From the IMG/VR virus record IMGVR_UViG_3300032303_001959, positions 1-64,000 of that record: 64,000 nucleotides of DNA; one strand, written 5' to 3'. The notes under the pieces were generated by a model that was not told the origin of the DNA, ran no database searches, and saw only the letters and a list, made by a program, of their open reading frames with translations. The translations under genes were made by a program, and so were the position numbers. This document shows, one piece after another, positions 1 through 64,000 of this stretch; positions within the stretch are counted from its first letter, which is position 1, and every line of letters begins with the position of its first letter. This stretch comes from a virus. Its lineage: Duplodnaviria; Caudoviricetes.

Positions 1-3000
1 ATAGGTATTCCGGCTTGTCTTATATCTTTCCGTAGCTGAGATGCCCGGCTCTGCGCATCGACGACTTCCTGCTCGTATTGACGAAGCGTTTCGCGGACCT
101 TTTCAGCATCCGAGAACTCCTGCATATCATTGCGTACAAGCTCTTGAAGTATTCCTTCATACCGCTCTCTTGCGATCTGACTAAGAACAGCCGGTTCAAT
201 GAAAGAGGACGGAACGCCAGGCAGTGCCCCGAATATCGAGTTAAGGAGCTTACCACTGAGAAAGCCCTTACCCTTTCCAGCATCTCCAATTTGCGACTCT
301 TCTTTAAGTTTGACGGTGGGAAACAAAATATCCAACTGGGCGTTGCTTTTGCCGTTGTACATGGAAGGGCGGTAACCCGAAGTAAACCCAAAACCCTCCC
401 GCATAACGATGTCATGTACAGCTCGCTGGATGAAAGGAAGGCTTTCGCGGTATTTAGCCATCTGCTGGATAAACGCCTCGTACTTCTTCCTGCGTTTGTC
501 TTTGGTTGGTAGTGTTTCATATTTGTCTAGCTCCGTATCGTAGGCTTCGCTTGCTAAACCTCTCTGCGCGTCATAATCATTGCCCATTTCATCGGGGGAG
601 AAGGCCGCGTCGAAGGTACTTGATATGCTTTCCCCCGCTTTAACTTCTTCAGTCTTACCCTCCAGAGAGATAAACGACTGCTCGTTTATTTTCATATTGC
701 TTGCGATGCCAACAACCCTTCTTGCTAAACCATCAACACCACCGTAGCCCTCAACGGACATGGCGGTCACAAAACCGTAAAGTGTATTTGTCGGACGTGA
801 TTCGTTTAAATAGTCATCGCCAAACTGCTCTCGCATATCTTCATATTCGGAAAGTATCTTGTTAAACACGGCGTTAAGCTTTGCGCCGTCTGCTTGTTTG
901 CTCTGTAGAAGGGTTTCAATAATCACCCTGCGCATCAGCTCGCTATCCTTAAAGGCTTCTGTCTGGTTGATGTTCAGGTTATCGACCAGGTTGTTTGCCT
1001 CCTGCTCCGGGATTCCGCTTTTCTTAACACGGCTTAGGAAATGCTCTCTTGGACGACCGGAAGTATTTGGAAACTTTCTTAGAACTCCAGCATTCCAACC
1101 CTTGGTCGTATCATTGCTATCTACCGGGCTGTACACCACACCGCTGTTAAATACGTTAACCGCATCTTCAATGAGTCTCGGCAACAGACGAAGTTCATCT
1201 GCATCGAAAGCTCCCTCATTAATAGCCTGCTGGAAGCGAGCCTCGACATTTTCAAGGAATAGATAGTTCTGCTTCTCCCTTGTCTTTAGACTCATTATGT
1301 TCGCGAGCCCCTTCTCCAATGTTTCACGCGTCTTGCCAAATCCGTCTAGGTAGGACTGGGCGACGGTTTGAAGCAAAAGAACTCGGTTCTTAATTTCGTC
1401 GTCCGAGAAAGTAGTGTCGTCTAATGAAAGAGCATCGACCCCTGCCTTTCTTTTTTCCCGCAACCACTCGTTGATGTTATTACCCAGATCAATAGCCTGC
1501 TCGCGGGTCATTGAAGCAATCTCTCCCGTGGTCATCCTTCTGGCCCCATAAGGTAGCTGACCAATCCACTCCCCCTTAGCCTGATCGTAAACCCCGGTCA
1601 GGTAAATGCCGTCGTCGGTAGCATCAAAGGAAACTACATTTTGAAGCGCCTGAAGCTGTTGGTTAAACTCAATGACATCCCTTGAAACAAGAACAGGACC
1701 ACTAGATCCCTTGATTGTATTTAATATATTCTGGTATGTGCTGGTCAGATCCTGAATCGTAATACCCTTTGGCAGAAAGATGTATTGGCCCAGCTTGTCT
1801 TGCTCTGCAGCAACGGCGGTAGCGGCTTGGAGACTCTCTTCCTCAGATGTCACTTCGACTGACGGCCGCTGTGGGAGCGGAGCCTTATCTCCCATATACT
1901 CACCAGTACGAGGATCTGTAATCCCTGTAACAATTGCGTAACCATCCTTGGTCGTGACAGGCATCTCTTTGCCAGTTGTTCTGGCGATATAAGATATCTT
2001 TGGCAGAACTACCATCCGAACATACTTACCCTCGGGGTCAGCTTTGCGGATCAACTCGGCTTTTTCTGGCGAGATCAGCATATTCAATCTAGCCGACTTA
2101 ACTTCTTTAGCGCCTTCGGTTGGTTCAAGGAGTTTTCCATACTCAACCCCGCCCATCCCACGACTAACCTCTCCAGCGCCCTTTTGAGTTTCGGTTGTCG
2201 CAATAGATTCGTCCGCAAGTCCTTCTTCAAACCTACGCTCGCCCTCACTCAGTTGCTTATTAACGGAAGGGATGGCTTCTCCGGCAGCGTTAAACGCCGG
2301 TACCGTATCCCCAACCGATCCAACACCACCGCCCACGATATCATCTGGGGATTGAGCAAAGGTTTTCTTTAACCCGAAGTTGTTTTCTTCTTTGCTCCCT
2401 AATTCAATATCCTTATTGAACTCATTCTCCTGGAGAGCAAAGAAAGGTTGAAGTAGTCTGTAAAATACGTCTGTAAAGTCCTTAGATAACCCAGCCACAG
2501 GAGCTTCGGATGTTACAATACCAAATGCTGTTTTCATCTCGGTAACCATGATGCTGTCGCCGTGCCTGACGACACCGGTGAAGATGCCGGGGTATGCCCG
2601 CACAAACTGAATAGTGTCCTGATCTGCAATAACTACGGGTTCGCCACGGCTTAATTTCTCGGACACATCCAAAGCAAACCTGCCCCTCCAGTCAGCTCTC
2701 GCGATTTCACCAAGCAATCCTTTGGACTGCGCCCAGCTTAAATCTTGGAGTTCTTCTGGCGTGAGGCTTTTTTGGGCTGCCATTTCGCGAGAATCAAAAG
2801 CTTTAAGCGAAGTTGTCGGGTGGAGAACGTCGGTATCTGGAACAATATTCACACCCCCAGCGTTCGGGATAAACCGGTTTCTAAAGGAGAACGGCAATAC
2901 TCGCAGTACCTGCCCCTTATTGTCGTACAAGTAAAGTGAGTTGGGTTTAAATTGCTTTTCTAGGCTGCCTTCTTCCGTAAGCCCCGCGGTATCCGCGGGT

Positions 3001-6000
3001 GTAAACTTGGCCACAACTGGGCTGACTGAGCCCGTAAGTTCACCCTTAGCAAAGGTTTGAACTTGGTCGGGAGTAAAAGAAACGGAGCCAACACCCGGCA
3101 AGAAAAGGTTGAGGTTGGCCAATGACCCAGCACGAGGGTCTCTTGCAATCGCTTTGGCAAGCATCTTCATGTAGGTGCCTGGTTGGTTTAGCGCATACGT
3201 GTTTTCATCTCGAACGGCCAAATACATCTCCGAAGCAATCTTCTCATTTTCCGCATAGTCTTTAACGATATTGAGAGCTTCCTTAAGAAGGTTTTGGCTG
3301 GCCTTTGTGGGTTTTGTACCTGGTTTAAAAGCGTTTACGGTATTAAAGGCGTCCTGAAGAGTAGTGACTTGTTGAGGGGTTAGGTTTTTTAACACCGGGA
3401 ACGACTTTTTACGCATGCGCTCCGGATCGTTGTCAAAAAGCACGGCCTCAATATGTTTAGCTAGATCCTCATTCGGCACGGCCACTTGCGGCCCACCTTT
3501 AAATACCTGGCTCATGTAACTCGACTCAATCTCTGTAGAGTCTTTAGTTACTTTTGCGTTATTGTTTTTAGTTAAAGGAACTACGGCTGACTCTGGTAGG
3601 CTTGGATCTTTCGGACCACCCCACCAAGTCTCAGCCTGTGCTCCAATCGGCCTTGCCGCCTCTTCCGGGGGAGCAAGTAAAGTAGCCGCGTCAACCTCAG
3701 TCACCTGTCCGCTGGCTTTAGCCTGGGTAACTACTTCGGTTTCGCGCTCGTAGATCTTTGAGATAGTTCTCTTGTAATCAGGCGACACGGGCGAGAAGTA
3801 ATCAAGATCGACAAGATATTGTTTACCTATTGCGTTTTTCGCTTCAATCGTCTGAGGGTTAGTTTGGGATAGCTTGGCGGCCGTCTCCGTGTCTACATCG
3901 GTGCCAATCTCATACACTCCGTTAACACGGACAAGAAACGTCCCCTTCTTGGAATTTGCAAAAGCTGTGAACGGAAACGAAGAAAGCTTGGTAATGCCTC
4001 CCGGGGCTACGGCAGGATTGTAAACTGTGCCCGATTTGGGAGTACCTACGATCTCTCTGCGTCGCTCGACCTTTTCGGAGTTAGCGGCAGACAATAGTTC
4101 CCGGGCTTGACGCTCACTTAGGATAATACCCCGAAGCGACTTCTTTCCTTTATTAAGAATACGGTCAGCTAGAGATATATCTTTATCAGAATCATTGGGG
4201 TCCAAGGCTTGAGCCTCACCAAGCGTGCGATCTAGATTTGGGATAGAGGCGCTCCTTGTGGATTTCTTGCCCCGCGAAACGCTGACTCTACTTACAGGGG
4301 CTGTTGCGCCAGGGAAAATATTATGAGCGGTGCTGCTCAAGAATCTTACGTTGGCTGGGATTTTGGTTCCGGCAAAAATAGCCCGCTCTTGACTACCCGA
4401 GAATGTATGCGGGTACGCTCCGAACATAAGCATAAACTCTTTTCCGGGGTTGGCCTTGGCATGATCAAAGAACCTCTGCATCTCAATCTTAGCGGACCTC
4501 GGATTAAATGTTTCGCCCTTACCCTGCCTGTTATTCTTTCCTTCCGGCCCCTTGTAGTTCCTATCAAAGATTGGAAGAGCATACGTTCTGCCATTTGCTC
4601 CTGTCTTTCCTTTTTCAGCGCCTAGCTGTTGGGCGATCGGTCCAAATACTTTGTCATGATTACCCTGAACATCTGTTCCAAATACCAATACACGATCGTT
4701 GGCTGCCGGATCTACATTTTGGTCAAAAGCAGATAAGAGCTCTTGAGCGCTTTCTTGGCGGGATGTGTATCTGGTGGCCGGTATTGCCTTAGCGATAATG
4801 CTTCCGGGGGAAGCAGAACCAGCATAATCCATTCCGGATGCCTTGCGTCTAGCGTTTGCTTCAGTATTCAGTTCACGTGAAGCTTGATCCTTCGGAATCG
4901 AACCAAGCGTCTGAAACAACTCCCTAGCAGTATCCGTAGCCTCACGATTGATTGCTTCCCTGTTCTTGCCGGTGGTCCGAACTGCTGTGTCCTGTGGACC
5001 GATGATAGTGAAGTTTGCTTTGTCTGGGTTGGCTTTAATGTGCTCCAGGACTCTTGGGATAAGAACATCAGCGCTACGACCTTCAATAAGTGTTTTACCT
5101 TGATCTAAAGCATAGTTTCTTGAGCGAGCCTGCCCAACATCGTTCTTAAGTGTCTCATCGTTTCCGATCACAATAACAAAATCCGAGCTATCGATATTCT
5201 TTTGGTCAGCCTCGTCGGGGTTAGTTGTCGTATCGTAGTCCGAATGAAGCTCTTCTTCTTGCTGGTTTGTCGCCACCTTGTAACCGCCACGTTTAACCCC
5301 GTGCTGTTCTGCCAAAGATTCCGCGACAGATGCAAAAGGCCCAAACGCACTACCGTGATACGTAAAGACGCCCTCGCTCTTTGGCTTCTGCATATTTTCT
5401 TCTGGAGCTCCAGTTTTAACGGGAGCACCAACTTCATCCAAAGTATCGACATTGACCACATCCGGCCCGTTAAGAGCATCGTTAACTTCAGGAGTACTGG
5501 CCTCCCCAGGAACCGGTGCTTGAGCATTAGCGGCTTTCTGAGCTTCTTTCGCCACTGCACTTGGCGCCACTCTTGGCGCACCAAACTGACCTTTTTGTTT
5601 ATCAGCCTGGATTGTGGGGGCGCTGGTCTGACTTGGAAATAAAGCGTTGGTCTTAGACTTCTCTTGAGCCGCCTGTTCGGTCTGCGGAATAAGAGTACGG
5701 GCTCCGCCGAGGCCAAGCTCAACCATACCAGGAACCATTTCACCAATGAACTCTGCCCAAGCGTCAGCTGGATTAGACTGTTCGCCAATCACAGCACTGC
5801 CAGCAACTTCACCTGCCGCGCCCAACATACCTTGCAAAGCCGCGTCTCCAATACCACGAGCCGCTAGGCCCTTGAGCCCTTTAGCTGTTTTGAAAAGCAT
5901 AGACGAGGGAAGCGCAACAGAGGCCGCATCAAATGCACCTACCGTAATTCCACGAGCAAGCGCCCTGTCTTTAATCTGCTGCACTTTTTGTGGGTCGCGA

Positions 6001-6674
6001 AGAATTGCTGCTACGGCTTCGGTGTTCTGAAGATCGCCAGTTTGTTCGCGGAGATCTTCAAGAACTTTTGAACCCCCTTCAACAAAAGCTGATCCAGCCC
6101 CGACACCGGCCATGGTAGCTAGAAGGACGGCTTCTTTTTCACCGCCCGCAGCCCTAGCACTTAAACTACCAGCTGCGCCTAAGGCCATGCCAGGGACGCT
6201 TGAGCCTAAACCTTGAGCAGCAATAAGCGCCGCAGCTTCTGGGTTTGTGAAAATGTTTAGCACTGGCGACCACCAGCTATCCCCACCAGCCTTTTGATAT
6301 TTGAGCATCGATCGAGCAACGGGCTGCGCTTGAAGCTCTCTTTCTTGCTCCGCAATCTCGGCGGCAGCCTGATCAGGGTCTTCAAGCCCGTTGATAGCCC
6401 TAAGGGCTTTAGCGGCCTGCATCGAAGAGGACATTCCGTTTAAGAATTCGTCCTTCATTCTTCCAAAGGTAGATCTCGGGTCGGGTTGCAGTTTTAACGC
6501 GGTCTTCGCCGAGTTTACGTCTTGTTTAGCTTTGACGTATTGCTGCATGTTAAAGTTGCCGGGCCTGAAGGCATCTTCATGCATGGCCGCTTCATATAGG
6601 TTAAGAAGCTCTTCCTGTTGATCAGGATCAGCCCCCTTGAACTTTTCGTTCTGAAGGATATCTGAGATTTGCAT
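1..6674 (-). CDS. Giant internal virion/ejection protein (>2,224 aa, 3' end outside window), polyvalent-type, with SLOG-like and A1S_2505/macro-like domains
   Basis: Manual translation: ATG at 6674 (MQISDILQNEKFKGADPDQQEELL...) stays open to base 1. Absent from the ORF track, probably because it has no stop in the window. Follows two ejection-protein-like genes; has an Ala/Gly-rich hydrophobic N-terminal region typical of podovirus core proteins. Confidence 0.85.
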   Translation of the reverse strand, partial: MQISDILQNEKFKGADPDQQEELLNLYEAAMHEDAFRPGNFNMQQYVKAKQDVNSAKTALKLQPDPRSTFGRMKDEFLNGMSSSMQAAKALRAINGLEDPDQAAAEIAEQERELQAQPVARSMLKYQKAGGDSWWSPVLNIFTNPEAAALIAAQGLGSSVPGMALGAAGSLSARAAGGEKEAVLLATMAGVGAGSAFVEGGSKVLEDLREQTGDLQNTEAVAAILRDPQKVQQIKDRALARGITVGAFDAASVALPSSMLFKTAKGLKGLAARGIGDAALQGMLGAAGEVAGSAVIGEQSNPADAWAEFIGEMVPGMVELGLGGARTLIPQTEQAAQEKSKTNALFPSQTSAPTIQADKQKGQFGAPRVAPSAVAKEAQKAANAQAPVPGEASTPEVNDALNGPDVVNVDTLDEVGAPVKTGAPEENMQKPKSEGVFTYHGSAFGPFASVAESLAEQHGVKRGGYKVATNQQEEELHSDYDTTTNPDEADQKNIDSSDFVIVIGNDETLKNDVGQARSRNYALDQGKTLIEGRSADVLIPRVLEHIKANPDKANFTIIGPQDTAVRTTGKNREAINREATDTARELFQTLGSIPKDQASRELNTEANARRKASGMDYAGSASPGSIIAKAIPATRYTSRQESAQELLSAFDQNVDPAANDRVLVFGTDVQGNHDKVFGPIAQQLGAEKGKTGANGRTYALPIFDRNYKGPEGKNNRQGKGETFNPRSAKIEMQRFFDHAKANPGKEFMLMFGAYPHTFSGSQERAIFAGTKIPANVRFLSSTAHNIFPGATAPVSRVSVSRGKKSTRSASIPNLDRTLGEAQALDPNDSDKDISLADRILNKGKKSLRGIILSERQARELLSAANSEKVERRREIVGTPKSGTVYNPAVAPGGITKLSSFPFTAFANSKKGTFLVRVNGVYEIGTDVDTETAAKLSQTNPQTIEAKNAIGKQYLVDLDYFSPVSPDYKRTISKIYERETEVVTQAKASGQVTEVDAATLLAPPEEAARPIGAQAETWWGGPKDPSLPESAVVPLTKNNNAKVTKDSTEIESSYMSQVFKGGPQVAVPNEDLAKHIEAVLFDNDPERMRKKSFPVLKNLTPQQVTTLQDAFNTVNAFKPGTKPTKASQNLLKEALNIVKDYAENEKIASEMYLAVRDENTYALNQPGTYMKMLAKAIARDPRAGSLANLNLFLPGVGSVSFTPDQVQTFAKGELTGSVSPVVAKFTPADTAGLTEEGSLEKQFKPNSLYLYDNKGQVLRVLPFSFRNRFIPNAGGVNIVPDTDVLHPTTSLKAFDSREMAAQKSLTPEELQDLSWAQSKGLLGEIARADWRGRFALDVSEKLSRGEPVVIADQDTIQFVRAYPGIFTGVVRHGDSIMVTEMKTAFGIVTSEAPVAGLSKDFTDVFYRLLQPFFALQENEFNKDIELGSKEENNFGLKKTFAQSPDDIVGGGVGSVGDTVPAFNAAGEAIPSVNKQLSEGERRFEEGLADESIATTETQKGAGEVSRGMGGVEYGKLLEPTEGAKEVKSARLNMLISPEKAELIRKADPEGKYVRMVVLPKISYIARTTGKEMPVTTKDGYAIVTGITDPRTGEYMGDKAPLPQRPSVEVTSEEESLQAATAVAAEQDKLGQYIFLPKGITIQDLTSTYQNILNTIKGSSGPVLVSRDVIEFNQQLQALQNVVSFDATDDGIYLTGVYDQAKGEWIGQLPYGARRMTTGEIASMTREQAIDLGNNINEWLREKRKAGVDALSLDDTTFSDDEIKNRVLLLQTVAQSYLDGFGKTRETLEKGLANIMSLKTREKQNYLFLENVEARFQQAINEGAFDADELRLLPRLIEDAVNVFNSGVVYSPVDSNDTTKGWNAGVLRKFPNTSGRPREHFLSRVKKSGIPEQEANNLVDNLNINQTEAFKDSELMRRVIIETLLQSKQADGAKLNAVFNKILSEYEDMREQFGDDYLNESRPTNTLYGFVTAMSVEGYGGVDGLARRVVGIASNMKINEQSFISLEGKTEEVKAGESISSTFDAAFSPDEMGNDYDAQRGLASEAYDTELDKYETLPTKDKRRKKYEAFIQQMAKYRESLPFIQRAVHDIVMREGFGFTSGYRPSMYNGKSNAQLDILFPTVKLKEESQIGDAGKGKGFLSGKLLNSIFGALPGVPSSFIEPAVLSQIARERYEGILQELVRNDMQEFSDAEKVRETLRQYEQEVVDAQSRASQLRKDIRQAGIP

Positions 6675-6689
6675 TACACTTTGAAGTAA

Positions 6690-7730
6690 TTATTTGGTCA
6701 TTTTATTCCAGAGACTCTGAAAACGATCCATTGCGGACGGTTGCCCGGGCACGGCTGTCGGAGCTGGGATGCCCGACATACCCGGCCCTCTCGAAACCCC
6801 GGATCTCTGTAAAACACCAGTTATTGCATCTTGGTAAGATTCCCGCGTCTCATCCTTCATCATAGGATCGGACTGAATCATTCTGCCGAGATTTCCAATG
6901 ATGCTAGAAGCGTCTCGAACTGACATTCTTCCGGAGCCATACTCCATTTCTTCCAACCTGCTCTTGTCTGCGTTCTTAACGCTGTCCTTAAACTGATCAA
7001 CAATATTAGTGTCCACGGCCTTTGAGTTCGGGTACTTGGCTTTGTAGCCGTTCAAAGCGGACGTGATCTTGTCCATTTCTTGAAGCGTCAAAGCTCTGTT
7101 TTGCGCATTGGAGTCGACCACATACTTGCTGATAACAGCCTGAACGTATTTGCTGTCCGGGTTATTTTCAGACGTAAGCTTTTGCACCATTTCGCTAAAG
7201 TCCTTCTTCACCGCGTGCGACGAGGCAATGATCGAGCTGTTGGCCACCGACAACTGCGCTTTGTTTAACTGGTCGCGGAGAACGCTGTACTGCTCGACCG
7301 TAGCCCCATCAAGCAGTTCGGGACGGAAAGTAAAGTTTGCCAACTGAGCTTGAGCGTTCATATCGCCCTTGTAAGCCCGAGCGTGAAGATCGCCAATAGT
7401 CTTAAGTTCATTGTTCATGAGCGACTGCATATCCATCGCTCGGTTGTATTTGATGCGTTCAAGATTGGGTTGAGACTTCTCAAGCACGCTCTGCATTCTT
7501 TCGAGAGTTGCCCAAGGCTGGGCGTCCTGCAAAGCCTGACGAGCTGCGTTGTCTTTTGTAGTCTGCTGCATTTGATCCTGCATCAAAGCCATTGTGTCTT
7601 GCGGACGGAATAAACCTCCGTCGTAATTAGGAGCACTGTAATTGCCGGGGCGGAACAAACCGTCCGGGTTGACGGGGCTCACATATTGCGCCGGTTGCAT
7701 CTGTTGTTTATTAGATGAGCCTAAGGCCAT
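6690..7730 (-). CDS. Internal virion (ejection) protein, helical and Gln-rich
   Basis: 346-aa ORF between a Gly-rich ejection-like gene and the giant virion gene. Confidence 0.6.
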   Translation of the reverse strand: MALGSSNKQQMQPAQYVSPVNPDGLFRPGNYSAPNYDGGLFRPQDTMALMQDQMQQTTKDNAARQALQDAQPWATLERMQSVLEKSQPNLERIKYNRAMDMQSLMNNELKTIGDLHARAYKGDMNAQAQLANFTFRPELLDGATVEQYSVLRDQLNKAQLSVANSSIIASSHAVKKDFSEMVQKLTSENNPDSKYVQAVISKYVVDSNAQNRALTLQEMDKITSALNGYKAKYPNSKAVDTNIVDQFKDSVKNADKSRLEEMEYGSGRMSVRDASSIIGNLGRMIQSDPMMKDETRESYQDAITGVLQRSGVSRGPGMSGIPAPTAVPGQPSAMDRFQSLWNKMTK

Positions 7731-7733
7731 AAA

Positions 7734-8918
7734 TTATCTCCCAAATAGAGGTACGGTGTTTCTAGAGGACCAAGGAGCAGAAGGAGCATACGGGCTGAAA
7801 CTTCCAGCCCCGCCACCACCTAAGCCGGTCGCTTTCGGTATTGGAGTAGCTCCAAAAGCAGTACTACCGGAAGCCCCAGTTCCGCTTGAAGCATTCCCAC
7901 CAAATATACCGCCCAACCCAGACAAAAGATTACCCATACCGCCCAAGCCGCTTGATGCACCACCGGCTCCGCCCCCAATACCGCCGAGCGCCGAGACACC
8001 GGAAAGCAAGCCGTTAGCTAATCCACCATAGCCCTGACCGCTTACCGCGCCCTCAATGCCCCCACCCAAACCAGAGCCTATACTCGCACCAGCCATTGTA
8101 CCTATTCCTGGAGCCAAGAAGGTACCCGCAAGAGCTCCAATACCCCCTCCAATAAGGCTGCCTAACCCACTGCTACCCTTAGATTGGTACTTCATCAAAT
8201 CGTAGTTGTACCTATTCATGGCATTGGTATTCGCCGTATTGGTATCGTAGATGGACTGCTCGTTCTTGATGCCTGTGTTGTAATACCGTTCCTGATTTTC
8301 CAAGTCGTTGTTATAGGTAGTTGTATAGTTTGTCAGGTTGGTATTGAACGCCACCTCTTGATTTGAAATAGCTGTGTTAGCGTCCTGCCGGGCTAGGACA
8401 TCTGCTGGGCTAAACAAAAGATCGGTAGGCTTGACCGGGGTCAGTGCATTGGCATCGCCCAAGAGAGTTTGATAATTGTTCAAGCCCGCGCTCTTTAAAT
8501 CCATCGTAGTAGTTCCAAAATCTCTAGCCGTCAGATTTCTACCCCTTTGGCTTGAAGAACCTACACCCGATGTAAAATCCCTAAAGGCCGCGCTACCAAA
8601 CAATTTATCTTCCACATCCTGCGGCATTTCGCCACGAAGTTGCGAGGAAACCATGTCGGCCGCAGACTTAAGATTGTCCATCGTGCCAGGAGCAACTCCT
8701 TCAAGGATGTTTTGAGAAGCTTTATTGGCTGCGCCAGAGAAGCCCTGCAGGTCTCCAAGGACGCTCTCCTGCTGCATAAAGTCTGGGTAAGCATTAAGGT
8801 AAGAACCAAGATCATTAAGATCGAGGTTCAACAATTGCCCTAACTTTTCTAAATCAATCTCAGATAACTTCGGAGATTTGAGCGTTGGAGGAGACGGAGG
8901 GCTGGATTTTCCACCCAT
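7734..8918 (-). CDS. Internal virion/DNA-transfer protein with Gly-rich hydrophobic segment
   Basis: 394 aa; MGGKSSPP start and a GSLIGGGIGALAGTFLAPGIG membrane-like Gly tract, typical of podovirus ejection proteins. Confidence 0.65.
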   Translation of the reverse strand: MGGKSSPPSPPTLKSPKLSEIDLEKLGQLLNLDLNDLGSYLNAYPDFMQQESVLGDLQGFSGAANKASQNILEGVAPGTMDNLKSAADMVSSQLRGEMPQDVEDKLFGSAAFRDFTSGVGSSSQRGRNLTARDFGTTTMDLKSAGLNNYQTLLGDANALTPVKPTDLLFSPADVLARQDANTAISNQEVAFNTNLTNYTTTYNNDLENQERYYNTGIKNEQSIYDTNTANTNAMNRYNYDLMKYQSKGSSGLGSLIGGGIGALAGTFLAPGIGTMAGASIGSGLGGGIEGAVSGQGYGGLANGLLSGVSALGGIGGGAGGASSGLGGMGNLLSGLGGIFGGNASSGTGASGSTAFGATPIPKATGLGGGGAGSFSPYAPSAPWSSRNTVPLFGR

Positions 8919-8919
8919 A

Positions 8920-9342
8920 TTACAGCCCCATCCTGGCTAGCCGATCAAAGAAAGACGCCGGGTAGATCGACATACGATCGAAATGTTTATGTCTGGAAAA
9001 ACCTACATGTGTGGGCCGTCCGAGGTTTTCAAATACCGGTTTAATCATGCGACCCAAACCCCCATGCAAAAGACTGACCGTCCAGTCTACCCAGAGAAGC
9101 TTGCCGTCGGCCTTATGAGCCCAGCGATCGCGAGCCTGCTCAGGATCATCAACTCTGCGAAACAAAGTAACCCCTTGCACCGCCTTGTATTTGTTTACAT
9201 CCCGATCAAGAACAATGGCCATATTCTGCATATGCCACTGAACAGACTTTTCGGGCTCCTGGCAGTGAGGAAGCATGACTTTCACGAAATCGATGGTTTC
9301 CTGTATAAAGGGAGGATTGGCCGGGGTCATGTGTATTGTCAC
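8920..9342 (-). CDS. Small conserved virion-module protein (possibly GNAT-like)
   Basis: 140 aa directly upstream of the ejection genes, where podoviruses often carry a GNAT-like gene; weak motif support. Confidence 0.35.
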   Translation of the reverse strand: MTIHMTPANPPFIQETIDFVKVMLPHCQEPEKSVQWHMQNMAIVLDRDVNKYKAVQGVTLFRRVDDPEQARDRWAHKADGKLLWVDWTVSLLHGGLGRMIKPVFENLGRPTHVGFSRHKHFDRMSIYPASFFDRLARMGL

Positions 9343-9378
9343 TATTCTGCCAGTAATAATATACAGATCAACAACATT

Positions 9379-9552
9379 TTAAGGGGTTGGGGTTTCCGCG
9401 GGCAGCGGTTCGTTGCCCTCTGAAAGCCATTGAAGATAGGTTTGATAGTCTATGTTTGCCGGGTCAAAAGGAATACATGCTCCATCACTCAACCTTTTAA
9501 TTGCCGTATCAAGTGGTAAGCCCGAAAAAAGTATTTTTTGATATTGTTCCAT
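9379..9552 (-). CDS. Small tail-fibre-associated protein
   Basis: [27 protein letters not shown] motif commonly follows phage tail-fibre genes; start re-called at ATG 9552. Confidence 0.6.
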
Positions 9553-9553
9553 T

Positions 9554-11179
9554 TTATAACTCCGCTGAAAAAGCAATAAATGCTGTAGCTGTGATGGGTA
9601 TGCATAAGCTCTGCGCGGTGCCTACACTCGCACCTGTAGCTGCTGAGCAACCAGCGAACACAAGCCCCGCTCGCGTAGAGGGGCTAGCCATATTTAGTGT
9701 ACTTATTACGTTTGAGAAAGTTCTGAAAAAGAATGTAGTACGTACGTCAGATGATGTAAAAAGGGTTGGAGCTGCTCGCATCTCCACTGGAAAAGTATAA
9801 ACGCCCTCCCATTGAGTTGTAGTATACATGTAACCATTGATTATTGGCATTACTGTCGAGCCCGCAGTCGCTTTGTCCATAAAATAATATCTTCTGCAAA
9901 GATCCAACTCTAACCCAATAGGTCTAACCTCAAAGTCGGTTGCAACTGTACCGGACTCATACTGAACTCCCGTGATTTTAAGATAATCAGATGCTGCTAA
10001 ATTGTTGTTATATGCAAAGTAAATTCCAATAAATCCAGCTGAGTCAGTTGAGGCCCCGGTCCAAGCAGTCGTATTTAGGTATGCGTAATCAGTAGATGTA
10101 ATCTTTGTCCAAACACCAGGTGTTACTGTGTGGAGCTGACTCGTTATGCCACCACCGTTGGGGCCCGCCCAAGAACGAAAAGTGGGCTGCGAAGATTTAA
10201 CCCAATAAGATAAAGTTGCAGGTTTCCCCGCAAAATCATGTATGTTTTGTTGTTCAAGTAGCTGACGCACCCCAATGTCGGACGAATTAAGTGCTGTGGG
10301 GTTGATCTGCAAGGAATACTTAAACTGTGCGTTTGGCACATCGGTCGACTGACTTATCGAAACTGTTCCTCCCCCGGAGTAACGAAAACGATCTGCTGTG
10401 TACACACCATCGCCAATACCTGTAAATGACGTGCCTCTCTGCCAAACACGCATATCGCCGTTAATAATACGGTTTCTAAAACCAACCACCTGAGGAATTG
10501 CATTTGTTGAAGCTGCCGTAACCCTACCCTTTGCATCTACCGTAATACTCGGAATTGATGTAGAACTCCCGTAGCTTCCTGCAGCTACTCCACTTGTAGC
10601 CAACGTGGCCGCACCAGTTACATTTGCAGAACCGTTAAATGAACCAGATGTATATGTTACATCTCCCGTCATAGCAATCGTCCGCCCATTAGCTAAGGCC
10701 GTGGCTGTAGCGGCGTTACCGGTCACGTTACCAGTCACGTTACCAGTCACGTCACCAACGACGTTACCAGTAAGACCGCCCGTAAAGGCGTTAGCTGTTC
10801 CGTTTGTTGCGTTTATTTTGCCGGCTGATATGGTTTGAGCAGTTAATACTCCTGTAAAAGTAGGGGTGTTTGAAAAAGCAATAGTACTGCCTGTGCCTGT
10901 TTTTAATAAAGCCACAAGTTTCTTATCGACATCAACGCCTATAACAGAACTCGCTGTTAAAAAACTAAATATTGGCGAAGCGGATATAGTGTTAAGAGAA
11001 GTATCTCCAGAAACAGAAAGGCTAGCTGTTGAAGTAGCCCCAGAAACAGAAAGGCTAGCTGTTGAAGTAGCCCCAGAAACAGAAAGATTCGTAACCGTAG
11101 CCGCGCCAGGCGCCACACTTCCGAGTGTACCTTCTAGCACTCCATTGGAGGCTTTAATTGTGGTAATTGCTTTACTCAT
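9554..11179 (-). CDS. Tail fibre protein
   Basis: 541 aa, Thr/Gly/Ser-rich with GNVT repeats; C-terminal domain starting [19 protein letters not shown] is typical of aquatic phage fibres. Confidence 0.8.
11007..11086. repeat. 33-bp tandem repeat (2.4 copies) in tail fibre ([11 protein letters not shown])
   Basis: ccagaaacagaaaggctagctgttgaagtagcc twice, followed by ccagaaacagaaag. Confidence 0.9.
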
Positions 11180-11475
11180 TGTTGTCCCTCCAGAGCTTCG
11201 ATACGTGCTACCAATGCTTCGTTTTGACTTGTAAGTAGTTCAATTTTTTCGAATAGGCTAGTGTCTGTGGGGGCGACACTTAGCGTTGGAGTTTCAATAA
11301 CTCCTGTACCATTCGCTTCAATCTTAAGAAAGGGGCTGTAAGCACCGTCGTACACAAAAGCCTCTGGGTATTCGCCTTTGAATTCTCGCACATGAGCCTC
11401 AGCTTCTTCGCGAGTTTCAAACACGCTGTAAAGTGACGGACTTTTATCAATGAGTTTAAGTATTGAGATGTACAT
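11176..11475 (-). CDS. Small fibre-associated/chaperone-like protein with C-terminal coiled coil
   Basis: Lies between two fibre genes; ends LTSQNEALVARIEALE; start re-called at 11475. Confidence 0.45.
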   Translation of the reverse strand: MYISILKLIDKSPSLYSVFETREEAEAHVREFKGEYPEAFVYDGAYSPFLKIEANGTGVIETPTLSVAPTDTSLFEKIELLTSQNEALVARIEALEGQQ

Positions 11476-11480
11476 AATAT

Positions 11481-14400
11481 TTAGTAGATGCAATAAACAG
11501 ATCCTGCGTCGAATAATCCAGTAGCCACTTCCACTTTTACTTTTGTCAAAGGACCAGTGAAGCTAACTCCAGAATTACATCCGCCTCCTCTACCTCCTAA
11601 TGTATCCTGTGCGGTGCCTTGAATATGCCAATAATTGCTAGATACCTTTGTTATCACATACTTGCCGTAATACGAGTACGTCTGAACAGAGTTGGCGTCA
11701 AAAAGAAACGCGGCGTTTGTGTGTTCGCTAGCGCTTATACCAGCATTTGAATGATAAATTGTTCCACCAAAATAAGCTCCTGCTCCGACATAACCAGAAG
11801 CTGTGCCAAGTTGGATATACGGTACGTCCGTGTTACTCATGCTTAAGCCCACCAGAATAATTTTCAACTCTTCTGCGTCGGAAGGAATGCCAGTAAATTC
11901 TATTGTTCTTGTCGTTGAGGCTGGAGTAAAACCGGGATACACAGTCGAACGAATAACTTTTGTTCCAACTGTCATAGTTCCAGATACTTTGGCGTTGCCG
12001 TCGACGTCCAACTTTTCCGTCGGATCACTTTTCCCGATCCCAACATTGCCGCTACTTTTTAGTACAAATTGAGAGGCTGGAGCGCTTGCATGGCGCAAGT
12101 TTATTGAGTCTGGCCCAGTGGTGTCGTGATACAAATATCCTTTTACAACTGTACCATTATTAATCTCCAATGCTGGATCAGTATTTGCGGTTATCCTAAT
12201 CCTGCCACTAACCTCAAGTTTGGTGGATGGACTCTGCGCCCCAACCCCAAGGTTTCCGTTTGCGAGTATTGTTGCGGCTACAGAGTTATTAGCATAAAGA
12301 TTTACCGGGTGATTTGTTTGCGACCCAATCGCTATTGATGTGTCGGCACTGTTAAAGAATATGCCAGTCATCGTGCCGTTTGTGACTCTTAATCCAGAGT
12401 TTGCAGTAGCGAGTACATCAAGTTTTGTGCCAGGAATCGTCGTCCCAATCCCAACATTTCCACTCGAATCAATCCGCAGACGTTCGGACGCCCCTACATT
12501 AAATGAAGTAAATGCTGCTGCGTTTGTATCGTTATTATTTATTGCAAATTGCCCATTCTTGTATTTAACAATATCCACTGATGTGTTCCCAGATTCAGCA
12601 ACATTTGATGTAACCAATCTTAGAATTGATCCAGCATTTGCACCAGTATTACCATTTGAAACATCAAGATAGCGAAGCGTGTTAACAGATTCGGTTCCTA
12701 TATTGACATTACCACTTGAATCAATTCGCATCTTTTCCGTAATTGGGCTTGTTGTAGATGTATTTGCCCTGTTTGCAAAAATAATGTCGTATGCTCCATT
12801 GGCAGTGTTTTTTGCACCAATTTTAGCTCCAACATTATAGGTGCTTTCTTGAAATGCTATTGCTTGCTCAGAGAAAGCTGACCCAGGAGCGGCAGTTAAT
12901 TTAATAAAGTCTGTTCCTCCAGCCCAAGTTGCGTTCGCAATTGTTGAGGCCGATTTGATATGAAGTGGGTTTGCTGGGTTGGTTTCCCCAATCCCAACAT
13001 TGCCACTTGAATCAATATTCATTCTAGTTGCATAAGCACTAGCTGAATCCCTAATAAATAATTTTGATTTTATGTCTAAGTATGTATTTGAAGCAGAAAA
13101 GTCACAACTTAATCCAGCCCCTGCTGTTCCATTTGATAATAACAATCCAGTAGTTCCAGCAGCTGTAGTTTTATTTACAATGTTCCCACCACTTACATCT
13201 AGTTTCCCAGTAGGACTCGTAGTTCCAACCCCAACATTGCCAGAAGAATCAATCCGCATTTTCTCTGTATTGAGTGTCGAGAATGTTAATGGATGGTCGG
13301 TAACTGTGCGGAGATTACCTTCTGAGTTTCCGTTTGCGTTAAGGTGGACTTGGACACCAGACGTATTGGTTAAGCTTAAAGCGTTATAGTCAGAAGCAGT
13401 CTGATTGATGCTTACGTTTTTGCTAAAAGTTGTCGCGCCTGCGCTATTAACGAGAACTCGCGGAGTCCCATTTGTAGTTAAGGCCAACGTGTCTGCTGCT
13501 GGAAAATAGATGCCTGTATTTTCGTCGCCAAAAGTCGTGATGGAAGGAGCTGTGGCGGTACCTGATTGAAACTTTAAAGTGCCCGCGAGTGTATCGGCTG
13601 CAGTGAAGCCAACAATTTCAAGAGTGTCTCCGGCTGTCGCTGGGGTGACAAGAGTGAAAGACGTACCATTGGAAACGTCCACATCTGTGCCGGTAACCAG
13701 TTTGGTCCCGTTTTGAAATACATCTAGCTGGTTTGGCGTGTAACCTCCAGCAACAGTGAAAAGGGTTTGCGCAGCAGTAGCTGTAAAAGACAACCTTTTT
13801 GGAATAGCTGGACTAGAAAAATATCCGCTGGCCAGACCGACTACGTCAATAATATCGCCAACAGAAGCTCCGGCCGACAAAACCACAGATGATCCACTGG
13901 TTACCGTTACAGTGGAACCGTTGACCAATTTAATACCATTCTTAAAGACATCGATTTTTCCAGGAGTGTATCCGCCGGTAACCGTAAAAGTCGTCTGGCC
14001 GGCCGTAGCCGTAAACGTCTGCCTTACGTACGAGGTTGCGCTTGAGCCACTACTTCCACCTGAAGTTGTCCCTCCAATACCTCCCCATACAAGCCCGTTA
14101 TACCCCTCAAACTCGTTTGTAGTTGTATTAAACCGAAGCTGACCACCTGCGGGCGCCGGTCTTTCAGCGGTCGTGCCAGCCGGGATTTTAAATGCGGAGG
14201 ATGAATTAAATTGAGCATAGCCGTTTGCATTGAAAGCCCCGGAAACAGTTAGATTTTCAATCAAGCTGTTTCCTGTTTGAGATCCGTTGTTTACGGGAAC
14301 GCCGCCACCGCTAGTTGCCCAGGCCGTGGCACCTCGAACTTTCATGCCGGGCATGGTCGTCGAGTAATACATATCCCCTACCTGAAGTGGAGATCCGTCA

Positions 14401-14717
14401 ACCCTTACGGTCGGGTCGGTGTCGCTTGTTCCAAGAAAAGTAGTGTAGTACCTATTTATCTCTCCCAACTTTGAGTTTACGGTCTCAATGGTAGACAAGT
14501 TATTGTTTAAATTTAGTAGGTTTGCTTTGCTTGAGGCCAGACTATTAATCGCATCAATGCTCTCAGCGTCCGCAACAACGCTGTCCATATTGTTAGAAAC
14601 AATATCAATAGCCGAAAGGTTTCCAGCTACGACCGTAATATCACCGCTGTCAACAGGCGCAGTTCCGCCAATCGCAGAATCTCCAATTACTGTTACTGGT
14701 GTAATTGTCTCGCTCAT
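11481..14717 (-). CDS. Long tail fibre protein
   Basis: 1078 aa; repeated (E/T)KMRIDSSGNVGIG shaft units and two QTxFTVxGGYTP..DVFxNGxKLV domains. Confidence 0.85.
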   Translation of the reverse strand: MSETITPVTVIGDSAIGGTAPVDSGDITVVAGNLSAIDIVSNNMDSVVADAESIDAINSLASSKANLLNLNNNLSTIETVNSKLGEINRYYTTFLGTSDTDPTVRVDGSPLQVGDMYYSTTMPGMKVRGATAWATSGGGVPVNNGSQTGNSLIENLTVSGAFNANGYAQFNSSSAFKIPAGTTAERPAPAGGQLRFNTTTNEFEGYNGLVWGGIGGTTSGGSSGSSATSYVRQTFTATAGQTTFTVTGGYTPGKIDVFKNGIKLVNGSTVTVTSGSSVVLSAGASVGDIIDVVGLASGYFSSPAIPKRLSFTATAAQTLFTVAGGYTPNQLDVFQNGTKLVTGTDVDVSNGTSFTLVTPATAGDTLEIVGFTAADTLAGTLKFQSGTATAPSITTFGDENTGIYFPAADTLALTTNGTPRVLVNSAGATTFSKNVSINQTASDYNALSLTNTSGVQVHLNANGNSEGNLRTVTDHPLTFSTLNTEKMRIDSSGNVGVGTTSPTGKLDVSGGNIVNKTTAAGTTGLLLSNGTAGAGLSCDFSASNTYLDIKSKLFIRDSASAYATRMNIDSSGNVGIGETNPANPLHIKSASTIANATWAGGTDFIKLTAAPGSAFSEQAIAFQESTYNVGAKIGAKNTANGAYDIIFANRANTSTTSPITEKMRIDSSGNVNIGTESVNTLRYLDVSNGNTGANAGSILRLVTSNVAESGNTSVDIVKYKNGQFAINNNDTNAAAFTSFNVGASERLRIDSSGNVGIGTTIPGTKLDVLATANSGLRVTNGTMTGIFFNSADTSIAIGSQTNHPVNLYANNSVAATILANGNLGVGAQSPSTKLEVSGRIRITANTDPALEINNGTVVKGYLYHDTTGPDSINLRHASAPASQFVLKSSGNVGIGKSDPTEKLDVDGNAKVSGTMTVGTKVIRSTVYPGFTPASTTRTIEFTGIPSDAEELKIILVGLSMSNTDVPYIQLGTASGYVGAGAYFGGTIYHSNAGISASEHTNAAFLFDANSVQTYSYYGKYVITKVSSNYWHIQGTAQDTLGGRGGGCNSGVSFTGPLTKVKVEVATGLFDAGSVYCIY

Positions 14718-16438
14718 ATCATCGGCATAACGCCGCCAAGGGCGAAGTTCTGAGCTTGAATGCGAATTGAGTGTTGTTCCCCTGTCTTGGACTCCCGCAG
14801 CTCGTCACGCAAAAGGAGTAAAGCTTTTTGTTCGTGCATTGCAGATTGCTCCGCATTGCTCGTAATTGTCAGGGCCGCCAAAGCCATGTTGAAAATAGCT
14901 GGGTAGTTTTTGATGCTCATCACATCGCTGTCTTGAGTTTTGTAGACCGGTCGCTTCTTGACCAGGAGGCGGACATAAGAGCTGCTAGCCCAGTTTCCAC
15001 GAACAAAGTAAGCGCGGTATTGAACGTTATCGATTCGAGTCTCTCCTCTTGCAACCATACAAGGCGATGCTGTCAGGTTGGAAGTGTTGTTGGAGTCGAT
15101 ATCAACCTGTTGGTATCCAGGGCCATTCTCCTTAAAGTCGTAGAACTCGTCGTATACCGGGATTGGAGATCCGTTAAAAGTAGCGCCAAGAATGGCTTCT
15201 ACATCATTTGGTACGTAAACAAGCCCGTCCGACTGGTCAATTGTAAGGGTGTAGCTTTTAATAGTTCCCACAAAAGTACCCATCCGCATGCACTGTTCTT
15301 CACTTTGATTTATAAAGCGGGTTAACTCTGAATCAGAAAGGCGTAGTCCATTTGGCGCTTCAAGCGCAAACCGAGCCTTCATGTAACCAAGCGTTCCAGG
15401 AATGGCTGTTGATAATGCCGCTGTATAGGTTCCGTGCCGTTTGGATTCCAACTCTACATTAAGCTCCTCTTCCAACATCTTAATCGCTTCGGCCTCAAAC
15501 TTGGAGGCTTGCTCCAGGTTGAGTTGAGCATTTTTAGTTGATAGTGAAAGGGCTGTAAGAGCCAGTACCGCGAGCTTCACGATCTGATAATTCGAAACAG
15601 AAAGCACGGCCGTATCCGAAACAATGTAACTGTAGGTCGGAAGCGTCAGGCCGTCCTTTACTCCGTATCGCAAAGCGGACAACAGAAGACGTTTTTTTGT
15701 AATCAACAAATCTTGAGCTTTATTTACCAAATCAAATAGCTTGGCGTCTTCGAGCTTAATACCAAACTCCAGATCTAACCCAAGTTTAGCACGAACATAC
15801 CCCATCGTGCCTACAGGATGAGTGGAAAGTTTGGATTGGTATACTAGCCGGCGAGCTTCTTCAACCGACATATCGGTCTTGTAGGCCATATGTTCCACAG
15901 CCTTGGCTTGAAGGCTAGTCGCCATATCAACTTGATTGTTTTCTTCCCGCCAGAGGGCAAGAACCATCAACTTTAAAGCTTCAAGATCGGCAATAATCAA
16001 CTCGTCGGAGTCATTCTGCACCTCCACCATCTTTTTCTTGCCGGTAACGACAACACTCGTGGGGACCGGACTTACCGAGGAATCAATCTTAAACTGAATG
16101 ACATTTGCGGTTGAGCCAATTGGTACAAAGTTAAGGGGAACTAGATCCCCGTCGTCATGAATGAAAACGTACGCGTTGTCGCAAAGCAATACATTGCCCG
16201 AAGCCAAAGTCGTGTTGTTATTTTTTGCTACACGAACAATAGACTCCAACTGGGAGGGCAAAGTAAAAACGCCAGATATCACGTCGACCTTATACTTGGC
16301 AACCGCCCCCACCCAGGCTCGAATCGCGTGAAGCCGGCGTTGGGCCTGGTTAACACGCTGAATTACCCGGGCATCCGTAGAAGGAACCCCGTTGTCAACG
16401 ACGCGTGCGATTTCCGATCTTATTTCGCCCAGAGTCAT
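14714..16438 (-). CDS. Head-tail adaptor / tail tubular protein A-like, with three internal repeats
   Basis: Start re-called at ATG 16438 (TAATG overlap with upstream stop); MTLGEIRSEIARVVD...VIQRVNQAQRRL is an adaptor-like N-terminus. Confidence 0.6.
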   Translation of the reverse strand: MTLGEIRSEIARVVDNGVPSTDARVIQRVNQAQRRLHAIRAWVGAVAKYKVDVISGVFTLPSQLESIVRVAKNNNTTLASGNVLLCDNAYVFIHDDGDLVPLNFVPIGSTANVIQFKIDSSVSPVPTSVVVTGKKKMVEVQNDSDELIIADLEALKLMVLALWREENNQVDMATSLQAKAVEHMAYKTDMSVEEARRLVYQSKLSTHPVGTMGYVRAKLGLDLEFGIKLEDAKLFDLVNKAQDLLITKKRLLLSALRYGVKDGLTLPTYSYIVSDTAVLSVSNYQIVKLAVLALTALSLSTKNAQLNLEQASKFEAEAIKMLEEELNVELESKRHGTYTAALSTAIPGTLGYMKARFALEAPNGLRLSDSELTRFINQSEEQCMRMGTFVGTIKSYTLTIDQSDGLVYVPNDVEAILGATFNGSPIPVYDEFYDFKENGPGYQQVDIDSNNTSNLTASPCMVARGETRIDNVQYRAYFVRGNWASSSYVRLLVKKRPVYKTQDSDVMSIKNYPAIFNMALAALTITSNAEQSAMHEQKALLLLRDELRESKTGEQHSIRIQAQNFALGGVMPMI

Positions 16439-17442
16439 TATGAAGCCATGTTCACCCAATAACTGCCGTTCGAAACAAGCGTACACCAGCTTCCGTCAGT
16501 GTTTGATAGGATCACGTTTGTTGCGGTCATGCTTGTCTTGGGTAACACGTTGTTTGAGTTGGAGTTTACTGCTCGGTTTTGAACTGTCTTAATTGTGATC
16601 TCGCGACCAACCCAATCCGCGGCTGTCGGCAAAGTAACCGTGCAAGTAGAAGCCATATTAACAATGATCCAGTTTTCTGTTGCCCCAACAGTAAAGTTGG
16701 CTGTCTTTTCAACGGGCGCTCCTCGGCTTAATGAACCCACTGTTACCTTTGAGGAAGCGGCAATGGACGATACGGTCATAGCACCGGAAGAATTAATTGT
16801 TGCTCCGGTCAAAGTTAGAGACCCTGCTGTTACTGTGCCGGTTGTAGAAATGGAGCCACCGCTTACCGCCCCAGTAAGAGTTAAACTGGTGCCTGTCAAA
16901 GCCCCGCCACTGGTAATGCCGCCCGAACAAGTGATCGATCCTGCGGTTAAGACAAGGTTTCCGCTGCTAACTGTTATGCCAGCGGTGGTTGTTACGGCCC
17001 CAGTAATGGCTAATGTGCCAGCAGTTGCCGCAATTGCAGGGGTTATAACAGAAGTTGTCGCTTTAGCAGACCCAACAACATGAAGAGTTGTGTCTGGTAT
17101 GACTGTGCCTATGCCAACTCGGTTTGCGTATGTTCCCGTGTTGTCAATCGATAAAGCTGTAGCCAGCAATCGAATATTGCCCCCGGTAACCGAGAGACCC
17201 CCACTAAAAGCGCTACCAACGCTAATTGAAGTCCAACCTCCGGAAAGGTAGATCTTAAGTAAGGGGTTGGCGCCAGAGGTATCGATCCAAATCTTAGTTT
17301 GATCGTTTGGAGCGGAAGGACTCAGCACAAAAATGCTAGCTTCCGAAGCGGGAACAGAAAGATTTTCGGCGAACAAAGCCAACAACTCTTGCGGGGTTGC
17401 ATACTTTGTACCGGCTGGAAGTGTTGATGCTAATAGAGCCAT
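16438..17442 (-). CDS. Short tail fibre/spike protein
   Basis: 334 aa, Thr/Gly-rich beta repeats, RVGIGTVIPDTTLHVVG motif. Confidence 0.65.
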   Translation of the reverse strand: MALLASTLPAGTKYATPQELLALFAENLSVPASEASIFVLSPSAPNDQTKIWIDTSGANPLLKIYLSGGWTSISVGSAFSGGLSVTGGNIRLLATALSIDNTGTYANRVGIGTVIPDTTLHVVGSAKATTSVITPAIAATAGTLAITGAVTTTAGITVSSGNLVLTAGSITCSGGITSGGALTGTSLTLTGAVSGGSISTTGTVTAGSLTLTGATINSSGAMTVSSIAASSKVTVGSLSRGAPVEKTANFTVGATENWIIVNMASTCTVTLPTAADWVGREITIKTVQNRAVNSNSNNVLPKTSMTATNVILSNTDGSWCTLVSNGSYWVNMAS

Positions 17443-17445
17443 AAT

Positions 17446-18138
17446 TTAACTTTGACCTCCTAAGAGTGGGTTTCCTGTAAGTGTTAAAATGTTACCTTGA
17501 GTTACAACGGCTTTTGCGGGCGCTCGTCCAGAGCCGCCTGCTTGGCCTAAATCTCCTCCGTTCCAGCCAATACTAGCTCCACCAAACAGATAAGAGCTTG
17601 GCCACTGTGAACGAGTATAATTGTAACGTCCTTGAAAACTATATCCGGGATTGATGCCTGCCCCACCTCCGCCGTCACCCAAAGCGTTGTTGTCTCTATT
17701 TTGTGTAATAGCGAGACCGCCCGTGCCTCCAGACCCAATAACACCAGAATTAGCAATAGTAAGGGGGTAGCTTAATAAAATAGCTGGGCCACCTAGATTA
17801 GTAGTCGCCCCATAGCTGTCGCAACAACCCGTGCTGACAGTAGCGCCACCCATACCGGCAATAACTCCGTTAGCTGGATTTTTTGCATCGCCCCCACTTA
17901 TAGCAGGGAGAATAAGCTTGATATTTGACCCAGCAGGCCAAGTACCGGTCTGCAAAGCATAAGTCGAGGTACTGGTGCTTCCAATATTTCCAAGGACGGT
18001 AAACTCTACCGACGCACCAGTGTTTACATAGGGATATTCAGCAGTAAATAGATCCCAAAGAACTAAGTTATAAGAATTAGTGTTGGCAGCCCCAATATTC
18101 AGCTTAAATGTCGCGCTGTCGACGATGCTAACCATCAT
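17446..18138 (-). CDS. Gly-rich tail tip/fibre protein
   Basis: Gly-rich C-terminal region; start re-called at ATG 18138 just after the upstream stop. Confidence 0.5.
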   Translation of the reverse strand: MMVSIVDSATFKLNIGAANTNSYNLVLWDLFTAEYPYVNTGASVEFTVLGNIGSTSTSTYALQTGTWPAGSNIKLILPAISGGDAKNPANGVIAGMGGATVSTGCCDSYGATTNLGGPAILLSYPLTIANSGVIGSGGTGGLAITQNRDNNALGDGGGGAGINPGYSFQGRYNYTRSQWPSSYLFGGASIGWNGGDLGQAGGSGRAPAKAVVTQGNILTLTGNPLLGGQS

Positions 18139-18142
18139 GGCG

Positions 18143-18745
18143 TTAGCTCGTGTACCCAAATGAGATTGTTGCGTTCGAAACGCTTCCCGAAAGAGCGGAA
18201 AAAGTTGCTGTAACACTTGTGCCGGCCGCAATCACTGTACCGTTTGCAAGGGCTGGGGATAATGTAATTGTAGCCGAGCCCGAGCCAAAAGTAGCCGTGA
18301 CGGCGGTGTTGACGGTCATAGCGTGAGTAGCTTTAAAAAGAACGACAGTTTGACCTGTATAAGGTTGAAATACGTTTGCACTTACCTGCTGACGAAGGCT
18401 CGTAGTGCCGGCCGCAGTAAGAAGACCTTTTTCGTTAACCGTGAAAGTAGGAATTGCGCTGTTGGAGCCATATGCTCCAGCAACTAAAGTTGAGCGGGTT
18501 TCAAGATTTTCCGGAAGAACTGTGCCAAGCGCAATCTTAGCTCCAATTATATTTCTATCCGCAATTTTGTCTGTGATAACAGACGAAGTTGCAAGCTGTT
18601 GAGAGGAGACAGAACCGCTGACAAGAATATTGCCTCGAAGCTCGGAAAGTGCGATAGCCTTGGTGACGGAAGAGTTTACAACTGGAAATACATCCGTGCT
18701 GCTTAAGGTTCCTGAAAAGGGTGTAAGGTCGCTTATTTTAGGCAT
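18143..18745 (-). CDS. Structural (fibre-type) protein
   Basis: MPKISDL start; AGAYGSNSAIPTFTVNEKGLLTAA resembles [24 protein letters not shown] in the 9554-11179 fibre. Confidence 0.6.
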   Translation of the reverse strand: MPKISDLTPFSGTLSSTDVFPVVNSSVTKAIALSELRGNILVSGSVSSQQLATSSVITDKIADRNIIGAKIALGTVLPENLETRSTLVAGAYGSNSAIPTFTVNEKGLLTAAGTTSLRQQVSANVFQPYTGQTVVLFKATHAMTVNTAVTATFGSGSATITLSPALANGTVIAAGTSVTATFSALSGSVSNATISFGYTS

Positions 18746-18778
18746 AACGGAATCTCCTATTCTGGGCTATTGGCATAT

Positions 18779-18979
18779 CTATGTCAATAATGAAGCATCG
18801 CTTTGGTCCGTAATGGGTTCGCCAAACAATGTGGAGCCCCCAGAAACGGTTAGCGTGCCAGGCTCAGTTAAAAGCTCTTGGGATATAACTGATCCGCAAA
18901 CTTCTGAATAATGAAGAAACAAAGAAGCTTCAACAGCGTCTAGTTGCTGCCATTGAGTTTTGCTAAGTTCTGTGCTCAT
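18779..18979 (-). CDS. Small hypothetical protein
   Basis: ATG at 18979 overlaps the upstream TAA; 66 aa. Confidence 0.5.
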   Translation of the reverse strand: MSTELSKTQWQQLDAVEASLFLHYSEVCGSVISQELLTEPGTLTVSGGSTLFGEPITDQSDASLLT

Positions 18980-21900
18980 TAAATATTTCCTCCTACTTGC
19001 TCGACCAAAGTTTGACAGTGTACAAACATTTTTTGAATAGTTGCGTTGCCTGTCCACACGACACGAGCCTGAAAGTCATAGCCGTGAGAGAACATCCTAT
19101 TAGTCAGAGGGTCAGCCTGCTCCCGAGGGTTCATGAGCCGGATTTGAGGTGCAAATTGAGGTTTGAGGTTTGCAATAGTGGATAAGAATCCGGAAGAGTC
19201 TACCTGATCAGGTGTCGCTCCTGCCTGATTGAGCCCGTAGGGAGTTATAGTCACATTGTAAGAGGAATCCGGAAGAATGCTTGGGTACGAGATTTTAAGA
19301 TAAAGGTAACTGCCTTCTGAGCGATATAGGTTAAAGAATCTGGATGCTGTTCTATTGGTGGGGATAGGAACGTTTACTGTTCTAAAAGAACCATAAAAAG
19401 TCGAGTAGTCGGTTGAGCCAGACACAAGAGCAGAAACTTCCGACGGTTTCTTGGTGGACACAAGGTAAGATACCCCGATTGAAAACGGTGTAGCTCCGGT
19501 GCCTGGAGGCGTTGCGCCAATAGAGAAGTCGAGACGAATGCCTAAACCTCTAGTTGAACGGGTAGAGTACTTCGAAAGATCAATACTATAAGACTCAGTC
19601 GCAATCGAAGATGCTATACCTACTTTTTCAATCTTATCTCCAGTAAGAGGTGCAACAGAAACGGACGTCTCGGGCAGCATGTAAAAGTTGTCCCAGAAGA
19701 TCCAGCTGGGGTATTGATCGGGTTTGTAATACACCTCGACGTCCGTCTGGTCTCGAAGATTAGCAAACCAGAAATCGGAACGTATGATTTTTTTTAACTC
19801 AAACATTGACCGGAATGAATAAGCAGAAGTTTCAAGCTCCGCCCGAATAGGAACAGAGCCGGAAGAGCTTCCGGAAATAGCTAAAGAATATTGAGTGGAG
19901 TTTCCGGCGGGCATTGCAGTAGATGCAGCGGCTACTAAATACAAGAAACCTTTTGTTTGAACGGGACCAAGATCTATGTCGAAGGTAGCTTTTCCAGAGG
20001 CTAGGCTAGAAAGGGCTAGTTGCTTTGTTTTAACAAAAGGAGCTATTTCTGGGTTCGATAAGATAGTGTTTGCCGGCACGTTTAACTGACTTACCACATA
20101 AGAGAGAGATATACTTTGCGTGCCCATACCATTTGAATCCCAACCCGTGGCGGCAGATTCGTTTTCTGCGCTGAACAAAAGTTTTACATTTTGTGGCCCA
20201 AGAGATGAAATACTCGATAAATTAAAAACAGCGCTAGAAATTCCAGATAAAGACGAGCCTTCGTAGGTCCCGGAAAGAAAACCGACAGCAAACGTTAAGT
20301 CGTTACCGGCTATTGGGCGATCTTCGTGGGCTTTTGAATCAACTTCCCACACGCCGTTAAGATTACAGCTTAAACCCAAGATAAATGCTCTGTCTCTACG
20401 TCCAAAGTCTCCAGCAATGACTTGGAGCATATCTAACCCAGTCCATATGCCATCATAAGCCGCGGCCGTTTTACCAAGACTCCCCGTCATGGAGTTAAAG
20501 TCTAGGCTGATAAGGGCCTTATAAACTTTCTTGGACCGGCTGTTAATTGATTCGGGTTGATACTCTTGGGGAAGAGCGGTCATCAAAACACGACCGCGAT
20601 CGGTGTAAGCAAGACTTACGTCTTGCAAAAGATGAATTGGCTCCTGATTTAAAATGTAGTTCATCTCGGCGCTCATGGCCGTATTCCCATACGTCTCCAT
20701 CTCTGCAGTTGCATTTTTGTAGGTACGAAGTCCGTCGTTTGACCGGAAAAATAGATCGCCGTTTACCTGTGCAAATGCATCGGGTCCAACAGCTCCAATA
20801 TTCGTATAAAGCACAGTTTGAAAACTAGAAGTAGTGCCCCACTGATCTCTTGGAGTCATCACGTTAAAAGTCGCGGCTCCAAATTCGCAAAACACAAACA
20901 ACTGCCCCTGCCCGGCTACAGTATTTTGCGTAGGTACAAATTGCATTCCGGTAATTCTGCCCATGAAAGAGGGCATTAAAAGACTGCCACCTTCATTCAA
21001 ATAAGTATTCTCAGTGTTAAAAAGAACTGAAGCCCTTGGGTCAGTCAACGGATAAAACTTTTCGTCCAACGCTGTTTTGCCAGCACTCACATTGACGTGA
21101 GAGCCAACTAGATCGAGAGCTTTAATTTCAAAACGATTTGGATTGGCTATGAAAAGCCTCCCCTGCCCGTAAGCCATAATAGAACCGGTGGGTACCTCAG
21201 AGGGGTTGGCAAGTATCGCATATGCTTTAGCACCTGTTCCGGTGCCGCCAGAGAAAGTAATTGTCGGGGCAGAAGTATACCCAGTGCCAGCATTTGTAAT
21301 TGTAACGCTTTCAACTTGTCCGCTCGTTGCGTTAATTACGGCGGTAGCGGTGGCAGTGGTGCTTGTTCCACCAGGAGCAGTTATGGTTACAGTCGGAGCT
21401 GAAGTATACCCAGACCCTCTATTTGTAACCACAATACTAGTTACGGTTCCATTTCCTGTGCCAAAAGAAAGAGCAGGATTAACATCATATGCGCGGCGAA
21501 TATTTTCTCCGTCAAAGATAAAAGGCGCATGGACTCCGTCTTGAATGATCAAATATTTTTCTGCCTGACAAAAATAATGCCGATTAGTCTTGTGATTCTG
21601 ATCAGGCCAAGGTCGGCTTGTTTGTGTAGAGTCTCTTGAAAAGCGAAGACTTAAATCGGCGTTTGTAGATCCTTGTACTGAAGCTTTCGCATTTTTGCTA
21701 AATCCCTCGCCCCCTCCTCCAGCTGCAACACTCACATAGTTAAGAGCGCCTGCAACTGTTGTGGCGGAAGCAGAAAAACCTTTGCCTGTTTTTCCTAAAA
21801 GCAAACCTATGGGCAGTGGATCTTCAATTGTGACTTTTGAAGCGTCTGTCAACCCAACACCAGAGTTTACCTTACCTGCTCCAGCCACACGCAATGTGTA

Positions 21901-22584
21901 ATACGTCGTGTCCATAAACTTTGGAAGATTTGTATACCCAACTGAACTTGAAGATATGTCGTAAGTTCCGGTCAGACTGCCCACAGTAGAAGAAGAGTTA
22001 GCTGTGTACGTAAAAGTTTGAAGTGTTGGGGTTGAGGTGACTATTGCATCTGAAACAATCAAATGCGCTTTTGAAGCAGGAGCTGTAACTGAAACTCGAT
22101 CCCCTGGGTTTAACTGATGCGGTACAGGCGTTTCAACGGTGGCTACTGTTCCGGCGCATGTGATTTTAATCCCAGTCTTGGCAGACAATGTTGTTCCGTT
22201 TGTGCCATTTAATCGGATTATTTTCTTTGTTTGCGGATCAATTCTAAAAAGCCAACCGTCTGCAGCCGCAATAATATAGGTTTTTCCCTTTCCGGAATCA
22301 GCCAGGTCTGAAGCTTCGTCGCGATTCGCGGGCTGCGTGAACAACGTGGCGCCTTGAAAATAAGCTTCTTGAAAAGCAGTGAGCGCATCTGGATCTTCGG
22401 GGTCCGATTGTAGATCAAGCTGAACAAACCCAGGCCGGGTCTTTACAATTCCACCTCGGGCTGTGACGTTTACACCAAGTGCATAGCTTTTTTGACTGAT
22501 CATGTTTGGTTCCTTTGAGGAATCCATGCCACTTTCCAGCCCGTTAAACCCTGCTACCTGACGTCCTGCATCTTCTATGGCCAT
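18979..22584 (-). CDS. Tail nozzle / tail tubular protein B-like with inserted domains
   Basis: 1201 aa; N-terminal [11 protein letters not shown]...[17 protein letters not shown] matches podovirus nozzle/stabilisation proteins; position in tail module. Confidence 0.7.
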
Positions 22585-22614
22585 ATGGTTATTTTCTCAG
22601 AAATGAAAGAGGTT

Positions 22615-23040
22615 TCAACCTTTGGACCTCAATACTTCCCAGTTATCACGCCAAGCTGAATTAGCGGCAAAGTAGATAGACTTTGTCTTGGGTAGCTTTG
22701 CCCGTGGGATTACAAACACGGCATCCTGCGGAATGTGGTAGAAGATAAAGATATCGCAGTCGGTTTTGTTGTAGATTGTCTTTACTTTATTGGTTTTAAG
22801 AAGAGCTCCGTATCCGTAACCAGGACCTTTTACGGCCAGAAATTTAAGCTTGTTGCGAGTCTTTGTGTCTGAGGCACCTGCCGTGGTCTTAACCTGAACT
22901 CTTTTGAGTTTTCCTCTCCAGTCGGTTATCAAATCGTACCCCTCGTCAATTACGGGTGTACAAACCAAAAACCCCTGCTCCAAGAGTTTTGCGGCCACTC
23001 TTTGCACTCCAATAGCCCCTATACGAAGGCTCATAGCCAA
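22615..23040 (-). CDS. PD-(D/E)xK endonuclease (group I intron-like PDDEXK family), free-standing
   Basis: IGAIGVQRVAAKLLEQGFLVCTP...YDLI...RVQVKT. Confidence 0.75.
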   Translation of the reverse strand: MAMSLRIGAIGVQRVAAKLLEQGFLVCTPVIDEGYDLITDWRGKLKRVQVKTTAGASDTKTRNKLKFLAVKGPGYGYGALLKTNKVKTIYNKTDCDIFIFYHIPQDAVFVIPRAKLPKTKSIYFAANSAWRDNWEVLRSKG

Positions 23041-23558
23041 GACCTCCCCAGAACATTAACCGCTAGCCTGCGACGCCTATAAACCCCATCTCCGTCGCGA
23101 GAACCACCCCCATTAGTGTTTCCCTCAATCGTTAAAAGCCACTCCCCGTCGTTTTTCTCTACAATACCGGTATGCGCTACCCGGCCCATGCTGTTAAACC
23201 AGATCCCAAAAACATCGGCAGGCTTAAGGGGTGTACCTTTTCGTGATCTGTCCCAAATAGGACGGTACAGCATTGTGGGTGACCAAGCCGTCCGGGGGTA
23301 TGGGTTAAGCGGGCGAGTAAAAGTCTTGTCCCCTATCCAAACAACAAAAGCTGCGCACCAAGGCGCTCGAGAACCTTTTAAGCCTACGGAGTCTAGGATC
23401 TCGTCCACCACGGGCCCGTCGTTCTGTCCCGTAGCTTCTGTAATCCCAATGGCTTTTCTGGCCGTTTCGACAACCCGATTCCTCGCATCCGCATTACCCA
23501 AAGAAAGATTGGGGTAGGCAAGCGCAAGAGTAATCGCAAAAACATATCTTATCGGCAT
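23031..23558 (-). CDS. CHAP-family endolysin with hydrophobic N-terminus
   Basis: PWCAAFV (Cys), HTGIVE (His), TIEGNT motifs. Confidence 0.85.
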   Translation of the reverse strand: MPIRYVFAITLALAYPNLSLGNADARNRVVETARKAIGITEATGQNDGPVVDEILDSVGLKGSRAPWCAAFVVWIGDKTFTRPLNPYPRTAWSPTMLYRPIWDRSRKGTPLKPADVFGIWFNSMGRVAHTGIVEKNDGEWLLTIEGNTNGGGSRDGDGVYRRRRLAVNVLGRSWL

Positions 23559-23890
23559 GACAGGATGGCTGCCAGTAACAGGACGGAAAACATGGCTGCA
23601 AAAACAAACAGCCTTGTCCGTGGTCCCGATTCCTTCCAGTCATCGCTGAGCGCACCTCGGTCGACGTATTGATCCAGTATCTTCCAATCCAACTGAAGCA
23701 CCGTCCAAGCCATGAACGTGCAAAATAGAAATCGAACTGCACCAAAAGCTAGGACGTGCAGAGAGCCGAGATCTACGGTCCCGGCCGTAGTGTCAAACCC
23801 TTGAAGGATCGGGCCTAAAAAGAAAAAGATGATAGTGGCTACAGCAATAGCCAAGAGCCCCTGGATGTTTGAGAAAAGCCAGCGTTTCAC
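23549..23890 (-). CDS. Holin-like multi-TM membrane protein
   Basis: Start re-called at GTG 23890 overlapping the upstream stop; three hydrophobic segments; next to the endolysin. Confidence 0.55.
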   Translation of the reverse strand: MKRWLFSNIQGLLAIAVATIIFFFLGPILQGFDTTAGTVDLGSLHVLAFGAVRFLFCTFMAWTVLQLDWKILDQYVDRGALSDDWKESGPRTRLFVFAAMFSVLLLAAILSCR

Positions 23891-24285
23891 CAGGGAATCC
23901 CAATGAACTTGCGAACCACCCAAAGAATCGGGCCTCGTGCGGCAAAAAGGATTGCGGCAATCAAGGCCCCTCTCCACATCCATAGCTCACCAAGAGCTTT
24001 ACGTTGTTTAGCTTTCCAGATCTCAGCGTCTTTAACAGCTTCGTTGCGTTCTTTGACTGCTTCCTCAAGAGCTTCGGTATTTACAAAACAAGCCTGCTTG
24101 GCTGACTCTAATTGCTTTTTAGCCTCTTCGATATGAACTTTAGCCTCGGGATTGGCAACAGCTGAGGCTGCATCCAGCCGGGCTTCGGTAGTCGCAAAAT
24201 TGGGCAAACGCTTGGGGGATACGGTAGAACAACCCGTAAAAAACAACGCAACCACTAGTAGGGTCGGCATATGTGATAGTATCAA
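23887..24285 (-). CDS. Lipoprotein with C-terminal TM segment, unimolecular spanin candidate
   Basis: LVVALFFTG-C lipobox, coiled-coil middle, hydrophobic C-terminus. Confidence 0.55.
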   Translation of the reverse strand: MILSHMPTLLVVALFFTGCSTVSPKRLPNFATTEARLDAASAVANPEAKVHIEEAKKQLESAKQACFVNTEALEEAVKERNEAVKDAEIWKAKQRKALGELWMWRGALIAAILFAARGPILWVVRKFIGIPW

Positions 24286-24309
24286 TTACTTCCTTGCTTT
24301 TGTCAATAA

Positions 24310-24516
24310 TTAACGGCCGTTAACCTTATCCCAAAACCATTGTCCAAAAATTGTAAGCCCCAGGGTAATTGTTGCTACAATCCCGTATCCCCTGTTTATG
24401 TGCCCTTCTACCTTGTGAAGACGACCGTCGTGGCCGGTAAGCAGATCAAGCGTAGAATCAACTTTAGTCTCGATTCGAGCCAAACGTTCCCTGATCTCGG
24501 ATTGATCTTCGCTCAT
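24310..24516 (-). CDS. Coiled-coil plus single-TM protein (holin/XhlA-like)
   Basis: ERLARIETKVD...RLHKVE...GIVATITLGLTIFG; start re-called at 24516. Confidence 0.55.
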   Translation of the reverse strand: MSEDQSEIRERLARIETKVDSTLDLLTGHDGRLHKVEGHINRGYGIVATITLGLTIFGQWFWDKVNGR

Positions 24517-24797
24517 TTGAGCTTCGCAATAACTGGCCGTAGCCGGTCGCAAATTGCGTCTCCGTTTAGCCCGAGCAAATGCCAGAGCTCATTCTTCTTA
24601 TTGAAGAACCAAGCAAAATGTTGCTTGGTCATCAAATCCTCTGGGTACGCAGATTGGGTGCCGTATTTCTGAGCGTATTTCAAATCCCAAACAGCCTGTT
24701 CAACAATTGCCAGGCCGAGGTCTTTGATTAAATGCTCAGGACATCCCGGTCTCGATTGAGTCGACGAAGTTGCCTTGTTTGGCTTGCGGGGTTTCAT
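24513..24797 (-). CDS. Conserved hypothetical phage protein
   Basis: LAIVEQAVWDL...WFF resembles a common phage family; start uncertain. Confidence 0.45.
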   Translation of the reverse strand: MKPRKPNKATSSTQSRPGCPEHLIKDLGLAIVEQAVWDLKYAQKYGTQSAYPEDLMTKQHFAWFFNKKNELWHLLGLNGDAICDRLRPVIAKLK

Positions 24798-24975
24798 TCG
24801 AGGCCATTTTGTCCTTGGGCTCAGCTTCTTCATCACCGACGGGGTGGCCCTCGACGGAAACAAGGCAAAACATATCGCCTTTGATGTAGCCTTCTGCCAT
24901 GAACTCAAACGTCTCACCTTCTTTAACTCCGTCTGGGAGTTTAAAACCTTGCGGAATTGGAAATGTTTCTTTCAT
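24736..24975 (-). CDS. Small acidic hypothetical protein
   Basis: 79-aa ORF just downstream of the capsid-gene terminator. Confidence 0.55.
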   Translation of the reverse strand: MKETFPIPQGFKLPDGVKEGETFEFMAEGYIKGDMFCLVSVEGHPVGDEEAEPKDKMASNETPQAKQGNFVDSIETGMS

Positions 24976-25016
24976 AACTAAATTTATAAGTTTCTTTCGT
25001 TTTTTAAAATATGACT

Positions 25017-25044
25017 GCCCCAGGGGGATAAAAACCCCTGGGGC
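25017..25044 (-). terminator. Hairpin terminator downstream of the major capsid gene
   Basis: GCCCCAGGGG-8 nt-CCCCTGGGGC, followed on the minus strand by a T/A-rich run. Confidence 0.7.
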
Positions 25045-25059
25045 AATCGTTCAAGTCAA

Positions 25060-26571
25060 TTAAGCAACCCAGAGCAGGTCAGCCTCGCCACGTTTGTGAC
25101 GAATGACATAACCCCACTCAGGGCGAACCGGCTTAGAACCGTTCGCGAACGTCGCGCGGAAAAACCCGTTTGCGCCGTCCGGATTGGTTTCACGATCGGG
25201 GATGTTCTTCCATCTGAAGTCACCGCGATAGCCTTGAGCATCAAAGCCCATTTCACCCATCGAGCCCAGGGGCTTCGGAACAACGGAGTGATACACTTCG
25301 TTGATGAGGATGATGGAATCTTCGTAAGCAGCCGAGAGGTAGCTTGCGTTGATGTCGTATTTGTTGCCTTTGGTGGCCGAGGTGCGAACGAACGGGAACA
25401 CGCGCTTCCATGCGAAGAGCTTGTCCGTAGCAGACGGGCTAGTAACAGCCGCGCTGATCGTTACCGAAGTAGCCGTCAGGGCTGAGACCACGCTAGTGGT
25501 GGATTTAACCGTCGTGCCGTCGTTAGCCGTGACAACCAACACATCGCCAACTTCCACACCGGTGGAATCAGCAACCGTGTAAACTCCGGACGAATGCGCA
25601 GTGGCCGTGAGGGCAATACGATTGTACCGGGGAGGATACGGATCAATGATGTGGTAGAAGCCGCCGAAGGACCGTTCCACGCCAAGAGGAGTGAGAAGCT
25701 CATTCGGTTTGGAGGAGAAGCGGTAGTCGCTACGGATATCGCTGTTGAGCTTGATAATGTCATCGCTGGTTTCAGCGCTGGTGATCAAGTTGAACACAGG
25801 GGCTCCGTTTTCCTTGCCTTGAGCGGCCGTACCGGCGCCGTCACGCAGCAACCGCATATAAACCCGACGCAGGATTCCCTGAGTCAGTTTGCTGGTCGCA
25901 TCAACCAAGGGGCTGAAGGAAGAAGTATCGCTCGACACGGTTGCGTAATTCAACGCGGCGTTTGAAGCGCTCGAACCAGTCGGAGTGATCTTGTTCTGTG
26001 CCAACCGGACGTATTCGTCCTGGTAGCGGGTCGTCCAGACCAAAGCGGTTTGCTCGGTCAGGATGTTCATGATCTGAGTCAGCTGCTCTTTCCGGCGCAC
26101 GGGGTAGCGCAAATCTTCGAGCGAGATGTTCGGAGATTCGAGCGCAACACGACGGAGGTCGTAAGTGCGGAGGGTTTGAGCAAACTCAACGTTAGCAAAC
26201 TTAGGAAGCTTGCCGTTGTTGGCGTTATCTGTCGAAGCAGTCAACGCACTAGCTGCACCTGAGGTAGCTTGAGTATATGCATTGAAGCTGGTGTAGGTCT
26301 GATCGGTAGGGTTTGACCCGAGGATCGAGGAAGTGCCCGTCCAGACAGACTGAAGATCGAAATCGTTCTGCCGTCCGTTACGGGCCGCCTGGGGGATAGA
26401 ACGCTCGTAGGTCAGCACGCTGACCCGATCGCCCATCTCGTCGGGGAAAGTATCTTGTTTAATTAATTTGAGCCAAACATTGTTATCGACCGTTTTGCGG
26501 TAGATCTCGGGCCCAATACGTCCAGCTTCCTTAACAAGGAGCTGCTGAATGTTATCGTATACAGTAGCCAT
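25060..26571 (-). CDS. Major capsid protein
   Basis: 503 aa after the scaffold, with biased codon use, an AGGA-type RBS, its own promoter and a terminator. Confidence 0.8.
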   Translation of the reverse strand: MATVYDNIQQLLVKEAGRIGPEIYRKTVDNNVWLKLIKQDTFPDEMGDRVSVLTYERSIPQAARNGRQNDFDLQSVWTGTSSILGSNPTDQTYTSFNAYTQATSGAASALTASTDNANNGKLPKFANVEFAQTLRTYDLRRVALESPNISLEDLRYPVRRKEQLTQIMNILTEQTALVWTTRYQDEYVRLAQNKITPTGSSASNAALNYATVSSDTSSFSPLVDATSKLTQGILRRVYMRLLRDGAGTAAQGKENGAPVFNLITSAETSDDIIKLNSDIRSDYRFSSKPNELLTPLGVERSFGGFYHIIDPYPPRYNRIALTATAHSSGVYTVADSTGVEVGDVLVVTANDGTTVKSTTSVVSALTATSVTISAAVTSPSATDKLFAWKRVFPFVRTSATKGNKYDINASYLSAAYEDSIILINEVYHSVVPKPLGSMGEMGFDAQGYRGDFRWKNIPDRETNPDGANGFFRATFANGSKPVRPEWGYVIRHKRGEADLLWVA

Positions 26572-26808
26572 ATTAGTGTTCTCCTTTCAGAGAGAAAAAG
26601 TAAGAGTTTAAAAACAAGAGGAGAAACCAACACGGTTTCCCGTAGTTTTCAAAATTGGATCTCCCGGCGGCATCCCGAGACTTTTATTGCCCGCGTGACC
26701 ACTTCCATTTTTATAGGTCGTGCCCTCAAAACCCGCTTCCGTTTTTATAGGATCTCTAAGGCAGATGAGAGTATGCGTTACTGCCTGCGGTCTGTCAATA
26801 CCTAATAC

Positions 26809-28041
26809 TTATTTCAGCCCTTTTTCAAGCGCATCAAGAAAGCCAACATCGGAAGATATATCGGGTGAACCAGTCTTAGCATCTCCACCACCAGCTCCAG
26901 GAGTGGCAGTACGGTATTCACCCAAAGCTTTCTTCAGTCCGGCAATTTCTCCCTGGCTCTTTTTTACGTAACCCTGGAACAACTGAACCATGAGGGGCAT
27001 TGCTACCGCTTGATAAGTCAAAGCAGCTCGAGTTTCAGTATCCAAATCAGACTGCTCAACAAGCATTGCTTGTTCACGAAGGCCATCAACGCGGGAGTCC
27101 CATTCTGGATTACCCGTCTTTTTTAGAATAGGCACTTCCTGAGTGAAGCGGTTCCAAATCTCGTTGTAAGCCGTGGTGGTTTCTTCCTGAGCTTTCTTTT
27201 GAGCAATTTCCTGCTGACGGGTCTGCTCGGCTTGTTGAGCGAGCTCACGCCTACTAATCTCCTGCATTGCCTTGTCGGCGTTAGTGAGAATAACATCGCG
27301 TTTGTTATAGAGTGCGTTAAGTTCATCTACCCGACGACGGACGTCAACGGCATCAATTGGGTCAAGATTGGTGAGCATTTCTTTAACTGCTGCCCTGCGT
27401 TGAACGGGGTCAGTAATTGCTGCGGCCCGAACAACGGCATCCGCATCCATTTCGTACATCTTGGCCATTTCTTGAATGGTGTTAGTAGCTTCACGAATAG
27501 GAGCATCAATCGCAACCTTGTACTGCTTGGTGGCTTGTACGCGGGCTACGGAAAGTTCGCTCTCGTACTCATCTCGTTCGGCTTTGAGGGTCTCAAGTTC
27601 TTTGCGAAGAATATCGAGTTGAGGAGAAGTCTCCTCCCCAGAGTCCTCAACCTTAGTTGTCTCTTTGTTAATCTTGGACTCTAATGCGGCCAACTTGGCT
27701 TTGGTGTCACGGAGTTCAGTTGTAACCTTCGCAAAAGCCGTTTGAGCGGATTTGGTAGCCTCTTTTGGCAACTCAGGAGCGGCTTCTTCCTTTGCGGCTT
27801 CAGGTTCTTTCCCAATCGCCTCTAGCACATCGTCCGGAATATCCAGTTTGTTCTCCAAAACCTTGGCAGGCGTTGCTTCTACCTTCGCCTCTGTTTTTGC
27901 AGGTTCAGCTTTAACAGCTTCAGGAGCCGTGACAGCTGTATTATCAGCAGGTTTAGGAGTTTCTGTTGCGGGCGTAGAAGGAGTATCTAGCGCCACGTTC
28001 AGTGCGTCCAACAAGCCAAGTTCAGGAGCGGGTGTGCTCAT
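26809..28041 (-). CDS. Capsid scaffolding protein
   Basis: Pro/Ala/Glu-rich N-terminus and long coiled coils; between portal and capsid. Confidence 0.75.
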   Translation of the reverse strand: MSTPAPELGLLDALNVALDTPSTPATETPKPADNTAVTAPEAVKAEPAKTEAKVEATPAKVLENKLDIPDDVLEAIGKEPEAAKEEAAPELPKEATKSAQTAFAKVTTELRDTKAKLAALESKINKETTKVEDSGEETSPQLDILRKELETLKAERDEYESELSVARVQATKQYKVAIDAPIREATNTIQEMAKMYEMDADAVVRAAAITDPVQRRAAVKEMLTNLDPIDAVDVRRRVDELNALYNKRDVILTNADKAMQEISRRELAQQAEQTRQQEIAQKKAQEETTTAYNEIWNRFTQEVPILKKTGNPEWDSRVDGLREQAMLVEQSDLDTETRAALTYQAVAMPLMVQLFQGYVKKSQGEIAGLKKALGEYRTATPGAGGGDAKTGSPDISSDVGFLDALEKGLK

Positions 28042-28331
28042 TCGTTATTTTTTCCTTTGTTTTCAGTCCAGGGTTCCGGCAACACTGCCGGCTGCTCCGC
28101 CAAATTGGTCAAAGCCCCAAAGTTTCTGAGACAGTCATAAAAACCTTCGCGTCGTGCGTTTTGAAGTGCGCCGTACAAGGCAATGTCCGCACCTTCAGGA
28201 AGTGCGGTAGCTCTGGGCAAAGCAAAATCCACAAGTACTTCAAAAGCTTTAGCTAAAGCTGGCTGTTGAAGTAACTGTTTAAGTTCCAGTTGAAGGTCTT
28301 CCCTTTTACGCCATTCGTCGATAGTCATCAT
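28038..28331 (-). CDS. Small head-assembly protein
   Basis: 97 aa between portal and scaffold; NARREG motif typical of this position. Confidence 0.5.
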   Translation of the reverse strand: MMTIDEWRKREDLQLELKQLLQQPALAKAFEVLVDFALPRATALPEGADIALYGALQNARREGFYDCLRNFGALTNLAEQPAVLPEPWTENKGKNNE

Positions 28332-28377
28332 ATATACGTTATTGACAGACTTATGCCATTATGGCAAGCACAAAATA

Positions 28378-30588
28378 TTAAGAGTTTCTGATCTTACTGG
28401 CGATCTCGGCATCGCGGAGCGCCATTTTCTGCTGGTGATCGGCTAACTTAATCTGCTGATCAACTTTAGCTTCTTCAACTTTCATCTGCATTGCCAGCTG
28501 ATGATCCTGAAGTTTGGAAGCAGTATTTGGATCAATACCACCCTGCCCGCCACCTCGTTTAGCTAAAGCTTCTTGATGCTTGCGCATATTCTCTTGTTGT
28601 GCCCTCATGTTATTTTCCAAAGCCACGATAGCTTCACGCATAAGGTTTAGCATTTCATTGTACTGCCCAACTTCAATCTTTCGCGTAGGGTCTCCGGCAA
28701 TTTGTTGAAGATGCATCATGGAATGCTGGTAATTAAGAGTGAGATAAGCCAAAGCCATGTCCGGTTTCGCGATGCCCTGCGAAGTAGCATCGAGCATTCC
28801 GCGAGCATCTGCCAAGTGAACACGAATATGAACCGAGTGATTCTCGGTAGGCATAACAGAAATAGGACGCCCGTCTTGGAATTGAGCGTTTTCAAGCTCG
28901 GCAATCTTGGCGTCGGTCGGTAGGCGTTCTTTGAGTTTCCCAGCTGGGAGATACCGATCCACCTGGTCGTAGCCAACACGAGCGGCAACACGGTCACGGA
29001 TAAGATTCTGCTGACCCACTTCGTCAAACCGAGGAAGGAGTTGGATAAATTCGTTGAAGGCCAAGATACGAGCGCCGCTAGATCCGTACCCAACAGCCCG
29101 AACCGGGATGACTTCATGAACATCGAGTACCGCTTTCCACGGCACTCCACGTTCTTCAAGCCTCGAACGAAACTTGGCATAACCTTCGTAACCAGCGTCA
29201 CCGGGCTGCCAGGTGTCTTTCTGTAAACGTTGAAAGCTTTGTTTGAGGAGCTTGCCCCAAGTTACATAAAACAAATTGATGCTGGCAGTAGTAAGAACAG
29301 ATTCGTTCGCCAGCTGAGCTTGAACCTCAGTAGCTGTTCTTTCCTTACTGCCCTGCACCTGTTGATGAGTGCGATAGCTCCCAGTATTTGCCTGACGAGT
29401 CATGGAAAGTTCCTGAACAACTGGCATTACGCTATTGTTGTAGTTAGGGAACTGAGTCGACACGACCTCAAGGTTCGGAGGAAGGAATGAAATAGGTCCG
29501 GCAAAGGCGAGAGACAAACGGCTCACGTCCTCAGCAGTCTTGGGTTGGAGAACTAAGCTGGTCGACATCATCGAGCCGTCGACCATCGCGCAACGGAGAC
29601 GATTGCTTACCTGGATATGCGGGAAGATTTTGTAGCCTAAGCCACGGATCGAGTGGTAAGTGCCGTTTCCAACGCCGAAGGTAAATAGGTTGAAAGCTTC
29701 AGAAGCTTTCTTGAAGCGACCTTCTTTTTTGTAAAGGAAATCTGTGTTCGTGCCGTCTCGCAGCCCAATGTAGTGACTGACTGTACCGTCGTATTCACGT
29801 ACGTAATAGTGATTCACCCGAATCTCGCCGGCGCGGGCGTAGGAGTAGAATAGATCGTTGTTCTTAAATTCCCTCTCAAGCTCTTCCCAACCCTGGTCGG
29901 CGGGGCGGTTACCCTTATGGATCGTGGCAAGAGCCTTGCGAACTTCCTCCACATTCCAACCCGCTTCCTTGGCGGCCTTGGGGTTCTTAATGAAATTGTA
30001 AAGTTCGTGAGCCAGGTAAACCCGACGAGCAACGGCAAACTCAATTCGATCTTCTGTAGCCTGCGTGCCCCGGGGAATTAAAAAGTCACCAATCCCGCAA
30101 ACACGCCAGCGCCAGTCTTTATCGTTCTCAAAAAAAGTAACGCCGAGCCCCTGAGAAATGAAGTGATGCGCCAGCAGTTGGAAGTTGAAATGAAATTGAT
30201 CCCACTCAACCAAGGTCTTGTGGAACTCTTCAGAGATTGCTCCTGCCCAGTTCTGCCGTTCGCTCTCATCGCCAAACGTAGTCTTAACTTCGACTAACTT
30301 CTCTACGCCGTTCACTAGATCGGTGTAGGCGGCAAGTGCATTCTCAAGATCAGCCGCAGCTTCGCCAAAGTTTAGATTGGCGCGATACGCCTGCCCCATA
30401 CTGCGGAGCGTATTCGGGTTGTAGGGTGGATCTCCATCAAACATCGCCTGGACCTTACTGCGGTCCTGATCAGCGGTGGCATCCGACTCTCTCAGCGTTG
30501 TATAAATACTGTGAGCCGACTTGGCGTCTTTAAGACGTGCCTTTGGCGGGGCTCCTGTTTCGCTGATGTTCTCGAGTAAGATGTCCAC
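28378..30588 (-). CDS. Portal protein
   Basis: 736 aa directly after TerL; helical, Gln-rich C-terminal barrel, KERTATEV motif. Confidence 0.8.
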   Translation of the reverse strand: MDILLENISETGAPPKARLKDAKSAHSIYTTLRESDATADQDRSKVQAMFDGDPPYNPNTLRSMGQAYRANLNFGEAAADLENALAAYTDLVNGVEKLVEVKTTFGDESERQNWAGAISEEFHKTLVEWDQFHFNFQLLAHHFISQGLGVTFFENDKDWRWRVCGIGDFLIPRGTQATEDRIEFAVARRVYLAHELYNFIKNPKAAKEAGWNVEEVRKALATIHKGNRPADQGWEELEREFKNNDLFYSYARAGEIRVNHYYVREYDGTVSHYIGLRDGTNTDFLYKKEGRFKKASEAFNLFTFGVGNGTYHSIRGLGYKIFPHIQVSNRLRCAMVDGSMMSTSLVLQPKTAEDVSRLSLAFAGPISFLPPNLEVVSTQFPNYNNSVMPVVQELSMTRQANTGSYRTHQQVQGSKERTATEVQAQLANESVLTTASINLFYVTWGKLLKQSFQRLQKDTWQPGDAGYEGYAKFRSRLEERGVPWKAVLDVHEVIPVRAVGYGSSGARILAFNEFIQLLPRFDEVGQQNLIRDRVAARVGYDQVDRYLPAGKLKERLPTDAKIAELENAQFQDGRPISVMPTENHSVHIRVHLADARGMLDATSQGIAKPDMALAYLTLNYQHSMMHLQQIAGDPTRKIEVGQYNEMLNLMREAIVALENNMRAQQENMRKHQEALAKRGGGQGGIDPNTASKLQDHQLAMQMKVEEAKVDQQIKLADHQQKMALRDAEIASKIRNS

Positions 30589-30622
30589 GTGAACGACTAT
30601 TCTGTCTACTGTCAGTTAAAAG

Positions 30623-32338
30623 TCAATAATTTAAGACGGGGTCTTTGTTGGTGTCGATCACGCGATCCAGCCGGCGAGCCTGCTCTTGCCAGCCCCCACT
30701 CTTCCTTGCCATCACCGTTCCGCCGGCCATTGCTCCGACTCGTACCCTAATACACTCCAACCCTACAAAAGCTGCGTCCGCCAAATCGGGACTCTTCCCT
30801 ACCCGCGACTTGTAATCTCTCTTGGACTCTACAACCAGTTTACCCCCGGCCATCGTCGTGTATTTCCTACTGGTTAGTTCCCTGGCCAGCTCAGGAGTCA
30901 CACCTTTCAACTGGCCTGATCGCATAAACTCAACTCCACCAAACCAAAGCTCAGTAACCTTGTTCCCGTATTTGTCCTTGGCCTCCACCATCGAACTTGA
31001 GCTGATCGGCAGAGTGCTGGGCTTTTCTCCGAACTTCACCCGCAAGATTCTTGGAGACCACGTCTCGGAAATAATATCGCAAAGAGGATCTCCCGCACCG
31101 GTGGCGTCGACCGCCAGATATTCCGGTGGCACCCCTTGCTTTTGGCATTCGGCCATAACTTGCCGAGCCACCTGAAAGTTTCTGGGCTGCGGGTCGTTTA
31201 CGTTTTCTCTGATGATAGTGAATTCTTTTAGGTTCACAGTAGGCCCTGCTTCCTCAGTCCGTCCGTACTCCAAGAAATACAACACCGTTCTGTCTCCGCC
31301 ATTAGTAAACGAAGGATCAAGTCCGGCAACTACCTTGGGTGGCTCAATCCACTTGGGGGCTTTATCGACTTCGAACTTGCGGAAATCTGCTTCCGAGTAA
31401 ATAGACTCCTCTGCCCCGCCTGGAGCTGGAAAGGAACGGATAAATCGCCAGAAAGAGATACTGTGCTCGCCGTCGTGGTCTTCGGCGTGCCGTAGTTGTT
31501 TTGTCGTAAGCAAGAACGGCCAAGCATCGTCGTGTTCGATATTGGGTGTCTTGGCTCCGTCTAAGTGAAGGCACAGCCCCAGCTTTGTATTCCACTCCTC
31601 CTTATCGACTGTGACCGAGTTCCACCCACCCACAGGAGTAGCGAACATACCGAAGGGATCGTACTGACTGGCGAAGTTGCCCAAGGCAATACATTGAAAG
31701 GTGGGGTTGGCGTTTAGATTGGAGATAGCTTCAAAGACCGAGTTGGTCACGTCGGTGGCCTCGTCGATGATAAGGAAGACCCGCTGGTTCTTAAGACCGA
31801 TAAGTTTGGCTGTGGCCTCCTTCTCTTTGTCCGGGCTGGACGGCACCAAGGTTATGGATGACCTATCGCTTGACTCCCCTTCCGTCAAAATGATCTTACC
31901 CATAGAGTCTATCAATTTCCCGGGAAAGCCTGGGACCTGCAGAAATCGCTCACGGATACCTCCCCAAAGGCGTTTACGGGCTTCCCGGATAGATGTGCTG
32001 GTAACTAGGACAAGAGTCTCGTGAGGCGCACAAAGCCAATTCACCAACCCCCACATGGCAAAGGTCGCCGTCTTACCGCTGGACTTAGGGCCGGAGATAG
32101 CAAGGTAGTCCTGCTCGCAAGCGGCCTGGATCATCCGTTCCGCCCAAGGGTGCCAGCAAAACCCGGCTTTGTTTCGCGTCTTGTGGTATGGCCATAGAAT
32201 CTCTACAACATTCTTGAAATGCTGAAACTTGCCCAAACCTCCAGTTTCTGGGGTCAAACCCAGCTTAAAAGCCATAAGCTCAATTTCGAGTTTTCCGGCC
32301 CCTTCCGGCCACACTTTTCCGTACAGATTCGTCGGCAT
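30623..32338 (-). CDS. terL: Terminase large subunit
   Basis: Walker A GPKSSGKT, Walker B LIIDEA, nuclease AGLDP and SPDLADA motifs. Confidence 0.9.
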   Translation of the reverse strand: MPTNLYGKVWPEGAGKLEIELMAFKLGLTPETGGLGKFQHFKNVVEILWPYHKTRNKAGFCWHPWAERMIQAACEQDYLAISGPKSSGKTATFAMWGLVNWLCAPHETLVLVTSTSIREARKRLWGGIRERFLQVPGFPGKLIDSMGKIILTEGESSDRSSITLVPSSPDKEKEATAKLIGLKNQRVFLIIDEATDVTNSVFEAISNLNANPTFQCIALGNFASQYDPFGMFATPVGGWNSVTVDKEEWNTKLGLCLHLDGAKTPNIEHDDAWPFLLTTKQLRHAEDHDGEHSISFWRFIRSFPAPGGAEESIYSEADFRKFEVDKAPKWIEPPKVVAGLDPSFTNGGDRTVLYFLEYGRTEEAGPTVNLKEFTIIRENVNDPQPRNFQVARQVMAECQKQGVPPEYLAVDATGAGDPLCDIISETWSPRILRVKFGEKPSTLPISSSSMVEAKDKYGNKVTELWFGGVEFMRSGQLKGVTPELARELTSRKYTTMAGGKLVVESKRDYKSRVGKSPDLADAAFVGLECIRVRVGAMAGGTVMARKSGGWQEQARRLDRVIDTNKDPVLNY

Positions 32339-32422
32339 CAGACATTAATTGCCAGTAATCGCTGTTTTGTCAATAAAAAAATGAGGTCCTTTTTGTAGCA
32401 AAGCCTTGTTTTGCAACAACTT

Positions 32423-32463
32423 GGTGCGGTGGCTGAGTGGTCTAAAGCGACGGTTTGCTAAAC
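32423..32463 (+). tRNA. 5' half of tRNA-Ser(GCT), truncated; probable attP core
   Basis: GGTGCGG TG GCTGAGTGGTCTAAAGC G ACGGT TTGCTAA AC gives acceptor 5' strand, D-arm and anticodon loop. No variable arm, T-arm or CCA follows. About 130 bp upstream of the integrase. Confidence 0.75.
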
Positions 32464-32590
32464 TGCTCACTGTCAATAATATATACACATTTTGTCTACC
32501 CTTTTCTTGAGTAAAAACGACTTACAGTTGACACTCATGACACGGGAACGGTCATAGAATGTATATCTTTTCCTTGACATCAGACAGTAA

Positions 32591-33868
32591 TTGTCAGTAA
32601 TGTCTCGTTCAAATATGAATAAGCAATTCAAACCGATTGAGGTGCAAGACGGCTTTGCGAATGTGAAAATCTATCAGTGCGTGAATAATAAGGATTATTT
32701 AACGTACATGGTTACGTGGTGGGCCGAGGGAAAAAGACAGCGTCGTGCGATTGCAGATCTTTCGGAAGCCAAGCGCGAGGCTCGTAAAATTGCCAGGGAT
32801 CTTGCGGACGGTCGGGCGTCAATGGTTTCAGTCTCCACCAAGGAGCTGAGTTATTTTAGAGATCTTGAAAAGAAGATGGGCGGTACCCCGCTAAGTGAGG
32901 CCGTTGCCCTGTGGTTGCAAAATAGCGAAAGCAAATTGCCTCAAATCAGCGTGAGTGAGGTTTTGAAGGAAATGCTTAACATAAAGCTGAACGACACCTT
33001 TATTGAAAAACGCCAAAAACAAACCCTCCAACAGCGTTGGGGCAAATTTGAAAAGGTTTTTGGGGAGCGAATTGTGTCCACCATCAAAGCCAAGGAACTG
33101 GACTCTTTCTTATCTAACCCGGAATGGCAGCCTAGAACCCGTCAGCACTATCGTGGGGCTATCAGTATGATCTTTGATTACGCCAAGCGGAAAGATTACT
33201 TGGAGCCCGACAAAGACCATCAGGCTGAAAAGACTGAAAGTATCAGAGTTAACGACGCGAAATTGGAAAGCTGGTCAGTTGAAGATATGGCTTTAATTCT
33301 TAAACACGCCACAAAAAGAACGATACCCTGGATTGTTTTGGGTGCATTTGCAGGCATCAGGTCTGCTGAAATTGACAGGCTGAGCTGGGAAGATATCGAC
33401 TGGTCTAGTAATTTGATACTGGTCAAGGGCAAGCTTGTAGGTGGTTCTAAATCAAGGGCTAACAACGATAGGGCCATAGCCATGACCGCTAATCTTAAAG
33501 CTTGGCTTAGCCCTTTTAGGACATATAAAGGTAATATACTCAAAAGCCTCGGTGTAACTAGTGCAAACAAAGACATTTACAACGCGGTTAATGAGGTAAT
33601 TCACAAAATTCATAAGGAAAAACCACTATTTACTTGGAAGCAGAATGCGAATCGTCACAGTTTTGCTACATACTATTTAGCTATGACTGGAGACGCTTCA
33701 ACAACAGCACTTGCGATGGGCAACAGCCCTACCATGTTGCTGCGTCGGTACAAAACCATCCAGGTGGATGGGAGAACAGTGACCCGGAGTATGGCAGAGA
33801 AGTACTTTGCTATAACGCCGGGCGAAGGAGCCACAATTAAGAATGAGGAGTCACGAAAGATCGAATAG
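32591..33868 (+). CDS. int: Tyrosine integrase
   Basis: GIRSAEI (Arg), NANRHSFATY (HxxR variant), MGNS, LLRRY (Tyr); N-terminal arm-binding domain. True start may be ATG 32600 or a later ATG. Confidence 0.9.
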   Translation: MSVMSRSNMNKQFKPIEVQDGFANVKIYQCVNNKDYLTYMVTWWAEGKRQRRAIADLSEAKREARKIARDLADGRASMVSVSTKELSYFRDLEKKMGGTPLSEAVALWLQNSESKLPQISVSEVLKEMLNIKLNDTFIEKRQKQTLQQRWGKFEKVFGERIVSTIKAKELDSFLSNPEWQPRTRQHYRGAISMIFDYAKRKDYLEPDKDHQAEKTESIRVNDAKLESWSVEDMALILKHATKRTIPWIVLGAFAGIRSAEIDRLSWEDIDWSSNLILVKGKLVGGSKSRANNDRAIAMTANLKAWLSPFRTYKGNILKSLGVTSANKDIYNAVNEVIHKIHKEKPLFTWKQNANRHSFATYYLAMTGDASTTALAMGNSPTMLLRRYKTIQVDGRTVTRSMAEKYFAITPGEGATIKNEESRKIE

Positions 33869-34028
33869 TCAGACAGTAAAAACAATAAGCTTACCCAAGC
33901 ACATGGCTAAATTCCTCGAAGAGGAAAGCCGGCGAATCGGGGTAAACAACGTTTCAGGTTTGGTTAGAATTGTGTTGGCGCAATACATCGACGCGCATAG
34001 TAAGAAAAACAGTCAAAAACGCCTATAG
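33843..34028 (+). CDS. Ribbon-helix-helix DNA-binding protein
   Basis: KTISLPKHMAKFLEEESRRIGVNNVSGLVRIVL fits the RHH pattern. Confidence 0.7.
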   Translation: MRSHERSNSQTVKTISLPKHMAKFLEEESRRIGVNNVSGLVRIVLAQYIDAHSKKNSQKRL

Positions 34029-34117
34029 CCCTTTAGTTATAAAACAAATTAATCTTAAGTCATAAACTGAATTGGATTGACTGCCGTCATACGGCGTGTT
34101 TAGATGTCATACACCGT

Positions 34118-34414
34118 ATGAATCTAATATTGGAAGCTCACTCATTTAAAGTAGCAATCACTCCTTCCAATAAACTTCACATCTTCGTCGAGAACGTAAA
34201 CCCCTCTGAAATCAGCAAACAAATTCCCGAAAAGATTTATTCCGTAAAAGAAGCCGCCTCTCGTCTCAAAGTCGGCGACCGCACAATCCGTCGGTACTTA
34301 AATAACAAACGTCATCCCCTCCCTCACTCGAAAGCCGGTGGAATAATCCGCATTTGTGAGTCGGATATCCAGGCGTGGCTCGCGAATGAGAAATTCGGAG
34401 TCGCACGTGAATAG
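34118..34414 (+). CDS. Excisionase-like HTH protein
   Basis: YSVKEAASRLKVGDRTIRRYL...LP...GGIIRICESDI. Confidence 0.75.
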   Translation: MNLILEAHSFKVAITPSNKLHIFVENVNPSEISKQIPEKIYSVKEAASRLKVGDRTIRRYLNNKRHPLPHSKAGGIIRICESDIQAWLANEKFGVARE

Positions 34415-34733
34415 TCGTGCCAAAGGATGTGTCGGTGAGCGTGAGTGGAGAGACGAAGTCAAAAAACGTGGCTACACCGCAAGGCGTGGCCAGCAGTTCT
34501 CTGGGAATCCGGATGCACCCGACGTCATTTCAGAACTCCCATTCCATTTCGAAGTCAAAAGGGTTCAGGCCCTCAACGTCGGAAAAGCTGTTGAACAAGC
34601 GGTACGAGACTGCGGAGGAAAACCCATCGCAGTGGCGCACCGTAAAAACAATTCACCCTGGCTCGTGACCATGACCGCGGATTCTTGGTTTGAGCTAGTA
34701 ACTAAAGTGCATCCGCCAGCGGAGATAAAATAA
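34356..34733 (+). CDS. Holliday-junction resolvase-like PD-(D/E)xK nuclease
   Basis: NSRAKGCVGERE...PDV...FEVKR...AVEQAVRD; true start probably the later ATG (MRNSE). Confidence 0.7.
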   Translation: MSRISRRGSRMRNSESHVNSRAKGCVGEREWRDEVKKRGYTARRGQQFSGNPDAPDVISELPFHFEVKRVQALNVGKAVEQAVRDCGGKPIAVAHRKNNSPWLVTMTADSWFELVTKVHPPAEIK

Positions 34734-34734
34734 A

Positions 34735-34899
34735 ATGACAGTTGGAGAACTGTTGGAAAAACTGCAAAAGGTAAGCCCTTCCCTCGACATCTGCGTCGAT
34801 GTGGATTCGGACTGCTTCGATATACAGGAAGTTCAGACCTGGCGAAGTGGAAGTGATGACTCTGAAGGTTCGTTTGTTTCGTTGATCATCGAAACTTGA
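34735..34899 (+). CDS. Small hypothetical protein (MTVGELLEKL...)
   Basis: 54-aa ORF read manually; fills the gap and overlaps the helicase start. Confidence 0.6.
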   Translation: MTVGELLEKLQKVSPSLDICVDVDSDCFDIQEVQTWRSGSDDSEGSFVSLIIET

Positions 34900-36170
34900 A
34901 CCTCTTTCCTTGGCAGAAGGAAAACGCGTCCCAGTTAATGGACGCCCTGATCAGCAACCGCGTGGCGTTGGACGCGAGCGATTGCGGAACAGGAAAAACG
35001 GTCACGGCGGCCTTTGTCGCTAAGCAGATGAATATGCCCGTGGCGGTGATATGTCCTAAAGCGGTCATACCTTCCTGGAAGCACTGGCTCAAAGAAGCTG
35101 GCGTCGAGCCCCTGTTTGTCATCAACTACGAAAAACTCCGCACGGGCAAAAAGCACGGCAAGTGGGTTGCCAAGAAATGGCAGTGGGATCTACCCTCCTC
35201 TACTCTTCTGATTTTTGACGAGGTTCATAAGTGCAAAGGATACAGCAGTCAGAACGGCAAGATCCTGGGTGCGTCTAAAGCCGACCATACCGTCTTGATG
35301 CTCTCAGCTACGGCCGCTCAGAACCCTCTGGATATGCGATGGACGGGCGACCTTCTCGGCATCCATACCGGCGTGAACTACTGGGGTTGGCTCAAGACCA
35401 TGAAGGTGGCGCAAGCCCCTTGGGGTGGTTTCCAATACTACGGCGGCAAAGAGGGTCTTCTCGCCATTCATGCTCATATATTTCCCAAGAAAGGCGTACG
35501 TACTCGCGTACAGGATCTCGGGGATGCCTTCCCTCAAAACAATGTTATGTCCGAGGTATTCGATATTGATGACCGCATTGGCAAGCTCTACGGCCAAATG
35601 GAGGCCGAGTTGGCGGCCTTGGCTGAGGCTAAGTCCAACGATTTCGACCCATCTGAACCCCGCACGAGGCTATTAAGACTTCGCCAGGAGGTTGAACTAC
35701 TGCGAGTGCCCGTACTTACCGAGATGGCGAAGGAGCATGTGGAGGCTGGATGCAGTGTCGTGATCTTTACCAATTTCATGCAGACATGCCGGACGCTTAT
35801 GGAGCGTTTAAATGCCCCTGCAATTCACGGAGAACAAAGCGCAGAGGAGCGTCAGGAAGCGATCGACAAGTTTCAAGCGAACAAAGAACACGTCATCATC
35901 GTGCAAATTCAAGCGGGTGGCGTTGGTCTTTCACTTCACGATTTACACGGCCGCCCTCGAGTGAGTTTAGTGTGCCCGACGTACTCGGCGATTGACTTAA
36001 AACAGGCGCTCGGTCGCATCGCACGCACCGGATCTAAGAGTCATTGCAGACAATATTTAGTTTACGCCGCAAATTCAGTTGAAGAACAAGTCGCACGAAA
36101 AACGAAATCCAAGATCCGTGAAATTGACTTGCTTAATGACGGAGATTTGGTAATAACGTTGGCCTCATGA
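34896..36170 (+). CDS. SF2 (SNF2/DEAD-like) helicase
   Basis: GTGKT, IFDEVH, LSATA, QALGRIAR motifs. Confidence 0.9.
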   Translation: MNLFPWQKENASQLMDALISNRVALDASDCGTGKTVTAAFVAKQMNMPVAVICPKAVIPSWKHWLKEAGVEPLFVINYEKLRTGKKHGKWVAKKWQWDLPSSTLLIFDEVHKCKGYSSQNGKILGASKADHTVLMLSATAAQNPLDMRWTGDLLGIHTGVNYWGWLKTMKVAQAPWGGFQYYGGKEGLLAIHAHIFPKKGVRTRVQDLGDAFPQNNVMSEVFDIDDRIGKLYGQMEAELAALAEAKSNDFDPSEPRTRLLRLRQEVELLRVPVLTEMAKEHVEAGCSVVIFTNFMQTCRTLMERLNAPAIHGEQSAEERQEAIDKFQANKEHVIIVQIQAGGVGLSLHDLHGRPRVSLVCPTYSAIDLKQALGRIARTGSKSHCRQYLVYAANSVEEQVARKTKSKIREIDLLNDGDLVITLAS

Positions 36171-37267
36171 GTACTACTGACAATCACGCTAGCTACTCAC
36201 CGAGCAGCCTCAAGTACTTTGAGCTCTGTCCCTGTTATCAAAAAGACAATTCTGGTGAAGTTCATCCGGTAACTCTCCGTGGAACTGCGATGCACAAAGC
36301 GTGCGAGACCGGCGAAATGGAAGGTCTCGACTCCACTGAAAAAGCTCTCGTCCACAAATGTCTTTCATTCGTCGAAGCGGCAAAAGCTGAGTACACGGAA
36401 AAGAATTCTAAATTCATGGACTTGTCCGAGCAGAAGCTCGACGTGTTTGACCAATGGGGTTACGTCGATCGCTTTTTTATTTGTGCGGATGAGGCTGCGA
36501 TGTTTGATTTCAAATTTGGTTTCAACCCAGTCGACCCAGCGGAGACCAACCCGCAGATGTGGGCGTACGCAATCGGCGTCTTTAAGAAGTATCCGTACGT
36601 AAAGAATCTCAAGCTCCATATTCTCCAGCCCCGCTTGGATTACGTCGACTCCGCTTCCTTCACCAGGGACGGAGATCTTCCCAAGATGAACGCCAGAATC
36701 AAGGGCATCATTGAGCGGGCTCGGAATAACACCCCGGATATGGCCCGCCCCGGCGACCAGTGCATCTATTGTTCCCGTATCGCGACCTGTGACGCAGTCC
36801 AGGCTATGTCCCTTTCCCTAGCCAAGTCCTACGACCTGGCTCACGACGCTCAACTTCCCGATCTCTTCCATCCAAGCCAGCTCGCCACCCCCGACAAGCG
36901 CTCACAAGCGCAACGCCTTGTACCGGTGCTGGAAGCTTGGTGCGGTTCCGTACGTAAACACAACGTGGAGTACGCAAAGGAAGGAAATGAGATCCCCGGA
37001 TACGGTCTTACGGCCGTTCAGGGAGCAAGAAAGATTACAGATGCCAACAAGGCATTTGAATTGGTCAAAGATAAGATTTCGACGGCTGACTTTATGGAAG
37101 CCGTCACAGTCAACTTCAAGGAGCTAGCTGATCAAGTCGCCAGCAAGGCTCCTCGGGGCACAAAACAAGAAGAGCGCGACAACCTTGAGGACAAACTCAC
37201 CGAAGCGAACGCCCTGACGCGAGGAAGCGAGTCCTACCAACTAAGAAAGATAAAAGATAAACAATGA
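36167..37267 (+). CDS. Cas4-like/PD-(D/E)xK exonuclease (DUF2800-like)
   Basis: GTAMHKACE, GYVDR, DFKFG, QMWAY and CIYC...C motifs. Confidence 0.8.
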   Translation: MSTTDNHASYSPSSLKYFELCPCYQKDNSGEVHPVTLRGTAMHKACETGEMEGLDSTEKALVHKCLSFVEAAKAEYTEKNSKFMDLSEQKLDVFDQWGYVDRFFICADEAAMFDFKFGFNPVDPAETNPQMWAYAIGVFKKYPYVKNLKLHILQPRLDYVDSASFTRDGDLPKMNARIKGIIERARNNTPDMARPGDQCIYCSRIATCDAVQAMSLSLAKSYDLAHDAQLPDLFHPSQLATPDKRSQAQRLVPVLEAWCGSVRKHNVEYAKEGNEIPGYGLTAVQGARKITDANKAFELVKDKISTADFMEAVTVNFKELADQVASKAPRGTKQEERDNLEDKLTEANALTRGSESYQLRKIKDKQ

Positions 37268-37977
37268 AAACTACGTTCCCTAAAGAACAAAAAGCAAAAG
37301 TAGAAACAGCAACCGAATCGAGCAAGGCATTGACGGAGGTTGTAGAACAACCCCTCACCTTGACCACCAACGCCGGCATGGAAGGAGAATTTAATGTCTC
37401 CGACTTCCAGATCCCCCGGCTCAACATCGCCAACAAAACTGGCGAACTCTCCAACGACTTCCCTCCCGGCAGCATCGTCTTCCGGAAAGAGGTGGCCGTT
37501 GGAAACCAGAAGTCTCCTGCCAAATTGACGATCATCCGCATGGCAAAAAAGTACATGCAGAGGATTCCCTACGGCACGGAAGAACGTCCGAAAATCTTTA
37601 ACACGGCAGCCGACGTGCGTACTGCAGGCGGCACCACCGACATTACCGAGGGTGATATGGATATCTACGATCCTATCCTGATCCTCACGATGGCGGTGCA
37701 AAGTCCTGAAGGCGCACATCCCCTGTTCGCCTTTGAAAAAGATGGAGCCCACTACGCTCTGGCGCAGATGATCCTAGCCAAGAGCGCGTACAACAACGCT
37801 GGAAAGCAGTTGATCACGGAAGCTACCACTGCTCTCCGCGAGAAGCTCTCCGGCGGCAAGTACGAGTTGGTTACCCAACTTCGCTCCAACACAATGGGCA
37901 GCTGGTTCACACCAGTGTTCCGTTTGGTCGGCAAGAACACCCCAGAAACCACCGCGTGGTTTGACGGGTTGATCTAA
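37264..37977 (+). CDS. Single-stranded DNA-binding/recombination protein
   Basis: SDFQIPRLNI...G...PG pattern; sits between the exonuclease and the polymerase. Confidence 0.5.
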   Translation: MKTTFPKEQKAKVETATESSKALTEVVEQPLTLTTNAGMEGEFNVSDFQIPRLNIANKTGELSNDFPPGSIVFRKEVAVGNQKSPAKLTIIRMAKKYMQRIPYGTEERPKIFNTAADVRTAGGTTDITEGDMDIYDPILILTMAVQSPEGAHPLFAFEKDGAHYALAQMILAKSAYNNAGKQLITEATTALREKLSGGKYELVTQLRSNTMGSWFTPVFRLVGKNTPETTAWFDGLI

Positions 37978-37994
37978 AGATTTGGGATTCGGCC

Positions 37995-38348
37995 ATGGTG
38001 TTACAGGAGAACTGTAAACAACGCGTCACCTCTGCGTTTTTGAAACAGCCGAGTTCCTATCCTCTGCCTCAGGAAATAGCAAAAAGCACATTCACAGAGA
38101 TTGTTCATGTGATGACGCGGGGCGGGAAATCAAAAACAGGTTCAACAAAATCAGGCCCCGGGCAATGGTTTACCCGGGATTCGATCCGATATTCTGCGGA
38201 TCGAGCAGTGAGCCATATGGCCACCGCAATGATGATGTTGGACGGGAATAAAAAAGAGGACAAAGAGGGCGTCGTCGGACACCTGCAAAGAGCTTTATGC
38301 AGGGCAGCGATGGTTCTTTATAAAATAAGAAAGGGTCAGAAAAAATGA
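37995..38348 (+). CDS. DUF5664-like (dATP/dGTP diphosphohydrolase-type) domain protein, divergent
   Basis: EIVHVMTRGG...W...RAVSH...E...HLQRALCRAAMVL parallels the family pattern. Confidence 0.4.
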   Translation: MVLQENCKQRVTSAFLKQPSSYPLPQEIAKSTFTEIVHVMTRGGKSKTGSTKSGPGQWFTRDSIRYSADRAVSHMATAMMMLDGNKKEDKEGVVGHLQRALCRAAMVLYKIRKGQKK

Positions 38349-39480
38349 AAGCCAAAGGGAAAGCGCAGATTTACAACAAGAGAACAGGCAAAGATATCGG
38401 TCAGATCAAGGTGTTGGATGTGAGGGAAGCTGACACCGTTGAGATCGATCTTCAGATGGAAGACAATGTATATAACGAATTCGTCTATTTTGGGAGGAAA
38501 GATGCTACGAGGGACGATTTCTTCAGCATCGCGTTCAAAAAGATGCTGGCAGAAACAATTCAGGATTTAGAGAAGAAGAAAAAGAAACGAGGGCATAATG
38601 ATTAATACCTTTTTGATGAGTATCTTTCTCAAGCTTGCTCAACGCTGGTTTGGGTTTACCGACATCTACTGCCCAAATGATCAGGTAGAGGCGATCATTT
38701 TTGCGGTCGACAAAAAGCAACATCACGAAGCCATAAAGTCTGCTGCAAAATTCTTATATGAAGCCAAAGACGAAAGAACAGCCGTCGGCGTTTAACGTCG
38801 ACGTGCCTGAACTAAACGAAAGAAACGATTACGGATATCCCATATGGACGAAATTAGAAATACAGCGAATGAAGCTCCAAATCGAGAAGTCGAAATTGGA
38901 GAAGAAGTAGCCGACGTCTTTAACCCAATCTTTATGAGAACATCAGAACAAATACTCGAGCTCGGTCTCCGGCAAATGCGCGAGGAGAACGAATCCCTGT
39001 CATCAGAGAACCGTCGTCTTAAGGACGAAATACGGACTCTCATCGAGCAAGCCCGCCGTGCCGGGTTTGTGGGTGCCACCAAAGACACGCATCCGTGATC
39101 CAACTGGAATTCCCATTTATGAAAGACCTTTACCCGACAACCGAAGCAACTTCCCAGGGTACAACCACAACCGTGAATTACACCTTTGGTGCTGCGATTG
39201 AAAGCGTAAGCACCACAACTCACACAACGAAAGGAAACTCAGAATGAGCGTAGACGTAAGAGTACGCATTTCAGCGGTCGAGGGTGAACTCAAGTTTGAA
39301 GTTCACACCGATCATATGGATGCACAACCAGTCGAAAAGACGGTAGCGGAGGAGCTCAAGGGCCTCACCTGCCGGATGCTTGACCTATATCTCGAAACCC
39401 TCAAGGAACCCAAAGAAGAAATCCAAGCCGAATGCGAAACATTGCCATCGATTTCGAATCCTACTACGACAACGAGCTGA
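38345..39480 (+). CDS. Four small hypothetical ORFs (38345-38605, 38598-38795, 38844-39098, 39244-39480)
   Basis: Co-oriented ORFs, some with overlapping start/stop codons, in the replication operon. Confidence 0.55.
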
Positions 39481-41192
39481 GCATTAAGACGCTCGGCCAG
39501 TGGCACTACCTACGCGATCCGCGTGGGGAGATCTACATGGTGTCGATGGTTGGTGACGGTATTGAGCCGTATTGCGGTCCCGTGGACAAGGCTCCCTGGG
39601 ACAAGATCGACGGCTGCCGGTGGATTGCGCACAACTACAGCTTTGACGGAGCTTGTGTTGAGGCTCTTGGTGGCCGAATCAAGCCGAAGCCCGCGGATTT
39701 CTTCTGCACGGCCAATCTTGCGGCTTACCTTGGGTCTCCTAGAGATCTGGAGGGCGCCTGCACGAACCTCCTTGGTAAGGAGATTTCGAAGGATCCTCGT
39801 AAAAAGATGAAGGGCAAGAAGTGGTCTGATATCATCAATACTGAGTTTGCGGAAGAGATGACGCAATACGCTTTAGCGGACTCTGTGAGCTGTTTGGAGC
39901 TCTACAAGAAGTACGGATCGGAAATGCCGGAGATCGAGCGCAAGCTGTCCAAGCACACGATTGAGATGGCGTGGAAGGGTTTTGCGATTGATCAGCCTCT
40001 AGTAAGAGAAGGCATCAAGAAGCTCGATAAAATCAAGTGGGAAGCAGAACAGAAGCTCCCGTGGATGGACAAAGGAGATGGCGTTGTTCTCTCCATCAAG
40101 AATTTTAGGGCCGAGTGTATCAACCAAGGTATCCCCTGGCCGGATTCCCTTTCAGAAGATTCCGAAGAGTGTGCGGTATGGGAAAAGAAATACGGCGACA
40201 AGGTTCCTTTTGTTGCCGCCATGCGGGATTGGAGAAAATCCAATTCCTACTTGGTCAAGATGAAGGTGCTCGATTCTCGTGTGCGTCCAGATATGACGGC
40301 GTCTTACGGCATGAAGTTCTTCGGGGCACATACGGGTCGGTTTAGCGGAGATAGCCGCTTTAACGTCCAGAATTTGCCTAGGGAACCCCATTTCGGCGTC
40401 GATATGCGGGGCTGTATCATTCCTCGCCCAGGCAAGAAGTTCATCGTTTGCGATCTGTCCCAGATTGAACCCAGGGTTCTGGCTTGGTTGTCCGGGAATA
40501 CAACCCTCCTGGAAGCCGTCCGTAAAGGATATGGCATCTACGAAGCCTTTGCCATCTCAGCCAATCTCTGGAACGGAGAAAAAGGAACACTTAAGAAAAC
40601 CAATACAGCCATGTACCAGCTTGCCAAGGCAATGGTGCTGGGTCTTGGGTACGGCGCAGGAGCAAAGAAGTTCGCCTACATGGCCAACACAGCATACGGC
40701 CTGGAGATCGATGAAGCTCAAGCGGCAAACATTGTTAGAACATACCGATCTAAAAATCATCACGTCGTCAATTTCTGGAAGAAGTTAGAAACGGCTTACA
40801 AACAATCCAAAGCAGACGGACAATACGAGATCGAGCTTCCCTCCTGGAGAAGCCTCAGATACCGCAACATCCGCACACAAAACCTCGCAAGCGGATACGC
40901 GGGATACACAGCTCAGACCATCATGGGTGGTCCTCACGTCAATTTCTACGGCGGGAACTTATGTAATAACACCGTTCAGGCTACAGCCCGGGATGTCATG
41001 GCCGAATGCATCCTCCGATTGGAAAAGGCTGGCCTACCCCTTGTCCTTCACGTTCACGACGAAGCCGTTGTGGAGGTCGACAAGGATGTTAAACCAAAAG
41101 ATGTGGAAATGTTGATGTCGGTAACCCCGGACTGGTTACAAGGCTGCCCGGTCGCAGCCGAGGCCGTGGAAACCGACAGATACGTTAAATAG
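39432..41192 (+). CDS. polA: Family A DNA polymerase with 3'-5' exonuclease domain
   Basis: IAIDFESY (ExoI), DLSQIEPR (motif A), KAMVLGLGYG (motif B), VHDE (motif C). Confidence 0.92.
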   Translation: MRNIAIDFESYYDNELSIKTLGQWHYLRDPRGEIYMVSMVGDGIEPYCGPVDKAPWDKIDGCRWIAHNYSFDGACVEALGGRIKPKPADFFCTANLAAYLGSPRDLEGACTNLLGKEISKDPRKKMKGKKWSDIINTEFAEEMTQYALADSVSCLELYKKYGSEMPEIERKLSKHTIEMAWKGFAIDQPLVREGIKKLDKIKWEAEQKLPWMDKGDGVVLSIKNFRAECINQGIPWPDSLSEDSEECAVWEKKYGDKVPFVAAMRDWRKSNSYLVKMKVLDSRVRPDMTASYGMKFFGAHTGRFSGDSRFNVQNLPREPHFGVDMRGCIIPRPGKKFIVCDLSQIEPRVLAWLSGNTTLLEAVRKGYGIYEAFAISANLWNGEKGTLKKTNTAMYQLAKAMVLGLGYGAGAKKFAYMANTAYGLEIDEAQAANIVRTYRSKNHHVVNFWKKLETAYKQSKADGQYEIELPSWRSLRYRNIRTQNLASGYAGYTAQTIMGGPHVNFYGGNLCNNTVQATARDVMAECILRLEKAGLPLVLHVHDEAVVEVDKDVKPKDVEMLMSVTPDWLQGCPVAAEAVETDRYVK

Positions 41193-41203
41193 GAGTAAAT
41201 AAA

Positions 41204-41377
41204 ATGGATAACGCGAGGTACATAGTGTTGAGAGACGGTTCAAGAGTGTCCGATAGGACGCACCGGAGCAAATTGGACGCACAAGTCGAGGCTGATTACT
41301 GGCACGATATTGTCAGGAGGTGGCCAGACGGGTCTGTAGTCCGAATCGAAACCATATTCTTTAAAAGCCGGGAGTAA
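41204..41377 (+). CDS. Small hypothetical protein
   Basis: 57-aa ORF read manually, with an AGGAG RBS. Confidence 0.55.
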   Translation: MDNARYIVLRDGSRVSDRTHRSKLDAQVEADYWHDIVRRWPDGSVVRIETIFFKSRE

Positions 41378-41381
41378 GGCC

Positions 41382-43499
41382 ATGAGTCTTTACGCCCTGA
41401 AGAATCTGGCTTCCCTGGAGGTAACTCCAGTCGACGCCTGGCTTCACACAACCCCACTACCCAACATGACCAAGGAGGAGTTTTCCTCCTGGTCTACCAA
41501 CCCCTCGACAGACTGGCTGTTTGTGTCCGGCTTTGAGGGTCGTGCACCCAACCTGCGTGTCTCCCGTGAGAACCAGGCGGTCAAGATGCACGCCCTTGTA
41601 GCCGACTACGATGCCCAGATTACAGCTGAGGAAATGCTTGAAGGTCTTACTCGTCGCTCAAAAGCCGGGATGAAACCCGCCTACGCCCACCGAACAATTA
41701 GTGGTGGGGTAAGAGTTATCTGGCTGTTTGAGAAACCCGTAGCCATCGCACCTGGGATATTTGATCCCTTCATCACTCGTCTGATGAAGGAGCTCAATGT
41801 CCGTAAACTGTTCCCTGGGCTGGATGACAACATCCGTAAGCCAGAACAGTACTACGCCTGGAACCCTCCAGCCACCGAGGTCAGCGACAACCGAGTTAAG
41901 TTTGATACCCTCTGTGCACTTCTAGCTTCAGCCTTTGACGCCTCTCACCGCTACCGTGGTGAGGGAGATACCGAGATACCTGTAGATAAGATCAAGGAAC
42001 GGGTAGAGAGCCTGTTCCCCGGTCGACTTCGTGGGTCTCTGGACATCAACGGACGTTGTAATGCTTTTTGGTCTCCGGATTCCAACAATCCGTCGGCTTG
42101 TATCGTTACGGCAACCGGGATGGTTTCATTCTCGCAGGATCGGGCGTTTTATCCTTGGGCAGATATCTTGGGTGCGGATTGGGTCGATGAATTTAACAAC
42201 ACTCGTCTGGGCGGACCTCTGGGTTCGTACTGGTACGACGGAAGTAAGTATTGGCGCAGGGACATGGAAGGCAGCTGGAGAGACGCACCTTCGGAGACAG
42301 CTCGCAAGGACATTGCAGGCTTGTTCGGTTTGAGTCTCACCAGCGATGCCCGAGGAGATATGTCCGAGACCGACGAGGCTATGCTTCGCATTCGGGAAAA
42401 CCGTCGTGTCGATGCCACCGGCCCCGTGCTTTACAGCCATGAAGAGCTCGTGCGATTTGGCAGCCGATGCATCCTCAACACATCCAGGGTAAAGGTCATG
42501 CCCCCAAGCACGCTCGTGGGCGAGTGGGGCGAGCACTTCCCTTGGACAGCGAGTCTGTTGGACGAGTTCTTCGATCCGTCTGACAGTCTCCAGTACTTCC
42601 TGGCCTGGCTGAAACGGTTCTATACCACAGCCAGTGCCGGGGCCCCCGCCCAAGGTCAGGCCGTGTTTATCGCCGGTCCGGTCGAACAAGGAAAAACCCT
42701 AATCGGTACCAAGATTGTCGCCGCGCTAATGGGAGGAGGTTGCGATGCCTCCTCTCACATCAGTGGTGGGGATCAGTTCAATAACGAGCTCTTCGAAGTT
42801 GGCGTGCTCAACATTGACGATACCGTCGCTTCGACCAGCTACGAGAAACACCTTCTCTTCACCAACTCGATCAAGAAGTTCGTCGCCAACACTCAGCATC
42901 GTCACCGTGCGATGCGCGAGAATCCAACGACGATCAACTGGATCGGGCGGATCATCTTCACGCTGAATGATGACCCCGAATCGATGAGGGCGATCCCCTA
43001 CACCGACACCTCAATCCTGGACAAGATCATGCTCTTCAAAGCGAGGCACCGGAAGTTCCCCTTCCCTCCCCGCCAGGAGATCGATCGGATCTTAGCCAGG
43101 GAGTTGCCCAACTTTGCCCGCTGGCTCCTTGACTGGACACCAGCCTCGCATCTGGAAGGCACCAACCGGTTCGGCGTAACGAATTATCATCACCCCGACA
43201 TTTTGGAAGATACGAGAACAACCCACCCTAACCACGCTTTCTCCGAACTCCTCGATAAGTACCTCATCAACTACAAAATCGCGGCGAACGGGAAAAACCC
43301 AAAACAGTGGGTTGGTTCAGCAACCGACCTACTCAACAACATGCTTAATGATGCCGAGCTCGAAAAGCTCGCGCGTCATTACGTTTCAAGTCCGGACCGC
43401 ATGGGTCAGAGATTGGCCAAAATTATGGCTATCCGACCTGAGCAGGTTATCCGGCGCAAATCAGGAGGAAAAATAACATGGGAAATCAATCTGGAGTAA
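41382..43499 (+). CDS. Primase-helicase (AEP/PrimPol-like N-terminus plus P-loop domain)
   Basis: VADYD and HRTISGGVRVIW in the N-terminus; GPVEQGKT Walker A. Confidence 0.8.
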   Translation: MSLYALKNLASLEVTPVDAWLHTTPLPNMTKEEFSSWSTNPSTDWLFVSGFEGRAPNLRVSRENQAVKMHALVADYDAQITAEEMLEGLTRRSKAGMKPAYAHRTISGGVRVIWLFEKPVAIAPGIFDPFITRLMKELNVRKLFPGLDDNIRKPEQYYAWNPPATEVSDNRVKFDTLCALLASAFDASHRYRGEGDTEIPVDKIKERVESLFPGRLRGSLDINGRCNAFWSPDSNNPSACIVTATGMVSFSQDRAFYPWADILGADWVDEFNNTRLGGPLGSYWYDGSKYWRRDMEGSWRDAPSETARKDIAGLFGLSLTSDARGDMSETDEAMLRIRENRRVDATGPVLYSHEELVRFGSRCILNTSRVKVMPPSTLVGEWGEHFPWTASLLDEFFDPSDSLQYFLAWLKRFYTTASAGAPAQGQAVFIAGPVEQGKTLIGTKIVAALMGGGCDASSHISGGDQFNNELFEVGVLNIDDTVASTSYEKHLLFTNSIKKFVANTQHRHRAMRENPTTINWIGRIIFTLNDDPESMRAIPYTDTSILDKIMLFKARHRKFPFPPRQEIDRILARELPNFARWLLDWTPASHLEGTNRFGVTNYHHPDILEDTRTTHPNHAFSELLDKYLINYKIAANGKNPKQWVGSATDLLNNMLNDAELEKLARHYVSSPDRMGQRLAKIMAIRPEQVIRRKSGGKITWEINLE

Positions 43500-44134
43500 T
43501 CGAGCCACAGAGATCGGTGGCACCACTATTTAGCACCCCGCTGTTCATCTCGCAGCTGGGACAACCCGACAGCCAATCTGTCGCGGTCGTTAAAAAGGCG
43601 GATATGCGTCGCGTTAAAGCCGACAACGGATGGGCTTCCGTCGACACCAGGATTCTGGATGTCCCGGACATGCAGTATCTGAAGGGCTCCATCCTTCGAG
43701 AGATCAATGCGTATGCATTCGAAGCTCTCGGCCTAAAGAGAAAGTATCAGTTCCAAATTACCAACTCTTGGGTCATGAAGCACCAGAAGGGTGACTTTTC
43801 TCACGCTCATGCACACGAGAATTCACTGATCTCGGGTGTCTACTATGTAGAGACCTACGAGAACAGCGGCCCAATCTTGTTCTCCAAGTCCTACAAAGAC
43901 TTGAACCTATTCCCCGCTTTCTTTGGCTGGGAATTTGAGAAGAGAGACATCTTGAGTGCAGACGTGTGGCCCGTGCTGCCCAAGAACGGAATGTTGGTTT
44001 TGTTTCCTTCTCACCTGTCGCATCACGTGGAACCGAGTCAAGCAGATGCCGACCGGTACTGCATTGCCTTCAACGTGTTTGTGAAAGGTAAGTTCGGCTC
44101 AGAAGAAACCTTCAGTGCCCTGGAGATCCTATGA
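43478..44134 (+). CDS. 2OG-Fe(II) oxygenase (TIGR02466-like)
   Basis: NSW...HAH.NS.ISGVYY...LFPS.L.H.V...R..IAFN. Confidence 0.85.
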   Translation: MGNQSGVIEPQRSVAPLFSTPLFISQLGQPDSQSVAVVKKADMRRVKADNGWASVDTRILDVPDMQYLKGSILREINAYAFEALGLKRKYQFQITNSWVMKHQKGDFSHAHAHENSLISGVYYVETYENSGPILFSKSYKDLNLFPAFFGWEFEKRDILSADVWPVLPKNGMLVLFPSHLSHHVEPSQADADRYCIAFNVFVKGKFGSEETFSALEIL

Positions 44135-44670
44135 ACGGCATGGTTATTTGCTCCATTGTCATCGTCTTCATGATCATCGTCCCGGTGTGCGTCGCTTTTG
44201 GATTGTGGTTTAAGGACCGCAAAGACGAAGAGCGGAGAGGATATTGGGACGCAGAATGAGAAAGAGAAAACGAATCCGAAACATCACGGTTCGAAAACCC
44301 TGGTACGTCGAAAACAAGTTTGGCGTGTGGAAGACCACCCCCTTTGGGGTTTGTGAGAGAATCAGGCGGCAACGTCCTGGCTTTTTTACCCGCCTATTGA
44401 GGTGGTTTTTGGAGCAGTTAAACTAGCTCGATGACGCTGGATCAGATCAAAGCTTTCTCCAATTCCGTATCCACTTGGATCATCAACGGAATGAAGACGG
44501 CTACGGATGAACAGCGTGCTGCGAGATATGCCATCTGTCAGGCGTGTCCAAACTTTGATCAACGAGTGTTCTGTGGTCATGGAGTTTGCAAGATTTGTGG
44601 GTGCAATATGCGTACAAAAACGGTGTTCCCCCACGAGAAATGTCCCATTGATAAATGGGGAAAGGTTTAA
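44131..44670 (+). CDS. Three small ORFs: single-TM peptide (44131-44259), basic peptide (44256-44426), Cys-rich Zn-binding protein (44431-44670)
   Basis: Overlapping start/stop codons; the last has CQAC...CKICGC...CP..KW. Confidence 0.55.
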
Positions 44671-44672
44671 CC

Positions 44673-44906
44673 ATGCCACTAGGTAAAAGAGATTACGCCA
44701 AGGAATACCGGGAGTATCACGGTAAGCCTGATCAAATTAAACGTCGTGCTGGTCGTAACGCTGCTCGTCGAACGATGACTAAACGTCGTGGGCTGGCTGC
44801 TATGCGTGGAAAAGACGTCAATCACAAGGACGGCAACACCATGAATAATGCAGCGTCGAACCTGAATCTTGAGTCAAAGAGCGTGAATCGCGGACGAAAG
44901 TATTGA
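44673..44906 (+). CDS. Small HNH-type protein
   Basis: RDYAKEY...GKDVNHKDGNTMNN..SNL...S..NR. Confidence 0.7.
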   Translation: MPLGKRDYAKEYREYHGKPDQIKRRAGRNAARRTMTKRRGLAAMRGKDVNHKDGNTMNNAASNLNLESKSVNRGRKY

Positions 44907-44930
44907 CTAATTCAAGACAGTATTTAATAT
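44903..44930 (+). promoter_or_regulatory. Sigma70-type promoter TTGACT-16-TAATAT overlapping the 22-bp palindrome
   Basis: Same layout (TTGACT-N7-GACAGTA-N2-[-10]) at 47821, 49824 and, on the minus strand, 30626. Confidence 0.7.
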
Positions 44931-44938
44931 AGGAAGTT

Positions 44939-45262
44939 ATGGCATACGAACCCTCCAGCAGCGACAACGAGAATTATTCTTTACGGAAAATCAATCAGCT
45001 AGCCTCGGATTCTGAAAAGGATTCGAGTCTTTCCCTGGGGCAGTTTGGAGCCGTTTACAAGACTGCTGCCGGCGCTCTTACGGGCGGGCCTTGGGGCGCT
45101 ATTCAGGCGACGGCCACGGCGGTCGTTAACGTAACATCGGGCAACTGGACTGATAGTGATGCAACGACGGCCGTTGATATTGCAGCGGGAGCAACCATTT
45201 TTGGTTCTTTCTCCGCAATCACGCTCACCAGCGGAAAAATTATTGCTTACAAAAGCGCTTAA
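44939..45262 (+). CDS. Putative capsid head-spike base protein (small beta-sandwich)
   Basis: GAIQ...IAAGATIFGSFSAITLTSGKIIAY; lies directly before a LGLGL-start fibre gene. Confidence 0.5.
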   Translation: MAYEPSSSDNENYSLRKINQLASDSEKDSSLSLGQFGAVYKTAAGALTGGPWGAIQATATAVVNVTSGNWTDSDATTAVDIAAGATIFGSFSAITLTSGKIIAYKSA

Positions 45263-45268
45263 ACGGCC

Positions 45269-47254
45269 ATGCCGAAACTCGGCTTAGGCTTATTGTTATC
45301 GCGTTCTAGGGGTGCTAGTAGCGCAGTCAATTCTTCAAATGTAATAAATTTTACTTTGTCGAATTATACTCCTTCTTCGCCAAACTTCTCTTTTAATTCT
45401 ATACCCAATTATACTAATTATGTAGACCCTAATATTGCATATTCTCTGCCTTTATCTTCCCCAGTTGTAGGAAAATTAAATGTTTCTTATGTGTCCTTGG
45501 TTTCTCGGGTTTTTATAACAAAAGTTACATCTAGGGATTTTTGGTATCTGAACGACTACGGAGGCTATTCATATACTAGTTATTACTTTATTTTGAATAA
45601 TAACGGGTCTACATTTACAAAAGATTTCTATAGGCGTGAGCTTGCTGGTACAGATTATAAAGGAAATGAGTATTATGATTTTTTTTATGAGACAACTTGG
45701 ACATTAAGCTGGAACGGAACCGCTTGGCAGTTATTTGGAAAAGCAAATGTTGGTAGCACAGCAGGTGTTTTAAAAACTTATGTTGGGGGGTCTGCGTCTG
45801 CTCTGCCTTCCCCACCTGTATGGGGAAATGATTTAGATTTAGATTATTATATTAATTACACTAATTCGCTGAGCGACAGCAATATGAACGGAGCTTCTAA
45901 TCAACTTTATTTTGCAACGCAGTCTTCTAATAATGTTTATAAAGCAAAAACTATTACTTCAACACTTACGCAAACAGGAAAATTAGGATTAATTTTTAAT
46001 TTCTTATTACCTTCAGTTTACACTACTGGTTCGCCTTCTGTTTCTTCATCCTTTAGTAACTCTTATACAAGTTTATTTAGTCCCCTATTTAATTTTTTAT
46101 CAGCCCAGATTAATGCTTTTACTTCACCTATATCTTCAGATATTTATTTACCGAAAGATGCTGTTTCGTCCACTTCAATATCTTTAACTACTAATGGAGA
46201 TTTAACTGATTTAACTAGCCAAGCTTTATCCTCTTTAAGTCAAACAAGCACTACTCTTACTAATAGTAATTTTTCAGCAGTAACATATTCTATATCCGCT
46301 GATCTAACTGAAAACACTACTTCTTCTAATCGAGCCATATCGATTAGTGGCACAAAAACATACGATAATACATCATTTACTGCGGCCTCCAATGCCTACC
46401 AGATAGGCACTACAGCCCCAAGCCCGAGTATTTCAATATCTTCAAATAATACAACTCCAAGGAACTTTTATCTTACCCATATAGGAAGCGGGTTTAGTAC
46501 TAGAACTCTAGGTGAAAATGAAGGGATAGCTTTTTGGGATTCTACACGAAAGTTGTGGGCAATACCAAAAATGGGGCAATATATTAGATATTATGGTGGA
46601 AAATACGAATTTATTAACATAAATGGGACAACTATAGAGACCTCTGCTGGGTCTAATCCTTGGCTTGCTAATACAGATGCTTGTTCACCAACAGTAATGC
46701 CTTGGAATGCTAGGTGGCAACAAAACATAGATGTATCTAAACATTATTTTGATAGTATGCAAAAGCCGACAACTCTTAATATTGACACAACATTTAAGTT
46801 TCCTTTAAGTGGTGTTAATATATCTTCATTTAAAATCAAATCTTCTCAAAGAAATATTGGTGGGTATCTTATTGATAATTTTAAACTTGGTCAGTATAGA
46901 AAATTGGCATTTATGGGTATAAATGCAAAAGCCCCGCAATCAGGTTATCCCGATAGTGGGGTTCGTATGTACTACAGCTATGCAGAAAATAAATGGTTTT
47001 TAGTTATATATGAATCTGTTTCATATAAAGGCAATTCTTCTGGAAACGCTTACACATATTCAGCACCTTATTCAACTTCGTTTCCAATTACATTTACCTA
47101 TGTGTCGAGAGCTAATACTTCTTCATCCACAATTGCAACAACTTTACAAGTTTCAAAGGATACTACAACAGCTTTTGATGATGTTTATACTCTTGCCGAC
47201 GCAACTTACCCCATCACAATTCCAGTAGATACAGCTTTTTCATCTATTTGGTAA
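45269..47254 (+). CDS. Ser/Thr/Tyr-rich putative head fibre/adhesin 1
   Basis: 661 aa, visibly AT-rich DNA, starts MPKLGLGLLL. Confidence 0.55.
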   Translation: MPKLGLGLLLSRSRGASSAVNSSNVINFTLSNYTPSSPNFSFNSIPNYTNYVDPNIAYSLPLSSPVVGKLNVSYVSLVSRVFITKVTSRDFWYLNDYGGYSYTSYYFILNNNGSTFTKDFYRRELAGTDYKGNEYYDFFYETTWTLSWNGTAWQLFGKANVGSTAGVLKTYVGGSASALPSPPVWGNDLDLDYYINYTNSLSDSNMNGASNQLYFATQSSNNVYKAKTITSTLTQTGKLGLIFNFLLPSVYTTGSPSVSSSFSNSYTSLFSPLFNFLSAQINAFTSPISSDIYLPKDAVSSTSISLTTNGDLTDLTSQALSSLSQTSTTLTNSNFSAVTYSISADLTENTTSSNRAISISGTKTYDNTSFTAASNAYQIGTTAPSPSISISSNNTTPRNFYLTHIGSGFSTRTLGENEGIAFWDSTRKLWAIPKMGQYIRYYGGKYEFININGTTIETSAGSNPWLANTDACSPTVMPWNARWQQNIDVSKHYFDSMQKPTTLNIDTTFKFPLSGVNISSFKIKSSQRNIGGYLIDNFKLGQYRKLAFMGINAKAPQSGYPDSGVRMYYSYAENKWFLVIYESVSYKGNSSGNAYTYSAPYSTSFPITFTYVSRANTSSSTIATTLQVSKDTTTAFDDVYTLADATYPITIPVDTAFSSIW

Positions 47255-47275
47255 ACAATAAAAAGGAAATAAAAT

Positions 47276-47818
47276 ATGATATTTTTTAAATACGATCAAA
47301 CTAAAAGTATACTAGCTTTCTTAGGAAGAAGTGGTTCCTCATCTTTTACTAAAGCTTTTATTGGAGAAGAAGCTTTTAATAATTTTACTCCATCAGAAGG
47401 AAAAGCGACTCCTCATATTCTCAATAAAGTTTGTTATAAGTACCAGCTTTTAGAAAACCTATACCCGGATTACACAATCTATGCAGTAATAAGGCATCCA
47501 TTTGAAAGATTTCAAAGTGCTATGAACCACAAGAAGAAGTCTTTTGAGTATTTCTTAGAAAATCCTTTCGATGTGCATACTAAAAACGCATACGAACTAA
47601 TCAAAGGATTAAATGTAGTGGCTTACAGATTTGAAGACGGGGGAGTTAATAATTGTGCAAAGGCTATGGGTCTGGACAACTTTGAAAAGATTAACTCGAC
47701 CGACCATGTAATTACTTTAACAGACGAGCAAAAAGCTATTCTTTCTGAGAAATATGCAAAAGATATAGAGCTTTGGAACAGCATTGATGAGAATGGAAAA
47801 GCTATATTTGTAGAGTAG
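47276..47818 (+). CDS. Sulfotransferase-family-like protein, copy 1
   Basis: GRSGSSS (5'-PSB-like) and IRHPFERFQSA (3'-PB-like) motifs. Confidence 0.65.
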   Translation: MIFFKYDQTKSILAFLGRSGSSSFTKAFIGEEAFNNFTPSEGKATPHILNKVCYKYQLLENLYPDYTIYAVIRHPFERFQSAMNHKKKSFEYFLENPFDVHTKNAYELIKGLNVVAYRFEDGGVNNCAKAMGLDNFEKINSTDHVITLTDEQKAILSEKYAKDIELWNSIDENGKAIFVE

Positions 47819-47858
47819 TATTGACTGTAAAAAGACAGTACATAACCTAGAACAACCA

Positions 47859-47891
47859 TGGAATACGAACCCTCAAGTAAAAAAGCTTAAG
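47859..47891 (+). pseudogene. Collapsed remnant (MEYEPSSKKA*) of the 44939-45262 gene
   Basis: atggaatacgaaccctcaagt...gcttaa versus atggcatacgaaccctccagc...gcttaa, at the equivalent cassette position. Confidence 0.7.
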
Positions 47892-47896
47892 TTGTT

Positions 47897-49276
47897 ATGC
47901 CAAAACTCGGCTTAGGCTTAATACTGGCAAATGCTAAATCAAATGCTATTCGCCTAAATACTCCTCTTCGTGTCGCTATTACGGGGATTGGTAATTTTAT
48001 ATACAATGGGTATGATGGGTATGATCGATTCAGCAGTAGATATGCGTCCTTGCCATATTCATTTTATTGGGATTCTACGTTTACCACAAGTGAATCATAT
48101 TACTATTCAAGTTCATCATATACAGAGGGTCCTGATATGAGAACAAAGAGTGATATAATTGGAACAGTATGGAATGGAAAAACTGTTACCGTTGCGGGAG
48201 CAGTAACTCAAATAACAATATCCTATTCCCCACAAACATTTACATATTCAAGATCAGTTCCTACGGTTGCTTTTACACCCAGCGTGACAAGTTTTCAATC
48301 GCTTATGAGAACTTATTACTTGCAGTTTGACAAATCTAATGCGGGTTCATATAGCGCTACAATCCTTGGAGATGAATACCCGGATTATAGTTGGTCGACT
48401 ACCGCAATACCAATCACAATAACAAAGAAAGATGTAACCCTTACCCTTTCAGCTGGAACCAGCACATACGGGCAAACGCCAGTAATAGCCACAATTACGG
48501 GTCTTGTTTCTGGGGACTCAATTAATACTTCATTTTCTGGTTTGGTTACGCAGTCTCTACCTACTTCTACTTCTAATGCGGGCACATACTCAATTACATT
48601 TAACCCGTCGTATACGAGCGCAAATTATAATATAACAAATTCTCCGGCTTCTGTTACTTGGACAATCAATAAAGCCAATCAAACTATTAGTTTTAGCCCA
48701 AGTACTTCTGTATACACGGGCTCTTCTCAGACTTTAACTGCTTCTTCGTCGTCTGGATTGCCAGTATCTTTTAGTATTATTAGTGGTCCTGGTTCATTAA
48801 GTGGAGCTGTTCTTTCATATACAGGGACTGGAACTGTTGTAGTAAGAGCAAGTCAGTCGGGGAATACTAATTACAATGCGGCTTCTAGTGTGGATAGCTC
48901 CATAACGGTTACAACTCCCGCCCCCGATATATCCTCTTCCGTCTCCTCCCTTCATTTAGTTTTTTACAATGGATATGGAACAGGCACTGGGGGATGGGGG
49001 TTGGATGATAATAATAATGTTGTACTCAACAACCCACCTCTTTTTACCAGAATTTATTCCGACCCCTTTGGTTTCGGGAATACATTGGCATTTTCGTTCA
49101 ATAATTGGTGGTTCTTACAGTGGGCGGGAGATCGTTGGGCGCTTGGAGTTGATTGGGGAAAAGGACCTGGAGTTTGGCTGAATTCCCTTCCATGTAGCAT
49201 TTCCTACATACCTGCAAATCAATCACAATGGGAAACATATGGTAACACAGGTGCCGTTATCAGGGTTGTGCCATAA
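47897..49276 (+). CDS. Putative head fibre/adhesin 2 with MBG-like and Ig-like domains
   Basis: Starts MPKLGLGLIL; contains TYGQTP...GLVSGD...AGTYSI...NYNIT and KANQTISF...ASSSSGLPVSF...RASQSGNTNYNAA. Confidence 0.65.
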   Translation: MPKLGLGLILANAKSNAIRLNTPLRVAITGIGNFIYNGYDGYDRFSSRYASLPYSFYWDSTFTTSESYYYSSSSYTEGPDMRTKSDIIGTVWNGKTVTVAGAVTQITISYSPQTFTYSRSVPTVAFTPSVTSFQSLMRTYYLQFDKSNAGSYSATILGDEYPDYSWSTTAIPITITKKDVTLTLSAGTSTYGQTPVIATITGLVSGDSINTSFSGLVTQSLPTSTSNAGTYSITFNPSYTSANYNITNSPASVTWTINKANQTISFSPSTSVYTGSSQTLTASSSSGLPVSFSIISGPGSLSGAVLSYTGTGTVVVRASQSGNTNYNAASSVDSSITVTTPAPDISSSVSSLHLVFYNGYGTGTGGWGLDDNNNVVLNNPPLFTRIYSDPFGFGNTLAFSFNNWWFLQWAGDRWALGVDWGKGPGVWLNSLPCSISYIPANQSQWETYGNTGAVIRVVP

Positions 49277-49281
49277 ATTAT

Positions 49282-49821
49282 ATGTTCATTATAAGCGATA
49301 ATTATAAATGTGCGGTTGCCTTTTTTGGAAGAAGCGGTTCATCTTCTTTTGCAAAAGCATTTTTGCCAAAGGAAGTGGCTGAATCTTTTGCGCCAAAAAG
49401 CGGGGTTCCGTCTATTCACTCACTTTGTAAGTTATGTATGCCTCAATATCTTGCAGAATTATATCCAGATTATACAAAATATGCCGTCATAAGACACCCA
49501 TACGAAAGATGGCAGAGCGCCATAAACCATACCGAAAAGACATTTGAAGAGCTTATGGATCGCCGCGCGTGGGACGTTCATATCAAAAGTTGCACAGATA
49601 CAATCAAAGGAATAGAGCTTAAAGCCTATCGATTTGAAGATGGTGGGGTGGAGAATTGTGCCAAAGACATTGGCATACCAGATTTTGAAAAAACAAACTC
49701 AACTGATCACATCATTACTTTGACGGATGAACAAAAAACTATTTTAGATGAAAAGTATGCAAAGGATATTGAGTTGTGGGGTGGCATCAACGAAAACGGA
49801 AAGATTATAGCTTTGGAGTAG
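49282..49821 (+). CDS. Sulfotransferase-family-like protein, copy 2
   Basis: Paralogue of 47276-47818, sharing GRSGSSSF, YPDYT.YAVIRHP.ER.QSA, AYRFEDGGV.NCAK, TLTDEQK, KYAKDIELW. Confidence 0.7.
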   Translation: MFIISDNYKCAVAFFGRSGSSSFAKAFLPKEVAESFAPKSGVPSIHSLCKLCMPQYLAELYPDYTKYAVIRHPYERWQSAINHTEKTFEELMDRRAWDVHIKSCTDTIKGIELKAYRFEDGGVENCAKDIGIPDFEKTNSTDHIITLTDEQKTILDEKYAKDIELWGGINENGKIIALE

Positions 49822-49857
49822 TATTGACTGTTAAGAGACAGTAAGTAGCATCGATTT

Positions 49858-50331
49858 ATGGCTAAAAATAAAATCCCAGGACTGCTGATTGAAGGGCTCG
49901 GAATGGCTAAGGCAGAGCCCACGCATGACGAATCAACGGAAGGGCCGGATATTATGGAGGCTTTCGCATCCTCCCCCGTTCCCGGTGAGTTCTTCTCTAC
50001 CCTCTTGCACTCAGCCACTATCGCTCATCAGATTCATTTTAAGACCCGTTCTTTTGCCATCCATAAAGCCCTGGGCAAGTTCTACGAAGAGGTTGTAGAG
50101 CTGACCGACGCTTTGGTTGAGTCCTGGCAAGGCAAGTATGGGTTGGTTCAGAACTTCCCCTTCAAATATGACCTGGAGACCGAAGATCCTGAGGCATTTT
50201 TGGCTGACCTTGATTACTACGTTGAAACACACCGCGAGCAAGTTTCAGACGACTCTGAGATCCAAAACGATATTGATACGATCCAGACCCTGATCAACTC
50301 CACCACCTACAAGATCCGCTTCCTTAAATAA
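49858..50331 (+). CDS. Ferritin-like four-helix protein (DUF5856-like)
   Basis: HQIHFKTRSFAIHKALGKFYE...D.LVESWQGKYG...IQNDID.I. Confidence 0.7.
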   Translation: MAKNKIPGLLIEGLGMAKAEPTHDESTEGPDIMEAFASSPVPGEFFSTLLHSATIAHQIHFKTRSFAIHKALGKFYEEVVELTDALVESWQGKYGLVQNFPFKYDLETEDPEAFLADLDYYVETHREQVSDDSEIQNDIDTIQTLINSTTYKIRFLK

Positions 50332-50335
50332 GCTT

Positions 50336-50980
50336 ATGCCTCTGGGCAAAAAAGCTTCCATGCCCTGTAACGTGCCTCGGCCAAGCACACGGCCTGGTAA
50401 GAAGAAAATGGTCAAAGCATGTGCGAATGGTAAAGAGCGTCTGGTTCATTTTGGCGATAGTTCCATGAAAGACTTTACGCAGCACCACAGTGCTAAGCGT
50501 CGCAAAAGCTATTGTGCTCGGTCCGGTGGGATCAAGGGTGGTGACGGCAAGCTGTCTGCCAACTACTGGTCCCGCAAGGTTCTTTGGAGTTGCTGAGGTG
50601 GCTCTAGGAAAGAAGAAAAAAGCCGGGGACGCCTGCACCCGCAAGGTTAAGTCCAGGTACTCCGTATGGCCGTCGGCTTACGCCAGTGGAGCTCTCGTAA
50701 AGTGTCGCAAGGTTGGAGCAGCTAATTGGGGTAATAAAGGCAAGTAATGGGCTTTGAGTTAGAGAAGAAAAAGGGTTTACGTGGTTGGTTCTCCAGGAAC
50801 AACGGTACGGGTTGGATTAACTGTAAGACCGGTGGACCATGCGGCCGTAAGAGCGCGTCCGATGGCGGTAGCTACCCTGCTTGTCGTCCTACCAAGTCTA
50901 TGTGCAATTCCTCGGCTAAGAAAAAAACAAGCTCCAAGCCCATCAGCTGGAAAAAGAAAACTGGCTTGGGCAAAAGATAG
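50336..50980 (+). CDS. Three small Lys/Arg/Cys-rich proteins (50336-50596, 50598-50747, 50747-50980)
   Basis: HFGD...H...RRKSYCAR...SANYWSR; DACTRKVKSRYSVWPSAYASGALVKCRKVG; GLRGWF...GPCGR...YPACRP. These motifs recall aquatic-phage peptides. Confidence 0.7.
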
Positions 50981-51007
50981 CCCTTTTAGGATATATTTCC
51001 CATATTC

Positions 51008-51285
51008 AGGGTAACCTAAGTTACCCAAAAATAGAGGTTACCAGAGCAAGTTACCCCAAAATAATCGCTGTACTTCAACCACTTACATCAAAAAGGGTAA
51101 CTGGGTAACTTGTTTTTTGACTTTCGGGTTCCCAAGCCCAGCACGCACAGCGCAAATAATTCATACAAGATTATATAGATTAAAATATTATAGTTACCCT
51201 AGTTACCCTAGTTACCCTAAATATTATAACCACAAATACTTAAAATGGGTAACTTTGAAATTTTTGGGGTAACTTAGGTTACCCT
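51008..51285. repeat. Non-coding array of 12 GTTACC/GGTAAC motifs bounded by a 19-bp inverted repeat
   Basis: agggtaacctaagttaccc (51008-51026) and its reverse complement (51267-51285); TAGTTACCC three times at 51191-51217. Confidence 0.9.
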
Positions 51286-51483
51286 AAAACCGTTTGATTC
51301 CGTCATGGGTAGTCCTCTTTGCTAGGACCCAGATAACAGCCACCGCTGCCAGAAAAATAAGCTTACCTAGGATTTGCCGTATCATTGACCCTGCCTTGGT
51401 AAAGGGCCCACTTTGCTATCTTGGCAATCAGCCTTTTGCTGTTCACCGGCCTTTGCGTAACCGCGACCTTTGGTCTACGGGTC

Positions 51484-51810
51484 TTAGCCACGACGAGGCA
51501 TCCTATTGTTCAACCAGGCTCTTCGCTTGGAACACGCTTTACAGGTGCTTAAACGACTCCCAAACACCGAATCCAGGGCTTTCGCGACAGGCAAGGCAAG
51601 AACATGCACCAGATCCCCCATACCCCTTGATTCGCAGTATCCCGGGTCCTTGGCACAGCTCTGTCGGATGATCTCCTTCCGGTACAATTCCCTGGCTTGA
51701 TACTCCCAGGGGTCCTGCCCCTTGGATGAAAGTATCTGTGTTATTAGATCGTCCAGGCTTTCGTGGATCCTCTTGATCGGCCCCTCTTCGTATGTCCATA
51801 TAAATTTCAT
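51484..51810 (-). CDS. Cys-containing hypothetical protein
   Basis: RGMGDLV...CKACSKRRAWLN resembles a common phage motif. Confidence 0.6.
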   Translation of the reverse strand: MKFIWTYEEGPIKRIHESLDDLITQILSSKGQDPWEYQARELYRKEIIRQSCAKDPGYCESRGMGDLVHVLALPVAKALDSVFGSRLSTCKACSKRRAWLNNRMPRRG

Positions 51811-51835
51811 GACAATCCGTTGACATTAACCGATC

Positions 51836-52117
51836 ATGCCCCAAAATTGTTTAGTGGATTTGGAAGACCTACATTTGCACTTCATTGAAGAAGATACCGT
51901 CTTGAGCGTTCTTTTGGCCGCCTGCGTCGATTCCCCAAACAACGAACTACAAGTCTCAAAGAAAGCTTTAGCGGAACTTAAAGGCCGGATGCAGGCCCTT
52001 AAGAAAGGCCAAAAGCCAATTTTAATTGCGATCGATGATGATGATTGTTTACGTGTGCGTTTCATGTTCAATGAGCAAGAGGTGCATGATTTCGTGCAAG
52101 ACCTCATGCCGGATTAA
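51836..52117 (+). CDS. Hypothetical protein
   Basis: 93-aa ORF convergent with 52114-52422. Confidence 0.45.
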   Translation: MPQNCLVDLEDLHLHFIEEDTVLSVLLAACVDSPNNELQVSKKALAELKGRMQALKKGQKPILIAIDDDDCLRVRFMFNEQEVHDFVQDLMPD

Positions 52118-52422
52118 AAGTCCGCCTTTTCAAACTCAGTAAGCAACGCTTGCGCGTCCTCCACGTTATCTTCGATATAACCGCGGAGCTTGTGTTGTAG
52201 AACCCGCTCTTCCTTTTTCTGCTCTACCTTGAGTGCACTCAGTGCCCCGCAAGATTCTTTATGGATCTTAACTTTGTCTCGCAACTCATCGCGCAGGAAA
52301 CAGATTTGTATGTCAAGATTCTCTAGAAGTCTTTCAGTGCGGTCGATTTCCCGCTTCATTGCTCGCATCCGCGAGCCCATCTTTTGAAACCACGATTTAA
52401 ATTTCACCTTCTCCATGCCCAC
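52114..52422 (-). CDS. Coiled-coil hypothetical protein
   Basis: 102 aa, charged heptads. Confidence 0.5.
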   Translation of the reverse strand: MGMEKVKFKSWFQKMGSRMRAMKREIDRTERLLENLDIQICFLRDELRDKVKIHKESCGALSALKVEQKKEERVLQHKLRGYIEDNVEDAQALLTEFEKADF

Positions 52423-52469
52423 AGTTTGCGGACATGGAGAGATGAATCAATTAGTCAACGTGAGACAGA

Positions 52470-52730
52470 TTAACGTAATGTTTGCAGCAACGCGTTTGCT
52501 TGTGCCCGTGTCATGCGACTGTCGTCAACACGTACGTCGTAACCACCGTACCACTTCTGCTGTCCCCAAACCAAAGCTTTCGCTTCACCAACTTTGACTC
52601 CCCCGGAGTAGAGATCGTAACCGCCGGGCCATTTTTGAGTTCCCCAAACGGAAGGACGAATGGCAAAGTCCTCCGCATGTGCGCCTGCTGCAAAGGCCAC
52701 CACGCATAATGCAGCGATTAGTTTCTTCAT
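52470..52730 (-). CDS. Small secreted protein with duplicated VWGxQKWxGGYD motif
   Basis: MKKLIAALCVVAFAAGAHA signal peptide with an AxA cleavage site. Confidence 0.7.
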   Translation of the reverse strand: MKKLIAALCVVAFAAGAHAEDFAIRPSVWGTQKWPGGYDLYSGGVKVGEAKALVWGQQKWYGGYDVRVDDSRMTRAQANALLQTLR

Positions 52731-52819
52731 TGTTTGAAACAGTATACTGACAGCGTTTAGTCAGCAAGAAAAATAAATTAAATTTTTCTCATACGTGTAT
52801 CTATAGAACTTAAACTAAA

Positions 52820-52842
52820 GGGGGGGAGGGTGGGTGTGGGGG
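52820..52842 (+). other. G-quadruplex-type tract G7-A-G3-T-G3-TGT-G5
   Basis: Read directly from the sequence; intergenic, at the switch to the plus-strand early region. Confidence 0.75.
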
Positions 52843-52961
52843 TAGTTGCCCAACATTAAGCAGTTACACCGCCCCGCAGCCTATTTGTATTATTAGCAGA
52901 GAGAGAAGGGAACCAGATGGATCCCTGTATCTCAAAACCCCTGCTATAGATAGGAGACACC

Positions 52962-53285
52962 ATGGCATATGATACCCAAACCGTAGCAGCTCAAACCGCA
53001 ACAACTTACGCACCGAAGAACGATGCGTTGTACTTGACGGTGAAGCGGAGCAAGTTCGGCCACCTCGGCACGATCAACCCCAGCTCGAACAACGGCTCGG
53101 AGCAGGCCGCTGCTCTCGCCGCCCTGGCGAAGATCGCCCTCAGTGGCAAGAGCTTGGACATCAGCGTTCGCACGTCGAAGGACGATGCGGAGAACCTCAC
53201 CCTGCGCTTCTCGGTGAGTTCGTTCGTTCCGCAGCAGCGGACGTCGTTGGCAGAGCGGCTCGTGACCGCTCACCTCAATAGCTAA
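52962..53285 (+). CDS. First early-region gene, unknown function
   Basis: AGGAGA RBS, strongly GC3-biased codons, 107 aa. Confidence 0.75.
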   Translation: MAYDTQTVAAQTATTYAPKNDALYLTVKRSKFGHLGTINPSSNNGSEQAAALAALAKIALSGKSLDISVRTSKDDAENLTLRFSVSSFVPQQRTSLAERLVTAHLNS

Positions 53286-53292
53286 TTGAGGC

Positions 53293-53546
53293 TCCGGACC
53301 TCGTGGGGACTGCAAACCCACGAGGAACGGTTTATAATCAGTGGACGGTGAACGATGTAAGTAAGAGCCATGCTAACTCTTAAACGCATCCTGCAAGGGA
53401 TGTGAGATATCAAATGAGGATTAGGCTCGCAAGGCAGCTCTGAGAGGAGTTGAAAAGGTTATGTACAAACCGTACCTGCTTACATCGTTCACCCTTCATT
53501 GATCTCGTGGGACAGTAAAACCACGAGGAACGGTTTATTAAACCGT
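53293..53546 (+). ncRNA. Candidate structured ncRNA
   Basis: Perfect 15-bp helix (53347-61 with 53479-93) enclosing GCAA and GAGA tetraloop hairpins, flanked by two homologous hairpins. Confidence 0.65.
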
Positions 53547-53549
53547 AGG

Positions 53550-54011
53550 CTACACAGTGATAACTGGATTACTGGCAGTTACTGACACCGAATCTTGTGG
53601 AAGTTGTTGTAAAACCGCAATGTTCACTGTTTGAGTTTTCGAGCCTTCCGACAAGCCAAAAGCTGTCGTTGCCACACGATTCACCTTTTCCAATGCAGTA
53701 AAGTGTTCTTCAACTTCGCCGCGGGTAGCTGGGGCTTCTGCCTCAAGCGCATTCATCCCGCCTTCAACCTGTTTCTTTAACCTTACTAGATATGATTGGG
53801 CTTCACCCACCATTTCTGTCGTTGCAACACGATGCGCTTCTGCCACTCGTTGCAGAGATTGCTGCTTGTAAGTTGCAAGTTTGAAACGCGCAACGTGACT
53901 GCGTATCGACGCAGCATTCACGTTGAATCTAGTAGCTAATATCTGAGGTGGAATACCTTTCGCGTATTCCGCTTCGATCGGACCCCAATCAATCACTGAA
54001 CGCTGTCTCAT
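53550..54011 (-). CDS. terS: Terminase small subunit-like HTH protein
   Basis: IDWGPIEAEYAKG...LATRFNVNAASIRSHV HTH, helical core, extended C-terminal tail; TTGCAA-17-TACAAT promoter upstream. Confidence 0.6.
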   Translation of the reverse strand: MRQRSVIDWGPIEAEYAKGIPPQILATRFNVNAASIRSHVARFKLATYKQQSLQRVAEAHRVATTEMVGEAQSYLVRLKKQVEGGMNALEAEAPATRGEVEEHFTALEKVNRVATTAFGLSEGSKTQTVNIAVLQQLPQDSVSVTASNPVITV

Positions 54012-54122
54012 GCTGTTGCAGCGATTGTATCAGACGTTGCAACTATTTGCAAGCTACTGACAAACAACAGTCATTTTAACCACGATCGATAAACCACAAC
54101 CCATAACCAAGGAGACAACCAA

Positions 54123-57100
54123 ATGTTACCTATATACGCAGTCATCTACAGAGGACACGTGCAATACGAGTTCAAACGTCGTGAAGACGCTTGGGACTAC
54201 CTAGTACGACGTGGCTGGCGTTGGTCTGACGACGCCTACATCACCACTTACTAATCCAATTTCCTGCAACGCGGTACTTTGCCTCCGCGTTGCATCCTGA
54301 CGGTAAGGCAAAACAAGAGGTACATATATGCGTAACATGATCCCAATCGACTATGTCGAAGTGGAAGAAGACACCAACCAATCAACCCTTGATGCCGTGA
54401 GCAGCGAGTACGTTGCAATGCGGCACCCCATGCTCGACACGGACGAAGCGTCCATGCGGGCTGAGTGCGTCCGGAGGTTCATCAATGATTAACCTAACCG
54501 AACAACTCGAAGCGATCCGGCCTAGCTTGAACCTCAAGCCCAACCCGGTGCAACCGACAGCCAAAGTACCGGTACCAGCACAGATCATGCGCATCCCTGC
54601 CAAGGTGATGCGTGATGGCGTAGCCTGGTCGCCGACCTATTGGTACAACCCCAAGAGTAACCACGATCGATGCCGTGCAATGAGCGAGCTTCGATCTGCG
54701 TTGCAGTATGGCACCAGCTTGGAAGGCTCAAACGCTTCCCGTTGGGGCGTACAGATCGGGGACAAAACCTTCACCGTCAACCCAGTTGGGCTGACCGAGT
54801 GGATCAATAGTTAATTATTGACAGGCATGTGCTAGTAGTTCAATCCTTTAGCACCTTCCTGACAGAAAGGATAACACCCATGAAAACCAAGACAGAACCT
54901 ACAGTCGACAAGATCAAGATACCAGAAGACATCGCCCACATTCTGATTCAAGTCGCCAACCAAAAAAGCAAGAAGCGGACCAAACAAACACGCCAGTATT
55001 ACACGGAAATGAGTGAGCTCTTCGAGAAACACAAGATGGGTGAGCTCCATACCGTTATGTCCATCAAGAAACTTTGTTTCTTTATGGAAGTATTCGGCGA
55101 AAACAAAAAGCTTTTCAACTGGTTCAAAAAGCTTTCGTCACAAGACCACCAAAGGTTGGTGCACAGTTTTGTGCCGCCTTACATGAACCGCGACGAGATC
55201 TGGCCCAACTTGTGCAAGTTCGGTGAGGTGCTGATACGGACATGAGTACCCTACTAGACTACGCGAAGATCGTAGCCGTTGCGTTGGGCGGACTCGTCAT
55301 GTTCTACACCCTTTGGGTGTTGCTGGAGTTGATCTGATGACCGTCGAGATTGACTACGCTGAAGCTAAGTTCCGGCATGATGACCGGTTATACATAGCTA
55401 TCGGCGGAGTAACCCACAATACCAAGGCAGAACACGCAGGTATCGGAAGCTACGAATACTGGGGCTGTCGTGAGTACGACACCAAGGTAGTAGCCGTTAG
55501 TGAGTTCAAGGACGCCGAGTTCATCGACGTCTGCATCTACCCCGACGGCGACACATCACCCTTAGGCGATCCATCAGATGCCCTAGTAACAGCAGCCGAA
55601 GAAGCCTTGTTCGACAAGACGTACGAACGGGCTGAACAACAAGCAGCGGAGGCAACATGAAACCTACAACCGAACAGATCAAAGCAGAGCTAAAGAAAAT
55701 AACCAAAGACTTAGAGAAATACCGCAAGTTCATACCCAACGAGCACGAAGAGTTGCTCTGCGTGGGTTGGATCGAGGCACTGACATGGGTCTTAGGCGAG
55801 GAGGAAGCATGAACAACATTGAGATACTGAGAGCAGCACTACAGGACTTTGTAGATTTCTACAATGATCCAAACATGCCGATGGCTGAGCTTGTTAGCCG
55901 GGCTCAAGAAGCATTAGACAAAACTAAAGGAAGTTACTGAGGGTAAAGTATGAAGAAAGCATCTGTCTGCGCTAACAGCTATGCCATCCCCGGTAGCTAC
56001 CCAATCAAGAAGCTAAGGGCGAGGGCTAAACCTCAGATTATTTACCGGTACGGCGAGTACTGGGAAGAACGCAGGGTCAGTTCAGCTCAGCGAGAACGAG
56101 GAGTGTTACAGCAATTCGTTCTTGTTAAGAAGGAACAGCTATGAGCTACACCGTACGCGAGTGCGACTGTGGTTCAGGCAAGACATCCGACTGGGTCAAT
56201 GACGGGCACGGCATACCGCTATGCCGTACCTGTCCTGATTGCCACGACGAGAAGGTCAGCAGATACCGTCCCGATATCTTCAATAGATATCAGACGGAGG
56301 AGCAGATCGAGGATGATTATTGATATGAATCTACCAACCATCAATCGATTAAAGGCAGTCCATCTGATGGACCAGTCCGAGTTAGCGATGCTAATCGAGC
56401 AGTTCAACACGCTGCTTGCCTCACATCAAAGAGTTAAAAGCGAAGTGGAAACACTACGCCAAACCCTTAGCTCCTACGTTGGCTTCACGCAGAAGCTGAC
56501 CGAGGAGATCACCCAATACAAAAGGAATAAAAGACCACGATGAACAACCTAACCGCAGAACCCATCAACAGGATTGAACCTTGCGATGACAACCCTAGCA
56601 CACACAAGACCGGGGAGCTACGCAACATTACAGCCGACGAGATAACCGCGATCCTTGGCTTCGAGCCCAACTTCTCTGATGATCCAGACAAGGTGGTTCA
56701 CTCTTGGCTTGGACGATTCACTTACTCGGATGGAGAACGCAGGACGTTCGCCATCTGGGACTACAAGGGATCGCACAAAGACAACAAGTTCAGTACCTGG
56801 GGCGACCAGGAGTTACTCAACGGACTGTTCTACGGGCACTACCACCACGGTATGGGTTGGTAAATTACTGACGCTTATATGTCAGCAACTTATACAATCC
56901 CTGGTTGGTTCAGCCCTGCCATGTCTCGCGCGATCATTCACGCATACAAGGAGGGCTACAAAGCCAGAGAGATCAGTCGTCTATTCAACATTAAGTACAA
57001 CCAAATCTACAGGTTCCTTGTGCTCAGCCAGCACTTGATCCCAACCAAGAAAGTTAGACGTAATGAAGATAAATAAAATGGAGCTCAAAGACTTGAACCG

Positions 57101-58078
57101 CATCAAGTTGCGGCTCGAAAGTGTAAATGAGAAGACAGACAGCTCACCTGCCAAGGGTGACGAGTCCCCTTCCCTCTACTACAAGCACATCGCCGAACAA
57201 CTACAACGGATAGGAGGCAAATGAAATCAGCCGTACTCGATACGATGGATGATCTGGAAGTAGGCATCGACCAGCTTCTACCTACCGCAAGCAATACACC
57301 TACAGGTAAAGACCTATGGGCTATCTGTTCAGAGAGCCAATGGGTTAGCCGTGCCTTTGGTTGGGAGAAGATCGACAAGACAACAACTGATCAGTTCCCC
57401 GACAACAAGGCAACCGTTCGGGCTAACCGCAACACCGGCAAGTCGAACATGGTTTACACAGTGTACTTCAACCAAGGCGCGGTAAACAAAACCAACAGCT
57501 GGGGCACCTACTACACGAGAAGTCGCGTGATGATATGTGTCTATGGCGAGGCAGGTGCACGACGCTTCAGCCTTAACGGCGACAGCGGAACAGGCGGAGA
57601 ACTTCAGAGGATCACCGACACAATGGAGTTCATTGAGTCGAGGATCCAGGCCGCAAGTAACGGCTAATCGGTACGGTTCTATGAACCGCGATCGACAAAT
57701 CAATAAACTAAAACGGAGGATACACACATGGCTTACGTCGTCACAGCGACACCTGACCAGGTTGACTTGTTCGGCAAGGCATCTGATCAGCTCAACAAAG
57801 CGAAGAAGGTACGCGATGATCTCGTCAAACGGGTCTTCATACCTTCGTCCGATAACGGTAACACGCACTGGGCAGGGTCACATTATCAGATCACTGCCTC
57901 TGAGAGGCGTGTTAACCGGTTCGATCTACCCACGTTGATCGAGAAACTTCAGGAGCGTGGCATCGATGATGCCAACGCGTTGGTTGAATCCTGTCAGAAG
58001 GATTCCATCAGCGTCTCGTTCCGATCCACCGTCCTTGTTGGACGGCTGGCACTACAACTAGCGGAAGCAACCAGCTAA
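54123..58078 (+). CDS. Cluster of about 18 small early ORFs (e.g. 54123-54254, 54328-54492, 54485-54814, 54880-55245, 55242-55337, 55337-55660, 56141-56323 Zn-finger, 56540-56863, 57078-57224, 57221-57667, 57728-58078)
   Basis: Tightly packed co-oriented ORFs with GGAG RBSs and ATGA overlaps. Confidence 0.7.
56879..57076 (+). CDS. Small HTH protein
   Basis: AYKEGYKAREISRLFNIKYNQIYRFL; its start codon lies inside a copy of the 22-bp palindrome. Confidence 0.6.
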   Translation: MSATYTIPGWFSPAMSRAIIHAYKEGYKAREISRLFNIKYNQIYRFLVLSQHLIPTKKVRRNEDK

Positions 58079-58092
58079 AGGAGATACCCATC

Positions 58093-58839
58093 ATGGCTAA
58101 ACTAAAAGCAACTGCACCCGTGTCCGTCGAAGCACTCGACGCACATCCCCTACCCCAAGCAACCGAAACCTTCCACCCCGTAGCACACGGTAGCCTGCAC
58201 AACATGTTCTTGCAGGCATCCGAGGCTGCCGGACTGACTGTGGTACCGGCTAAGTTCCAGCTCGCACCCAATGGCGAAATGGCAATCGGTACCTACAACC
58301 TCATCGACTCACGCCTGGATACGACAGAGACCAAGGCGCAGATCGGTTGGTTCAATAGCTGGGACAAGTCCTGCTCAGCCCGCATGTACATGGCGGACGA
58401 GATCAAGTGGTGCACCAACGGAATGGTCTTTGCTATGCGAGTGCTAGCCCGTAAGCACACGGCCAACATCCTGGCTGACCTGCCCGGTGGCATAGCCAAA
58501 GCTATGCACGATGCAGTACCCAAGTTCCTGGGTAACCGCATGCGCATCGACACCTACAAGTCGGTGGCCTTGGAGACCAAGGACGCTGACCACTTGCTCA
58601 TGGAACACTGGCGTCAAGGTATCCTTGGTGACCGGCAGCTGAAGCGTGCTCACTCCGAGTGGGTCGAGCCTACCTACAATGCATTCAAACCACGCAGTGT
58701 CTGGTCCTTCCACAACGCCATCACCGAATCCCTGAAGTCAGCTGTCGTGTTCGATGCTCCGCATCTGACCACGCTGAGCAACGACATCCTGGATTCGTAC
58801 ACAAACTTCAGCGAACCCGTATTCGCTGGGGCCAACTGA
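58093..58839 (+). CDS. DUF932-like protein
   Basis: FNSWDKS...CTNGMV...RKHT...W..HNA.TE.LK. Confidence 0.7.
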   Translation: MAKLKATAPVSVEALDAHPLPQATETFHPVAHGSLHNMFLQASEAAGLTVVPAKFQLAPNGEMAIGTYNLIDSRLDTTETKAQIGWFNSWDKSCSARMYMADEIKWCTNGMVFAMRVLARKHTANILADLPGGIAKAMHDAVPKFLGNRMRIDTYKSVALETKDADHLLMEHWRQGILGDRQLKRAHSEWVEPTYNAFKPRSVWSFHNAITESLKSAVVFDAPHLTTLSNDILDSYTNFSEPVFAGAN

Positions 58840-58968
58840 TTGGACGGGGAGTGTCGTGTAACAGCGGCACTCCCCTCCCCCTATGGCAACCGTAAGCAAT
58901 AAACTCGGTAAGATCCTAGCCATCCTATCGGTGGTTGGTTTCATACTTCTATTACTACTGATGAAAAT

Positions 58969-61314
58969 ATGATCATAACAAACTCAAGACAGACACCGTT
59001 TCAGTCAGCACAGTTTGTAGAAAAACAATTCAGTATCCGCATCAACCCTAAACTATTCGAGGCTCTCGGTTCGTTGTACACGGACCCAATCCTAGCCATC
59101 TGCCGTGAGTACATGACCAATGCAGATGAGGCACACCAGCTTGCCGGTCACAAGCAACCCATCCGGGTTACGTTACCCACGGTACTAAAGCCTGAGCTCG
59201 TCATCGAGGACAAGGGTCCTGGCTTATCGCAAGATAAGATCTTTGAGCTGTTCACCACATACGGTGCAAGCGGCGATGAGAAAGAGACAAGCAATGCGTA
59301 CGAGGGTGGCTTCGGTCTAGGCGGTAAGTGCTGGCGGTCCTATGCCGACAGCATCATCGTTGAGTCCAAGCACGGTGGGGTCAAGACAATCTACTCGTTC
59401 TTCCTGGACGAGACGGGTATGGGTAAAGCTGCTGTCCTTGATAAGACCGCAGCTACCGGCACGGGTGTCACCATCCGTATCCCCATCAAGAAGGATGACA
59501 TCGGTACCTTCACTGCACGCGCAGTAAAGATCGGCTCGATGTTTCCTGTCCGACCTACCTTCACCAACCTAACAGACGCACAGTTCAAGGAGTCAATGGA
59601 TAACGACGCGGACTTTGCTAACCGGGCTACCATCCACAAAACAGATAAGTTCAGTTACTTCGGGGATGGCTCTGCTTCGTATGTTCGTATGGGTAGGTTG
59701 GTCTACCCCGTCACCACTCAGCATCTTCCCTCCAACTTCAGCGCGATTCTCAAGAGTCTGCTCGAAGCTGGTGTGTTGATTAACTACACAGTTGGCGAAC
59801 TGGATCTTGCGCCTAGCCGTGAGACGCTTAAGTACACCACCAAAACCGTATCGGCTTTGTTCGGTGAGCTGAAAGCTGCGGCTGACGGGATGGCTAAGGG
59901 TATTCTTAAGGAAGTCAATGACCTCCCTTCGGAGCACCAAGCCATCATCAAGATCAATGAGCTGACCCGTAAAGCATTTCGGGGCGGCAATCATTACAAT
60001 AACGACGTCGAGAAGTTTAATTGTCAGTTGGCTGATAAGCTGGACAAAAAGTGGACGTGGCAAGACAAGCCGCTTCTACATAAAACCTATGAACTAGGTA
60101 AAGCGTTCCCACCTGAACCATCGGGTTACCCGAACACAACGGTTGAATACTACAAGTCACTAGGTTTGTGCAGTCGTGTGTTTTGGTTGAGAAACTGGGG
60201 CTCTAAAAACTTACAGTTCCAAGATGAACGGGAGATCATCCCGTCCAAGCGTGCTGCCTTCGTAACGACAGGTACTCGCATGTCCTCACCCAATGCGAGG
60301 ATTAAGAAGTATCTGAACGACAACAAGGAGGTTGACCACGTTTATGTGCTGGGTCTTAGCGACGCAGCCAAAGCCAAGGTCCTAGCCAAGTACCCGGGGT
60401 TGATGAGCTTACCGTTCATCGAAGCCGATACCTTGCCGCTACCTGAAAGGGATAGCTCCGGCGACGGCAGCACAGCTGCTGGCGTTAAGAGTAAGAAGCA
60501 CTGCAAGGGCAACGTGTTTGTGTTCGATGGCAACAATTCGAATGCAGAGAAACGTTCCGACTTGTGGAGCATAACCAAAGACTACGACTTAGACGTACAA
60601 GAGATCTATGTCGTGTTGGATAACTTCCACGCCAACACCTTGAAAGGTGGGCACTTTGGTATGTGTCTCAACACCGCCAGGAAAGCACTGGCTTCAGTAG
60701 GTATGAAGTTTGCCCACATCCACGGTATCAAGACTAGCGAACTAGATAAGGTTAAAGACTCCAAGTGGTTGCATATCACTGAAGCCTTCGACTTAGCCTG
60801 CGCCAATCTTGATGCTGACGAAGCATTGAAGGCCAAGGTCTACCCGATCATGGCCTACTCGATGGTTGGCAAAGGACTTCATTGGTCCGACAGACCAAAG
60901 AACATGACGGAGAAACAACACGGCAATCTGTCTTATCTGAGAGAGATGCTTAAACGAGTGAGCTCGTTTGTTGAAGGTGCAAAAGGACTTGATGAAGTTC
61001 TGTTGGATCTTAACCGCGAGTTCAAAGCGTTGAGCGATGAACGTGCAACCTACGAATGTTGGTTGAGCATGGCATACACCCTCGACTTTAAATGGTCAAA
61101 CGTTGTGGGGTATGAGCCAGCGATCTTCGACAAGATCCGTTCCTTACTCAGAGATTACCCACTGCTGCGTTACTTCAACTACAACTCCAATAGTTTGAAC
61201 GACACGTTCAGATCTAAAGGGGTCGCAGCCTTGAATGAATACATAACTTTGAAGCAACCCCTGGTTCAGAAGAATCAGGCTCAGCTTCCCAACAAAGAAA
61301 GAGAGGTAGCATGA
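58969..61314 (+). CDS. rIIA: rIIA-like protein (GHKL ATPase N-terminus)
   Basis: LYTDPILAICREYMTNADEAH, IEDKGPGLS, GGFGLGGK, TGVTIRIP. Confidence 0.85.
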   Translation: MIITNSRQTPFQSAQFVEKQFSIRINPKLFEALGSLYTDPILAICREYMTNADEAHQLAGHKQPIRVTLPTVLKPELVIEDKGPGLSQDKIFELFTTYGASGDEKETSNAYEGGFGLGGKCWRSYADSIIVESKHGGVKTIYSFFLDETGMGKAAVLDKTAATGTGVTIRIPIKKDDIGTFTARAVKIGSMFPVRPTFTNLTDAQFKESMDNDADFANRATIHKTDKFSYFGDGSASYVRMGRLVYPVTTQHLPSNFSAILKSLLEAGVLINYTVGELDLAPSRETLKYTTKTVSALFGELKAAADGMAKGILKEVNDLPSEHQAIIKINELTRKAFRGGNHYNNDVEKFNCQLADKLDKKWTWQDKPLLHKTYELGKAFPPEPSGYPNTTVEYYKSLGLCSRVFWLRNWGSKNLQFQDEREIIPSKRAAFVTTGTRMSSPNARIKKYLNDNKEVDHVYVLGLSDAAKAKVLAKYPGLMSLPFIEADTLPLPERDSSGDGSTAAGVKSKKHCKGNVFVFDGNNSNAEKRSDLWSITKDYDLDVQEIYVVLDNFHANTLKGGHFGMCLNTARKALASVGMKFAHIHGIKTSELDKVKDSKWLHITEAFDLACANLDADEALKAKVYPIMAYSMVGKGLHWSDRPKNMTEKQHGNLSYLREMLKRVSSFVEGAKGLDEVLLDLNREFKALSDERATYECWLSMAYTLDFKWSNVVGYEPAIFDKIRSLLRDYPLLRYFNYNSNSLNDTFRSKGVAALNEYITLKQPLVQKNQAQLPNKEREVA

Positions 61315-62156
61315 ACATAATCATAACCGAAAATGACCTGACTGCGGTCATCAACAACAAGTCCTACACCCTCCGCAAGGAACACCCAAACTTCCGGTTG
61401 GTGGTGGACGGTATCAAGAACAAGCTCCCTGAGACGGAGATCGTTGACTTGATGGACGTCACCAAGAGCGTTGTTCACTACACCGACGGTAAGGTGGAAG
61501 TGCGTAACGGCGAGGTGTTCTACGACAACGAGCCAGTACAAGGCACGTTGGTAGAGCGTCTGCTCAGCTTCATGCAGGAAGGTCTCCCGCATGAACCCTA
61601 CATAAAGTTTTTAGAAAACCTTATGCAGAACCCCAGCAGTCGTAGCCGGTCTCAGTTGTACCGCTTCCTTGAGCACAAGAGTTTGCCCATCACAGATGAT
61701 GGCTGCTTCCTTGCGTACAAGGGGGTCAGGGACAACTACCTGGACTGCCACTCTGGCACGATCGACAACAACCCCGGACGGCGCATCACCATGCCCCGTT
61801 CCAGGATCTCAGATGATCCTGACCTGGGTTGTCACACTGGGTTACACGTGGGTAGCGAGGAGTATGCGACCAGCTTTGGTCAGCGTACCGTCATCGTTAA
61901 GGTTAACCCTCGTAACGTAGTGTCAGTCCCCTTGGACTGCGAGTGCCAGAAGATGCGGGTCTGTGAGTACGAGGTGACGGCGGATTACGCCGGCTCCATG
62001 CGTCAGACTTACAGCTCCAGCAATACTGGGTACGGTGACAATAGCTATTACAACGATACCGATAATGATTGCAGCGACGAGGATGAGTCCGGTGCATGCA
62101 GCACTTCCGTCCTCAACCCCAATCGTTACGAGTACAAGTTCACACATCAGGTCTAA
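61311..62156 (+). CDS. rIIB: rIIB-like protein
   Basis: LPITDDGCFLAYK...C..GLHVG...Y...VKVNPRNVVSVP.D...K.RVCEYEV. Confidence 0.88.
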   Translation: MNIIITENDLTAVINNKSYTLRKEHPNFRLVVDGIKNKLPETEIVDLMDVTKSVVHYTDGKVEVRNGEVFYDNEPVQGTLVERLLSFMQEGLPHEPYIKFLENLMQNPSSRSRSQLYRFLEHKSLPITDDGCFLAYKGVRDNYLDCHSGTIDNNPGRRITMPRSRISDDPDLGCHTGLHVGSEEYATSFGQRTVIVKVNPRNVVSVPLDCECQKMRVCEYEVTADYAGSMRQTYSSSNTGYGDNSYYNDTDNDCSDEDESGACSTSVLNPNRYEYKFTHQV

Positions 62157-62229
62157 TTACTGACTGATGATGGCCAGTAAGGGGCGGTCGCCCCTATCCG
62201 ACCGCCCCTGAAAACCATAAGGAGGACAC

Positions 62230-62430
62230 ATGAGTGGAGTTACATACGGACAGTGGCAAGCAAGGATGTCGTCTCAAGCTGCAGCTGAAAGCTCTCGTGA
62301 ATACCACGATCTTAAAGCTCAGATGCTTCGGCTAGAGAATCAAAAGCTTAAGGAAGAAATCCTTAGGCTACAGAAAGACAACAGGCAACTAGATCGAGAG
62401 GAACAACTTCGATCGGAGCGTTGGGCATGA
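62230..62430 (+). CDS. Small coiled-coil protein
   Basis: AAGGAGG RBS, 66 aa. Confidence 0.65.
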   Translation: MSGVTYGQWQARMSSQAAAESSREYHDLKAQMLRLENQKLKEEILRLQKDNRQLDREEQLRSERWA

Positions 62431-62645
62431 GCTTACTCAACAGAGCGGCAGTCAAACGTTGTGCCTTGGACATGGCCAGCTTCAAGTTCAAGGAACGCAA
62501 CAAGACCAGGTTGGAGATGGGCATCGCCCCGCTGAAAGCTGCGCCTTCACGGGTTAGTGGCGAGTTCATGGACAACTTTGAAGCAAAGGTAATCAACACA
62601 CTTAACACTATGGTCAACGACCATAAGACAGGAGCAACACTATGA
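62427..62645 (+). CDS. Small protein with possible prokaryotic histone-fold pattern
   Basis: SLLNRAAVKR...RVSGEFMDNFEAKVINTL...GATL. Confidence 0.35.
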   Translation: MSLLNRAAVKRCALDMASFKFKERNKTRLEMGIAPLKAAPSRVSGEFMDNFEAKVINTLNTMVNDHKTGATL

Positions 62646-62827
62646 CAATAAAAGAAAGAAGAATGCTCATTACGAAACATGCAAAAGACCTTCCCCAGTT
62701 GCGAGAAGCCGCAGCGGAAGTAGGAAGTTGCAGCGTCAACGAGGACTTAGGTTGGACCAAGGGTTACATTGCTGGTCTAAGCCACGGTAAATATAAAACA
62801 CAAGCGGAGCTGAAAAGAAAAGTATGA
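62642..62827 (+). CDS. Small hypothetical protein
   Basis: 61 aa, overlapping start/stop codons. Confidence 0.6.
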   Translation: MTIKERRMLITKHAKDLPQLREAAAEVGSCSVNEDLGWTKGYIAGLSHGKYKTQAELKRKV

Positions 62828-63462
62828 CATTAGCTATGGCTGAGTCCACGATCGGGGCTCTGTCCAATCCAAGCAAGATGCCCGGCTGGGGCTGGGGCAT
62901 CTCCGCACTTAACTGCAACATCGGTACCAAACTAAGAGAAGTTGTCGATAGCGTATGCGCTGAGTGCTACGCCCTACGCAATCGGTACGTCATGCAGAAT
63001 GTGGTGCAGGCTCACGCTAAGCGTCAGCTTGCATCCAACCGGCACGACTGGGCCGACATAATGGCCATGATGATCAACCTGAAATCAAAGAACAAAGGTG
63101 GCGACGCCTTCCGTTGGTTTGATTCTGGTGATCTTCAATCGGTAGAATTACTGACAAAGATCTGTCAGGTCTGCGTCAAGACACCTAAGGTAAAGCACTA
63201 CCTACCAACAAAGGAATACAAGATCGTACAGGACTATGTCCAGGGTGGCGGGGTTATCCCTGACAACCTGTGCATCAGGCTATCCGCTTACATCATTGAC
63301 GGTCCCCTACCCCAAGCCTTGGCCCAACGCCTCGGCGTACAGACAGCTGTAACCGTTACTAACAACGCTACCTGCCCAGCCAAACAGCAGAACAACAAGT
63401 GCTTGGACTGCCGCATTTGCTGGGACAAAGCCACAACCAACGTCAGCTACATCAAACATTAA
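62824..63462 (+). CDS. Gp88-like Cys-rich protein
   Basis: SKMPG...C...C..CYA, FRWFDSGDL, HYLPTKE, C..C..CW. Confidence 0.75.
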   Translation: MTLAMAESTIGALSNPSKMPGWGWGISALNCNIGTKLREVVDSVCAECYALRNRYVMQNVVQAHAKRQLASNRHDWADIMAMMINLKSKNKGGDAFRWFDSGDLQSVELLTKICQVCVKTPKVKHYLPTKEYKIVQDYVQGGGVIPDNLCIRLSAYIIDGPLPQALAQRLGVQTAVTVTNNATCPAKQQNNKCLDCRICWDKATTNVSYIKH

Positions 63463-63472
63463 GAAAGGATAC

Positions 63473-64000
63473 ATGATACAACCCATTAACCCTGTCAATG
63501 TTACCGACTACCAACGAGACGACGTTAACCTTCAAGCGTTCTGGATCTTCTGCATACTGACCGCCGGCAAGAATGCCGACACGGCAGCTAAGAAAGTATC
63601 GGAGTTACTGAACCGATTCACTACGCAGAAGCCCTTTGAATACATCAGACAGCTTGGGCCTATTGCCCTGCGCAACGCTCTGCTCTCCGCCAAAAGCGGA
63701 CAGTATGAGCGGATCTCCCAAGCCTTAATGGAATCATGCAACCTCAACCTTAGATACGCCACGACGGATGAACTAGACGATGTCTACGGTGTAGGTCCCA
63801 AGACAGCTAGGTTCTTCATCCTACATACCAGACCCTTGGTTAGGGTCGCTGTGCTCGACACCCACATCCTCAAATGGATGAAAAGTGTCGGCGTAGAAGA
63901 TGTGCCTGAGGCATCCCCAACAGACAAAGAAGTGTACGAAAAGTATGAGCGCATCTGGCTCACGCTTTACCCGTCACACTTCCCCAACTGCACGCCAGCT
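63473..64000 (+). CDS. HhH-GPD DNA glycosylase/lyase-like protein (Ogg-like), truncated by the window end
   Basis: Manual translation: FCILTAG...GVGPKTARFF (HhH)...AVLDTHILKWM. Not in the ORF track. Confidence 0.75.
   Translation, partial: MIQPINPVNVTDYQRDDVNLQAFWIFCILTAGKNADTAAKKVSELLNRFTTQKPFEYIRQLGPIALRNALLSAKSGQYERISQALMESCNLNLRYATTDELDDVYGVGPKTARFFILHTRPLVRVAVLDTHILKWMKSVGVEDVPEASPTDKEVYEKYERIWLTLYPSHFPNCTPA

Follow-up and report, generated by a model that had tools for sequence, protein, structure and literature searches.

A jelly-roll base gene, two fibres with a shared N-terminal peptide and fibre-linked sulfotransferase-fold proteins: a candidate RcGTA-type head spike in an environmental phage

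How can a phage encode two fibres that share their N-terminal peptide and their promoter when a single complete base gene stands ahead of them, and what is the role of the sulfotransferase-like gene that follows each fibre? This question is raised by an array found in an uncultured, metagenome-assembled phage genome of 73 kb, of which a stretch of 64,000 nucleotides (hereafter, the window) was analyzed. In agreement with the preliminary description of this DNA, two tandem units starting with exact copies of the same promoter/operator were found (Table 1). Unit 1 consists of the base gene, the 661-aa fibre 1 and the sulfotransferase-like gene ST1, and unit 2 of a base remnant, the 459-aa fibre 2 and ST2. 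The array is more AT-rich than its surroundings, as had also been noticed: the GC content of the fibre and ST genes ranges from 0.33 to 0.41, against 0.52 for the base gene and 0.48 for the whole window.

Table 1. Coordinates of the elements of the array and of the adjacent gene (positions in the window)
Feature	Position	Strand	Description
Promoter/operator copy 1	44901..44930	+	Exact motif; 22-bp pseudo-palindrome overlapping the -35 TTGACT; 16-nt spacer; -10 TAATAT; repeat family D1
Base gene (P0001)	44939-45262	+	Candidate spike base, 107 aa; modelled as a small beta jelly roll behind an N-terminal helix
Fibre 1 anchor-coding segment	45269..45298	+	M-P-K-L-G-L-G-L-L-L; repeat D3; homology to relatives stops here
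Fibre 1 (P0002)	45269-47254	+	661 aa; anchor MPKLGLGLLL; orphan body rich in Ser/Thr/Tyr/Asn; ends in FSSIW
ST1 (P0003)	47276-47818	+	180 aa; minimal sulfotransferase-fold protein
Promoter/operator copy 2	47819..47848	+	Exact motif; D1
Base remnant	47858-47890	+	MEYEPSSKKA and stop; 10 codons, in frame; start and stop codons kept, as well as the 6 nt before the fibre; repeats D6, D3
Fibre 2 (P0004)	47897-49276	+	459 aa; anchor MPKLGLGLIL; possible central MBG/Ig-like region (lead only); C-terminal distal domain of about 125 aa
ST2 (P0005)	49282-49821	+	179 aa; second minimal sulfotransferase-fold protein
Promoter/operator copy 3	49822..49851	+	Exact motif; drives the DUF5856 gene; right edge of the variable slot
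DUF5856 gene	49858-50331		Downstream of promoter copy 3

The promoter/operator (TATTGAC-N8-GACAGTA) is a genome-wide element. When up to two mismatches were allowed, 12 sites were observed for 0.32 expected, and each of the three cassette copies contains TTGACT, a 16-nt spacer and TAnnnT, which is a sigma-70-like match. One further exact copy is located at 30607 (-) in the structural block, directly past terL. The preliminary description speaks of a portal-type promoter; the exact motif after terL is indeed there, but the label derives from position only, as the 736-aa ORF that follows terL gave no portal match in Pfam, PHROGs or PDB. Similarly, the 'capsid' assignment of a 410-aa ORF found no match in these three collections, and the structural assignments confirmed in this phage are those of terL, the endolysin and the tail fibres. 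The third cassette copy had been described as closing the array. An exact copy stands at that place, but it is the ancestral promoter of the DUF5856 gene, since the related loci L015 and L016 carry the motif ahead of both the base and the DUF5856 genes, in the order promoter, base, fibre, promoter, DUF5856.

The origin of the record in a metagenome assembly, together with repeats at the unit boundaries that could mislead an assembler, raises the suspicion that the tandem is a chimera in which two strain variants were joined through their common promoter and anchor repeats. Two sister contigs, L128 and L129, which are independent assemblies of a strain sharing 93% nucleotide identity with the present one, contain the identical junction between ST1, promoter, remnant and fibre 2. 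In this sister genome, the remnant is of another, greater length (20 aa, in frame, MAYEPSSSDSGGKVIAYKNA and stop), so that the tandem is not an assembly artefact. Furthermore, unit 2 holds a decayed base remnant and not a full allele. A chimera was thus rejected and is extremely improbable.

The remnant itself had been recognized as the two ends of the base gene, and the direct repeats D6 and D3, found at the remnant and at the fibre starts, bear this out. The gap between the remnant and fibre 2 is identical to the 6-nt gap between the complete base gene and fibre 1.

Comparison with close relatives delimited the region of variation. In these phages, the base (86-91% identical), the anchor, the flanks and the order of base then fibre are kept, and the fibres are unrelated and 117 to 442 aa long. 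Nucleotide identity of the flanks amounts to 82-89% up to 45297 and resumes at 49819; when the locus was compared by blastn with L015, L016, L018 and L020, the alignment ended at 45292-45314, within or close to the anchor codons. From these alignments, the stretch 45298-49818, running from the anchor codons to the next promoter, appears to be a hypervariable slot. The preliminary description had expected relatives to differ in the number of fibres between constant boundaries: the boundaries are constant and the identity of the fibre varies, but no variation in fibre number was seen.

A small base gene followed by a fibre gene that begins with alternating leucines recalls the head spike of the RcGTA. 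The reference for this GhsA/GhsB spike is said to be a paper by Westbye from 2016. The RcGTA spike comprises a base pentamer (GhsA, Rcc01079) and a head fibre (GhsB, Rcc01080) with the star peptide IALGLGLGL, and the capsule is bound by the head fibres (Bardy 2020, PMC7296036; PDB 6TB9); the facts given about this system in the preliminary description were correct.

The AF2 model of the base (pLDDT 81) was compared with 48,161 chains in an unbiased VIA search. The first rank was taken by 6tb9_E3, an 84-residue chain of the RcGTA capsid, with a Z score of 6.1 and an rmsd of 4.5 Å over 78 aligned residues, a weak match whose score ties with those of generic jelly rolls, since thiamin pyrophosphokinase and cupin jelly rolls match at Z 5-6.5. 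The second rank went to a small capsid chain of phage Carin1 (a literature search returned no paper on this capsid, 8CJZ), and the turret proteins of HFTV1 and STIV were also among the matches. A Foldseek search of the model against PDB gave no significant match. The RcGTA chains and Rcc01079 were not retrieved in PDB sequence searches, either by phmmer or with two base-family profiles, although the divergence may exceed what such searches detect. In addition, 50,697 records of cultured phages contained no tblastn match to the base or to either fibre, nor to a second member of the base family, and a search of genome contigs yielded eight MAG or genome loci, none of them in Rhodobacter and none bridging to rcc01079. 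The family spans at least 100 clusters, with relatives encoded in at least 258 IMG/VR loci. The cultured Prochlorococcus phage P-HS2 encodes its base homologue within the head-neck module, where the adaptor and head-closure genes flank it.

The two fibres resemble each other over their first ~22 residues and nowhere else, which agrees with the earlier observation of a common MPKLGLGL start followed by complete divergence. The start, MPKLGLGL(L/I)L, matches IALGLGLGL in register, with a proline in place of isoleucine at residue 2. Of the 58 distinct genes that follow base homologues, 24 carry the motif LG[LV][GSTN][LIT] within their first 12 residues, against none of the remaining 619 ORFs at these loci. 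The fibres vary in length from 107 to 1931 aa. The possibility of a signal peptide at this N-terminus was rejected, the hydrophobic stretch being short and interrupted by D or N in relatives.

Beyond the anchor, few leads were obtained. The MBG/Ig-like domains proposed for fibre 2 found no Pfam match, even at E 5, and the Atlas feature scores to the MBG_2/Big_2 clusters, at 0.84-0.87, are under the reliability line of 0.9. For fibre 1, Pfam, PHROG and Atlas offered no lead. PDB sequence searches with the base, with either fibre and with the two family profiles yielded nothing of relevance, matches to BLIP-II and to a 'Bagel' structure being rejected as repeat artefacts.

These data may also be read in another way, namely that the base and fibres form a tail-associated or non-virion accessory module and that their likeness to the RcGTA spike is convergent or coincidental. 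The tie of the base model with generic jelly rolls and the lack of a sequence link to Rcc01079 in the PDB profile searches speak for such a reading, as does the placing of the locus, which sits outside the structural block, amid replication and accessory genes and on the strand opposite to the structural genes. The presence of the fibre-2 distal domain behind a BppL_N-like tail protein in L110 points the same way. Conversely, it would have to be by chance that a jelly-roll protein, an adjacent gene and an L-G-L-G-L peptide in the Rcc01080 register coincide, and the enrichment of the anchor motif and the head-neck position of the P-HS2 homologue argue against it. As for the location, the RcGTA spike genes too are away from the main structural cluster. 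An accessory or tail module is thus considered unlikely. The fold of the base, the anchor, the gene order and the variation among relatives within constant boundaries agree with a head-spike base on which fibres can be exchanged, and the RcGTA head-spike reading is supported, though not proven.

The second part of the question concerns the genes that follow the fibres. That their products have a sulfotransferase fold, as had been proposed, was confirmed by the AF2 model of ST1 (pLDDT 91.7, pTM 0.88). In the VIA search, ranks 1 to 18 were all sulfotransferases (Z 7.8-5.1, covering about 135-162 of the 180 residues), kinases appearing only below Z 5. The best match was heparan sulfate 2-O-sulfotransferase, with Z 7.8 over 149 residues (PDB 3F5F), and the best folds as a group were carbohydrate O-sulfotransferases (HS 2-OST, 6-OST, NDST), not protein sulfotransferases. 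With Foldseek, the top PDB match was also a sulfotransferase, 3rnl, no match being significant. Three motifs were found, GRSGSSS at 17-23, RHPFERFQS at 73-81 and DVH at 99-101, which were assigned to the 5'-PSB-like, 3'-PB-like (RxPxxRxxS) and His motifs by pattern, without residue-level superposition. Among 50 sequences, including relatives down to ~25% identity, there is no variation at R73, P75, R78 and S81, and conservation reaches at least 90% at R18, S21 and H101. With Pfam Sulfotransfer_2 (PF03567), ST1 scored 18.5 bits for a cut-off of 22, ST2 gave no match and 5 of 11 ST relatives gave weak matches; as the scores are under the gathering threshold, ST1 and ST2 are referred to as sulfotransferase-fold proteins and not as members of PF03567. 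At 180 aa, most of the normal acceptor-binding region is missing, which counts against an enzyme. No membrane or secretion signals were detected in these proteins.

ST1 and ST2 had been regarded as paralogues. They are 58% identical to each other, whereas ST1 is 91% identical to the ST of L107 and ST2 88% identical to that of L110. An in-situ duplication was therefore rejected, and the two proteins are separately acquired relatives. In the other phages, the ST follows the matching distal part of a fibre. The order in L107 is base, fibre-1 homologue (48%) and ST (91%), and L104 encodes a fibre-1 homologue (36%) whose N-terminus differs, followed by an ST (67%). In L110, where a 137-aa ORF is 70% identical to residues 331-458 of fibre 2 and is followed by the ST (88%), the homology extends to the DNA, positions 48929-49779 of the window being 84.6% identical. 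L111 and L113 likewise encode an ST behind a small distal-domain protein. The central part of fibre 2 (residues 174-341) is 49% identical to an 810-aa protein of L104. More distant ST relatives (~26% identity) stand directly after fibre or receptor-binding genes, including in lytic-looking large phages. In contrast, the ST is absent from all 80 other base loci. The idea that each fibre travels with its own ST consequently holds for these fibres but is not general: the pairing is specific to the fibre types of this phage and not to the spike system. Each fibre came in with its own ST, and the data suggest that phages swap ready-made modules of a fibre and its modifying enzyme. A literature search combining phage, sulfotransferase and tail fibre returned incidental mentions only.

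Only in position do the ST genes recall Tfa; in fold, their products resemble sulfotransferases. They could accordingly be fibre-specific chaperones or tip adhesins (Tfa/gp38-like) which have kept an enzyme fold and perform no sulfation. Their place directly downstream of the fibre gene, the co-transfer with the C-terminal domain of the fibre in at least five phage lineages, as for tail-fibre chaperones, and the reduced acceptor-binding region are all compatible with this function. The (near-)invariance of R18, S21, R73, P75, R78, S81 and H101 at ~25% identity is not: the conservation of such PAPS-binding and catalytic-type residues indicates that sulfotransferase catalysis was probably retained. 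Moreover, chaperones usually diverge together with the fibre tip, whereas the ST is better conserved than its partner fibre (91% vs 48% and 88% vs 70%), and no Tfa-family match was obtained in Pfam or PHROG. A chaperone or adhesin is hence improbable.

If the ST proteins are enzymes, their acceptor could be the fibre or a host surface glycan serving as receptor of the partner fibre. For the latter, sulfation of the receptor would spare progeny from adsorbing to debris or would block superinfection, and a receptor-binding domain and a receptor-masking enzyme would then be inherited jointly. The closest folds are carbohydrate O-sulfotransferases, the Pfam matches, weak as they are, are to Sulfotransfer_2, more distant phage relatives lie in sugar-nucleotide and glycosyltransferase islands, and capsule is what the RcGTA head fibres bind (PMC7296036). 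This is difficult to reconcile with the co-transcription of the ST and fibre genes from a late-type promoter (no separate ST promoter was found), with the missing membrane and secretion signals, and with the linkage of the ST, which is to the fibre gene itself and extends to large phages that look lytic. A host glycan is rather unlikely as the acceptor. The fibres themselves contain 34% Ser/Thr/Tyr and few acidic residues, and no GT9, GT2 or GT1 glycosyltransferase was found in the phage; on these grounds the fibre is proposed as the most likely acceptor. The same absence can be turned against it, as the best folds are carbohydrate sulfotransferases and yet the phage has no glycosyltransferase. 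That the minimal STs of ~180 aa are a family not named before, made up of dedicated partners that are transferred horizontally with the distal domains and O-sulfate Ser/Thr/Tyr of the fibre without any glycan, two such modules sharing one socket through their common peptide, is advanced tentatively, as a doubtful though not negligible proposal.

Taken together, these data lead us to propose a capsid-vertex spike of the RcGTA type. Five copies of the 107-aa jelly-roll protein would assemble into a socket on the capsid pentons, and one fibre chain would be held in it by the ~10 residues of its N-terminus, through P2 and L4, L6, L8 and L10, in the manner of Rcc01080 and Rcc01079. In this phage lineage, promoter, base and anchor were duplicated together and the second copy of the base then decayed in frame, which implies one base for two fibres; virions would probably show a mixture of both. 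The distal parts of the fibres came from more AT-rich phages by horizontal transfer, as two-gene modules of a distal domain and a 180-aa PAPS-type sulfotransferase. The latter would be made from the same late-type promoter and would use PAPS from the host, no PAPS genes being found in the phage, most likely to O-sulfate the partner fibre ahead of assembly. Within this model, the gene structure, the duplication, the constant boundaries, the joint transfer of the modules, the fold and motifs of the STs and the enrichment of the anchor motif are borne out by the data, and the pentamer, the place on the capsid, the docking, the late timing, the catalysis and the acceptor are inferred. For this explanation as a whole, with one base, two fibres, co-transferred fibre-ST modules and O-sulfation of the fibres, a probability of roughly 0.55 is given.

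If this model is correct, the socket-and-peptide spike would not be confined to a single gene transfer agent but would be shared by a large set of environmental phages that lack its annotation, comprising those of the IMG/VR loci with a relative of the base as well as cultured phages of Prochlorococcus. The ~10-residue plug would be a natural hotspot for the exchange of capsid-displayed binding domains, that is, a natural plug-and-play display on phage capsids, useful to phage display and to host-range biology in laboratory systems. With two fibres for one base, capsids are predicted to be mosaic, as a kind of bet-hedging in adsorption. A compact enzyme family would always ride with fibre distal domains, and virion sulfation would be testable with two proteins and PAPS. 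To our knowledge, sulfation of a virion has so far been shown in no phage; a virion with two differently sulfated head fibres would be the first case of direct protein sulfation of a virion.

The proposed spike can finally be compared with known systems. With the RcGTA, it shares a small base gene, here modelled as a jelly roll, with the fibre gene directly after it, leucines that alternate at matching positions of the fibre N-terminus (LGLGL at residues 4-8, L10), genes apart from the main structural cluster and a variable, probably glycan-binding fibre. It differs by the lack of detectable sequence homology and by proline in place of isoleucine at residue 2, by its occurrence in a 73-kb phage and not in a GTA, and by the two fibres per base, the hypervariable fibre slot of its relatives and the fibre-linked sulfotransferases. 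As in the gp37/gp38 system of T4 and the fibre/Tfa systems of lambda, P2 and Mu, a distal receptor-binding part and the small gene behind it are transferred jointly between phages onto a conserved proximal anchor; here, however, the companion adopts a sulfotransferase fold in which the cofactor motifs are intact, and the anchor is a 10-residue putative capsid-spike plug instead of a tail-fibre shaft. The ST proteins resemble the carbohydrate O-sulfotransferases of the Sulfotransfer_2 family (PDB 3F5F) in fold, 5'-phosphosulfate-type loop, RxPxxRxxS and conserved His, whereas they are of 180 aa instead of 250-350 aa, score below the Pfam cut-off, are cytoplasmic and are encoded behind fibre genes. 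Phages that glycosylate their virions offer a last parallel, in that the phage transferase gene adjoins the structural gene presumed to be decorated; in the present phage, the proposed group is a sulfate and not a sugar, and the genome lacks a glycosyltransferase. In mycobacteriophages, such glycosylation reportedly concerns both capsid and tail, according to Freeman et al. in 2023.

Re-examination of the locus confirmed the observation made in the preliminary description, all of its coordinates being borne out, while its interpretation was partly supported. Unit 2 opens with MEYEPSSKKA and a stop, in which both ends of the base (candidate spike socket) gene, its first and its last codons, can be recognised (repeats D6 and D3). 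The two fibres have only their first ~22 residues in common, and the locus is AT-rich as described, with a GC content of 0.33-0.41 in the fibre and sulfotransferase-like (ST) genes but 0.52 in the base. The ST1 and ST2 proteins are 58% identical. The ST1-promoter-remnant-fibre 2 junction was also present in a sister strain (93% nucleotide identity) assembled independently from two samples, one from JGI and one from ENA, and the tandem arrangement is therefore real. The sister remnant is longer (20 aa, MAYEPSSSDSGGKVIAYKNA and a stop) and still has a recognisable base C-terminus, which argues that a complete second base gene was once present and has since decayed through in-frame deletions. Start codon, stop codon and the 6-nt spacing to the fibre gene have survived these deletions, an arrangement that would fit translational coupling to the fibre.

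The window covers bases 1-64000 of an IMG/VR viral genome that is 72,844 bp long and has direct terminal repeats. The terL gene (phrog_2, E 1.4e-12), an endolysin gene and several tail-fibre genes lie in a minus-strand block up to 32.3 kb. The candidate spike locus lies on the plus strand, downstream of a DUF5906-type primase/helicase, a 2OG-Fe(II) oxygenase and an HNH-like gene, and is followed by a DUF5856 gene. The latter, just 3' of ST2, belongs to phrog_858 (annotated 'starvation-inducible transcriptional regulator'). DUF5856 genes also lie 0.1-1 kb 3' of the ST in two phages of high AT content (L111, L113) and near the ST in L107, the phage with the closest ST1 relative; there, the fibre/ST region is directly followed by the gene for a giant protein of 5448 aa, which has ddrB-ParB and helicase-type domains.

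When the window was searched for the 22-bp element TATTGAC-N8-GACAGTA, a sole exact copy was found besides the three of this locus. With up to two mismatches allowed, 12 sites were counted against 0.32 expected, which argues that this element is a genome-wide promoter/operator, the four exact copies being the best. The 12 sites, with the pseudo-palindrome TAYTGAC-N8-GNCAGTA, overlap sigma-70-like -35 boxes at gene starts on both strands; the element looks like a binding site for a dimeric phage regulator.

Coordinates of features in the window and in comparison loci from other phages or genomes (L-numbers)
Feature	Location	Strand	Remark
Base	window 44939-45262	+	107 aa
Fibre 1 (P0002)	window 45269-47254	+	661 aa
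ST1	window 47276-47818	+	180 aa
Base remnant	window 47858-47890	+	opens unit 2
Fibre 2 (P0004)	window 47897-49276	+	459 aa
ST2	window 49282-49821	+	179 aa
DUF5856 gene	window 49858-50331		
22-bp element, exact	window 44901, 47819, 49822	+	
22-bp element, exact	window 30607	-	directly after terL
Pseudo-palindrome	window 9334-62179	both	12 sites
DUF5856 gene	L111:4287-4958; L113:3648-4469; L107:1934-2302		
Giant protein	L107:9944-12564		
193-194-aa protein	L125:3961-4545; L127:3586-4167; L124:1038-1622		
109-aa protein and two fibres	L104:2599-7979		55-63-kb phage
Fibre-1 family member	L104:5946-7979		
Linker/distal-domain motif	L028; L111:2154-2768; L113:1607-2056; L110:5582-5995; window 48890-49276		
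P-HS2 base-family member	L122:5986-6225		MT490303.1 27580-27819

The base family comprises at least 100 protein clusters, none annotated, and a relative is present in at least 258 IMG/VR loci. Close relatives, with bases 86-91% identical, show the arrangement promoter, base, single fibre, promoter and DUF5856 gene; all their fibres start with MPKLG(L/V)GL, are 117-442 aa long and have essentially unrelated bodies. Nucleotide homology to these relatives extends to 45297, just beyond the codons of this N-terminal anchor, and resumes at 49819, which places the variable slot, as judged from these breaks, at 45298-49818. Thus, the proposed conserved cassette boundaries were upheld, with constant flanks around differing fibres, whereas the third promoter copy, thought to close the array, is actually the ancestral promoter of the DUF5856 gene. 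An LG(L/V)x(L/I/T) anchor within the first 12 residues was found in 24 of 58 distinct genes downstream of base homologues and in none of the 619 other ORFs of these loci. Other base clades have their own fibre N-terminal types, and fibre lengths across base-linked loci range from 107 to 1931 aa.

In a different phage (L104), a 109-aa protein whose end, VAGKAYYILEG, recalls the SGKIIAY at the base C-terminus precedes two fibres (810 and 677 aa). The N-termini of these fibres carry another common motif, MAIFGRNRATLGR and MKFGFFRGRNRF, and the locus may encode a comparable socket-and-plug arrangement that uses another plug. A linker motif (P(R)xG..AP.GI.VA.T) stands ahead of a distal domain in the relatives' short head fibres and in ST-adjacent small proteins of AT-rich phages, and both groups end in a GW....ITITAA-type sequence. 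This suggests a common class of ~100-aa distal domains combined with different anchors.

The sulfotransferase fold proposed for the partner proteins was well supported. The AF2 model (50-sequence alignment; pLDDT 91.7, pTM 0.88) retrieved sulfotransferases without exception at ranks 1-18 of an unbiased structure search, the best being heparan sulfate 2-O-sulfotransferase (Z 7.8, 149 residues); nucleotide kinases appeared below Z 5 only. The alignment shows no variation at R73, P75, R78 and S81 and almost none at R18, S21 and H101, a pattern matching PAPS-binding loops and a catalytic His. Pfam Sulfotransfer_2 gave sub-threshold matches only, and the ~70 clusters of the family are all labelled 'hypothetical'.

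Another phage lineage (L107) has a base homologue (54%), then a homologue of fibre 1 (48%, start MKLGLSLSLG) and then an ST sharing 91% identity with ST1; in L104, an ST (67%) comes after a fibre-1 homologue whose N-terminus differs. In L110 (34% GC), a 137-aa ORF with 70% identity to the C-terminal domain of fibre 2 lies between a BppL_N-like tail protein and an ST that shares 88% identity with ST2, and in L111 and L113 (~30% GC) small distal-domain proteins stand ahead of the ST. Distal domain and ST form a single block of nucleotide identity (77.5% to L107, 84.6% to L110), which argues that ST1 and ST2 were acquired separately, each with the distal part of its own fibre, from more AT-rich phages. 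Duplication in place was ruled out, as both have closer kin elsewhere than each other. Even ST members at only ~26% identity lie directly downstream of fibre or receptor-binding genes (fn3, Mtd_N, F5/8 type C, Laminin_G_3). The gene neighbourhood of the ST family is thus notably uniform. Among 80 further base loci neither an ST nor two anchored fibres was found, and no other case was seen of a candidate head-spike slot in which two fibres are each accompanied by their own minimal, stand-alone ST.

The fibre-1 family (P0002, P0185-P0191 and the L104 member) has a uniform C-terminus, IPVD(T/S)(A/S)FSSIW, despite 36-68% overall identity, with the start of the ST gene some 22-25 nt past it; this tail could be a recognition or docking site for the ST. 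In three loci of the distant ST clade (L124, L125 and L127), a conserved 193-194-aa protein (64-80% identity between loci) overlaps or follows the ST. It has a weak, sub-threshold match (E 4e-4) to WelO5, a 2OG-Fe(II) halogenase/oxygenase family. Such a succession of fibre, sulfotransferase and oxygenase-like genes hints that the fibre may be modified in two steps.

A single base pentamer would take either fibre through the common plug, so that virions would be mosaics of both. The STs would be co-transcribed with the fibres from late-type promoters and would draw on host PAPS, since an APS kinase gene was not found in the phage genome. Most probably, they would sulfate the partner fibres, which contain 34% Ser/Thr/Tyr and merely 0.9-1.5% Glu; GT9, GT2 and GT1 glycosyltransferases able to supply a glycan acceptor were not found in the phage. 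Alternatively, the STs might act as fibre chaperones or sulfate a host receptor glycan.

The base AF2 model (pLDDT 81) combines a helix at the N-terminus with a beta jelly roll. When 48,161 chains were searched independently of Foldseek, rank 1 was 6tb9_E3, an 84-residue chain of the capsid of the Rhodobacter gene transfer agent (RcGTA), with a Z of 6.1 (78 residues, rmsd 4.5 Å) that equals the scores of ordinary jelly rolls. We take this chain to be the base Rcc01079, because its length fits neither a capsid protein nor a 9-residue fibre peptide. Rank 2 went to a small capsid chain from phage Carin1, with further capsid-vertex turret proteins below. As base-family profiles gave no sequence link to RcGTA proteins among PDB sequences, and given the tied scores, the fold evidence is consistent rather than decisive.

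A base homologue of the cultured Prochlorococcus siphovirus P-HS2 (79 aa, phrog_34166, function not annotated) is encoded shortly downstream of the major head protein gene, with the head-tail adaptor gene on one side and the head-closure gene on the other, a position that fits a head-associated virion protein. The cultured cyanosiphoviruses MED4-184 and MED4-117 also encode a 79-aa member between these two genes, and all three are culturable systems for locating the protein in the virion. In RcGTA, the jelly-roll Rcc01079 forms a pentamer on capsid pentons and grips a single Rcc01080 chain by its residues 2-10 (IALGLGLGL; Bardy et al., PMC7296036). The window fibres start with M-P-K-L-G-L-G-L-(L/I)-L and, like Rcc01080, have Leu at positions 4, 6, 8 and 10. 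What mainly carries the argument for an RcGTA-type spike is that fold, gene order and anchor peptide coincide.

Follow-up and report, generated by a model that had tools for sequence, protein, structure and literature searches.

The junction between two convergent genes of a freshwater phage is hypervariable and holds an optional cassette that is swapped by recombination. In the window, the 64,000-nucleotide stretch of viral DNA that was analysed, this junction lies between a plus-strand gene for a 107-aa protein and a minus-strand gene for a 153-aa protein. Our preferred reading, held tentatively and at a little less than an even chance, is that the cassette is a plus-strand structured RNA, an "RNA moron" swapped by recombination, which may serve in trans in an accessory role.

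Genomic setting and turnover of the cassette

The window belongs to a 72.8-kb IMG/VR virus record. The phage, of ~73 kb and integrase-bearing, encodes a tyrosine integrase, a helicase, a family-A DNA polymerase, rIIA, a large terminase and a giant virion protein. INPHARED held no match to the region by blastn or to the giant virion ORF by tblastn (50,697 phage records), and thus no cultured relative; an N4-like identity of the phage was unsupported. An ORF of more than 2224 aa (window 3-6674, minus strand) runs off base 1 of the record. The "direct terminal repeat" of the record therefore falls within a gene, and it probably reflects overlapping assembly ends of a genome that is circularly permuted or circularised.

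Searches of the two flanking proteins against Pfam, PHROGs, NCBIfam, PDB and Atlas gave nothing past an HTH lead. The downstream 153-aa gene had been taken for terS, with the element ending head-to-head with it. Element and gene are instead arranged tail-to-tail, and terS is a putative label, for which the sole grounds are an HTH and a weak lead, from a language model, to Terminase_5. The large terminase lies 21 kb from this gene. The upstream 107-aa protein belongs to a narrow family (66-96% identity, 16 clusters, no distant relatives), and its AlphaFold model (pLDDT 55) was too poor for a structure search. Its gene has a GC content of 59.6%, against 48.3% for the genome, and therefore looks like acquired cargo itself. 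A G-rich tract (52820-52846), a seven-G run followed by GAGGGTGGGTGTGGGGG in which a G-quadruplex is possible, sits in the 190-nt leader between a promoter-like palindrome (52745-66) and the 107-aa gene. The features of the locus are as follows.

52745-52774 (plus strand): nearest upstream promoter-like site, a consensus match only
52962-53285 (plus strand): upstream ORFan gene for the 107-aa protein, present in all relatives with or without a cassette
53273-53291 (plus strand): hairpin H0 (CCTCAAT/ATTGAGG, 7 bp), across the stop codon of the 107-aa gene
53299-53335 (plus strand): resident hairpin H1 with a 9-bp stem and the loop GACTGCAAA, plus the linker AACGGTTTAT; in every empty site
53336-53538 (plus strand): 203-nt insertion comprising the RNA core (cassette A, variant V1) and its own hairpin-linker copy; absent from 31 relatives
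53338-53363 (plus strand): 5' strands of P0 (53338-45) and P1 (53347-63), with the mismatched C53346 between them
53363-53434 (plus strand): variable 5' interior, with the AAGAG/CTCTT hairpin, hairpin B (53386-403), a single-stranded stretch and the weak hairpin C
53435-53460 (plus strand): conserved hairpin D, with a GGCAG-led stem, a GAGA loop and two G·U pairs, followed by the conserved AAAAGGTT
53456-53476 (plus strand): variable hairpin E, short type
53477-53502 (plus strand): 3' strands of P1 (53477-93) and P0 (53495-502)
53504-53538 (plus strand): cassette-borne hairpin H2 with a 7-bp stem and the loop GACAGTAAAA, plus the linker GAACGGTTTAT; 87% identical to the H1 unit
53530-53546 (no strand): resident perfect 17-bp palindrome, ACGGTTTA-T-TAAACCGT
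53550-54011 (minus strand): convergent gene for the 153-aa HTH protein

The two flanking proteins were used to find relatives in IMG/VR, JGI metagenomes and ENA/Logan assemblies, and 52 contigs could be classified. The site was empty in 31 of them, consisting of hairpin H1, the linker GAACGGTTTAT and the 17-bp palindrome, and a complete cassette A was present in 19, with one further copy cut by the contig end. A second structured module, module B, was found in three contigs, either alone or after cassette A, and a cassette with an 88-aa ORF in one. Because the 31 empty sites hold one hairpin and the palindrome only, the stretch 53336-53538 was identified as a cassette with its own hairpin-linker copy. 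Two homologous hairpins had been described as bracketing the element; both exist, and the left one, being resident in empty sites, is not part of it.

The window's exact 153-aa allele adjoins empty, V1, V5+B or ORF states among the relatives, and its exact 107-aa allele adjoins V1, V3b, B-only or empty states. As the same flanking alleles occur with at least four states each, turnover of the cassette is fast relative to point mutation. Each genome with the element carries one copy, at the same site each time, and complete relatives whose site is empty lack the element throughout. The original prediction had suggested an RNP with the 107-aa protein or a packaging-associated RNA. The gene for that protein adjoins all 31 empty sites and the element is therefore not tied to it; an essential packaging role is excluded by the complete relatives that lack the element altogether.

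The element family is limited to one locus in one narrow phage clade. Exact-pattern scans of IMG/VR with both element ends and the linker returned this clade and, otherwise, chance matches without the hairpin; in the window and in these scans the linker was restricted to this locus. A scan of 185,579 species genomes found no element, returning a single 20-mer match at chance level. This match lies in a Deltaproteobacteria MAG (L044:2140-2205), where an intrinsic terminator hairpin contains a 20-mer identical to part of the P1/P0 3' strand; no other part of the element is present. In more distant relatives of the phage (L007-L009) the corresponding position is occupied by a canonical U-tract terminator, and the element is missing.

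Every cassette junction could be placed inside the 8 nt CGGTTTAT, at the centre of the perfect 17-bp palindrome. This clustering would be expected if the locus were a site acting at the DNA level, either a stem with a variable tip that folds in single-stranded DNA in the manner of attC or a protein-binding, packaging or origin site. The stem with its hypervariable tip does recall attC, and folded single-stranded DNA also tolerates G·T wobbles. By inspection, however, the ends of the element (AATCAGT... and ...CATTGAT) and the linker depart from the R''/R' consensus of attC (RYYYAAC ... GTTRRRY), which led us to reject an integron origin, and the sole integrase of the phage is a tyrosine recombinase with a generic Phage_integrase match, 20 kb from the element. 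Since the element is dispensable in complete genomes, it is neither a pac site nor an origin. A DNA-level site is accordingly considered very improbable.

Protein-coding cargo can enter the site as well, as the 88-aa ORF demonstrates. This cassette (L047:1982-2248, minus strand of the locus) has its own AAGGAG ribosome-binding site, lies in the palindrome with its junction at the equivalent of window 53538/53539, and is bracketed by the 13-nt direct repeat CGGTTTATTAAAC; its product matched no Pfam or NCBIfam family. Module B (L061:1575-1728; L006:1182-1335, minus strand; L048:1973-2109, minus strand) is non-coding and was predicted to fold into a three-way junction followed by a CTCGTAGGCCACGAG hairpin and an H-type hairpin. 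Compensatory changes in the closing helix distinguish the two versions in which it was found.

Constant scaffold and swapped interiors

Folding analyses confirmed that the folded element is real. The plus-strand RNA was predicted to fold with a free energy of -114 kcal/mol (z -7.76), which 0 of 200 shuffles equalled, and the minus strand with -93.9 kcal/mol (z -5.08). The 15-bp closing helix described earlier (53347-61 with 53479-93) was found exactly and extends to 17 bp (53347-63 with 53477-93). Outside it lies the outer helix P0, of 8-9 bp with two G·U pairs (53338-45 with 53495-502). All the other helices, loops and repeats listed in the original prediction were found in the sequence as well. 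Within the closing helix these are the AAGAG/CTCTT hairpin (53363-81), a 7-bp hairpin with a GCAA cap (53386-403), a weak hairpin containing GCAA (53425-35), a hairpin with a GAGA cap (53435-52) and a last small hairpin formed by GGTT/AACC or AGGT/ACCT (53456-76). The repeated hairpin units of ~35 nt (53299-335 and 53504-538) have a common 18-mer that occurs at these two sites only in the window. The confident helices of V1 contain ~7 G·U pairs and no A·C pair. A proposed pseudoknot or switch between ACGGTTT and AAACCGT was not supported, the pairing partner being missing from variants V3-V5; in the window AAACCGT lies at 53467-73 rather than from 53468.

Cassette A was recovered at lengths of 137, 149, 167, 199 and 243/244 nt, as six structural or length variants with nine distinct sequences. 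P0, P1, the GGCAG-led hairpin D, AAAGGUU and the P1 3' strand are common to all of them, and 23 pairs of P0/P1 are formed in every distinct sequence (207/207 cells). The 5' interior, by comparison, is unrelated in sequence from one variant group to another, and hairpin E exists in two types, short in V1 and TGTGG..CCACA in V3-V5. Some variants are mosaic, V5 consisting of a V1-type head with a V3-type hairpin E; V6 is V1 minus hairpin B. The helix statistics were computed module by module, since MAFFT failed to align the swapped interiors and hairpin D correctly across variant groups.

The substitutions seen in shared helices all preserve pairing. In P1, an A-U pair became G-C in three sequences and G·U in four; in hairpin D the changes were U-A to C-G, U·G to A-U, and G·U/C-G to G-C/U·G; in hairpin E, U·G to A-U; and in one interior helix, C-G to U-A. 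These compensatory and wobble changes are valid on the plus strand only. In each of the nine distinct variants, moreover, the plus strand had the better minimum free energy, by 7-20 kcal/mol relative to the minus strand. Scored against unbiased single-sequence folds, the V3/V4 substitutions disrupted fewer pairs than if they had been placed at random, but the difference was weak (P = 0.013 and 0.16). Enrichment of the motif TGCAA was marginal. Outside the core, the stem of the resident H1 covaries (U-A, U·G, C-G) around an invariant loop, and H0 shows a C-G to U-A change in two contigs (L037 and L110). In another contig (L100) the intergenic region is almost unaltered where identity of the 107-aa protein falls to 66%. 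The near-invariance of the scaffold in sequence may reflect recency or common ancestry rather than selection.

The 3' part of the scaffold could alternatively be read as coding. An AAAGG motif is followed by AUG or GUG and a frame of 13-16 codons that ends in ...TSFT(L/F)H-stop (window 53457-53502), and this frame is open in the five main variants despite their differing hairpin E and several compensating indels. However, just 2-3 nt separate the Shine-Dalgarno-like motif from the start, which is itself within hairpin E, and the peptides have unrelated N-termini. It is the P1 3' strand, conserved regardless, that encodes the conserved residues. The frame is probably a by-product of P1 conservation, and the chance that a micro-ORF accounts for the element is slight in the extreme.

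Comparison with known RNAs and mobile elements

Rfam 15, which covers hammerhead, twister, group I/II, 6S, Y RNA, retron and HEARO, gave zero matches in the window at the gathering threshold, the best local matches having E values of 1.1-6.7, far under threshold. Seven loci with other variants and module B yielded nothing at E ≤ 0.5, and ARAGORN detected no tRNA or tmRNA in the element or its variants. The earlier statement that the element resembles no tRNA, tmRNA, intron or hammerhead thus stands. The further proposal of a new RNA class is supported in part: no family matched, and a search for homologues found them, with pairing-preserving changes in their shared helices that fit the plus strand only; the RNP and packaging roles attached to that proposal did not survive.

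Several specific identities were considered and rejected. In retron msr-msd RNAs the 5' and 3' ends pair into a long helix that encloses several hairpins; the element shares both this arrangement and, roughly, the overall size. It differs in that the phage lacks a reverse transcriptase (PF00078 is absent from the entire 72.8-kb genome) and in the lack of an Rfam retron match. A bacterial Y RNA was dismissed as its Ro60 (TROVE) partner, PF05731, is absent. An IS200/IS605-derived element (PATE) was likewise set aside, since the Y1 transposase PF01797 is absent and the left hairpin, H1, is a property of the empty site. A search for antisense targets of the element in the phage genome found none of at least 13 nt, with 12-mers at chance level only, and an antisense regulator of the phage's own genes was rejected on this basis.

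The presence of the cassette in some genomes and its absence from near-identical ones, with no function detectable, would also fit selfish or neutral palindromic DNA, either MITE-like or recombination debris, in which the P0/P1 repeats were the sole selected part and the fold a by-product. P0/P1 do form terminal inverted repeats of 26 bp, imperfect and constant across variants, around unrelated interiors, as a MITE would have. Such an origin is nevertheless unlikely. The element is single-copy at a fixed site, rather than dispersed, and was found neither in IMG/VR outside the clade nor, save for the one chance terminator, in the 185,579 species genomes. No target-site duplication flanks the repeats, where the flanking dinucleotides vary from variant to variant, and there is no transposase. 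In addition, the stem mismatches are all G·U on the plus strand, a bias that would not be favoured in a DNA palindrome. MITE-like and ERIC palindromes share with the element a set of properties: imperfect palindromes in transcribed intergenic DNA (transcription being presumed here), length variants from internal indels, presence or absence between strains, and an RNA fold. The likeness extends to REP-type sequences (PMC3733652); all three groups differ from the element in being multi-copy and dispersed.

A closer parallel is offered by the PeSLs of T4-type phages, composite terminator/promoter stem-loops that flank indels (PMC2839356, PMC4122927). In both cases a repeated short stem-loop with an A/T-rich, -10-like tail brackets optional cargo that is gained, lost or replaced among close phages, and here an H hairpin with GAACGGTTTAT brackets every cassette. 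PeSLs, however, are reiterated at many dispersed sites in hyperplastic regions and carry ORFs, whereas the linker here occurs at this locus only, its cargo is mostly non-coding structured modules and its promoter role is putative. Gain, loss and exchange through linker homology is the mechanism that has been proposed for PeSL motifs (PMC2839356, PMC4122927).

Possible function and significance

The junction makes a perfect TATAAT at 53333-38, which is present in six of the nine distinct sequences, the other three having TACGAAT or TACTAAT. Transcription beginning 7 nt past this motif would start within the conserved, G·U-containing strand of P0. Because the motif is intact in six of nine sequences only and the start would fall within P0, we infer co-transcription with the 107-aa gene, beginning at the promoter-like site 52745-74, rather than transcription from a promoter of the element's own. 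No canonical U-tract terminator was found after the element.

Co-transcription would equally suit a cis-acting 3'-UTR element, serving either as a 3' exonuclease barrier or RNase III site that sets the stability of the mRNA of the 107-aa gene, or as an insulator against read-through into the 153-aa gene. The element always lies directly 3' of the 107-aa ORF on the same strand and sits in a run of hairpins (H0, H1 and the palindrome) without U-tracts, and the search of the phage genome for trans targets yielded none. Such a mode of action has been proposed for REP-type palindromes located in transcribed intergenic DNA (PMC3733652). Against a cis role, 31 of the 52 relatives manage without the element while their flanking genes are identical, and a plain barrier would leave the constant scaffold with its swapped multi-domain interiors, as well as the second module, unexplained. 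We regard a cis role as possible and somewhat unlikely.

For the preferred reading, a recombination-swapped accessory RNA, the following model is proposed. The scaffold of P0+P1 (24-26 bp), hairpin D and AAAGGUU would frame domains that are exchanged between phages. Each cassette would bring its own hairpin and GAACGGTTTAT linker copy, and recombination in the linker or in the resident palindrome, for which the hairpin-linker gives homology, could produce gain, loss or swap of cassettes. The transcript would then be released or stabilised through the long closing helix. The coaxial P0+P1 stack falls in the length class of RNase III, and cleavage in this helix may free or define a compact, multi-branched RNA. 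Such an RNA would act in trans as a dispensable accessory in the phage-host interaction. No partner protein was identified, reverse transcriptase, TROVE and Y1 transposase being absent. A more elaborate version, in which the locus is a hairpin-delimited array of interchangeable RNAs cut at the H hairpins or the long helix, is thought improbable. In that version the RNAs would titrate proteins of the host, either defence or RNA-binding ones, as decoys or sponges, for example by mimicking ncRNAs of retron-type or other defence systems, and phage-phage recombination would diversify their interiors in an arms race.

To our knowledge, phage morons and linker-mediated cassette shuffling have been described almost only for protein genes. 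Prophage small RNAs do occur in moron positions, such as the anti-sRNA AgvB of EHEC prophages (PMC4104026). The element resembles these as small non-coding accessory cargo between phage genes that varies among related viruses. The AgvB-type sRNAs, however, are short, Hfq-dependent and base-pairing, with their own promoter and U-tract terminator, whereas the element has a multi-branched fold of 137-244 nt with a 24-26-bp closing helix and is without a clear promoter or terminator. The locus is thus already known in kind, both as phage cargo exchanged at terminator/promoter-like linkers and as a phage-borne small RNA (PMC4104026). The novelty lies in three features taken together: non-coding structured cassettes arrayed at a single site, a scaffold that stays constant while domains are swapped, and segregation in natural populations.

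The cassettes are carried at intermediate frequency, in ~40% of the sampled contigs, by an abundant freshwater phage lineage. Since the environment already supplies natural knock-outs and domain swaps, function can be tested by comparing variants. If the RNA is expressed, it would constitute a new phage RNA family; if it is not, the locus would still be a clear-cut case of fast recombination at a palindromic junction.
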